A stretch of DNA of 32,000 nt from a bacterium. Lineage in GTDB: Bacteria > Bacillota > Clostridia > TANB77 > RGIG9151. Where the stretch lies: positions 1 through 32,000 of the forward strand of contig CAVHFU010000011.1 of assembly GCA_963635575.1 (NCBI GenBank). The letters are read 5' to 3'. The notes below the pieces were generated by a model. It did no database searches. It was not told where the DNA came from and was given only the letters and a program-made list of their open reading frames with translations. The position numbers were made by a program, and so were the translations under genes. This document shows positions 1-32,000 of this stretch, one piece after another (positions within the stretch are counted from its first letter, which is position 1; each line of letters opens with the position of its first letter).

Positions 1-63
1 GAAAGGGTATGTTTATATAGTTGTTTTTGACCTTATAAACATATTATACGAGGAGAATAAATT

Positions 64-2265
64 ATGAAAAAAGTTTTGCTAAAAATAGACGGAATGACTT
101 GTTCGGCTTGCTCGTCAGGATTAGAAAAATACCTAAACAAGCAAGAAGGAATAAAAGAGGCAACTGTAAACCTTATAATGAATAATGCAAGTGTAGAGTA
201 TGACGAGAGTAAATTAACTCTTGACCAAGTGGAAAAATTCGTAGAAAAGGCGGGGTTTGTTAGTCTTGGAATTGACAATTTTGAAAGAGAAGAACATAAA
301 AAATCAAATGAAAAGTACAAGCTTATTTGGATTTCTGTAATTTCGATTTTAATTTTATATGTGTCAATGTCACATATGGTTGGCTTACCGGTTATACCAT
401 TTTTGCATATGATAAATCATCCAATTAATTATGCTGTTTCTCTACTTTTGATGACAATAATTGTTTTGTTTTTCGGAAAAGATATATTAAGAAACGGCTA
501 TAAAAATTTAGCTCACCGAACTCCTAATATGGATACGTTAGTAACAATAGGTGTCTTGGCAAGTTTTCTATATAGTATTTACGGAACAATTCAGATATTA
601 AACGGAAACACATCATATGTAGAAAAGCTTTATTACGAATCGGCTGCAATTGTAATATTCTTCATAAAGATAGGAAAATATGTTGAAAGTAAAAATAAAG
701 ATAAAACTAAAGAAGCTTTGCAAAACCTTATGACAATTACACCAAACAATGCAATAATTATACGAGACGGAAAAGAGATTACTGTTACATTAGATGAGAT
801 TCAAAAAGGTGATACGGTAATTTGCAAACCGGGTGGAAAAATAGCGGTTGATGGAGAAATAATTGAAGGTACGACACATATAAATGAGTCATTTATAACT
901 GGAGAAAGTGTACCAGTAAAAAGAGAAACAGGTTCAAAAGTAATAGCAGGAAGTATAAATTATGAAGGAACAATAAAGTACAGGGCTGAAAAAATAGGAA
1001 GAGAATCAACTGTTTCTGAGATAGTAAGACTTGTTGCAAATGCGACAACTACAAAAGCCCCAATTGCACAAATTGCAGATACAATAAGTGGGTACTTTGT
1101 TCCGGTTGTTTTAGCTATTTCAGCAGTGGCTTTTGTGTTATGGCTTGCTTTTACAAAAGATATTGCATTTGCAATTAATATTTTTGTAAGCATATTGGTA
1201 GTGGCTTGTCCTTGCAGCTTGGGACTTGCTACCCCTTTAGCAATAGTAATTGCTTCGGGAAATGCAAGTAAAAAAGGAATTTTGATAAAAACAAGCGAAG
1301 CATTAGAAAATGCACACAAGGTAAAAACAATATGTTTTGATAAGACAGGAACTTTAACAAAGGGCAATTTAAGCATATCAAAGATATATAATTACAGTAA
1401 ATTAGATGAAAAGGAATTACTTAGAAAAGTAGCTAGTCTTGAGAATAAATCTGAGCATCCGATAGCAAGAGCAATAGTAAATCATGCAAAACAAGAAAAT
1501 ATAGAGCTTGAAGAAATTAAAGAATTTGAGGCAATTGCAGGATATGGAGTTAGCGGAAAAACTTTAAATGGGGATAGCTTATTAATCGGAAACAACAAGT
1601 TAATGGAGGAAAATGGAATAAAAATTGAAAATCCGGAAGATGAGCAAAATCTTATACAAGACGGAAACAGCATTTTATTTGTAAGTATGAATGGAACGCT
1701 AATAAGTTTAATCGGTGTAAAAGATACACTAAAGGATAATGTTTGTGAGGTTGTAGACGAGTTAAAGCATAAGAATATTGACGTTGTAATGTTAACAGGT
1801 GATAATGAGAAAACGGCTGAGATTATTGCTAAGCAAATAGGCATCGACAAGGTAATTTCAAACGTTACACCAAAGGAAAAAGCAGAGAAAATAAAGGAAT
1901 TAAAGAAAAATGGAATGGTAATGATGTGTGGTGACGGAATAAACGATAGTGTTAGTTTAGTAACAGCAGATATAGGAGTTTCGATTTCATCAGGCACAGA
2001 TATCGCGATGGATTCAGCAAGTGTTGTGTTTATGAATGACAATATTGAGAAGATGAATGATTTGCTTGAAATAAGTAGGAAGACAATACGAAACATAAAG
2101 CAGAACTTGTTTTGGGCGTTTTTCTATAACGTATGTATGATACCTATTGCTTGTGGAATTTTAAAACCTTGGGGAATAGAATTAAATCCAATGATTGCGG
2201 CATTTGCTATGACGATTAGTAGTTTGACAGTTGTACTAAATGCATTAAGACTAAAGACAAAGTGA
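64..2265 (+). CDS. copA: Copper-translocating P-type ATPase (P1B type)
   Basis: 733-aa ORF. It has an N-terminal HMA metal-binding motif (GMTCSAC), a transmembrane CPC motif (ACPCSLGLATP), the phosphorylation site DKTGTLT and the hinge motif GDGINDS. An AGGAG RBS lies about 9 nt upstream of ATG 64. Confidence 0.95.
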   Translation: MKKVLLKIDGMTCSACSSGLEKYLNKQEGIKEATVNLIMNNASVEYDESKLTLDQVEKFVEKAGFVSLGIDNFEREEHKKSNEKYKLIWISVISILILYVSMSHMVGLPVIPFLHMINHPINYAVSLLLMTIIVLFFGKDILRNGYKNLAHRTPNMDTLVTIGVLASFLYSIYGTIQILNGNTSYVEKLYYESAAIVIFFIKIGKYVESKNKDKTKEALQNLMTITPNNAIIIRDGKEITVTLDEIQKGDTVICKPGGKIAVDGEIIEGTTHINESFITGESVPVKRETGSKVIAGSINYEGTIKYRAEKIGRESTVSEIVRLVANATTTKAPIAQIADTISGYFVPVVLAISAVAFVLWLAFTKDIAFAINIFVSILVVACPCSLGLATPLAIVIASGNASKKGILIKTSEALENAHKVKTICFDKTGTLTKGNLSISKIYNYSKLDEKELLRKVASLENKSEHPIARAIVNHAKQENIELEEIKEFEAIAGYGVSGKTLNGDSLLIGNNKLMEENGIKIENPEDEQNLIQDGNSILFVSMNGTLISLIGVKDTLKDNVCEVVDELKHKNIDVVMLTGDNEKTAEIIAKQIGIDKVISNVTPKEKAEKIKELKKNGMVMMCGDGINDSVSLVTADIGVSISSGTDIAMDSASVVFMNDNIEKMNDLLEISRKTIRNIKQNLFWAFFYNVCMIPIACGILKPWGIELNPMIAAFAMTISSLTVVLNALRLKTK

Positions 2266-2810
2266 AAAGAGGTAATAAAAATGGGAAAGAAAAAGGTTGT
2301 AAAGAAAAAACAGAAAATAAAGGAATGTTACTAGGAATATGCGTGGTACTAGTGGCAATAGTAATTATTTTTGGAGTAATAGCAACCGGCAAGTCAAGCA
2401 ATGCACAATCTGATTCGGATAGTAGCGATATATCGAAGTTGGTTGTCGATGAAAATGGAAATATAAATATAGATGTTACGAATGTATCAGACAAAGCAAC
2501 TTTTTATAATTACGATGCAGACGGTGTAACGATAGAACTATTTGCAGTAAAGGCATCTGACGGAACAATACGTACGGCTTTTAATACGTGCCAAGTTTGT
2601 AGTCCATCTCCTTTAGCATATTTCGTTCAGCAAGGAAAAGCTTTTATTTGCCAAAATTGTAAAAATTCATTTATGACAGATAAAATAGGAATAGAAAAAG
2701 GAGGATGTAATCCAATACCTATAACCGAGGCGGAAAGAATTGATTCTGGAAACACGATAACGATTACAAAAGAGTTTGTAGAAAGCTATAAAGAAAATTT
2801 CGATAAATAA
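2262..2810 (+). CDS. Cys-rich single-pass membrane protein, DUF2318/COG4393-like
   Basis: The GTG start overlaps the copA stop (GTGA), suggesting translational coupling. One N-terminal TM helix (LLGICVVLVAIVIIFGVIA) is followed by a soluble domain with CQVC...CQNC and GGCNPIP, a pattern I recall for DUF2318. ATG 2325 is an alternative start. Confidence 0.6.
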   Translation: MKRGNKNGKEKGCKEKTENKGMLLGICVVLVAIVIIFGVIATGKSSNAQSDSDSSDISKLVVDENGNINIDVTNVSDKATFYNYDADGVTIELFAVKASDGTIRTAFNTCQVCSPSPLAYFVQQGKAFICQNCKNSFMTDKIGIEKGGCNPIPITEAERIDSGNTITITKEFVESYKENFDK

Positions 2811-2882
2811 TAAAAAAACACTTACATCATTTCAAAAAAAGTGGTAATATACCATAGTAATGAAAATCAATGAGTAGCAGAA

Positions 2883-2923
2883 ATGTGTAAATCCAATTGA
2901 ATTTGGGTTTACACATTTTTTTT
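2883..2923 (+). terminator. Rho-independent terminator closing the copA operon
   Basis: The stem ATGTGTAAA / TTTACACAT is followed by a run of 7 T. Confidence 0.8.
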
Positions 2924-2954
2924 GCTTAATTTTTTAGAATAGGAGAGTTGAAGT

Positions 2955-4922
2955 ATGGAAGAGGTAAGTAAAAACAGTATGGCAAATGTTCCAATGAAGA
3001 AGTTGTTTTGGAAAATGGGGTTACCTATGATTATATCAATGGTATTACAGGCTTTGTATAATGTTGTAGATAGCATATTTGTAACTAATATGGGTGAAAA
3101 AGGTGTAATAGCCAATCAGGCATTAACAGTAGCATTCCCTATACAAATTTTAATTATAGCAATAGGTGTAGGAACAGGAGTAGGACTAAACGCATTACTT
3201 TCCAAAAGTTTAGGAGAGAAAAACTCTGAAAGAGTCAATAAAATTGCTGGAAACGGAATATTTTTAAGCATTTGTATATTTACTGTATTTTTGCTTTTTG
3301 GAATTTTTGGCTCAAGATGGTTTATAAGCCTTTTCGCAGAAGGAAATTCAGAAGTAATATCTATGGGAACAACATATTTACAGATTTGTTGTTGCTTTTC
3401 ACTAGGGGCAATAGGATATACAGTTTATGAGAGGTTTTTGCAATCGACAGGTAAAACAATGCTTTCAACAATATCTCAAATTGCCGGTGCAGTTACAAAC
3501 ATTGTTTTAGACTATGTATTTATTTATCCTTGCAAAATGGGAGTGGCAGGTGCTGCATGGGCTACAATAATAGGTCAATTTGTTTCTTTAGGATTTGCAA
3601 TGACATTTCACTATACCTTAAACAAAGAAATAAATGGCAATATAAAGTATATAAAGCCGGAATTTAGTTTAATAAGGGGCATTTATAATATAGGAATTTC
3701 AGCTGCAATTATGCAAACGTTATTGTCAGTAATGATGGCAGGGATGAATGCAATTCTTGGACTAGCACACGCAAATTCTACAATATTAGTAGGTTCATTT
3801 GGAATTTATTATAAAATTCAGCAAATTGCGTTATTTTCGGCATTTGGATTGTCCAATACAATTATTTCTATTTTGTCATTTAACTATGGAATGAAAGATA
3901 AAGAAAGAGTGAAAAAATGTATTAGATATGGAATAATAGACACATTTATAGTTACATTAATTTTAACAGGTATATTTGAAATTTTTGCCACTCCACTTTC
4001 TGGTTTATTTGGGCTAACAGGAGGTTCAACAGCAGAGATAATAAATATATGTGCAATAGCTTTAAGAATTGCAAGTATAGGCTATGTATTTATGGGATTT
4101 TCAATTGCGGTACAAGGTATATTGCAATCTTTAGGATATGCTATAAAGCCATTGGTAATTGCACTTTTAAGATTAGTAGTTTTCGTATTCCCAATAGCAT
4201 ATTTATTTACTTTGTCAAGTAATGTCACAAGTACAGTATGGTGGACATTCCCGATAGCTGAAATATTGACGGCAGTAATATCTCTTGCCATTTTGAAGAA
4301 GGCATATGATGAAAAGGTAGAAACAATAAAAGATGTAGCTTTAGTATCAATAAAATCAAATCCAAGATTGATTATATCTATAACTCGTGAACATGGAACA
4401 GGTGGAAAAGAAATTGCAAGAAGAGTGGCAGAGAAATTAAAAATTGGATTTTATGATAAGGAGGGAATAAAGAAATATGCTATTGCTCACTCAATGATTG
4501 AAAATAACTATACAGACGATGAACTTTATAAATTCTATTTATCATTGGATGCAGAAAAGGATTCTATAATCAAACAAGCTGAAACAATCAGAAAAATAGC
4601 ATCAGAAGAGGAATGTGTAATTGTTGGAAGAGGCGCAGATTATATATTAAAGGATAATTATAATTTAGTAAAAATATTCCTGTATGCTCCGATTGAGTAC
4701 AGAGTTGATAAAGTTAAAGAGATGTATAACGATACATATAAAGAAGCAAAAAAACACATATTAGATTCAGATAAATCAAGAGCATCATACTATGAGGTAA
4801 TTACTAACCAAGTATGGGGTCAGAAAGAAAATTATGATTTATGCTTGAACTGTGAAATTGGAAGTGAAAAAGTAGTAAACATTATATGCAGTTATATACA
4901 ACAAAGCGTAGAAAATAAGTAA
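2955..4922 (+). CDS. MATE-family efflux transporter fused to a C-terminal cytidylate-kinase-like (PF13189-type) P-loop domain
   Basis: 655-aa continuous ORF with an AGGAG RBS upstream. The first ~450 aa are 12-TM MATE-like (MGLPMIISMVLQALYNVVDSIFV..., repeated halves). The last ~200 aa begin IISITREHGTGGKEIARRVAEKLKIGFYDKE and end ENYDLCLNCEIGSEKVVNIICSYI. That matches the standalone cytidylate-kinase-like family pattern I recall (ISREYGSGG...PFYDKE...YDL.I.S). Confidence 0.8.
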   Translation: MEEVSKNSMANVPMKKLFWKMGLPMIISMVLQALYNVVDSIFVTNMGEKGVIANQALTVAFPIQILIIAIGVGTGVGLNALLSKSLGEKNSERVNKIAGNGIFLSICIFTVFLLFGIFGSRWFISLFAEGNSEVISMGTTYLQICCCFSLGAIGYTVYERFLQSTGKTMLSTISQIAGAVTNIVLDYVFIYPCKMGVAGAAWATIIGQFVSLGFAMTFHYTLNKEINGNIKYIKPEFSLIRGIYNIGISAAIMQTLLSVMMAGMNAILGLAHANSTILVGSFGIYYKIQQIALFSAFGLSNTIISILSFNYGMKDKERVKKCIRYGIIDTFIVTLILTGIFEIFATPLSGLFGLTGGSTAEIINICAIALRIASIGYVFMGFSIAVQGILQSLGYAIKPLVIALLRLVVFVFPIAYLFTLSSNVTSTVWWTFPIAEILTAVISLAILKKAYDEKVETIKDVALVSIKSNPRLIISITREHGTGGKEIARRVAEKLKIGFYDKEGIKKYAIAHSMIENNYTDDELYKFYLSLDAEKDSIIKQAETIRKIASEEECVIVGRGADYILKDNYNLVKIFLYAPIEYRVDKVKEMYNDTYKEAKKHILDSDKSRASYYEVITNQVWGQKENYDLCLNCEIGSEKVVNIICSYIQQSVENK

Positions 4923-5008
4923 ATCTAATTATTCATCAAAAATTCACAGTAAGAACACACAAATCATATTTCAATGCGATACAATAAAAACACAGGGGGG
5001 ATTTATCT

Positions 5009-6550
5009 ATGATAAATAAAAAAAGTATAGTGTCTATGTTGGTTGCATTAGCAATGCTATTTACATCTAACTATTCTTTGGCTGTAAATAGCAGTACAAA
5101 AATCGTATTGACGGACGATAACATTACCGTAAATGGCGAAGCAATATCTAAAAATTCAAGCGATGATGTATATCTTTCAAAAGATATGGATAATGGTGGA
5201 ACGAGTGAAGAAGCAAAAAAAGCTAACATTAGTGTAGATAATGTGATAAATATTAAAAAGAGCGGAACATATGAATTTAACGGAACTTTAACTGATGGTC
5301 AAATCGCAGTAGATACGAATAATATTAATGGTGATGTAGTTATTTTATTAAATAATGCAAATATAACTTGCAAAAATGCACCGGCAATTTTTGTTTATAA
5401 TAAAGAGACTGACTCATCAGTATGTAATGTAATTATAAAAACAGAAAAGAACAGTCAAAACTATATTTCGGGAGGACTAATAAAGCAAAGTGTTGAAAAC
5501 TGGACAGACCAAGAAAAAATCGTATATAGTATAGAAAAAAATTATAATGACGAAGGGCAATATTTTGAAAGATATAAGTATGATGGGGCAATTAGTTCAG
5601 ATATTTCGTTAACATTTGAAGGTGAAGGTACTTTAACTATCGAATCTCAAAGAGAAGGAATAGAAGTAAAAAGAAATATAATCATAAATAGCGGAAATTA
5701 TATTATAAATTCAACTGAGGACGGAATGAATGCTGCACAAGATAACGAAAGTATTATTACAATAAATGGTGGTACAATTCTTGTAAATACTGCAAAAGAC
5801 GGCCCGCAAGGCGATGGAATAGATTCAAACGGATACTTATATATAAATGGCGGAGAATTGTATATCTTTTCAAACCCTACATCACAAGATAGCGGACTTG
5901 ATTCCGACTTGGGTATATATATAAATGGTGGAAAAATCATAGCAACTGGAAATATGTATGATGAAATTAAAGAGGATTCAAAGCAAAATTCGGTTACTTT
6001 ACAGTTTAATAAGACAATAACTGCGAATACATTAATTACTTTAGTAGATGAAACTAATAATCCGGTAATGGCATTTGAAACGGATAGGGATTATATGGTT
6101 ATGACCTTTAGTGTACCTGGACTTGAAGGAAAAAATTATACAGCATACGAAGGTGGAAAAGTTGAAGGCACAAAAGTAAATGGACTTTATACAGAAATGA
6201 CATCCTATACACTAGGTACTAAGATAGATTCACAGGTTTTAACAGGAAGTTCGCGCCCCTTTGGAGGGAAAATGGATTTTTCAAATAGAGCTACTGTGAA
6301 TATAGGTTTAGTAGTCAGTATGGGCATATTATTTACCTTAGCTTTGGTGGGGGCGATAGTTTTAATAATTATGAAAAAAGGAAATATAGCATCTTTATTA
6401 TTAGGACTTTTAGCCGGAGTATCCATTACTATAATGATAGTTTCAATCTTAAATGTAGGTAAACCACAAATGCCTAGAGAAAATGGTGAATTTGGCAGAC
6501 CACAAATGAGTGAATTTAATGATCAAAGACCACCGGAATCAAGAAGATAG
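5009..6550 (+). CDS. Secreted, membrane-anchored beta-helix protein, Cthe_2159-like carbohydrate-binding family
   Basis: It has an N-terminal signal peptide (IVSMLVALAMLFTSNYSLA). Repeated motifs are typical of the Cthe_2159 (PF14262) family: SGTYEFNGTLTDGQIAVDT, ITINGGTILVNT, LYINGGELYIF, IYINGGKIIATG. The C-terminus has two TM helices and a Pro/Gln-rich tail (GKPQMPRENGEFGRPQMSEF). Confidence 0.7.
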   Translation: MINKKSIVSMLVALAMLFTSNYSLAVNSSTKIVLTDDNITVNGEAISKNSSDDVYLSKDMDNGGTSEEAKKANISVDNVINIKKSGTYEFNGTLTDGQIAVDTNNINGDVVILLNNANITCKNAPAIFVYNKETDSSVCNVIIKTEKNSQNYISGGLIKQSVENWTDQEKIVYSIEKNYNDEGQYFERYKYDGAISSDISLTFEGEGTLTIESQREGIEVKRNIIINSGNYIINSTEDGMNAAQDNESIITINGGTILVNTAKDGPQGDGIDSNGYLYINGGELYIFSNPTSQDSGLDSDLGIYINGGKIIATGNMYDEIKEDSKQNSVTLQFNKTITANTLITLVDETNNPVMAFETDRDYMVMTFSVPGLEGKNYTAYEGGKVEGTKVNGLYTEMTSYTLGTKIDSQVLTGSSRPFGGKMDFSNRATVNIGLVVSMGILFTLALVGAIVLIIMKKGNIASLLLGLLAGVSITIMIVSILNVGKPQMPRENGEFGRPQMSEFNDQRPPESRR

Positions 6551-6582
6551 AATTAACATGCAGAAAAAATGAATTAATTTGT

Positions 6583-6611
6583 TTGACATAGCAATATAAT
6601 TTATGTAAAAT
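6583..6611 (+). promoter_or_regulatory. SigmaA-type promoter for nfnAB
   Basis: TTGACA (6583-6588), a 17-nt spacer, then TAAAAT (6606-6611), about 37 nt upstream of ATG 6649. Confidence 0.6.
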
Positions 6612-6648
6612 GAATGGGGGATATTTAGTATAAAGAGGTGGTTAATTT

Positions 6649-7491
6649 ATGTATAAGATAGTAAAAAAAGAACTACTAAATCCAACTGTATGTAAGATGG
6701 TAATTTCAGCCCCTTTAGTTGCAAAAAAGGCTGAACCCGGTCAATTTATTATACTTAGAACAAATAACGATAGTGAGAGAATTCCTCTCACTATTGCTGA
6801 TTTTAACAGAATAGAAGGTACTGTAACTATCATTTACCAAATTGTCGGTGGAAGTACAATGGAACTAAACAGAAAAACGGAGGGTGAATATATAGAGGAT
6901 TTTGTTGGACCTTTAGGTGTTAAAAGTAAACTAGAAAATCTGAAAAAAGTTGCCATTGTTGGTGGCGGGGTAGGTTGTGCAATTGCATATCCTGTTGCTA
7001 AAAAGCTAAATGAAATGGGAGCTGAAGTCCACGCAATAGTTGGCTTTAGGAATAAAGATTTAATTATATTAGAGGATGAATTTAAGAAAGTAAGCGATAA
7101 GTTTGTAGTTATGACGGATGACGGAAGCTATGGCGAGATGGGACTGGTAACTAACGCGCTTGAAAAATTGATTGTAGACGGTAACAAGTACGATGAGATT
7201 TTTGCTATTGGACCTGTTATAATGATGAAATTTGTAACTGAAGTTGCTAAAAAATACGGCATAAAAATTACTGTAAGCATGAATCCGATTATGATTGACG
7301 GAACAGGAATGTGTGGTGGGTGTAGACTTACAGTTGGTGGCGAAACTAAATTTGCTTGTGTTGATGGCCCGGATTTTGACGGAGCATTAGTAGACTTTGA
7401 TGAAGCAATGAAACGTGGAAGCATGTATAAAGAGTTTGAGGCTCATGCACGTGAAAAAGAATGTAACTTGCTTAAAAAGGAGGTAAACTAA
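6649..7491 (+). CDS. nfnA: NADH-dependent reduced ferredoxin:NADP+ oxidoreductase subunit A (sulfide dehydrogenase-like FAD/[2Fe-2S] subunit)
   Basis: 280 aa. It has a ferredoxin-reductase-like fold with the C-terminal Cys cluster GMCGGCRL...FACVDGP. It sits immediately upstream of the GltD-like partner with a 1-nt gap. Confidence 0.85.
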   Translation: MYKIVKKELLNPTVCKMVISAPLVAKKAEPGQFIILRTNNDSERIPLTIADFNRIEGTVTIIYQIVGGSTMELNRKTEGEYIEDFVGPLGVKSKLENLKKVAIVGGGVGCAIAYPVAKKLNEMGAEVHAIVGFRNKDLIILEDEFKKVSDKFVVMTDDGSYGEMGLVTNALEKLIVDGNKYDEIFAIGPVIMMKFVTEVAKKYGIKITVSMNPIMIDGTGMCGGCRLTVGGETKFACVDGPDFDGALVDFDEAMKRGSMYKEFEAHAREKECNLLKKEVN

Positions 7492-7492
7492 T

Positions 7493-8884
7493 ATGCCAAA
7501 CATGGAGCCCAATAAAACTAAGATGCCTGTTCAAGAAGCAAACATAAGAAATAAAAATTTTGATGAAGTAGCATTAGGATATACATTTGAACAAGCAGTG
7601 AATGAAGCTAAGAGATGCTTAAATTGTAAAAACAAGCCATGTCAGTCAGCGTGTCCTGTGGCTATAAATATACCGGCTTTTATAGAAAGAGTAGCAAATG
7701 AAGATTTGGAAGGCGCATATGATATTATTTCGCAGTCTAGCTCATTACCAGCGGTTTGTGGGAGAGTATGCCCACAAGAAAACCAATGCGAAGGGAAATG
7801 CGTAAGAGGAATTAAAAATGAACCGGTTGGAATAGGAAGATTAGAGAGATCTGTTGCAGATTATCATAGAAAAAACTGTACTAAGAATCCAAAAGTCCCT
7901 GAAAAAAACGGACATAAAGTAGCAATTATCGGTTCGGGCCCTTCTGGACTTACTGTTGCGGGAGATTTAGCAAAAATGGGATACGATGTAACTATTTTTG
8001 AAGCTTTGCATTTAGCCGGTGGAGTTTTAGTATATGGAATACCTGAGTTTAGATTACCTAAAAATATAGTTGAAAGTGAGATAGATAATTTAAGGAAGTT
8101 AGGTGTAGATATAGAAACTAATGTCGTGATTGGAAAAACAATTACGATTGATGAACTATTTGAAAGTGGCTATGAGGCAGTTTATATTGGAACAGGAGCA
8201 GGATTGCCTAGGTTTATGAATATACCTGGAGAAAGTTTGAAGGGTGTTTATTCTGCAAATGAATTTTTAACTAGGATTAATCTTATGAAATCATATAAAG
8301 AAGACTCAAGGACACCCATAAAACGCGGAAAAAATGTAGCCGTTGTTGGGGGCGGTAATGTGGCAATGGATGCTGCAAGATGTGCTAAACGTCTTGGAGC
8401 TGAAAATGTGTACATAGTTTATCGTAGAAGTGAGAAAGAACTTCCGGCACGTTTTGAAGAGGTAGAACATGCTAAAGAGGAAGGAATTACTTTTAAGACA
8501 CTTACTAATCCGATTGAGATTTTAGGTGACGAAAATGGAAATGTAGTCGGTATTATTTGCACTGAAATGGAGCTTGGTGAACCTGATGAGAGCGGAAGAA
8601 GAAGCCCTGTTGTAAAGGAAAATTCAGATTTTAAAATTGATGTAGATACTGTGATTATGGCAATAGGAACTAGTCCTAATCCACTTATTAGCAGTACAAC
8701 AAAGGGACTTGAGATAAATAAAAGAGGGTGCATTGTTACGAAAAGTGAGTATGGGGAAACTAGTCGTGACGGTGTGTTTGCCGGTGGAGATACTGTTACA
8801 GGAGCTGCAACGGTTATATTGGCTATGGGAGCGGGAAAAAATGCAGCTAAAGCTATTGATGAATACATAAAAAAGGTGGACTAA
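7493..8884 (+). CDS. nfnB: NfnB / homotetrameric-type glutamate synthase (NADPH) small-chain-like subunit
   Basis: 463 aa. The N-terminus has two Cys clusters (CLNCKNKPCQSACP, CGRVCPQENQCEGKC). Two Rossmann motifs are present (IIGSGPSGL, VVGGGNVAMD). Confidence 0.85.
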   Translation: MPNMEPNKTKMPVQEANIRNKNFDEVALGYTFEQAVNEAKRCLNCKNKPCQSACPVAINIPAFIERVANEDLEGAYDIISQSSSLPAVCGRVCPQENQCEGKCVRGIKNEPVGIGRLERSVADYHRKNCTKNPKVPEKNGHKVAIIGSGPSGLTVAGDLAKMGYDVTIFEALHLAGGVLVYGIPEFRLPKNIVESEIDNLRKLGVDIETNVVIGKTITIDELFESGYEAVYIGTGAGLPRFMNIPGESLKGVYSANEFLTRINLMKSYKEDSRTPIKRGKNVAVVGGGNVAMDAARCAKRLGAENVYIVYRRSEKELPARFEEVEHAKEEGITFKTLTNPIEILGDENGNVVGIICTEMELGEPDESGRRSPVVKENSDFKIDVDTVIMAIGTSPNPLISSTTKGLEINKRGCIVTKSEYGETSRDGVFAGGDTVTGAATVILAMGAGKNAAKAIDEYIKKVD

Positions 8885-8898
8885 AGTCCACTTTTTTT
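8871..8898. terminator. Bidirectional hairpin terminator between convergent nfnB and topA
   Basis: The GTGGAC-TAAA-GTCCAC stem-loop is flanked by an A-run upstream and a T-run downstream. The nfnB stop codon lies in the loop. Confidence 0.75.
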
Positions 8899-8915
8899 AT
8901 CCAAAACATATGTTT

Positions 8916-10991
8916 TTAATCTATATTTTTTTCATATTTACAATCTTGGTTTGAGCAAATTAGTTTTTTGCCTTTTTTATACATAAAGTTTTTGCATTTT
9001 GGACATTTTTCGTCCGTTGGGGGATCCCAAATCATAAAGTTGCAAGCTTTGCTGTTTTCACAAGCATAGTATTTTTTACCGTGCTTTGTTTTCTTTATTA
9101 ATATTTTTCCGCGACATATAGGACATTCATATGGTGTTTCTTCGACAATTGGTTTTGCGTTTCTACATTCAGGAAATCCGGGGCAAGCTAAGAATTTTCC
9201 GTATTTTCCCTGCTTAATTACCATCATTCTTCCGCATTTTTCGCATTTTACATTACTTTCTTCATAGGTTAGCTCAACTTTACCGATTTTTTCTTCTGCT
9301 TCTTTTAATGTTATTGCGAATGGATCGTAAAAGTCTTTTATTACATCTTTCCATTTTACTTTGCCTTCTTCAATAGCGTCTAGTTTATCTTCCATAGAGG
9401 CTGTAAAGGTAACATCCATTATATCCTTAAAGTTTTCTTCGAGTAGATGTTCAACAATTGTTCCGAGTTCGGTAGGGTACAGAATTTTCTTTTCTTTTTC
9501 TATATATCCACGAGTGATAATTGTTGTTATTGTCGGAGCATAGGTACTTGGACGTCCGATTCCTTTTTCTTCTAATGCTTTTACTAAAGATGCTTCTGAA
9601 TATCTTGTAGGTGGCTCAGTAAAATGCTGGGAAGGAAGAAGTTCTTTTTCGGATAACTGTTGTTTTTTTTCTAAGTTAGGTAAAATTACGTCTTTTTCAT
9701 TTTGATTTTCTTCTTCGGTTGCTTCTGTATATAAGGTCATAAATCCTGGAAATTTTATTTGTGAGCCGGATGATTTAAATAAGTAGTCATTTGCTGTAAT
9801 GTCTATTGATAGGGTAGTAAATATTGCCGGTGTCATTTGGCTTGCCATAAATCTTTCCCAAATTAACTTGTATAGTTTATATTGCTCATTTGTAAGCGAA
9901 GATTTTGCTTCTTCAGGAGTTATTGAGATATATGAAGGACGAATTGCTTCGTGGGCATCCTGAGCGTTTTTCTTCGTTTTATATATGTTTGGTGTGTCAG
10001 GGTAGAAGTCCTTACCGTATTTATCTAAAATTATTTTTTTTGCTTCTTCTTGAGCTTCAACAGAGATACGTGTAGAGTCTGTTCTCATATATGTTATAAG
10101 TCCGACTGTTCCGTGACCTGCAACGTCTAGTCCTTCGTAGAGCTGTTGGGCTATCATCATTGTTTTTGAGGTGCCATATCCATATTTTCTAGATGCTTCT
10201 TGCTGAAGTGAGCTTGTTATAAATGGGGGAGCAGGGTACTTCCTTTTTTCGCCCGGTTTTATGTTTGAAACTGTGTATTTTGCATTTTTTAAGTCTGAAA
10301 CTATTTTATCTACTTGAGATTTATTAGTTAAGTCAAGTTTTTTATTTATTGTGCCATAGAACTTAGCTTCTAGAAGTTTCTTGGATTTTTTATCTTCTAA
10401 TTTTGCTATTAATGTCCAATATTCTTCAGGAATGAATTTTTCTATTTCAGACTCACGATCCGTTATTAGTTTTAATGCAACGGATTGTACACGTCCTGCA
10501 CTAAGTCCTTTTTTTACATTTTTCCAAAGCAGTGGACTAATTTTATATCCCACAATTCTATCTAGTACACGTCTTGCTTGTTGGGCGTCTACCAAATCCA
10601 TATCGATATTTCGAGGATTTGCGATAGCTTTTTTAACTGCATTTTCAGTTATTTCATTGAATGTAACTCTTTTTAAGTTTTCGACAGGTACATCGCCTAG
10701 CAGATATTTTAAGTGCCAAGATATAGCTTCTCCTTCACGATCAGGGTCGGTTGCGAGAAAGACTTTTTTACATTTCTTTGCAGTGCTTTTTAATTCTTTT
10801 ATAAGTGATGCTTTTCCGCGTATATTAATGTATTTCGGTTCAAAGTTATTTTCTATATCAATTCCAAGTTGGCTTTTAGGTAAGTCACGAATATGTCCCA
10901 TTGAGGCAAGTACTTTGTAGCTGTTTCCTAAAAATTTTTTTATGGTTTTAGATTTTGCTGGTGATTCTACAATAATTAAGTAGTTAGCCAT
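8916..10991 (-). CDS. topA: DNA topoisomerase I
   Basis: The Toprim N-terminus is MANYLIIVESPAKSKTIKKFLG, and the C-terminus has several Cys4 zinc ribbons (CEKCGRMM...CPGFPEC, CPICRG..., CPKCKN...). I start the gene at ATG 10991, which has a GGAGGA RBS. The longer track ORF beginning at 11036 has no RBS. Confidence 0.95.
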   Translation of the reverse strand: MANYLIIVESPAKSKTIKKFLGNSYKVLASMGHIRDLPKSQLGIDIENNFEPKYINIRGKASLIKELKSTAKKCKKVFLATDPDREGEAISWHLKYLLGDVPVENLKRVTFNEITENAVKKAIANPRNIDMDLVDAQQARRVLDRIVGYKISPLLWKNVKKGLSAGRVQSVALKLITDRESEIEKFIPEEYWTLIAKLEDKKSKKLLEAKFYGTINKKLDLTNKSQVDKIVSDLKNAKYTVSNIKPGEKRKYPAPPFITSSLQQEASRKYGYGTSKTMMIAQQLYEGLDVAGHGTVGLITYMRTDSTRISVEAQEEAKKIILDKYGKDFYPDTPNIYKTKKNAQDAHEAIRPSYISITPEEAKSSLTNEQYKLYKLIWERFMASQMTPAIFTTLSIDITANDYLFKSSGSQIKFPGFMTLYTEATEEENQNEKDVILPNLEKKQQLSEKELLPSQHFTEPPTRYSEASLVKALEEKGIGRPSTYAPTITTIITRGYIEKEKKILYPTELGTIVEHLLEENFKDIMDVTFTASMEDKLDAIEEGKVKWKDVIKDFYDPFAITLKEAEEKIGKVELTYEESNVKCEKCGRMMVIKQGKYGKFLACPGFPECRNAKPIVEETPYECPICRGKILIKKTKHGKKYYACENSKACNFMIWDPPTDEKCPKCKNFMYKKGKKLICSNQDCKYEKNID

Positions 10992-11074
10992 AATTTCCTC
11001 CAATTCTGTTGCAAAAGAGCAACAAATATAATCCACATAGAGTGTACATTAAATAAAAAGAATATGCAACAGTT

Positions 11075-12148
11075 TTATGCGTTTATTACATATTTTTGCC
11101 CAGGAAGTTCGGTAACATACCCATTTAATTCTAGTATGGTCAATGTTTCCAGTATTTCTGATAATGGCAAGGTGGTTTTAGTTACTATTTCGTCTATTAG
11201 GATTGGAGTTAAAGATAACAAAGAGTATATTTTATTTTCTTTGTCGGATAAATTGACAGGAGTAAATAAAGAGAGCTGTTTGGGTGGAGTTATTTGGGAT
11301 ATTTCTGTATAAATGTCCTCTAAAATATCTTGTGAGGTTGTTACAATTTTTGCACCGTCTTTTATTAGGGAATTTGTTCCGTCAGATGTAGAGTCGAATA
11401 TACTTCCAGGTACTGCATATACATTTCTTCCATATTCTCCGCATAGTCCGGCGGTTATCATTGTTCCGCTTTTTTTCTTTGCTTCTATGACCAATGTGCC
11501 TAGTGAAAGTCCTGCAACAATTCTATTTCTTATTGGAAAGTTTTGAGCGAAAGCTTGAGTATTTATCGGGAATTCGGATATTACTGCTCCTTTTTCTATG
11601 ATTTCGCCATAGAGTCGCTCATTTTGAGCTGGGTAAGGAATGTTTATTCCAGTGCCTAGAACAGCAATTGTTCTTCCACCCGATGCTAGGGCGTAGGAGT
11701 GTGCAAATGCGTCTATTCCGAGTGCCATGCCACTTACTATTGTTACACCGGATGAAGCAAGTTCGGAGGATAGTTTCTTTACGGCCGTTTTTCCATATTC
11801 GGTAAATCTTCTTGAACCAACAATCGAAATGGCACATTCGTCTTTGGGGAGGATATTACCTTTACAATATAGCAACGGTGGCGGGGAGGGGATGTGGCTT
11901 AAATTTATTGGGTATTCAGTTGAATTAAAGGAGATTAGCTTAATATTATTTTTTAAGCAATAATCATATTCGTATTTTGCCTCGTCTTTTAATTTTGAAG
12001 AAAACAATTTGTTTTTTATTGTTTCCGGGAAGTCGGAGGCTAGGGAATTAGAACTAAAAGCCTTTTCAACATCTTCAGAATCTATAAAGTTATAGATATC
12101 TTGATATTTGTGAAATATTTTGATTAGCCATATTAAATATAATTCCAT
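11075..12148 (-). CDS. dprA: DNA-processing protein DprA/Smf
   Basis: 357 aa. It has the Rossmann-like DprA core (ISIVGSRRFTEYG, SGMALGIDAFAH, LGTGINIPYPAQN) and a C-terminal winged-helix domain. dprA upstream of topA is a common pairing. Confidence 0.9.
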   Translation of the reverse strand: MELYLIWLIKIFHKYQDIYNFIDSEDVEKAFSSNSLASDFPETIKNKLFSSKLKDEAKYEYDYCLKNNIKLISFNSTEYPINLSHIPSPPPLLYCKGNILPKDECAISIVGSRRFTEYGKTAVKKLSSELASSGVTIVSGMALGIDAFAHSYALASGGRTIAVLGTGINIPYPAQNERLYGEIIEKGAVISEFPINTQAFAQNFPIRNRIVAGLSLGTLVIEAKKKSGTMITAGLCGEYGRNVYAVPGSIFDSTSDGTNSLIKDGAKIVTTSQDILEDIYTEISQITPPKQLSLFTPVNLSDKENKIYSLLSLTPILIDEIVTKTTLPLSEILETLTILELNGYVTELPGQKYVINA

Positions 12149-12223
12149 ACTTATACACCTCTTACATATAATACCATGCGAAATAAAAAATGTAAATATA
12201 TAGAAAATAATATTGAAAGAAAT

Positions 12224-12258
12224 ACAAAAAAAGACTGCAAAAATGATTTCTTGCAGCC
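12224..12258 (-). terminator. Rho-independent terminator of the small DUF1858 gene
   Basis: On the minus strand the hairpin is CTGCAA-loop-TTGCAG, followed by TCTTTTTTT. Confidence 0.65.
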
Positions 12259-12285
12259 TCCATTGTTTTGAGAAACGTATTGAAT

Positions 12286-12483
12286 TTACTTGTTAAGTTG
12301 TGAAAGAATTTCGTTTACGTCTACGCCATGTGCTTCACAAGCTTCTAGTAAAGTTTCCATTTGTGCGGAAGGGCAACCCAAGCAATGCATTCCCATACTT
12401 AATAATACAGGTGCTGCTTCTTCTCCGCAAATTTCTAAAATTTCGCCAATTGTCATATCAGCAGTAACTTTTTCCATTTTCAT
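12286..12483 (-). CDS. DUF1858 / hybrid-cluster-protein-associated redox-disulfide domain protein
   Basis: This small protein contains TIGEIL...MHCLGCP...ETLLEACEAHG, typical of that family. The start is ATG 12483 or 12477. The track's longer start at 12519 has no RBS. Confidence 0.65.
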   Translation of the reverse strand: MKMEKVTADMTIGEILEICGEEAAPVLLSMGMHCLGCPSAQMETLLEACEAHGVDVNEILSQLNK

Positions 12484-12566
12484 CTCGCCTTTCTTACATA
12501 AGATGTTAGTATTATACAACGTTTTTGAAAAAATATAAAGTATTTATAGAAAAAAATAAAAATGTG

Positions 12567-12595
12567 TGGACAAATGTTAAAAGTTGGAATATAAT
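12567..12595 (+). promoter_or_regulatory. SigmaA-type promoter of the Tad-like operon
   Basis: TGGACA (12567-12572), a 17-nt spacer, then TATAAT (12590-12595). An AAAGGAGGTG RBS follows, then ATG 12643. Confidence 0.6.
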
Positions 12596-12642
12596 TTAGT
12601 AAATTAATGCATTAATGTTAGAAAATGTAAAGGAGGTGACTT

Positions 12643-12963
12643 ATGAAGAAAAGAGTTGCTACAATCTTTACGTTTTGTGTTTTGATTATGACTGTATCGT
12701 TTGGGGCAACATATCCGACGATTATGAATAACTTAAAGAATGCCTTGACGCAAATTCAGTCTTGGCTTGTTGCAATTGCTACTCCGGCGGCTGCAATTGG
12801 CGTTATTACAGGAGTGCTTATAAAGAAGTTTAGTTTTGGTGATACGGAAAGAATGCTTACCGGTAGGAGACTTATACGTTCTTGTTTCGTTTCATACGGA
12901 GTTGTTGTGGGAATTGACTTGATTTTAAAAGCGATTACGACTTTTGTTACAAAAAAATCGTAG
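12643..12963 (+). CDS. Small exported two-helix membrane protein with VirB2/TrbC-pilin-like architecture; candidate major subunit
   Basis: 106 aa with a strong RBS. It has a Sec-type signal peptide (MKKR-VATIFTFCVLIMTV-SFG/A). The mature part is a short polar N-terminus, hydrophobic helix 1 (WLVAIATPAAAIGVITGVLI), a basic loop (KKFSFGDTERMLTGRRLIR) and hydrophobic helix 2 (SCFVSYGVVVGIDLILKAI). There is no class III G/xxxxEY Flp motif. The coding call is solid; the family assignment rests on architecture only. Confidence 0.5.
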   Translation: MKKRVATIFTFCVLIMTVSFGATYPTIMNNLKNALTQIQSWLVAIATPAAAIGVITGVLIKKFSFGDTERMLTGRRLIRSCFVSYGVVVGIDLILKAITTFVTKKS

Positions 12964-12983
12964 TGCGGTATTGCTTATATGGG

Positions 12984-13012
12984 AAGAGAGGCGTACATTG
13001 CCTCTCTTTTTT
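12984..13012 (+). terminator. Intra-operon intrinsic terminator/attenuator directly after the subunit gene
   Basis: A 9-bp stem AAGAGAGGC / GCCTCTCTT with a 7-nt loop is followed by a T-run. It lies 21 nt after the stop codon and 18 nt before the next gene's ATG. Confidence 0.75.
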
Positions 13013-13030
13013 AAATTAAAGGAGAAGGAT

Positions 13031-13852
13031 ATGGGAAAAATTGAAGCGATTATAGCGAGTATTATGGCGATTAAAGAAGGGGCAGACGAACTTGGGAAAT
13101 TGTTTTCTGTGACTATATCAGGTAAATTTTATAGTGCAATGGATAAAATTACTTTTTTAGATAGTAAGGCACTTGGGATAGGGAGTAACGGGAAGATTAT
13201 TGATGGAACAAGTACACTTGGCGAGGCTGTTTGTAATTTAAGTAATTTAGTGATATGGGGCGTGTTGTTACTTTATTGTTTTTATGGTTTGTTTCATTAT
13301 TTTTTGTCTAGGAAGTTTGAAATGCCAATGAAGGTTTTTATAAGAAGTGTTGTTTTTGGAATTTTGGTAAATTCAGCTTTTTTTATTTGTTTTTCGGCGG
13401 TTTATTTTACAGAAAATATTACTCAATACATTATTGAATTTTGTGGCGGCGAGACGTCATTTTGTTATTTTGAGAATGCAAAAGATGATTTACAATTAGA
13501 GGTTGATACGGATAGTGACAATGTAAATATTTTTACTGCCGAAGATTTAATAAAAGTTTCTAATTATTTTATGACATTTGTTTTGGGGATAATGCTTGGA
13601 ATTAGATTTATTTTAATAAAGGTGTTAATTATTCTTTCACCTATATTTTTTGCTTTGGGGTGCTCTACTATTACCGAAAAGTGGCTAAAAAGTGGTGTGA
13701 TTTTATTTTTGAAACTTTTGTCATTTCAAGTAGTTGCCGTAATAGTTTTGGAAATTTTTAAAAAAATAAATTTTGGGGAAGAGGCTATTTTACAGATTAT
13801 GCTGATTTCGGCAATGCTACTGAGTGTAAAAGCTATTAAAAAAATATTTTAA
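13031..13852 (+). CDS. Polytopic membrane protein (about 6 TM) with VirB6/TrbL-like topology
   Basis: The start is ATG 13031 with an AAAGGAGAAGG RBS. The track's upstream extension from 12944 runs through the terminator. A ~75-aa soluble N-terminus is followed by TM pairs, an acidic loop (ENAKDDLQLEVDTDSDNV) and further TMs. The family call comes only from position after a VirB2-like gene and from topology. Confidence 0.4.
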   Translation: MGKIEAIIASIMAIKEGADELGKLFSVTISGKFYSAMDKITFLDSKALGIGSNGKIIDGTSTLGEAVCNLSNLVIWGVLLLYCFYGLFHYFLSRKFEMPMKVFIRSVVFGILVNSAFFICFSAVYFTENITQYIIEFCGGETSFCYFENAKDDLQLEVDTDSDNVNIFTAEDLIKVSNYFMTFVLGIMLGIRFILIKVLIILSPIFFALGCSTITEKWLKSGVILFLKLLSFQVVAVIVLEIFKKINFGEEAILQIMLISAMLLSVKAIKKIF

Positions 13853-13913
13853 AACTATTAATTAAATTTTAACTAAAGCCGATTAGAAAATTGAGAAAGG
13901 TAGGTAGGTTAAT

Positions 13914-14765
13914 GTGAAAATTTCAAGAGTGAGGCACGTAGTAATAACATGTATTATATTTTTGATTATAATTGCACTTATAATAACAGTGTATAATAAT
14001 CGTTTGGAGGCTATTGCCCAAAATACGGAGGAATATGTAAATAGGGTTGTGGCTACCGAGGACATTAATCCAGGCACTTTAATAACTGAAAATAATGTGA
14101 AGTTAGTTCAAATACAAGATGTGGTAAAAACTGACGGTTTGGTTTATAGACTAAATCAAATGGATCAAGAAAGAGAATCAGTTGATAAAACAAACGAATA
14201 TAAGAATATGCTTATAGAAGGTAAAATAAGTCCTTCAACTTCTTCAGATGACAGATGGGCAATAGGCAAAACCGCTGTTAACAAGATCCGCAAGGGTGAA
14301 CTTGTAGTTACTGACGATTTAAGATTGCCGGAAGATATGACTTCAAGTAACGAGAGAATATATAATATATCTTTCGACTCTTCCACAACAGGTGGGTACA
14401 ATGTTAAAGTAGGCGACAAAGTAGATATTTGCTTATTGTATAATGATAATGCAAAGGCAATAAAAGAATACCAAAATTTAGAGCAAAATAAGGTTATTGA
14501 TATTATTTTGGCTAAAAAAGAAATCATAGATATAAGAGATGAGGCTGGCAATAGTCAGGTAAATAATGCAGCTGTTGTGCCTGGCTATATATGTTTCAAA
14601 TTGACTTATGATGAAATTAATAAGGTGGAACTAGCTAAGCGACAAGGTAAAGTTTTCGTTGGAATTGTTGAAACGTATCTTGATGATGCGCATGCTGAAA
14701 CATTTATGCAAGGTGTTACATTGCCTACTTTTGAAACACCTATAAACGAAACGGTTGAGCCTTAA
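13914..14765 (+). CDS. cpaB: Flp-pilus assembly protein CpaB/RcpC-like (N-terminal TM, SAF domain, RcpC domain)
   Basis: GTG start. It has a TM anchor (VVITCIIFLIIIALIITVY). SAF-like motifs are present (VVATEDINPGTLITENNVKLVQI and GKTAVNKIRKGELVVTDDL). RcpC-like motifs are also present (ERIYNISFDSSTTGGYNVKVGDKVDICLLY and KLTYDEINKVELAKRQGKVFVGIV). Confidence 0.75.
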   Translation: MKISRVRHVVITCIIFLIIIALIITVYNNRLEAIAQNTEEYVNRVVATEDINPGTLITENNVKLVQIQDVVKTDGLVYRLNQMDQERESVDKTNEYKNMLIEGKISPSTSSDDRWAIGKTAVNKIRKGELVVTDDLRLPEDMTSSNERIYNISFDSSTTGGYNVKVGDKVDICLLYNDNAKAIKEYQNLEQNKVIDIILAKKEIIDIRDEAGNSQVNNAAVVPGYICFKLTYDEINKVELAKRQGKVFVGIVETYLDDAHAETFMQGVTLPTFETPINETVEP

Positions 14766-14784
14766 GTTAACATGATTTTAAAAA

Positions 14785-14807
14785 AGGCGGTGTGTTTTTC
14801 ACCGCCT
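14785..14807 (+). promoter_or_regulatory. GC-rich intercistronic hairpin between the cpaB-like and minD/tadZ-like genes
   Basis: An 8-bp stem AGGCGGTG / CACCGCCT has a 7-nt loop and no clean T-run afterwards. This suggests an mRNA stability or processing element, or a weak attenuator, rather than a full terminator. Confidence 0.5.
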
Positions 14808-14837
14808 GTAAAATATATATTTGAAAGGACGATATTT

Positions 14838-15683
14838 ATGGAAGATAGAAATCCAAAAGTTATTTCTGTTGGAAGCGTGAAGCATGGGCAGGGAGTTACT
14901 ACACTTGCATATAATTTAGCTTATAAGTTATCAACATTATTGCCAAAGAAGATACTTATTGTTGATGTTAATTATTTGTTTAAGGAAATGAGTTATTTAG
15001 CTGAGCAAACTAATAAAAATGGAATTGATGATTTAATTTCTATGGTTAAAACTCAAGAATTAAGCCAAGAGATATTTATGTTGCATACCGAGGAAATTAA
15101 TAGAAATTTAAGAGTTATTAATTCTACACAAATCGAAACATTAGACTACATAAGAAAAAATGACAAGTATTTGCTTAAGGTTTTGGATGAAGCTAAAAAG
15201 TATTTTGATGTTATAGTTGTGGATGCTTCAGCGGGAATTAAAAATTCGATTACTGCTGAATTATATGAGTATAGCGATGTGTTTGTAAATATTTTAACTC
15301 AAAATGCTTACACAATAGATTGGTACACGAAGCATGAGAATTATAAGAATGATGAAAAGGTTGTAAATGTAATAAATATGTATGAGGAAGACATTTATCC
15401 TGATTATGGCGATATAAAGAAAGAATTTAAACTTGAAAACATGATACTTTTGAGATATTCTAAACTGTTTAGACATTTTTATAACCAAAAAATATTAGAT
15501 CCTTTCTATAAGACTGAGGATTTATTTAATAATGATTTTTCACAATTAATTGTGAAGATTGGCGAAAAAATCGGATTAAAAGAATTGGCAAAGTTAGATA
15601 TTGTAAATGATAACATGTTAATAGATGTTAAGTATAATAATAAGAAAAAAGGATTTTTTAGCAGATTGTTTGGCAAAAAATAG
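14838..15683 (+). CDS. MinD/ParA-family TadZ/CpaE-like protein with a degenerate P-loop and a MinD-like C-terminal amphipathic helix
   Basis: The start is ATG 14838 with a GAAAGGA RBS. The deviant Walker A reads VGSVKHGQGVTT against the MinD pattern SGKGGVGKTT: the signature Lys is kept and the P-loop Lys is replaced by Val. A Walker B-like FDVIVVDAS is present. The C-terminus KKKGFFSRLFGKK resembles the E. coli MinD membrane-targeting sequence KKGFLKRLFGG. There is no N-terminal receiver-like domain. Confidence 0.7.
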   Translation: MEDRNPKVISVGSVKHGQGVTTLAYNLAYKLSTLLPKKILIVDVNYLFKEMSYLAEQTNKNGIDDLISMVKTQELSQEIFMLHTEEINRNLRVINSTQIETLDYIRKNDKYLLKVLDEAKKYFDVIVVDASAGIKNSITAELYEYSDVFVNILTQNAYTIDWYTKHENYKNDEKVVNVINMYEEDIYPDYGDIKKEFKLENMILLRYSKLFRHFYNQKILDPFYKTEDLFNNDFSQLIVKIGEKIGLKELAKLDIVNDNMLIDVKYNNKKKGFFSRLFGKK

Positions 15684-15703
15684 ACTTTGTGGAGGGAAAA
15701 AAT

Positions 15704-17164
15704 ATGGCGTCTCAACAAGTACTTTTACAAGACATAATTGAATCCATAAAAAATATAATGGAAAATTATAAGGAAGATAAAGAGTTAAAATTATTGCATC
15801 AAAAGAAAATCGACCAAGCAGCGGCGGGTGGAGTTGAAGCTAAGAGTTATGTAAAAGAGGAGATAATGAAAGTTTGTTTAAAAGACCTTAATACTAAAAT
15901 AACCGAGGAAAATATAGACAGCTTAATAAAGCAATATCATGTGAATTATTATGAAAATATATATGGGGATGACCCGGATGATAGGTTTTGTCAACTTTTT
16001 GAACATATGGTGTTATCTGAAAATGATGATTTTGATGTAAAGATTGAGAGACTTGTACAAATTATTTACCAAGAGCTTTACGGACTCGGAGTAATTGATG
16101 AGCTATGTGAAGGGCACATTGATGAAACAGGTGTAAATGGTAAGGATTATATATGGATTCAAGTTGGTGGTTTAAAGCGTCAAATGAAAAAACTCCATTT
16201 CCAATCTCAAGCCATTTTGCAGAAGAAAGTTTCAACTGCGATAAGTTTTGATAGTAAAAATGATATAACTGCCAGTGAGCCCATTGTTTACTGCCAAAGA
16301 ATGAACGGAAGCCGTGTTACTGCGGTTATTCCTCCGGTTGCAAAATACCCTATATTAAACATCCGTCACTTCCACTTAGCCAATGTTACTAAGTATGATT
16401 TGGTTGATAAAGCTACTTTGACAAAAGATGCGGTAAGGTTTATTGAGTTAGTATTTAAGGGTAGACCTAATTTTCTAATTATAGGTCAGCAAGGTAGTGG
16501 TAAATCAACATTACTTAGAGTGCTGTTAAATGAAGTATCTGATGCTATTGGTATAGGTACTATTGAAAATATGTTTGAGCTTAACCTGGATGATTATTAT
16601 CCTAACAAAAACGTAATTGCTTTGCAGTCTACTGAAAAATTCCCAGCAGACAAGCTATTCGAGTTGATGCTGAGACAAAACAGAGATATTGTGTTACTTG
16701 GAGAAATTCGTTCTTCAAATGAGGCTGTTGAAACTATAAATGCGATGCTTCGTCAGTGTCGTGGCTCTGCTGCTACATTCCACAGTTCTTCCCCTACTCG
16801 TGCAGTACACGACTTAAGAAACTTGTGTATGCGTAGTTCGCAGTATAAAGACTTTTTAACAGCACAATTTGACGTTGCTGATGCTATCGATTTAATCTTA
16901 GAGGGAAGACTTGATTATGAAACCGGTAAGAGATACATAAATCGTATATCTGTTGTTGAAGCAAATGACGAAGATTATAAGTTCGTTGTTAGTGATATAT
17001 TTAAATATAATCATGATAAAAAAGAATTAGAGCCTGTTCAATGCGTTTCTGATAAATTCATGGAGAAACTTTTGGATTATGGTATGCCTGTAGAGAACAT
17101 AGAAAAAATTAAAGAGATCTTTAAAGGCAAAGTAAAGCCGAAAAAGAAAAAAGATGAAGAGTAG
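15704..17164 (+). CDS. cpaF: CpaF/TadA-type secretion ATPase (T2SSE/VirB11 superfamily)
   Basis: The start is ATG 15704 with a GGAGGG RBS 7 nt upstream. It has Walker A (GQQGSGKSTLLRVL), Walker B (DIVLLGEIRSSNEAVE) and a His-box-like motif (GSAATFHSSSPTRAV). A ~250-aa N-terminal domain is typical of CpaF-length proteins. Confidence 0.85.
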   Translation: MASQQVLLQDIIESIKNIMENYKEDKELKLLHQKKIDQAAAGGVEAKSYVKEEIMKVCLKDLNTKITEENIDSLIKQYHVNYYENIYGDDPDDRFCQLFEHMVLSENDDFDVKIERLVQIIYQELYGLGVIDELCEGHIDETGVNGKDYIWIQVGGLKRQMKKLHFQSQAILQKKVSTAISFDSKNDITASEPIVYCQRMNGSRVTAVIPPVAKYPILNIRHFHLANVTKYDLVDKATLTKDAVRFIELVFKGRPNFLIIGQQGSGKSTLLRVLLNEVSDAIGIGTIENMFELNLDDYYPNKNVIALQSTEKFPADKLFELMLRQNRDIVLLGEIRSSNEAVETINAMLRQCRGSAATFHSSSPTRAVHDLRNLCMRSSQYKDFLTAQFDVADAIDLILEGRLDYETGKRYINRISVVEANDEDYKFVVSDIFKYNHDKKELEPVQCVSDKFMEKLLDYGMPVENIEKIKEIFKGKVKPKKKKDEE

Positions 17165-17181
17165 AAAGGCGGGAAAATGCG

Positions 17182-18138
17182 ATGGGTGATAATGCTATTC
17201 AGACTGCCGATATTATGACAAAGCTTGGAAGTGGTTTATTAGTATTTATTTTAGTGGCAGTTTTCATTTTACTTGCAGTTGTTGTGTATATAATATATGT
17301 GGAGAAGAAAAATAGTTCTTGGCTTAACCAAAGACAGAGTGCGATAAAAGCAGTTTACTCGCTAAAAAGTGTTCCTTTTTTGTATTCTATTCAAACAAAA
17401 ATAGCTAATAAATTTGCTATTACTAATACTGGAACAAAGCAAGAAAACGAGAAGTATGCTTTATATGTTATGGCGTTTATTGGGATAATGGCAATAAGTA
17501 TAGTTTATGGATTATGGGGATTTGTTAATCAGTATCCATACGCAATAATACTTTTACTTGCTATAGGTATTGTTATTCCATGGATGCTATTTAATATTTT
17601 CTATGAAGCGCAGCTCGCTAAGATGATTAAACAGCTTCCGCAAGCTATTGATGAATTTGCAAGTTCATACAGAAAATCTAATAAGGTTTTTAATGCGTTA
17701 AAAGATTCATACCAATATATGCCTAAGGTTGTGTCTAAAGAATTTGAGCGACTGTATAAGTCATATAATATTGACTTTGAAGAAGGTGTGGAGTATTTTA
17801 GAGCTAGAGTAAAGAATGACTGGGCAGGGATCTTTGCAAGTTTACTTCTTATTAACTATACAAAGGGTGGTACAATTATATCGCAGTTAGATGATTTAAA
17901 TACAGAAATTGAAAATGATATAATTGCTAAGGATAGAGTTAGAAGTAAAATGTTGGGATTTAAGCTAGTGGCACTTTCAAGTTTAGTGTTGGTTGTTTTG
18001 GCCATATTTGCTAATATGATGATGTCTGAGTCTGCGAAGGAATATTATATGAATGTCGCAGGACAGCAAGAGATAATTGTGGCATTAACAGTTGGATTTA
18101 TAACGTTCTTGTGTATGATGTTAGTAGAAAAAATATAA
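17182..18138 (+). CDS. tadB: TadB-like platform protein (T2SSF domain)
   Basis: 318 aa. It has an N-terminal TM, two central TMs, then a cytoplasmic T2SSF-like segment (KQLPQAIDEFASSYRKSNKVFNALKDS...INYTKGGTIISQLDDLNTEIE...) followed by C-terminal TMs. It lies immediately downstream of the ATPase. Confidence 0.75.
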   Translation: MGDNAIQTADIMTKLGSGLLVFILVAVFILLAVVVYIIYVEKKNSSWLNQRQSAIKAVYSLKSVPFLYSIQTKIANKFAITNTGTKQENEKYALYVMAFIGIMAISIVYGLWGFVNQYPYAIILLLAIGIVIPWMLFNIFYEAQLAKMIKQLPQAIDEFASSYRKSNKVFNALKDSYQYMPKVVSKEFERLYKSYNIDFEEGVEYFRARVKNDWAGIFASLLLINYTKGGTIISQLDDLNTEIENDIIAKDRVRSKMLGFKLVALSSLVLVVLAIFANMMMSESAKEYYMNVAGQQEIIVALTVGFITFLCMMLVEKI

Positions 18139-18154
18139 AGAGGTGATAGGAGAA

Positions 18155-19327
18155 ATGACAACTAGTATAATAATGAGCTTGATTATTGCACTGATTATAA
18201 TTTTAACATTAACGCTATTAGTTTTATGCATTAGGCAACCCCAACAAAGCAAAGTCAAAAGTGACAAGTTTACTTTGGAGATGCTTTCTTATTCACCTAT
18301 TTTTTCAAAAATTGTTGACGCGATTATTCCGCCAGCAGAGGATAGAGAGTTTCGAAAAAATGAAAGGCTAATAAGTGATTCCGGATATAACATGACTATG
18401 AGGGAATTGTATTTCTTAAAATTAGTAATTCCTATCATGCTAGTAATAGTATTTTTATCTATTTATTTCATTAACAGGCAAGTATATGTTGATGCTATAA
18501 TAACAGATAGTTTGACTAAGTCTGTTGATGTCTTGGGAAGTAATGATGTAAATGAAAAAGAAGATTCAAGTGAGCAAAAGAGTGAGCTTGAACAGGCCAA
18601 AAGAGATACCTATGATGTTATTAATAACTTCGTGGATAAACAAATCTTAAAGAGTGAAGATGCGATTGCTGCAAAACAAGCTATTCAGGAAGCACTTTTG
18701 GCTAATAATTTGGCTAATGAGTCAGATGTTTATTATCAAACAGAAGAGATGTACAATAAAATTCAAAAGATTCAACAGGCACAGCAAATTAATCCGGTGA
18801 CTATTTTATTTATTGTTTTAGCTTCATTTGTAGGATTTGTTGTGCCGGATGTGTTCCTTACACTTGCTAGAATGATTAGATATCAGTCGTTTGATAATGA
18901 AATTATTGCTTTGGAAATGCTTACCATTTTGGTTGGCTCAATTGAGAATGTTACGGTAAAAGAAATTTTAAGAATTTTATCTCTTAACAGTAAGGCTTTT
19001 AAGAAAAACTTTGAAAAAGCATTGCTAGAATATCCTATCGATTTTGAACAGGCATTAATTAATCTAGGTGATAGCAGTAAAAATAAAGATTTTCAGGCTC
19101 TTATTTCTACGTTAAGACAGTGTGCTACGTCAGATAAGTATGCTGCCCTCCAAACTCTTCAGAGACGAAGAATTAGTAGAAAAGAGTATAGAAAACTTAT
19201 GGAAGAAAAAAAGATAGAGACAAAGATGTATATTGGATTTATTTTGCTAATTCCTGTTTTATTTTTCTTAGCTAAGTTACTATTATCGCCATGGCAAGAT
19301 TTGATGAGTAGCAGTGGATTAATGTAG
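18155..19327 (+). CDS. tadC: TadC-like platform protein (T2SSF domain) with a ~100-aa hydrophilic insertion
   Basis: The start is ATG 18155, with a GAGGTG RBS 9 nt upstream; GTG 18143 is also possible. The T2SSF-like segment runs ARMIRYQSFDNEIIALEMLTILVGS...ALINLGDSSKNKDFQALISTLRQC...RRRISRKEYRKLMEEKKIETKMYIGFILLIP. A Glu/Gln-rich helical insert (NDVNEKEDSSEQKSELEQAKRD...KIQKIQQAQQ) lies between TM2 and TM3. Confidence 0.7.
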   Translation: MTTSIIMSLIIALIIILTLTLLVLCIRQPQQSKVKSDKFTLEMLSYSPIFSKIVDAIIPPAEDREFRKNERLISDSGYNMTMRELYFLKLVIPIMLVIVFLSIYFINRQVYVDAIITDSLTKSVDVLGSNDVNEKEDSSEQKSELEQAKRDTYDVINNFVDKQILKSEDAIAAKQAIQEALLANNLANESDVYYQTEEMYNKIQKIQQAQQINPVTILFIVLASFVGFVVPDVFLTLARMIRYQSFDNEIIALEMLTILVGSIENVTVKEILRILSLNSKAFKKNFEKALLEYPIDFEQALINLGDSSKNKDFQALISTLRQCATSDKYAALQTLQRRRISRKEYRKLMEEKKIETKMYIGFILLIPVLFFLAKLLLSPWQDLMSSSGLM

Positions 19328-19343
19328 AATGATGGTATGTAAG

Positions 19344-19386
19344 AGACTGTAAAAGACTAGAAATAGTTTTCTGCAGTCTTTTTTCC
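19344..19386 (+). terminator. Rho-independent terminator ending the Tad-like operon
   Basis: Hairpin AGACTG...CAGTCT (alternatively AAAAGACT / AGTCTTTT) is followed by a T-run, 17 nt after the tadC-like stop. Confidence 0.7.
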
Positions 19387-19443
19387 ATTTAAATAAACAT
19401 ATATATTTTTTTGCATAGTATAGTTTAATGGAGGGATGATACT

Positions 19444-20028
19444 ATGTTAATTAAAGAACCTTGGAAATTAGATGTTGTAGTTAACAAAGAAAATTGGTTG
19501 GCTAAAAGTTATGAACATTACGATTTAATAGTGCCAAAGGTAAAGTTTTTAGATGAAACATTGGATTCTGCGAAGCTTATGCGGCATGAGGCTGCTCGGG
19601 CGTTAGAAAAGCTTTTTGGGCATTCTAAAAGGGCTAAAATTGAATTATATGCTGTTTCGGGATATAGGTCTTTTGAACGGCAAAGGGAGATTTTTAAGAA
19701 AAATTATAAAAAAGATGGAGAAATTGCGAATAAGTATAGTGCAAGGCCAGGACAGAGTGAGCATCAGACGGGACTTGCAATGGATGTTACATGTGCGGAG
19801 GTTAATTTTGAATTGACTGGGGATTTTGAGCATACTAATGCATATGAATGGTTGACAGAAAATATGCATAATCATGGCTTTATTTTAAGATATCCTAAGG
19901 GAAAAGAAGATATAACGGGTTATATTTTTGAACCGTGGCACTTAAGATATGTAGGGAAAGCATTAGCTAAAGAGTTACATAAGGCTAAGTTAACTTTAGA
20001 AGAGTATGCTCGAGGAGGTAAAAAATAG
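19444..20028 (+). CDS. M15B (VanY/VanXY-type) D-Ala-D-Ala carboxypeptidase-family zinc peptidase without an export signal
   Basis: It carries the motifs SGYRSFERQ, SEHQTGLAMDV (SxHxxGxAxD) and EPWHLRYVG (ExxH). There is a GGAGGG RBS. The 194-aa protein starts directly with the catalytic-domain N-terminus (LDVVVNKENWL) and has no TM helix or signal peptide. Confidence 0.8.
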   Translation: MLIKEPWKLDVVVNKENWLAKSYEHYDLIVPKVKFLDETLDSAKLMRHEAARALEKLFGHSKRAKIELYAVSGYRSFERQREIFKKNYKKDGEIANKYSARPGQSEHQTGLAMDVTCAEVNFELTGDFEHTNAYEWLTENMHNHGFILRYPKGKEDITGYIFEPWHLRYVGKALAKELHKAKLTLEEYARGGKK

Positions 20029-20054
20029 TTTGCCAAAAAGTTTACATAAAATAA

Positions 20055-20083
20055 TTGAATTCTTGTCAAAAGTGTGATAAAAT
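20055..20083 (+). promoter_or_regulatory. Candidate sigmaA promoter
   Basis: TTGAAT, a 17-nt spacer (ending TGTGA), then TAAAAT, upstream of ATG 20139. Confidence 0.45.
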
Positions 20084-20138
20084 ATTAATGTTATGTACTA
20101 ATGAGGGTAAGTAAGAATTTGACAAGGAGGTTTCTGTT

Positions 20139-20465
20139 ATGCAATATAAGGAAGAGTTGATTAATGTTGCTAACAGCTTTTGGGAGATTAAAAGAAATAA
20201 TAAAGAAGATATTATAAATAGAATACAAGTACATGCAATAAATCAAGTTAAGGATGGTTTCACTTCTTTTAGAATTAATAAGTTAAAACGTGATGATGAA
20301 AAGTTCTTAAAGGAATGGGCGGATATGACCAATGCAGATGTCAAGGTTATTAAATTTAGATGCTTTGAAAATGAGAAGAGATATTTGGTGAAGCAATATC
20401 TTGTTGACTTGAAAGGTTGTATCGAGATGGATTATGAAAGTGAAGGAAAAACTTTAATTTTGTGA
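20139..20465 (+). CDS. Hypothetical cytosolic protein (108 aa)
   Basis: It has an AAGGAGG RBS 7 nt upstream, no TM helix or signal peptide, and no family I recognise. Confidence 0.55.
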   Translation: MQYKEELINVANSFWEIKRNNKEDIINRIQVHAINQVKDGFTSFRINKLKRDDEKFLKEWADMTNADVKVIKFRCFENEKRYLVKQYLVDLKGCIEMDYESEGKTLIL

Positions 20466-20482
20466 GAAATAATGTAAAAAGC

Positions 20483-20511
20483 TTGACTATGTTTACATAA
20501 TGTAGTATAAT
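20483..20511 (+). promoter_or_regulatory. Near-consensus sigmaA promoter
   Basis: TTGACT (20483-20488), a 17-nt spacer, then TATAAT (20506-20511). The spacer contains the palindrome TACAT-A-ATGTA. Confidence 0.6.
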
Positions 20512-20571
20512 TAATGTACAAGGTTGATGAATAGGAAAAACAATAAATGATGAATCAGAGGAGGAGATTTT

Positions 20572-20829
20572 ATGAAGAAGGTTATGTGTTTGGCAGTAAG
20601 TATGTTTATGTTATTAAATTTGTCTTTTGCGGCTACATTGAATCTTAGAACTGCGAAGAATTTAAGCGTAGAAAAAAGCACAAAGATAACAGTTAATATG
20701 AAGGATAGAATTAAACTGAATTCGGGAACGTCGGACGTAGTAGAAATGAATCCAATTAAAATGAGAATTGGTGAAGATGAGCCTATTCCAGTTCCTACAC
20801 CTGTTAGACCTGTTTTAGAAATTATGTAA
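20572..20829 (+). CDS. Small secreted protein (85 aa) with a Sec signal peptide
   Basis: It has a GAGGAGGAG RBS and the signal peptide MKKVMCLAVSMFMLLNLSFA/A. The C-terminus is Pro-rich (EPIPVPTPVRPV). The gene is bracketed by its own promoter and terminator. Confidence 0.65.
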   Translation: MKKVMCLAVSMFMLLNLSFAATLNLRTAKNLSVEKSTKITVNMKDRIKLNSGTSDVVEMNPIKMRIGEDEPIPVPTPVRPVLEIM

Positions 20830-20835
20830 GTGTAT

Positions 20836-20869
20836 AAAAGCAACTACGTATATGCGTGGTTGCTTTTTT
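20836..20869 (+). terminator. Rho-independent terminator
   Basis: The stem AGCAACTAC / GTGGTTGCT (one G-U pair) is followed by TTTTTT. Confidence 0.75.
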
Positions 20870-20911
20870 GTGTGTAACAAAATAAGAAGAGCCGACTAAA
20901 GAAATAGAAAT

Positions 20912-21018
20912 TTGACCATTGGGGACAGGTTTATATGACGAAGAACGTATCATCTGCATTATATGCTAAGTTTAGGTGATATTTTTTTTGACCCAAAAGA
21001 ACCGTCCCTAATGGTCAA
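20912..21018. repeat. Long-range imperfect inverted repeat upstream of sigK
   Basis: The left arm is TTGACCATTGGGGACAGG (20912-20929). The right arm (21002-21018) reverse-complements to TTGACCATTAGGGACGG. The arms differ by one mismatch and one indel, and the spacer is about 70 nt. The spacer contains a terminator-like hairpin ATCATCT...AGGTGAT followed by a T8 run (20949-20989). Confidence 0.7.
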
Positions 21019-21079
21019 GAATTTAGAGGCGACTACATATTATATTGTAGTTGTTTTTTCTTTTTAAGGAGGGATTGGT

Positions 21080-21775
21080 TTGGTATTTATTGCTGCAATA
21101 CGGTACATAATTGAAAATATCTTTTTTGTGTTTGGCTTTTTGGGTAATGGGATGAATGCATTTCCAAAACCGCTTACACCTAAAGAGGAGAAGATGTATT
21201 TTGACCTTTACAAGAATGGTGACGAGGATGCAAAGAACATTTTGATCGAGCGAAATTTACGTTTGGTTGTTCATGTTGCAAAGAAGTATTCTGTCCAGTG
21301 GAAGGATAATGATGATCTTATTTCCATAGGTTCTATTGGACTTATAAAGGCGGTTACGACTTTTGATGGAGATAAGGGTCATAAGTTTGCAACATATGCT
21401 GCACGTTGTATTCAAAATGAGATTTTGATGTATTTAAGGAGCAGTAAGAAAACACAGAATGAGTCTTCTATTGACGAGCCTATTGGAAGTGATAAAGAGG
21501 GGAATTCTATTTCCCTTATTGATGTGTTAGAGTGTGAGGATTGTGATACTTTTGAAAAGGTGGAACTTAAACTGAGGGTGAAGGAATTACAGCGAATAAT
21601 GACGGCAAACCTTACGGATAGGGAGAAGAAAATAATTGGAATGAGATATGGCTTATATGGGGGGAAAGAAAAGACTCAGAAAGAAATTGCTGATGAACTT
21701 GGTATTTCACGTTCCTATGTGTCGAGGATTGAGAAGAAGGCTATTGAAAAAATAAATGATGGTATGGATAAATAA
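21080..21775 (+). CDS. sigK: Sporulation sigma factor, pro-sigma-K type, uninterrupted
   Basis: TTG start with a GGAGGG RBS 6 nt upstream. A hydrophobic pro-sequence (MVFIAAIRYIIENIFFVFGFLGNG) is followed by MNAFPKPLTPKEEKMYF, which resembles B. subtilis pro-sigK NNAFPQPLSSSEEKKYL. Region 2 reads ERNLRLVVHVAKKY...DLISIGSIGLIKAV, followed by KFATYAARCIQNEILMYLR. Region 4 reads QKEIADELGISRSYVSRIEKKA. SigE is the main alternative. Confidence 0.8.
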   Translation: MVFIAAIRYIIENIFFVFGFLGNGMNAFPKPLTPKEEKMYFDLYKNGDEDAKNILIERNLRLVVHVAKKYSVQWKDNDDLISIGSIGLIKAVTTFDGDKGHKFATYAARCIQNEILMYLRSSKKTQNESSIDEPIGSDKEGNSISLIDVLECEDCDTFEKVELKLRVKELQRIMTANLTDREKKIIGMRYGLYGGKEKTQKEIADELGISRSYVSRIEKKAIEKINDGMDK

Positions 21776-21922
21776 AAAAGAAGGAAATTCTAGATAAAGC
21801 TAGAAGATATAAGTGCGGAAAAAGGGTAATTTTATTTTATTTTTTGCCGATATATTTTTAGATGTTAAAGATAAGGATATATTATTTAATAATGGATGTT
21901 TATGATTGAGGAGGAAATTAAT

Positions 21923-22744
21923 ATGGAAGAACAAAAGTTTATGCCTGAGGGTTGGAACTTGGCAGATAATGAAGTTGATGAAGAATTAGAGAGAAAAGTT
22001 ACTATTTTGACTGAAGCTATGGAGAGAAATGAAACTTTAGAAGGTCTAGTTACTATGGCTGATTCTGATTTTAATCTTCATGTTGATTTAGATGGCATAA
22101 AGGGGATTGTGCCAAGAAGTGAGGTTAGTTCTACTGTTGAAGCAGATGGACTTCCAAGACCGGTGGCGTCTATTACAAAGGTTAATAAAAGAGTACAATT
22201 TAAAATAAAAGAAATAAAACGTGAAAATGGTCAAGTTACAGTGGTATTGTCTAGGAAGGCTGTTGAACTTGAAGTAAGAGATTGGATGTTTAAAAATCTA
22301 AAGGAAGGCATGGTTTTAAGCGGTATTGTTAGAAATATGGAACAATACGGTGTGTTTATTGATATTGGTGGTGGAGTTACAGGATTACTCCATATTGAAG
22401 ATATATCTGTTGCAAGAATTATGCATCCGGAAGAAAGATTTAAGATTGGCGATAAGATTAAAGTTATGGTTAAGAGCTTTGATAAGTCTACCGGGAAAAT
22501 TGTTCTTACCCATAAAGAATTACTTGGTACTTGGGAAGATAACATTAAAGATTTCCAAGAGGGAACTACCGTTATCGGTATTGCTAGAGCAAGGGAGAAA
22601 AATGGTATTTTCGTTGAGTTAAGACCTAATTTGGTAGGTTTGGCTGACCATAGGCCTGGTGTTGAATATGGTCAAAGGGTTAGTGTTTTTATAAAGAAAA
22701 TTATTCCGGAGAAAAAGAAAATAAAGCTTGTTATTGTTGGTTAA
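21923..22744 (+). CDS. S1 RNA-binding domain protein (three S1-like repeats)
   Basis: The start is ATG 21923 with a GAGGAGG RBS. A canonical S1 motif is present ([32 protein letters not shown]-like) along with two flanking degenerate S1 repeats. Confidence 0.8.
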   Translation: [273 protein letters not shown]

Positions 22745-22811
22745 AATCACTATTGTGATTAATATAAATTTATACATTCTGTGTTTATAGAATGTAGTTG
22801 GAGGTTCAATT

Positions 22812-23798
22812 ATGATTAATGATAATGAAGTTAAAGCGACAAAATCGCCATTTGCGATGCGTCCAAATGAAGAGAAGGTTTATGATGGCAAGACTGGATA
22901 TTCATCTGTAAATCAGGCTGTTTTTATGGTGGATATGGGGTATGTTAATGAGTTACACTTTGAAATGCTTGAACTTATAAGTACGTTTGAATTTATAACT
23001 TCAAGACAAATATACCAACTCTTACAGCTAAAGGGTATTGAGATTAAAGACCAAAATAAGGTTAATGCTAGACTTGAGAATTTAATTAAGGCTAGAGCCA
23101 TTGTTAAATATTATTTTAAGAGTGATGAAGGCAACGGAATTTACCGTATTTACTGCTTAGATAAGGCTGGAAAGTACTTACTTAATTCTAGAGAAATTAG
23201 AACTGAATGGGTTCCTACTAATAACACAAAACCTGTTCATTTAATTAAGAAGAGGCTTGCAGGCAACCAAGTTATTATTGCATATATGATGAAATCGAAG
23301 TATTTTAAAAATTATGTTGTTGATCCTGTTTTGATGGCAAAGCGTCAAAATATAAGATTTAAGGTCTCAGGTGGAGTTGTTACTCTAAATAAAGGTGGAA
23401 AGAATGCAGATTTACTTTTTGAGGCGGTAAGACGTGAATCAGGTTGGGAAGAAAAATTAGTTACAAAGATGCAACTTTATTCTGAATTCTATGAATATTA
23501 TAATGTAAGAGATTCGGGATTTGATAATCCTCCGCAATTAGTGATTTTAGGTGAGGATGACAGTCACTTAGTGGAAATTTTTAAATTGATTGTTAAAAAC
23601 AAGATTGGATTTAAGGATTGCAATCCTTTATACACCACAGATTTAAGACAGTTAGATGAAACTTTGGAAAAATCGCTTATTTCATTTAACTATAGTGAGG
23701 AAAAGAGAAAGTATATTATGGAGATTTTTGAAAGCGACTTACTTGCTCCTATTGATGATAAAGATGATGAGGACGATATTGACGTAGATATCGAGTAA
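22812..23798 (+). CDS. Replication-relaxation (Replic_Relax, PF13814)-like winged-helix protein with an acidic tail
   Basis: It has a GGAGG RBS. The N-terminal pattern LHFEMLELISTFEFITSRQIYQLL...RLENLIKARAIVKYY...IYCLDKAGKYLL matches the family's wHTH signature as I recall it. The C-terminus is DDKDDEDDIDVDIE. Confidence 0.55.
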   Translation: MINDNEVKATKSPFAMRPNEEKVYDGKTGYSSVNQAVFMVDMGYVNELHFEMLELISTFEFITSRQIYQLLQLKGIEIKDQNKVNARLENLIKARAIVKYYFKSDEGNGIYRIYCLDKAGKYLLNSREIRTEWVPTNNTKPVHLIKKRLAGNQVIIAYMMKSKYFKNYVVDPVLMAKRQNIRFKVSGGVVTLNKGGKNADLLFEAVRRESGWEEKLVTKMQLYSEFYEYYNVRDSGFDNPPQLVILGEDDSHLVEIFKLIVKNKIGFKDCNPLYTTDLRQLDETLEKSLISFNYSEEKRKYIMEIFESDLLAPIDDKDDEDDIDVDIE

Positions 23799-23802
23799 AT
23801 AG

Positions 23803-23852
23803 ATATCCAAGCGAATATACTTTTAGGTGTGTATTTTGCTTGGATATTTTTG
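23803..23852 (+). terminator. Rho-independent terminator
   Basis: A 10-bp stem ATATCCAAGC / GCTTGGATAT with a large loop is followed by TTTTT. Confidence 0.7.
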
Positions 23853-23885
23853 TGCTTAATTAACTAAAAAAAACTAAGGGGTGAA

Positions 23886-24575
23886 ATGATGAAATTAAAA
23901 GAAGTTTTTCGTGAAGTATTAATTGGAATTTTACCTATTGCATTTGTTATAACTATATTGCAGTTTACTATTACACCGGTGGCGATGGAAACTTATTTGA
24001 CGTTCCTATGGTGTACAGCTTTTGTAATTATTGGTTTGTTTTTATTTCTTATTGGAATTCAATATGGTTTTTTAGAGGCGGGAGAAAGTATAGGACGAGC
24101 TACCGTAAAACTGGGTAAAATGCGTTGGATATTGTTTATTACTATTTTATTGGGTTTTGGTGTTACTCTGCTTGAACCTGATGTTCAGGTTTTTAGTAAT
24201 CAGGCGGCAGACTTGATTGAAAGTGTAAATGGTGAAACTTTATGTACGGTTATTGCAGTAGGAGTGGGGCTTTTTGTAGGAATTGCGTTTTTGAGGATGT
24301 TCTTAAATATTTCTATAAAATACATATTAATAGCGGGATATTTATTGGTTTTTGGATTGGTAGCTATTTGTCCGCCGGATTTGGCAGCTGCTGCGTTTGA
24401 TGCGGGTGGAGCTACGACAGGGGCACTTACAGTTCCTTTTTTATTATCATTATCGATGGGTGTGTCGTCAATGCTTAGTCGCAAGAAGGAATCGTCTGAT
24501 AGCTTTGGAATAATCGGTATAGCTTCACTTGGACCGATTTTAAGCATTTTACTTATGGGGGTGATTAATCGATGA
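23886..24575 (+). CDS. DUF1538 family membrane protein
   Basis: Polytopic protein with the motifs GFGVTLLEPDVQVF and AAAFDAGGATTGALTVPFLLSLSMG...FGIIGIASLGPILSILLMG, characteristic of DUF1538. Confidence 0.75.
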   Translation: MMKLKEVFREVLIGILPIAFVITILQFTITPVAMETYLTFLWCTAFVIIGLFLFLIGIQYGFLEAGESIGRATVKLGKMRWILFITILLGFGVTLLEPDVQVFSNQAADLIESVNGETLCTVIAVGVGLFVGIAFLRMFLNISIKYILIAGYLLVFGLVAICPPDLAAAAFDAGGATTGALTVPFLLSLSMGVSSMLSRKKESSDSFGIIGIASLGPILSILLMGVINR

Positions 24576-25291
24576 TAGAGAAATTTTTGGAAGTTTCTTT
24601 TAATTGCTTTATTTCGATTTTACCTTTACTAATTACATTTATATTATTTCAGATATTTTTCATTAAAATGTCGCGTAAGAAGTTTTTTAGTGTATTAACA
24701 GGTATTTTGATTGCTTTTATAGGAATTGTATTTATGATTTTTGGCCTGGAAGCTGGGTTTGTTCCGATAGGACGAGCCATGGGAATTGAATTTGCCGGTT
24801 TATCATATAATTGGATTATAGTTCCTATAAGTTTTATACTTGGCTTTTTCATAACTAAAGTCGAACCTTCGGTTAATGTTTTGGTGAATGATGTTGACAG
24901 GGAGACTAGTGGTGCGGTTAATAAAAAGGTACTTACTTATACTTTGGCAGTTGGAGTTGGGCTTTCTTTAGCATTAGCAATGCTTAAGATAATTCTTGGA
25001 ATTTCATTGTGGTATATTGTTGTGCCGGGGTATGTAATCTGCTTAATACTTACATTTTTCTCGGGCGAAAGATTTACAGCCCTTGCGTTTGATGCGGGTG
25101 GAGTTACAACAGGGGTAATGACAAGTACATTTTTGCTTGCTATGGCACTTGGACTTGCAGAAGGGTTGCCCGGAGCTAATCCGGCTACTGATGGCTTTGG
25201 ACTTATTGCCATAGTTGCTATGACACCGATATTATTGGTTATGTTACTTGGGAAAATATATGAAGGTAAAAAGAGAAAGGGGAAGAAGTAA
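24572..25291 (+). CDS. DUF1538 family membrane protein (paralogue)
   Basis: It overlaps the upstream gene by 4 nt. The motifs are KVEPSVNVLVND and ALAFDAGGVTTGVMTSTFLLAMALG...FGLIAIVAMTPILLVMLLG. Confidence 0.75.
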   Translation: MIEKFLEVSFNCFISILPLLITFILFQIFFIKMSRKKFFSVLTGILIAFIGIVFMIFGLEAGFVPIGRAMGIEFAGLSYNWIIVPISFILGFFITKVEPSVNVLVNDVDRETSGAVNKKVLTYTLAVGVGLSLALAMLKIILGISLWYIVVPGYVICLILTFFSGERFTALAFDAGGVTTGVMTSTFLLAMALGLAEGLPGANPATDGFGLIAIVAMTPILLVMLLGKIYEGKKRKGKK

Positions 25292-25618
25292 ATGTTGGGA
25301 ATTAATGATGGATATGAGTTAATTGTTACTATTGTAGATAAGGGAAATGCAGAAGATGTTATAGAACAAGCTAAAAAAGGCGGTGCAGAAGGCGGAACGA
25401 TTTTGAGCGGAAGAGGTGCCGGAAGTAATGATACAGCCAAGATTTTAGGAATTTTAATTGAACCTGAAAAGGATGTTGTACTTACTTTAATTGAAAAGAG
25501 CAAAACAAAAGATGTGCTTGAATATATTGCAGAAGGATTGGAATTAGATAAACCAGGGAAGGGAATAGCGTTTGTTGTGAATGTTCCTAAGGTTGTAGGA
25601 ATAGTTCATAAACAATAA
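25292..25618 (+). CDS. P-II family (nitrogen-regulator-like) small signalling protein
   Basis: 108 aa, with its ATG directly abutting the upstream stop. It has a beta-alpha-beta pattern with GGAEGGTILSGRGAGS (T-loop-like region) and GKGIAFVVNV. Confidence 0.7.
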   Translation: MLGINDGYELIVTIVDKGNAEDVIEQAKKGGAEGGTILSGRGAGSNDTAKILGILIEPEKDVVLTLIEKSKTKDVLEYIAEGLELDKPGKGIAFVVNVPKVVGIVHKQ

Positions 25619-25641
25619 AATTATTTAGGAGAGGCGTAACA

Positions 25642-27795
25642 ATGGATTTTATACAAGAACAATTAAAAAATGAATTTAATTTAAGAGAATTTCAAGTTAA
25701 AAATACAATAGAATTAATAGATGGTGGAAATACAATTCCTTTTATTGCGAGATACAGAAAGGAAGCAACAGGCGAGTTAAGTGATGAAGTCTTAAGAGAT
25801 TTTTACGATAGACTTATATATCTTAGAAAACGTGAAGAGCGTAAAGAGGAAATAATTCGTTTAATTGATGAACAAGGCAAATTAACTGATGAATTAAAAA
25901 CTCAAATAGAAAAAGCTGAAACCATGACTGAAGTTGAGGATCTATATCGCCCGTATAAGCAAAAGAAGAGAACTAGAGCGACAATTGCAAAAGAAAAGGG
26001 ATTAGAACCACTAGCAATAATTATTAAAGAACAAAAAAATCATTCTGGCGATAAGTTAGAAATTGCCAGTCAATTTGTTAATGAAAAAAATGGTGTATCT
26101 TCTAGTGAGGATGCAATAAATGGTGCGTTAGATATTATTGCCGAGGAAATTTCGGATAATGCTGATTTTCGTAAGGAAATAAGAAAGATGACCCTTGATA
26201 AAGGAATGCTTGTGTCTACTGCAAGTAAGCCTGAAGAGAAAACTGTGTATGAGATGTATTACGATTTTTCAGAACCGCTTAGCAAGATTCCAAGCCATAG
26301 AGTTTTAGCTATAAATCGTGGTGAAAACGAGGGAGTATTAAAAGCAAAAGTAGATATTGAGCCTGAAGAAATTATAAGCTTTTTGGAGGCTAATGTAATA
26401 ATCGGAGATAGTATTTTTAAGGACGAACTTAAAAATTGTATAATGGACTCATATAAGAGATTAATTTCTCCTTCCATTGAAAATGAAATTCGTAATGATT
26501 TAACTGAAAATGCGGATGAAAAGGCAATTCGTGTGTTTGGTGTAAATATAAAGAACTTACTTCTTCAAGCACCACTAAAGAATATGACTGTCATGGGTTT
26601 TGACCCCGCTTATAGGACAGGCTGCAAGATTGCTGTTATTGATGAAACAGGAAAGCTTTTAGCTACAACTACGGTATACCCAACAATGCCACAAAATGAT
26701 GTTGAAGGAGCTAAGAAAACATTAAAAGAACTTATAAAAAAACATAATGTAAATATGATAGCGATAGGGAACGGAACTGCTTCTAGGGAATCTGAACAGT
26801 TTGTTGCGGATATGTTAAAAGAGATAAAAGAAGAGGTTTATTACACTATTGTAAGTGAGGCCGGTGCATCTGTTTACTCTGCATCTAAACTTGCAACGGA
26901 AGAATATCCGGACATAAATGTTTCGCTTAGAGGTGCTATTTCTATTGCAAGAAGACTTCAAGATCCTTTGGCTGAACTTGTGAAGATAGACCCTAAGAGT
27001 ATTGGGGTTGGTCAATATCAACATGATGTAAATCAAAAAAGATTGGATGAAGCGCTAACAGGTGTGGTAGAAGATGCCGTTAACAAGGTTGGAGTTAATT
27101 TAAATACTGCAACTCCGTCTCTTCTTAAATATATTTCCGGAATAAGTAAGACAATTGCAGGAAACATAGTAAAATACCGTGAAGAAAAGGGTAAGTTTAA
27201 GAGCAGGAAAGAGTTGCTTAAGGTTAGCAAATTAGGTCCGGCTGCATTCACTCAATGTTCAGGGTTTTTAAGAATTCCTGGAGGAGCTAATCCGTTAGAT
27301 AATACGTCTGTTCACCCTGAGTCTTATGAAGTGGCTGAAAAAATATTGGAAAAAATGGGATATGATTTAAAGAGTTTTGCAAGTGTGGATAGGAATGAAT
27401 TAGCTATAAAATTAAGCACGTTAAATGTAAATGATGTTGCGAAGGAATTAAATGTTGGTCTGCCGACTGTTACAGATATAATAAAAGAACTTCAAAAGCC
27501 GGGCAGAGACCCTAGAGAAGATATGCCAAAGCCTATTTTAAGAAGTGATGTATTAAAGATTGATGATTTAAAAGAGGGGATGGTACTAAAAGGCACAGTA
27601 AGAAATGTTATTGATTTTGGAGCTTTTGTAGATATTGGAATTAAAAATGACGGATTAGTACATATTTCTGAAATGAGTGAAAACTATGTAAAAAATCCTA
27701 TGGATGTTGTTTCTGTTGGAGATATCGTAAATGTACGAGTAATAAAAATTGATTTGGAAAAAGGAAAAGTTGGACTTAGTATGAAGGGGTGCTAA
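25642..27795 (+). CDS. tex: Tex-like transcription accessory protein (YqgF/HhH/S1 domains)
   Basis: 717 aa. The N-terminus is EFQVKNTIELIDGGNTIPFIARYRKEATG. A YqgF-like core is present (MGFDPAYRTGCKIAVID). The C-terminal S1 domain reads GMVLKGTVRNVIDFGAFVDIG...GLVHISEMS. Confidence 0.95.
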   Translation: MDFIQEQLKNEFNLREFQVKNTIELIDGGNTIPFIARYRKEATGELSDEVLRDFYDRLIYLRKREERKEEIIRLIDEQGKLTDELKTQIEKAETMTEVEDLYRPYKQKKRTRATIAKEKGLEPLAIIIKEQKNHSGDKLEIASQFVNEKNGVSSSEDAINGALDIIAEEISDNADFRKEIRKMTLDKGMLVSTASKPEEKTVYEMYYDFSEPLSKIPSHRVLAINRGENEGVLKAKVDIEPEEIISFLEANVIIGDSIFKDELKNCIMDSYKRLISPSIENEIRNDLTENADEKAIRVFGVNIKNLLLQAPLKNMTVMGFDPAYRTGCKIAVIDETGKLLATTTVYPTMPQNDVEGAKKTLKELIKKHNVNMIAIGNGTASRESEQFVADMLKEIKEEVYYTIVSEAGASVYSASKLATEEYPDINVSLRGAISIARRLQDPLAELVKIDPKSIGVGQYQHDVNQKRLDEALTGVVEDAVNKVGVNLNTATPSLLKYISGISKTIAGNIVKYREEKGKFKSRKELLKVSKLGPAAFTQCSGFLRIPGGANPLDNTSVHPESYEVAEKILEKMGYDLKSFASVDRNELAIKLSTLNVNDVAKELNVGLPTVTDIIKELQKPGRDPREDMPKPILRSDVLKIDDLKEGMVLKGTVRNVIDFGAFVDIGIKNDGLVHISEMSENYVKNPMDVVSVGDIVNVRVIKIDLEKGKVGLSMKGC

Positions 27796-27796
27796 T

Positions 27797-28489
27797 ATGG
27801 TATTATCTTCGTTTGTATTAAAAATTATAGCGATATTTTCGATGACATATGATCATGCAATAAAAATTCTTCCCGGATTATCTAAACTTCCGTTTGAATT
27901 TTGGATTCCGGGGAGAGTAGCTTTTCCATTATTTTGCTTTTTGTTAATTGAGGGAGTTGTGCATACGAGAAGTATAAAAAAATATGCCATTAGTATAGGC
28001 ATATTTGCAATAATTTCCGAATTTGTATATGATTTTGTGTTCCATAATACGTTTTTAGACTTTTCAACTCAAAATGTGCTTTTTGAATTGCTATTGGGAT
28101 TACTGGTTGTATGGCTTTATAAAGTGTTAAAAGAAAAGCAAAAAGGAGAGTTTATAATTTTTCCTCTGCTTTTTGCGATTGTGCTTGCTACTGTATTGAA
28201 CTTAGATTACGGGATGGGCGGTATACTTTGTATTTCCCTATTCTATGTCGGATATGACAAGAAGGGATTTACAAAATATTTAATATACTTTTTTGCAATA
28301 CTTATGACGGCAACAAATATTCAAAACACATTAGTTATGGCATTGCAATTGTATAGTTTACTTGCGTTATTTCCAATATCTTTATATAACGGAAAACTAG
28401 GGTACAAGTTTAACAAATATGTATTTTATGCTTTTTATCCGGTTCATTTACTAATTTTATATGCAATAAGATTACTTATGTTACATTAA
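27797..28489 (+). CDS. TraX-family membrane protein
   Basis: 230 aa and polytopic. The N-terminal motif is LKIIAIFSMTYDHAIKIL, and the C-terminal motif FYAFYPVHLLIL is typical of the TraX family. The ATG lies 1 nt after the tex stop. Confidence 0.7.
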   Translation: MVLSSFVLKIIAIFSMTYDHAIKILPGLSKLPFEFWIPGRVAFPLFCFLLIEGVVHTRSIKKYAISIGIFAIISEFVYDFVFHNTFLDFSTQNVLFELLLGLLVVWLYKVLKEKQKGEFIIFPLLFAIVLATVLNLDYGMGGILCISLFYVGYDKKGFTKYLIYFFAILMTATNIQNTLVMALQLYSLLALFPISLYNGKLGYKFNKYVFYAFYPVHLLILYAIRLLMLH

Positions 28490-29061
28490 ATCATATGTTC
28501 AATGAAGATTTTTAATCCTATTAAAATTAAAATAACACCACCGAAAATTTTGGCTTTTTCTTCTAAGAGATGGCCAAATTTTTTACCTATATAGTTACCG
28601 ATAAGGCAGGTAACAAATGTTACTAAGCAAATGTTTGTTGCTGCAAATAATATGTTTATTTTTAATGCAGCAAAACTTATTCCGACGGCTAAAGCATCAA
28701 CGCTGGTTGCAACACCCTGAAGTAACATAACTTTTAATGAATATTCTTTTTTAAGTACTTCATCTTTTTCATCATTTTTTAATTCGCGTATAGCGTCTAT
28801 AATCATATTAGTTCCGATAAAAGCAAGCAAGATAAAAGCTATCCAATGGTCATACGAGGATATTAAATCAAAGAACATATTTCCGGCAAAGAAGCCGATT
28901 GTTGGCATAATTCCTTGGAAAATTCCGAAAGTTAAAGATGATAAAAACATATGCGATTTCTTAAAATTCTTATAGAAAAGCCCATTAGAAATAGAAACAG
29001 CAAAGGCGTCCATAGACAAACCTAGCGCAATTAAAAATAAAGTGAAAAATTCCATAAACAT
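28486..29061 (-). CDS. mntP: Manganese efflux pump MntP (DUF204 duplication)
   Basis: 191 aa with six TM helices. It has duplicated motifs LSMDAFAVSISNG and TSVDALAVGISFA, and an AAGGAG RBS. Confidence 0.85.
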   Translation of the reverse strand: MFMEFFTLFLIALGLSMDAFAVSISNGLFYKNFKKSHMFLSSLTFGIFQGIMPTIGFFAGNMFFDLISSYDHWIAFILLAFIGTNMIIDAIRELKNDEKDEVLKKEYSLKVMLLQGVATSVDALAVGISFAALKINILFAATNICLVTFVTCLIGNYIGKKFGHLLEEKAKIFGGVILILIGLKIFIEHMI

Positions 29062-29287
29062 TAACTCCTTGTATTATCATTTTATTTGTATTATTATTTT
29101 AAATGTATTGGGAGCATATATCAAGTTAATTTTATTAAAAAAGTTGGAAAGGTATTAAAAAATATTAGAAGAGAACATTAACTTGTTTTTTCACCAAGTC
29201 AAACAAAAAATTATATAATATTGTAATTTGGTGGCGAATAAGGTAAAATGAAATAGCACAACGATAAAATCCGAGGAGGGGTTCAAT

Positions 29288-30307
29288 TTGAAATTTAAAA
29301 GTATAGTAGTTATGGCAGGTATAGTAATAGGCTGTATGTCTGTTTCAAGTGCATTTACAGATATGCCAGAAGATCATTGGGCATATGATAAGGTAGAGGA
29401 AATGACATCTAAGGGAATAATAACGGGATATACAGACGGAACATTTAAGCCAAATAGAGAAGTAACGCGAGAAGAGTTCGCTACCATTTTAACAAAAGCA
29501 TTAGATTTAGAAACTATTGGTGAAATAGTAAACTTTAGAGATGTAGAAGACTCTAGATGGTCAAAGAAGTATATTGATGCGTCAAGTAGATATTTAACCG
29601 GATATTTGAATAATGGAAACTATTATTTCGCTCCTAGTTCTTATGCAGTAAGAGAAGATATGGCTGTAGCTGTAGTAAAAGCTAAGGGGTTAGACGATGT
29701 GACACCTGATTATTCTGTATTAGATAGATTTAGTGATAAGGATAAGATATCTGAAAAATTAAAGAAGTATATTGCAATTGCAGTAGAAAATGGCATAATG
29801 AATGGAAATGCGAACGGAACTTTCAATCCATTAGGAAATTTAACAAGAGCAGAAATAACAGCTCTTATGTCTAATGTGATGGAGAAAGTAGTAATAGACG
29901 ATGAAGTAGGACAAGAGCATGTACATGAATTAGCAACAAAGTACATATATAAAAGTGAGACAAGCCATACAGAAGAAAAATACTGTAAAACTTGTGGAGA
30001 AGTTATAGAGTCAAAGTTAAAAGCACATACTTTTGAAGATGACGAATGTGAATGTGGATACGAAAGAGAACATACCCACGAACTTAGAACTAAATATGTA
30101 AATAAAGATGCAACAAGCCATATAGAGCAAGAATATTGTGAAAAATGTGATGAGGTAGTAAATGAGAAAACAGTGATTCATGAATATGAATACGACGAAT
30201 GTGTAAAATGTGGATATGAAAGGGAATTAGTTGAAGCAGAACTAATAAAACCAACTCCTGATGCAGAATTACCGGTTCAACCAAAGCCAACACCGGAAGT
30301 ACAATAA
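29288..30307 (+). CDS. SLH-domain cell-wall-anchored protein with a Cys-rich C-terminal repeat region
   Basis: TTG start with a GAGGAGGGG RBS, then a signal peptide. Three SLH-like repeats are present (FTDMPEDHWAYDKVEEMTSKGIITGYTDGTFKPNREVTREEFATIL, FRDVEDSRWSKKYI..., FSDKDKISEKLKKYIAIAVENGIMNGNANGTFNPLGNLTRAEITAL). Two ~50-aa tetracysteine repeats and a Pro-rich tail follow. Confidence 0.85.
   Translation: MKFKSIVVMAGIVIGCMSVSSAFTDMPEDHWAYDKVEEMTSKGIITGYTDGTFKPNREVTREEFATILTKALDLETIGEIVNFRDVEDSRWSKKYIDASSRYLTGYLNNGNYYFAPSSYAVREDMAVAVVKAKGLDDVTPDYSVLDRFSDKDKISEKLKKYIAIAVENGIMNGNANGTFNPLGNLTRAEITALMSNVMEKVVIDDEVGQEHVHELATKYIYKSETSHTEEKYCKTCGEVIESKLKAHTFEDDECECGYEREHTHELRTKYVNKDATSHIEQEYCEKCDEVVNEKTVIHEYEYDECVKCGYERELVEAELIKPTPDAELPVQPKPTPEVQ
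29915..30228 (+). repeat. Tandem ~150-nt coding repeat (2 units) inside the SLH gene
   Basis: Unit 1 is HVHELATKYIYKSETSHTEEKYCKTCGEVIESKLKAHTFEDDECECGYERE. Unit 2 is HTHELRTKYVNKDATSHIEQEYCEKCDEVVNEKTVIHEYEYDECVKCGYERE. Each unit has CxxC...CxCG. Confidence 0.85.
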
Positions 30308-30317
30308 AATTAAATGT

Positions 30318-30349
30318 AAAACCTGTCGCGAGCCGGCAGGTTTTATTTT
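30318..30349 (+). terminator. Rho-independent terminator
   Basis: A GC-rich hairpin AAAACCTG...CAGGTTTT is followed by a T-rich tail. Confidence 0.75.
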
Positions 30350-30391
30350 GGGTAAGTTACACGAAAAGAAAGATTTAAATATATATTTTTG

Positions 30392-30420
30392 TTGCTAAAA
30401 GTAAATAAATTAGATAGAAT
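30392..30420 (+). promoter_or_regulatory. Candidate sigmaA promoter for rbr
   Basis: TTGCTA, a 17-nt spacer, then TAGAAT, about 35 nt upstream of the GAGGAGGAG RBS. Confidence 0.45.
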
Positions 30421-30455
30421 AATTTTGTAAAATAAAAAAGAGGAGGAGTGGTATT

Positions 30456-30995
30456 ATGGAATTAAAGGGCAGTAAAACAGAAGCGAATTTAATGACTGCA
30501 TTTGCAGGAGAAAGTCAAGCTAGAAATAAATATACTTATTTTGCATCAAAGGCTAGAAAAGAAGGATTTAATCAAATTGCCGATATTTTTGAAGAAACAG
30601 CCGGAAATGAAAAGGAACACGCAAAATTATGGTTTAAGCTATTACATAACGGAGAAATCCCTACAACAGAAGAAAATTTGTTGGCTGCTGCTGAAGGTGA
30701 AAACTATGAATGGACAGATATGTACGATGAGTTTGCTAAAACGGCAAAAGAAGAAGGATTCACAAGAATTGCTTACTTATTTGAAGCTGTTGGTAAAATA
30801 GAAAAGGAACACGAAGAAAGATATAGAGCTTTGCTTGAAAATGTTAAGGCAGGAAAAGTATTTAACAAAGAAGGAAAAGTGGCTTGGGTTTGTCAAAATT
30901 GTGGACATATCCATTTTGGAGAATCTGCTCCGGAAGTATGCCCTGTTTGTTTACATCCAAAGGCATTTTTTGAAGTAAAGGCTACAAATTATTAA
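30456..30995 (+). CDS. rbr: Rubrerythrin
   Basis: It has the di-iron four-helix motifs ([31 protein letters not shown]) and a C-terminal rubredoxin-like CQNCGH...CPVCLHP. Confidence 0.95.
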
Positions 30996-31028
30996 TATAA
31001 CTAAAGACTAGCATATTGGAGGCGGGTT

Positions 31029-31697
31029 ATGGGACTTGTTGAGAATATAAAAACATATATGGAGCAAAGTAGCGAAAGAAAGCTATTTAGTAAAAAACTT
31101 GGTGTAAAAGCATGTTGTGTTGAAACTGAAATTTATGATAAAGAATTTTTACAAGAAACCGAACTTACTGCTGAAGCCTATGCTAAAATTTTAGATATGT
31201 ATATTGATGAGATTGTAAATAAAATTGAAAACAATAATTACAAAAAAAGGCAGTTCTTTGAAAAGGTTGGTCAAATCGCGACTGACCTTGTAAAAGGACT
31301 TAGTCGTGAAGAATTAAAAGAAAAAATAGTTGAAGAGATGAACTTGATTTTTCAAGGCAGTAAAGTAAATTGGCAAGAAAAAAGTGCAATGTTTAGGACT
31401 GTCTTTAATGAAATAAAGGCTTGGATAATTACATACGGAATAGATAGACTACTTGAAGATAATGAAAATGTAAGAATGGAAATGAAGCTAGGCATTGATC
31501 AAAAGCGATATGAGGCTATAAAAAGCAAGGGCAAAAAGGAAGTAGATGAAGAAGAAGTAAGAAAAGAAGTGCATATTGCTCAAACTCTTTCGGCCCAAGA
31601 ATTTGAAAATTATAAAAATATTGACTTGTTAAAATCAAGGTTTCAATCATTGCTATTAACAAGTGTAGATGATGAAACAAAAAAAGAGATAGAATAA
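31029..31697 (+). CDS. Hypothetical helical, Glu/Lys-rich cytosolic protein
   Basis: 222 aa with a GGAGGCGGG RBS, 33 nt after rbr. I recognise no family. Confidence 0.55.
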   Translation: MGLVENIKTYMEQSSERKLFSKKLGVKACCVETEIYDKEFLQETELTAEAYAKILDMYIDEIVNKIENNNYKKRQFFEKVGQIATDLVKGLSREELKEKIVEEMNLIFQGSKVNWQEKSAMFRTVFNEIKAWIITYGIDRLLEDNENVRMEMKLGIDQKRYEAIKSKGKKEVDEEEVRKEVHIAQTLSAQEFENYKNIDLLKSRFQSLLLTSVDDETKKEIE

Positions 31698-31717
31698 AAG
31701 ATACAAGCAATAGATAA

Positions 31718-32000
31718 GATGTCTACTATGGATACCAATGAGATTGGAGAGGCACTAAAAGATTTGTACTTTGATTACGAAGTAATTAATAGAAGTGCTT
31801 TACTAGGTAGCTTATATGTACCAAAGAATAATACTGTTATAAACAGAGAAGATGAACTGGGTAATATGTTGGTGCACTTTTTTGACGATTCAAGATCTCT
31901 AAAGCGATTTAATGATATATATAGGTCAAAAATTGTTAAAAGAATAAAACACAGAACCGGCAAGAAAGATGAAAAAGATTTTACGGAATATGAAAAACAA
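31718..32000 (+). CDS. Hypothetical protein, 5' part only (runs off the window)
   Basis: The frame is open from ATG 31718 (MSTMDTNEIGEALKDLYFDYEV...) to the window end with no stop. The gene is not in the supplied track because it is incomplete. The RBS is weak. The minus-strand ORF at 31775..31963 is probably its shadow. Confidence 0.4.

Follow-up and report, generated by a model that had tools for sequence, protein, structure and literature searches.

On sequence evidence, we confirm that a seven-gene operon in the 32 kb stretch of DNA analysed in this study (the window) combines the predicted motor half of a Tad pilus with the predicted VirB2/VirB6 half of a type IV secretion system (T4SS), in a small clade of uncultured Clostridia from the gut. 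The pairing of a Tad motor with a VirB2/VirB6 pair in one operon has not been described before, and we propose that the two halves act as a single machine. An earlier reading made from the letters of the window (the sequence-only reading) had described one promoter-to-terminator unit of seven genes, and this description stands. The seven co-directional open reading frames (ORFs), g1–g7, lie where that reading had placed them and are separated by gaps of 67, 61, 6, 5, 17 and 4 nt. They are preceded by a sigma-70-like site (TGGACA-17-TATAAT, 12567–12595, +), which is the top-scoring plus-strand site of the region and a consensus match only (11 of 12 positions), and are followed by an intrinsic terminator (19341–19386, +) with an 18-pair hairpin and a T-run (−23.7 kcal/mol, z = −6.4).

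The last five genes carry the Tad-type core. g3 (13914–14765, +; 283 aa) is CpaB/RcpC-like, with a single N-terminal membrane helix followed by SAF (E = 1.8e-7) and RcpC (E = 2.4e-6) domains and a match to the CpaB model TIGR03177 (E = 2.8e-12). g4 (14772–15683, +; 303 aa) is a TadZ/CpaE-like member of the MinD/ParA family whose AAA_31 match (35.7 bits) exceeds the gathering score, with weak MinD and tyrosine-kinase family matches besides; its homologues measure 275–280 aa and its true start may be the internal methionine at about 14838. g5 (15689–17164, +; 491 aa) is a CpaF/TadA-type secretion ATPase (T2SSE, E = 6.4e-20) with Walker A (GQQGSGKST), Walker B (DIVLLGE) and His box (FHSS) motifs. 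It scores 90 bits against TIGR03819, 84 against VirB11 and 81 against TrbB, each below its cut-off, while its best solved relative in the PDB is CpaF (89 bits; VirB11 34, FlaI 36). These profile matches and readable motifs uphold the CpaB-like, TadZ-like and ATPase parts of the Tad module proposed from the sequence; the two T2SSF-domain platform proteins proposed alongside them are weakly borne out. g6 (17182–18138, +; 318 aa, 5 hydrophobic helices) is TadB-like and matches T2SSF at E = 0.12, and its homologues match over the same stretch at E = 2.2e-5, 0.002 and 0.028, the best of these (24.8 bits) lying just under the cut-off of 25.2. g7 (18143–19327, +; 394 aa), a second platform-like membrane protein in the TadC position, had no match in the Pfam scan, and T2SSF was matched by 1 of the 91 scanned members of its family (225 representatives from an exhaustive search). 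Profile alignment with hhalign places g7 residues 222–330 on residues 120–228 of the g6 family (63% probability, E = 7e-5), suggesting that g7 is a distant paralogue of g6, its T2SSF membership being unproven.

The first two genes belong to families of another kind. g1 (12643–12963, +; 106 aa) encodes a Sec signal peptide, with cleavage predicted around SFG|A, followed by two hydrophobic helices with an invariant basic loop (KKFSFGD-ER) between them. Its own match to T4SS_pilin (PF18895; E = 4.4e-4) reaches 20.7 bits, below the gathering score of 26.6; at the level of the family, 45 of 50 members match PF18895, across the whole Pfam model (positions 4–71 of 71), and 15 of 50 match PF04956 (TrbC/VirB2). 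An AF2 model of g1 is a helical hairpin (pLDDT 78.7), for which Foldseek returned no significant match in the PDB. g2 (13031–13852, +; 273 aa) starts at an ATG preceded by an AGGAG site, inside a mechanical ORF that begins at 12944, and has 5–6 hydrophobic helices by hydropathy and AF2 helices; the AF2 model itself (pLDDT 47) is too poor for use. The protein had no match in the Pfam scan, but it joined, at 96 bits (E about 1e-25), a family HMM built exclusively from g1 partners in the T4CP-type loci described below; in that family TrbL/VirB6 (PF04610; best E = 7.8e-7) is matched by 28 of 74 members. The VirB6 and T2SSF assignments draw on sub-threshold profile matches. For neither the g1 nor the g2 family did a competing Pfam family exceed 3 members, and the VirB2-like and VirB6-like identities first suggested by topology are now carried by family-level profiles. 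A C-terminal tail (…ANSFVREF-GG-ST…) is conserved in T4CP-type g2 and missing from the hybrid type.

Comparison of related loci revealed two architectures at one chromosomal slot. Species genomes yielded at least 541 matching stretches; of the best 80, 78 hold the g1–g2 pair with a VirD4/TraD-like ATPase on one side and a PrgI/VirB3-like gene on the other, in the order DUF1858, T4CP-like, g1, g2, PrgI-like, with no Tad genes (T4CP-type loci). The T4CP-like protein matches TrwB_AAD_bind above its cut-off (42 bits), and 9 of 57 members of the PrgI-like family match PrgI. The hybrid order is DUF1858 followed by g1–g7, without the T4CP-like and PrgI-like genes, and only in the window's clade does a Tad core stand in place of these VirD4-like and VirB3-like partners. 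In the window the DUF1858 gene (12286–12519, −; 66.5 bits) is the divergent upstream neighbour of the operon, and it recurs upstream on the opposite strand in almost every one of the 80+ related loci; it is the marker of the slot common to both architectures, and its product is probably not part of the machine. At least five lineages carry the seven-gene block intact (the window, L010, L011, L006 and L096/L095), with identities to the window of 72–93% for g1 and 85–94% for g5. Since downstream neighbours differ between these lineages (VanY/sigK, a zinc-ribbon gene, an IS element, dnaE), the block travels as a unit. The expected synteny of g1 and g2 with the ATPase set holds only inside a small clade and fails in the 78 T4CP-type loci. 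Every family-invariant residue of g1 is retained in the hybrid clade, which argues that g1 is still under selection without its usual ATPase nearby.

A further feature of the hybrid loci is a GC-rich hairpin with a T-run between g1 and g2 (12981–13012, +; −17.7 kcal/mol, z = −5.6), found at the same place, with unrelated sequences, in five of five hybrid lineages and not found in the three T4CP-type loci checked. It is likely a partial terminator or an mRNA-stabilising 3′ end that would raise g1 output above that of g2–g7; were g1 the major structural subunit, a hairpin right after it in all five lineages would be expected.

As the sequence-only reading had stated, the locus has no Flp pilin, TadE-type gene or A24 peptidase in or near it: motif and tblastn searches of the 32 kb window turned up neither a prepilin of Flp-like or KGGIET type nor an A24 peptidase, a TadE/G-like gene, a T4CP or a VirB3-like gene. 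VirB4 and VirD4 are also absent from the window, and Pfam scans of its larger ORFs found no secretin, again as claimed. In none of the five hybrid lineages is there a prepilin or peptidase within about 10 kb, and no minor pilin was found at any hybrid locus, about 10–20 kb being covered around each; flp, tadV or T4CP genes may lie beyond these stretches. The closest Tad core outside the hybrid clade, with an ATPase 82% identical, sits in a complete Tad locus that lacks g1 and g2 and has, immediately downstream, five prepilins, two minor-pilin-like genes and an A24 peptidase (35.6 bits). About 400 bp separate its core genes from the prepilins and peptidase, a spacing that suggests a separable transcription unit. 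The core proteins lose identity smoothly between hybrid and canonical loci, g6 going from 75–81% to 65% and g7 from 66% to 56%, and the platform proteins showed no extra divergence in the hybrid clade.

We read g1–g2 as the putative filament and channel of a reduced type IV secretion module derived from conjugation, which hundreds of related gut Clostridia complete with a VirD4/TraD-like ATPase and a PrgI/VirB3-like protein. We regard it as an evenly balanced proposition that the Tad motor serves the VirB2-like subunit. In such a machine, g1 would be exported by Sec and cut by signal peptidase I to form a membrane pool of helical hairpins, made in excess owing to the hairpin past its stop codon, and would gather at a membrane base formed by g2. 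The g5 hexamer, placed on the g6/g7 platform by the TadZ-like docking ATPase g4, would do the work of the VirD4-like ATPase of sister species, drawing g1 out of the membrane to build a short filament or conduit across the wall, by way of a CpaB-like collar assembled from g3. Processing by signal peptidase I and polymerisation by g5 would, on this proposal, make a prepilin peptidase unnecessary. Such a machine might produce a surface filament or serve as a conduit for DNA or protein, with DNA exchange the leading guess by analogy with Ced/Ted and ComB. We know of no T4F motor that assembles a VirB2-type pilin, and VirB2 dislocation in T4SSs is ascribed to VirB4, not to VirB11 alone. A functional takeover predicts loss of the VirD4-like and VirB3-like genes exactly where the Tad core appears, and the observed loss pattern favours the sequence-only reading on this point. 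Its further claim, that VirB2-like polymerisation dispenses with Flp and its peptidase, is weakened by the five prepilins and A24 peptidase of the nearest Tad core. It is a live possibility that this genome has a flp/tadV cluster at another site, plausible because 78 of 80 g1–g2 loci are Tad-free, the nearest Tad core has prepilins and the platform is not extra-diverged.

Such a cluster is at the heart of the main alternative, less probable but to be taken seriously, in which two systems share one transcript. The Tad core would be an ordinary Flp-type pilus motor with prepilins, minor pilins and A24 peptidase left behind at, or relocated to, another locus, and the VirB2/VirB6 pair would act separately, alone or with a T4CP from elsewhere, co-transcription serving only to coordinate them; a Tad pilus might gather cells while the conduit moves DNA, as with Ups and Ced in Sulfolobales. 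The sister Tad locus, with its separable prepilins and peptidase, speaks for this account, as does the unaccelerated change of the platform proteins, since a platform handling a two-helix subunit might diverge more; a type IV pilus (Ups) that cooperates with a VirB2/VirB6-type importer (Ced) offers a precedent (PMC9905601, PMC11868833). Yet it requires three coincident events in one clade, in which the T4CP disappeared, the PrgI-like gene disappeared and the five core genes alone were inserted precisely, and must accommodate both the lack of prepilins and peptidase within about 10 kb in the five hybrid lineages and the conservation of g1 and g2 where their usual ATPase is missing.

We consider it improbable that g1 and g2 are a conserved small membrane pair, neither pilin nor channel, whose matches reflect hydrophobic composition and which would make the operon a Tad core with unrelated accessories. 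The sub-gathering or missing window-level matches, the empty Foldseek search and the low-confidence g2 model are what this account would predict, but the family-wide matches are specific and, for T4SS_pilin, span the full model, and 78 loci flank the pair with an above-threshold T4CP and a PrgI-like protein. Less probable still is a decaying, non-functional remnant, left when a mini-T4SS and a Tad locus were rearranged with each other: essential parts of both parents are indeed missing from the locus, but five or more diverged lineages retain all seven ORFs intact, the ATPase is 85–94% identical among them and keeps its Walker and His motifs, gene spacing is tight and the expression signal after g1 is conserved.

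Among known systems, Tad/Flp (type IVc) pili such as Caulobacter Cpa and Aggregatibacter Tad share the core genes and order of g3–g7: CpaB/RcpC-like, TadZ/CpaE-like, CpaF/TadA ATPase and two polytopic platform-type proteins. The window differs in lacking a Flp-type prepilin, TadE/F/G-like minor pilins and an A24 peptidase at the locus, in a g7 whose T2SSF domain is not demonstrable, in its monoderm context without a secretin, and in an operon headed by a Sec-type two-helix subunit and a VirB6-like protein. These two proteins recall the VirB2/TrbC pilins and TrbL/VirB6 of T4SSs and conjugation systems (VirB/D4, including monoderm MPF-FA/FATA); in the sister loci they are accompanied by a coupling ATPase of VirD4/TraD-like kind and by a PrgI/VirB3-like protein. 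VirB4 is the one ubiquitous T4SS protein; here there is neither VirB4 nor a VirB1-like or VirB8-like protein, relaxase or mobile-element context, and the window is without even a VirD4-like ATPase. Monoderm T4SSs have been described as lacking VirB2 pilins, Patescibacteria excepted (PMC12102498, PMC12857230). The likeness to the monoderm Patescibacteria (Saccharibacteria) lies in Sec-processed PF18895/PF04956-type pilins beside T4SS genes, whereas those loci encode VirB4, VirB3, VirB6 and VirB8 homologues with arrays of 2–11 pilin genes and no Tad components (PMC12102498). The Ced/Ted DNA importers of Crenarchaeota, domesticated T4SSs that cooperate with the type IV pilus Ups, resemble the g1–g2 module, by description, in being chromosomal, non-mobile and reduced. 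They comprise one ATPase, a VirB6-like channel, a VirB2-like pilin and a small two-helix protein, and differ in being archaeal and in an ATPase that is VirB4/HerA-like, not VirD4-like or CpaF-like; Ted loci often include a MinD/ParA-family ATPase as well (PMC9905601).

The operon lies in the core chromosome of a spore-forming member of the Clostridia. GC content is low and uniform throughout the window (~0.29–0.37), and around the locus lie topA, dprA, a DUF1858 gene, genes for a VanY peptidase and a pro-sigma-K-like sigma factor, and tex; an origin from a mobile element or phage was rejected on the basis of this uniform GC and the housekeeping flanks (topA, dprA, sigK and tex). ORF calling confirmed the gene count and coordinates of the sequence-only reading, returning seven forward-strand genes (g1–g7, 12643–19327) with gaps of 67, 61, 6, 5, 17 and 4 nt, preceded by a sigma-70-like site (12567–12595, +, 11/12 match) and closed by a terminator hairpin with a T-run (19341–19386, +, −23.7 kcal/mol, z = −6.4). 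The nearby sigK and other sporulation genes raised a SpoIIIA-type sporulation channel as a candidate; such a channel is encoded by spoIIIAA–AH, and the reading was dropped because the CpaB/TadZ/CpaF-type ATPase set of the operon is unlike those genes. Its composition, a VirB2-like and a VirB6-like gene (g1 and g2) followed by a Tad-type core (g3–g7), is a real and conserved hybrid.

The product of g1 has more than 1300 relatives and carries a signal peptide followed by two hydrophobic helices with a basic loop between them. Across 50 aligned relatives, conservation of the mature protein is unusually strong, and the motifs TPAAA and KKFSFGD do not vary. While g1 itself matches PF18895 (T4SS_pilin) under the gathering score (E = 4.4e-4, model positions 4–71 of 71), 45 of the 50 family members match this model (best 7e-7), 15 of 50 match PF04956 (TrbC/VirB2) and any other family is matched by at most 3. 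The AF2 model is a helical hairpin (pLDDT 78.7), for which Foldseek found nothing with E < 0.2 in the PDB, a search that is uninformative because folds as simple as a two-helix hairpin cannot be told apart. For g2, a fast-evolving protein with only 13 close relatives in a word-based search, the link to the sister family comes instead from alignment and HMM comparison: it aligns over its full length with the 277–293-aa protein that follows g1 elsewhere, and scores 96 bits against an HMM made solely from those g1-following proteins of other loci. The window g2 gave no direct TrbL/VirB6 profile match; in its family, PF04610 (TrbL/VirB6) is matched by 28 of 74 members (best 7.8e-7) and TrbL_4 by one. 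Its AF2 model (pLDDT 47, 12 sequences used) was unusable and was not taken into a fold search. Because of these g1- and g2-family profile matches, the VirB2-like and VirB6-like labels proposed for genes 1 and 2 are supported at the family level, through profiles and not through structure, with g1 assigned to the VirB2/TrbC-type pilins and g2 a putative VirB6/TrbL-type protein.

When one genome per species was scanned, at least 541 stretches proved to encode relatives of g1, and the best 80 of them were inspected by calling ORFs and classifying them by BLASTP; all 80 are from metagenome-assembled genomes of uncultured gut or rumen Clostridia. Among these best 80 of at least 541 loci, 78 share a layout (hereafter T4CP-type) in which a divergent DUF1858 gene is followed by a coupling-type ATPase, g1, a g2-like gene and a gene for a 95-aa protein, occupying the same slot as window positions 12286–13852 (for example, L001:8249–11516 and L008:8270–11496 in two related genomes). 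The 570-aa ATPase is TrwB/TraD-like (TrwB_AAD_bind 42 bits, above threshold), and the 95-aa two-helix protein matches PrgI in 9 of 57 members and TcpE in 2 of 57, both of these being VirB3 equivalents. DnaD-like and DnaC-like genes usually lie downstream. VirB4 is the ubiquitous signature protein of type IV secretion systems (T4SSs); none was seen in the T4CP-type loci, and the four-gene module amounts to a mini-T4SS, located on the chromosome and non-mobile, with neither VirB4 nor a relaxase nor a mobile context.

The hybrid layout was found in only two of the 80 inspected loci (L010 and L011) and additionally in two metagenome loci (L006/L007 and L096/L095). In hybrid loci the DUF1858 gene is directly followed by g1–g7, and the coupling ATPase and PrgI-like gene are both missing. 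The linkage of genes 1 and 2 to the Tad ATPase module, posed as a test in the sequence-only reading, holds for the five hybrid lineages (the window included), where the g1–g7 block is intact, while the 78 T4CP-type loci pair g1–g2 with a VirD4-like ATPase instead. Downstream neighbours of the block vary between VanY/sigK, a zinc-ribbon gene, an IS element and dnaE. Immediately after g7, the genome most closely related to the window encodes a 234-aa protein (L010:10927–11631) that the window lacks; it has a zinc ribbon at its N terminus and a hydrophobic helix that ends in LLVAIPNVV and resembles the helix of type IV pilins.

All five hybrid lineages carry a strong stem-loop directly 3′ of the g1 stop codon (window 12981–13012; L011:2525–2560; L006:578–600; L096:2975–3003; L010:4320–4560, the last a structured insert of ~250 bp), and none was found in the three T4CP-type loci checked. 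Since these hairpins recur right after g1 with unrelated sequences, they suggest that g1 is the abundant structural product. A conserved C-terminal tail of T4CP-type g2 proteins is missing from hybrid-type g2. Between the window and L006, L010, L011 and L096, identity is 36–59% for g2 and 46–88% for g3 versus 72–93% for g1 and 85–94% for g5, and the faster divergence of g2 and g3 would fit surface-exposed or partner-specific parts.

Profile evidence for g3–g7 justifies the description of these genes as a Tad-type core. The CpaB/RcpC component of Tad systems is represented by g3 (SAF above the gathering score; RcpC 27.9 bits against a cut-off of 28.8; CpaB model TIGR03177, E = 2.8e-12), and the ParA-family TadZ/CpaE component by g4, a MinD/ParA-type protein with AAA_31 above the gathering score. 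A CpaF/TadA-family ATPase is encoded by g5 (T2SSE, E = 6.4e-20), for which the best NCBIfam model is the TadA-type TIGR03819 (90 bits, under its cut-off; VirB11 84 and TrbB 81) and the best PDB match is CpaF (89 bits, E = 2e-24), ahead of archaeal GspE (53 bits), FlaI (36 bits) and VirB11 (34 bits). The more specific claim of two T2SSF-domain proteins is justified in part. The match of g6 to T2SSF is weak (E = 0.12), with homologues reaching 2.2e-5, 0.002 and 0.028, always over the same stretch, and the best family score (24.8 bits) falls just short of the cut-off (25.2). No Pfam match was obtained for g7; in its family, collected by exhaustive search (225 representatives), T2SSF was matched by 1 of 91 scanned, and the sole link is an hhalign comparison with the g6 family (63% probability, E = 7e-5) that is co-linear with the g6 T2SSF region. 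Neither family profile found anything relevant among PDB sequences.

Relatives of g5 form a tight cluster at 74–99% identity and then drop to 36–40%. Inside this cluster, L092/L093 (g5 at 82%) is a complete, canonical Tad locus with the same five core genes and neither g1 nor g2, both of which are likewise missing beside a 74% relative. Its prepilins (L092:14124–18241, an interval that includes larger proteins with the same leader and the peptidase) are five tandem proteins of 48–63 aa with a K-G-G-I-E-T-I-I-V leader/helix junction and no match to Pfam Flp models; they are followed by 187-aa and 667-aa proteins with the same leader type, the latter bearing Flg_new repeats, and then by a short A24 peptidase (151 aa, 35.6 bits). 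The chromosomal site of the L092 locus is marked by rpsO-pnp-yceD-rpmF-DUF512 and ispG. From the window to the hybrid loci L006/L011 and on to L092, identities are 86–89% and 82% for g5, 75–81% and 65% for g6, and 66% and 56% for g7; because they fall smoothly from hybrid to canonical loci, there is no sign of platform remodelling in the hybrid clade. No layout combining g1–g2, the Tad core and prepilins was found in a metagenome-contig scan with g5, which returned two loci. Tad-like genes 8 kb from one T4CP-type locus (L056) were considered as a fusion intermediate and rejected, as they belong to a different, shorter subfamily.

The more distant relatives (36–39%) keep the core and add hydrophobic proteins of 50–55 aa, and one of the distant relatives, in Ruminiclostridium papyrosolvens, adjoins Tcp-type conjugation genes. 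There (L090:1–15200; ATAY01000031), genes for TcpE, a VirB4-like ATPase (AAA_10) and an M23 peptidase are immediately followed by a Tad-like five-gene core, whose ATPase shares 36% identity with g5, and then by almost leaderless hydrophobic proteins of 51–67 aa. The arrangement may represent a Tad-type pilus borne on the conjugative element of a monoderm.

The reported absence of a Flp prepilin, an A24 peptidase and TadE/F-type minor pilins near the operon was upheld by ORF and leader searches, Pfam and tblastn in the window. No small ORF there combines a ribosome-binding site with a G/xxxxEY or KGGIET-type leader; tblastn with eight small prepilin-like proteins of sister Tad loci was negative in the window, L006, L010 and L011; no window ORF matched an A24 peptidase; and tblastn with the A24 peptidase and minor-pilin-like proteins of L092 found nothing in the window. 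The window likewise contains no homologue of the coupling-ATPase and PrgI-like proteins of the T4CP-type loci, no AAA_10, CagE or VirB4-type match among its ORFs (Pfam and NCBIfam), and no secretin among its larger ORFs (Pfam).

We consider two explanations for this architecture. A Tad motor module may have displaced the VirD4-like/VirB3-like module and would now energise the VirB2/VirB6 pair, a takeover to which we give about an even chance. In its favour are the strictly complementary distribution of the two modules at one chromosomal slot, the strong conservation that g1 retains in loci lacking its customary ATPase, the movement of the seven genes as a unit, the loss from hybrid-type g2 of the tail kept in T4CP-type g2, and the presence of the post-g1 hairpin in every hybrid lineage. 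Alternatively, one transcript could serve two separate systems, with prepilins and peptidase encoded elsewhere in the genome. The canonical locus L092 is very close, the divergence of the platform proteins is unremarkable and our view extends to ~10–20 kb per genome, all of which speak for this alternative; we regard it as credible but less likely than the takeover.

Under the takeover, the Tad motor and platform would stand in place of the VirD4/VirB3-type energising module of the mini-T4SS and, in a monoderm, assemble or gate a VirB2-like filament, processed through Sec, on a VirB6-like base. The whole would belong to a VirB2/VirB6 system, unnoticed until now, that is part of the core gene set of hundreds of gut Clostridia and maybe imports or exchanges DNA as Ced/Ted do. 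We advance this fuller picture tentatively, at somewhat below even probability. Among possible roles of the system, DNA exchange is the most appealing guess, on the analogy of Ced/Ted and ComB, and the neighbouring dprA is a weak hint in that direction. Ced/Ted are domesticated importers with VirB4, VirB6 and VirB2 (PMC9905601). The loci described here parallel them in their VirB2-like and VirB6-like parts and in being chromosomal and non-mobile, and the four-gene T4CP-type module resembles Ced/Ted in layout; the single ATPase of Ced/Ted, however, is VirB4/HerA-type, whereas here it is CpaF-type, or VirD4-like in the sister loci, and DNA import, shown genetically there, is a putative function here.

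A full-text literature search found no description of the hybrid or T4CP-type architecture. Each part is of a known kind; what is new is their combination, together with the underlying VirB2/VirB6 module, which is chromosomal and widespread. Monoderm T4SSs are stated in recent reviews to lack VirB2 pilins, Patescibacteria excepted (PMC12102498, PMC12857230). In gut and rumen Clostridia, where at least 541 stretches matched, a VirB2-like/VirB6-like pair is strongly conserved, chromosomal and syntenic across the matching species genomes, which would move this textbook boundary. Should the system move DNA, abundant gut anaerobes that are still uncultured would have a path for gene exchange that has gone unrecognised. 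A second textbook boundary that would move is the treatment of type IV filament machines and T4SSs as separate assembly lines, with no more in common than an ATPase fold of distant relationship. An operon found in nature, with the motor of one line replacing the ATPase of the other, offers a test of module interchangeability and of the actual roles of VirB6 and platform proteins and, if the takeover holds, would encode the first machine to cross the two great pilus superfamilies.

Further downstream, the window encodes a TraX-family protein (27797–28489, +, E = 2e-44), 8.4 kb from the operon. TraX is the family of the F-pilin N-acetylase, and the gene was considered as a pilin acetylase and rejected; its proximity is probably coincidental, because no other related locus has a TraX gene in the surrounding 10 kb. 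Between the VanY and sigma-K-like genes lie two small unannotated ORFs (20572–20829, +, and 20139–20465, +), one product being 85 aa long, with a clear signal peptide and a C terminus rich in proline, and the other a 108-aa protein without a family match.
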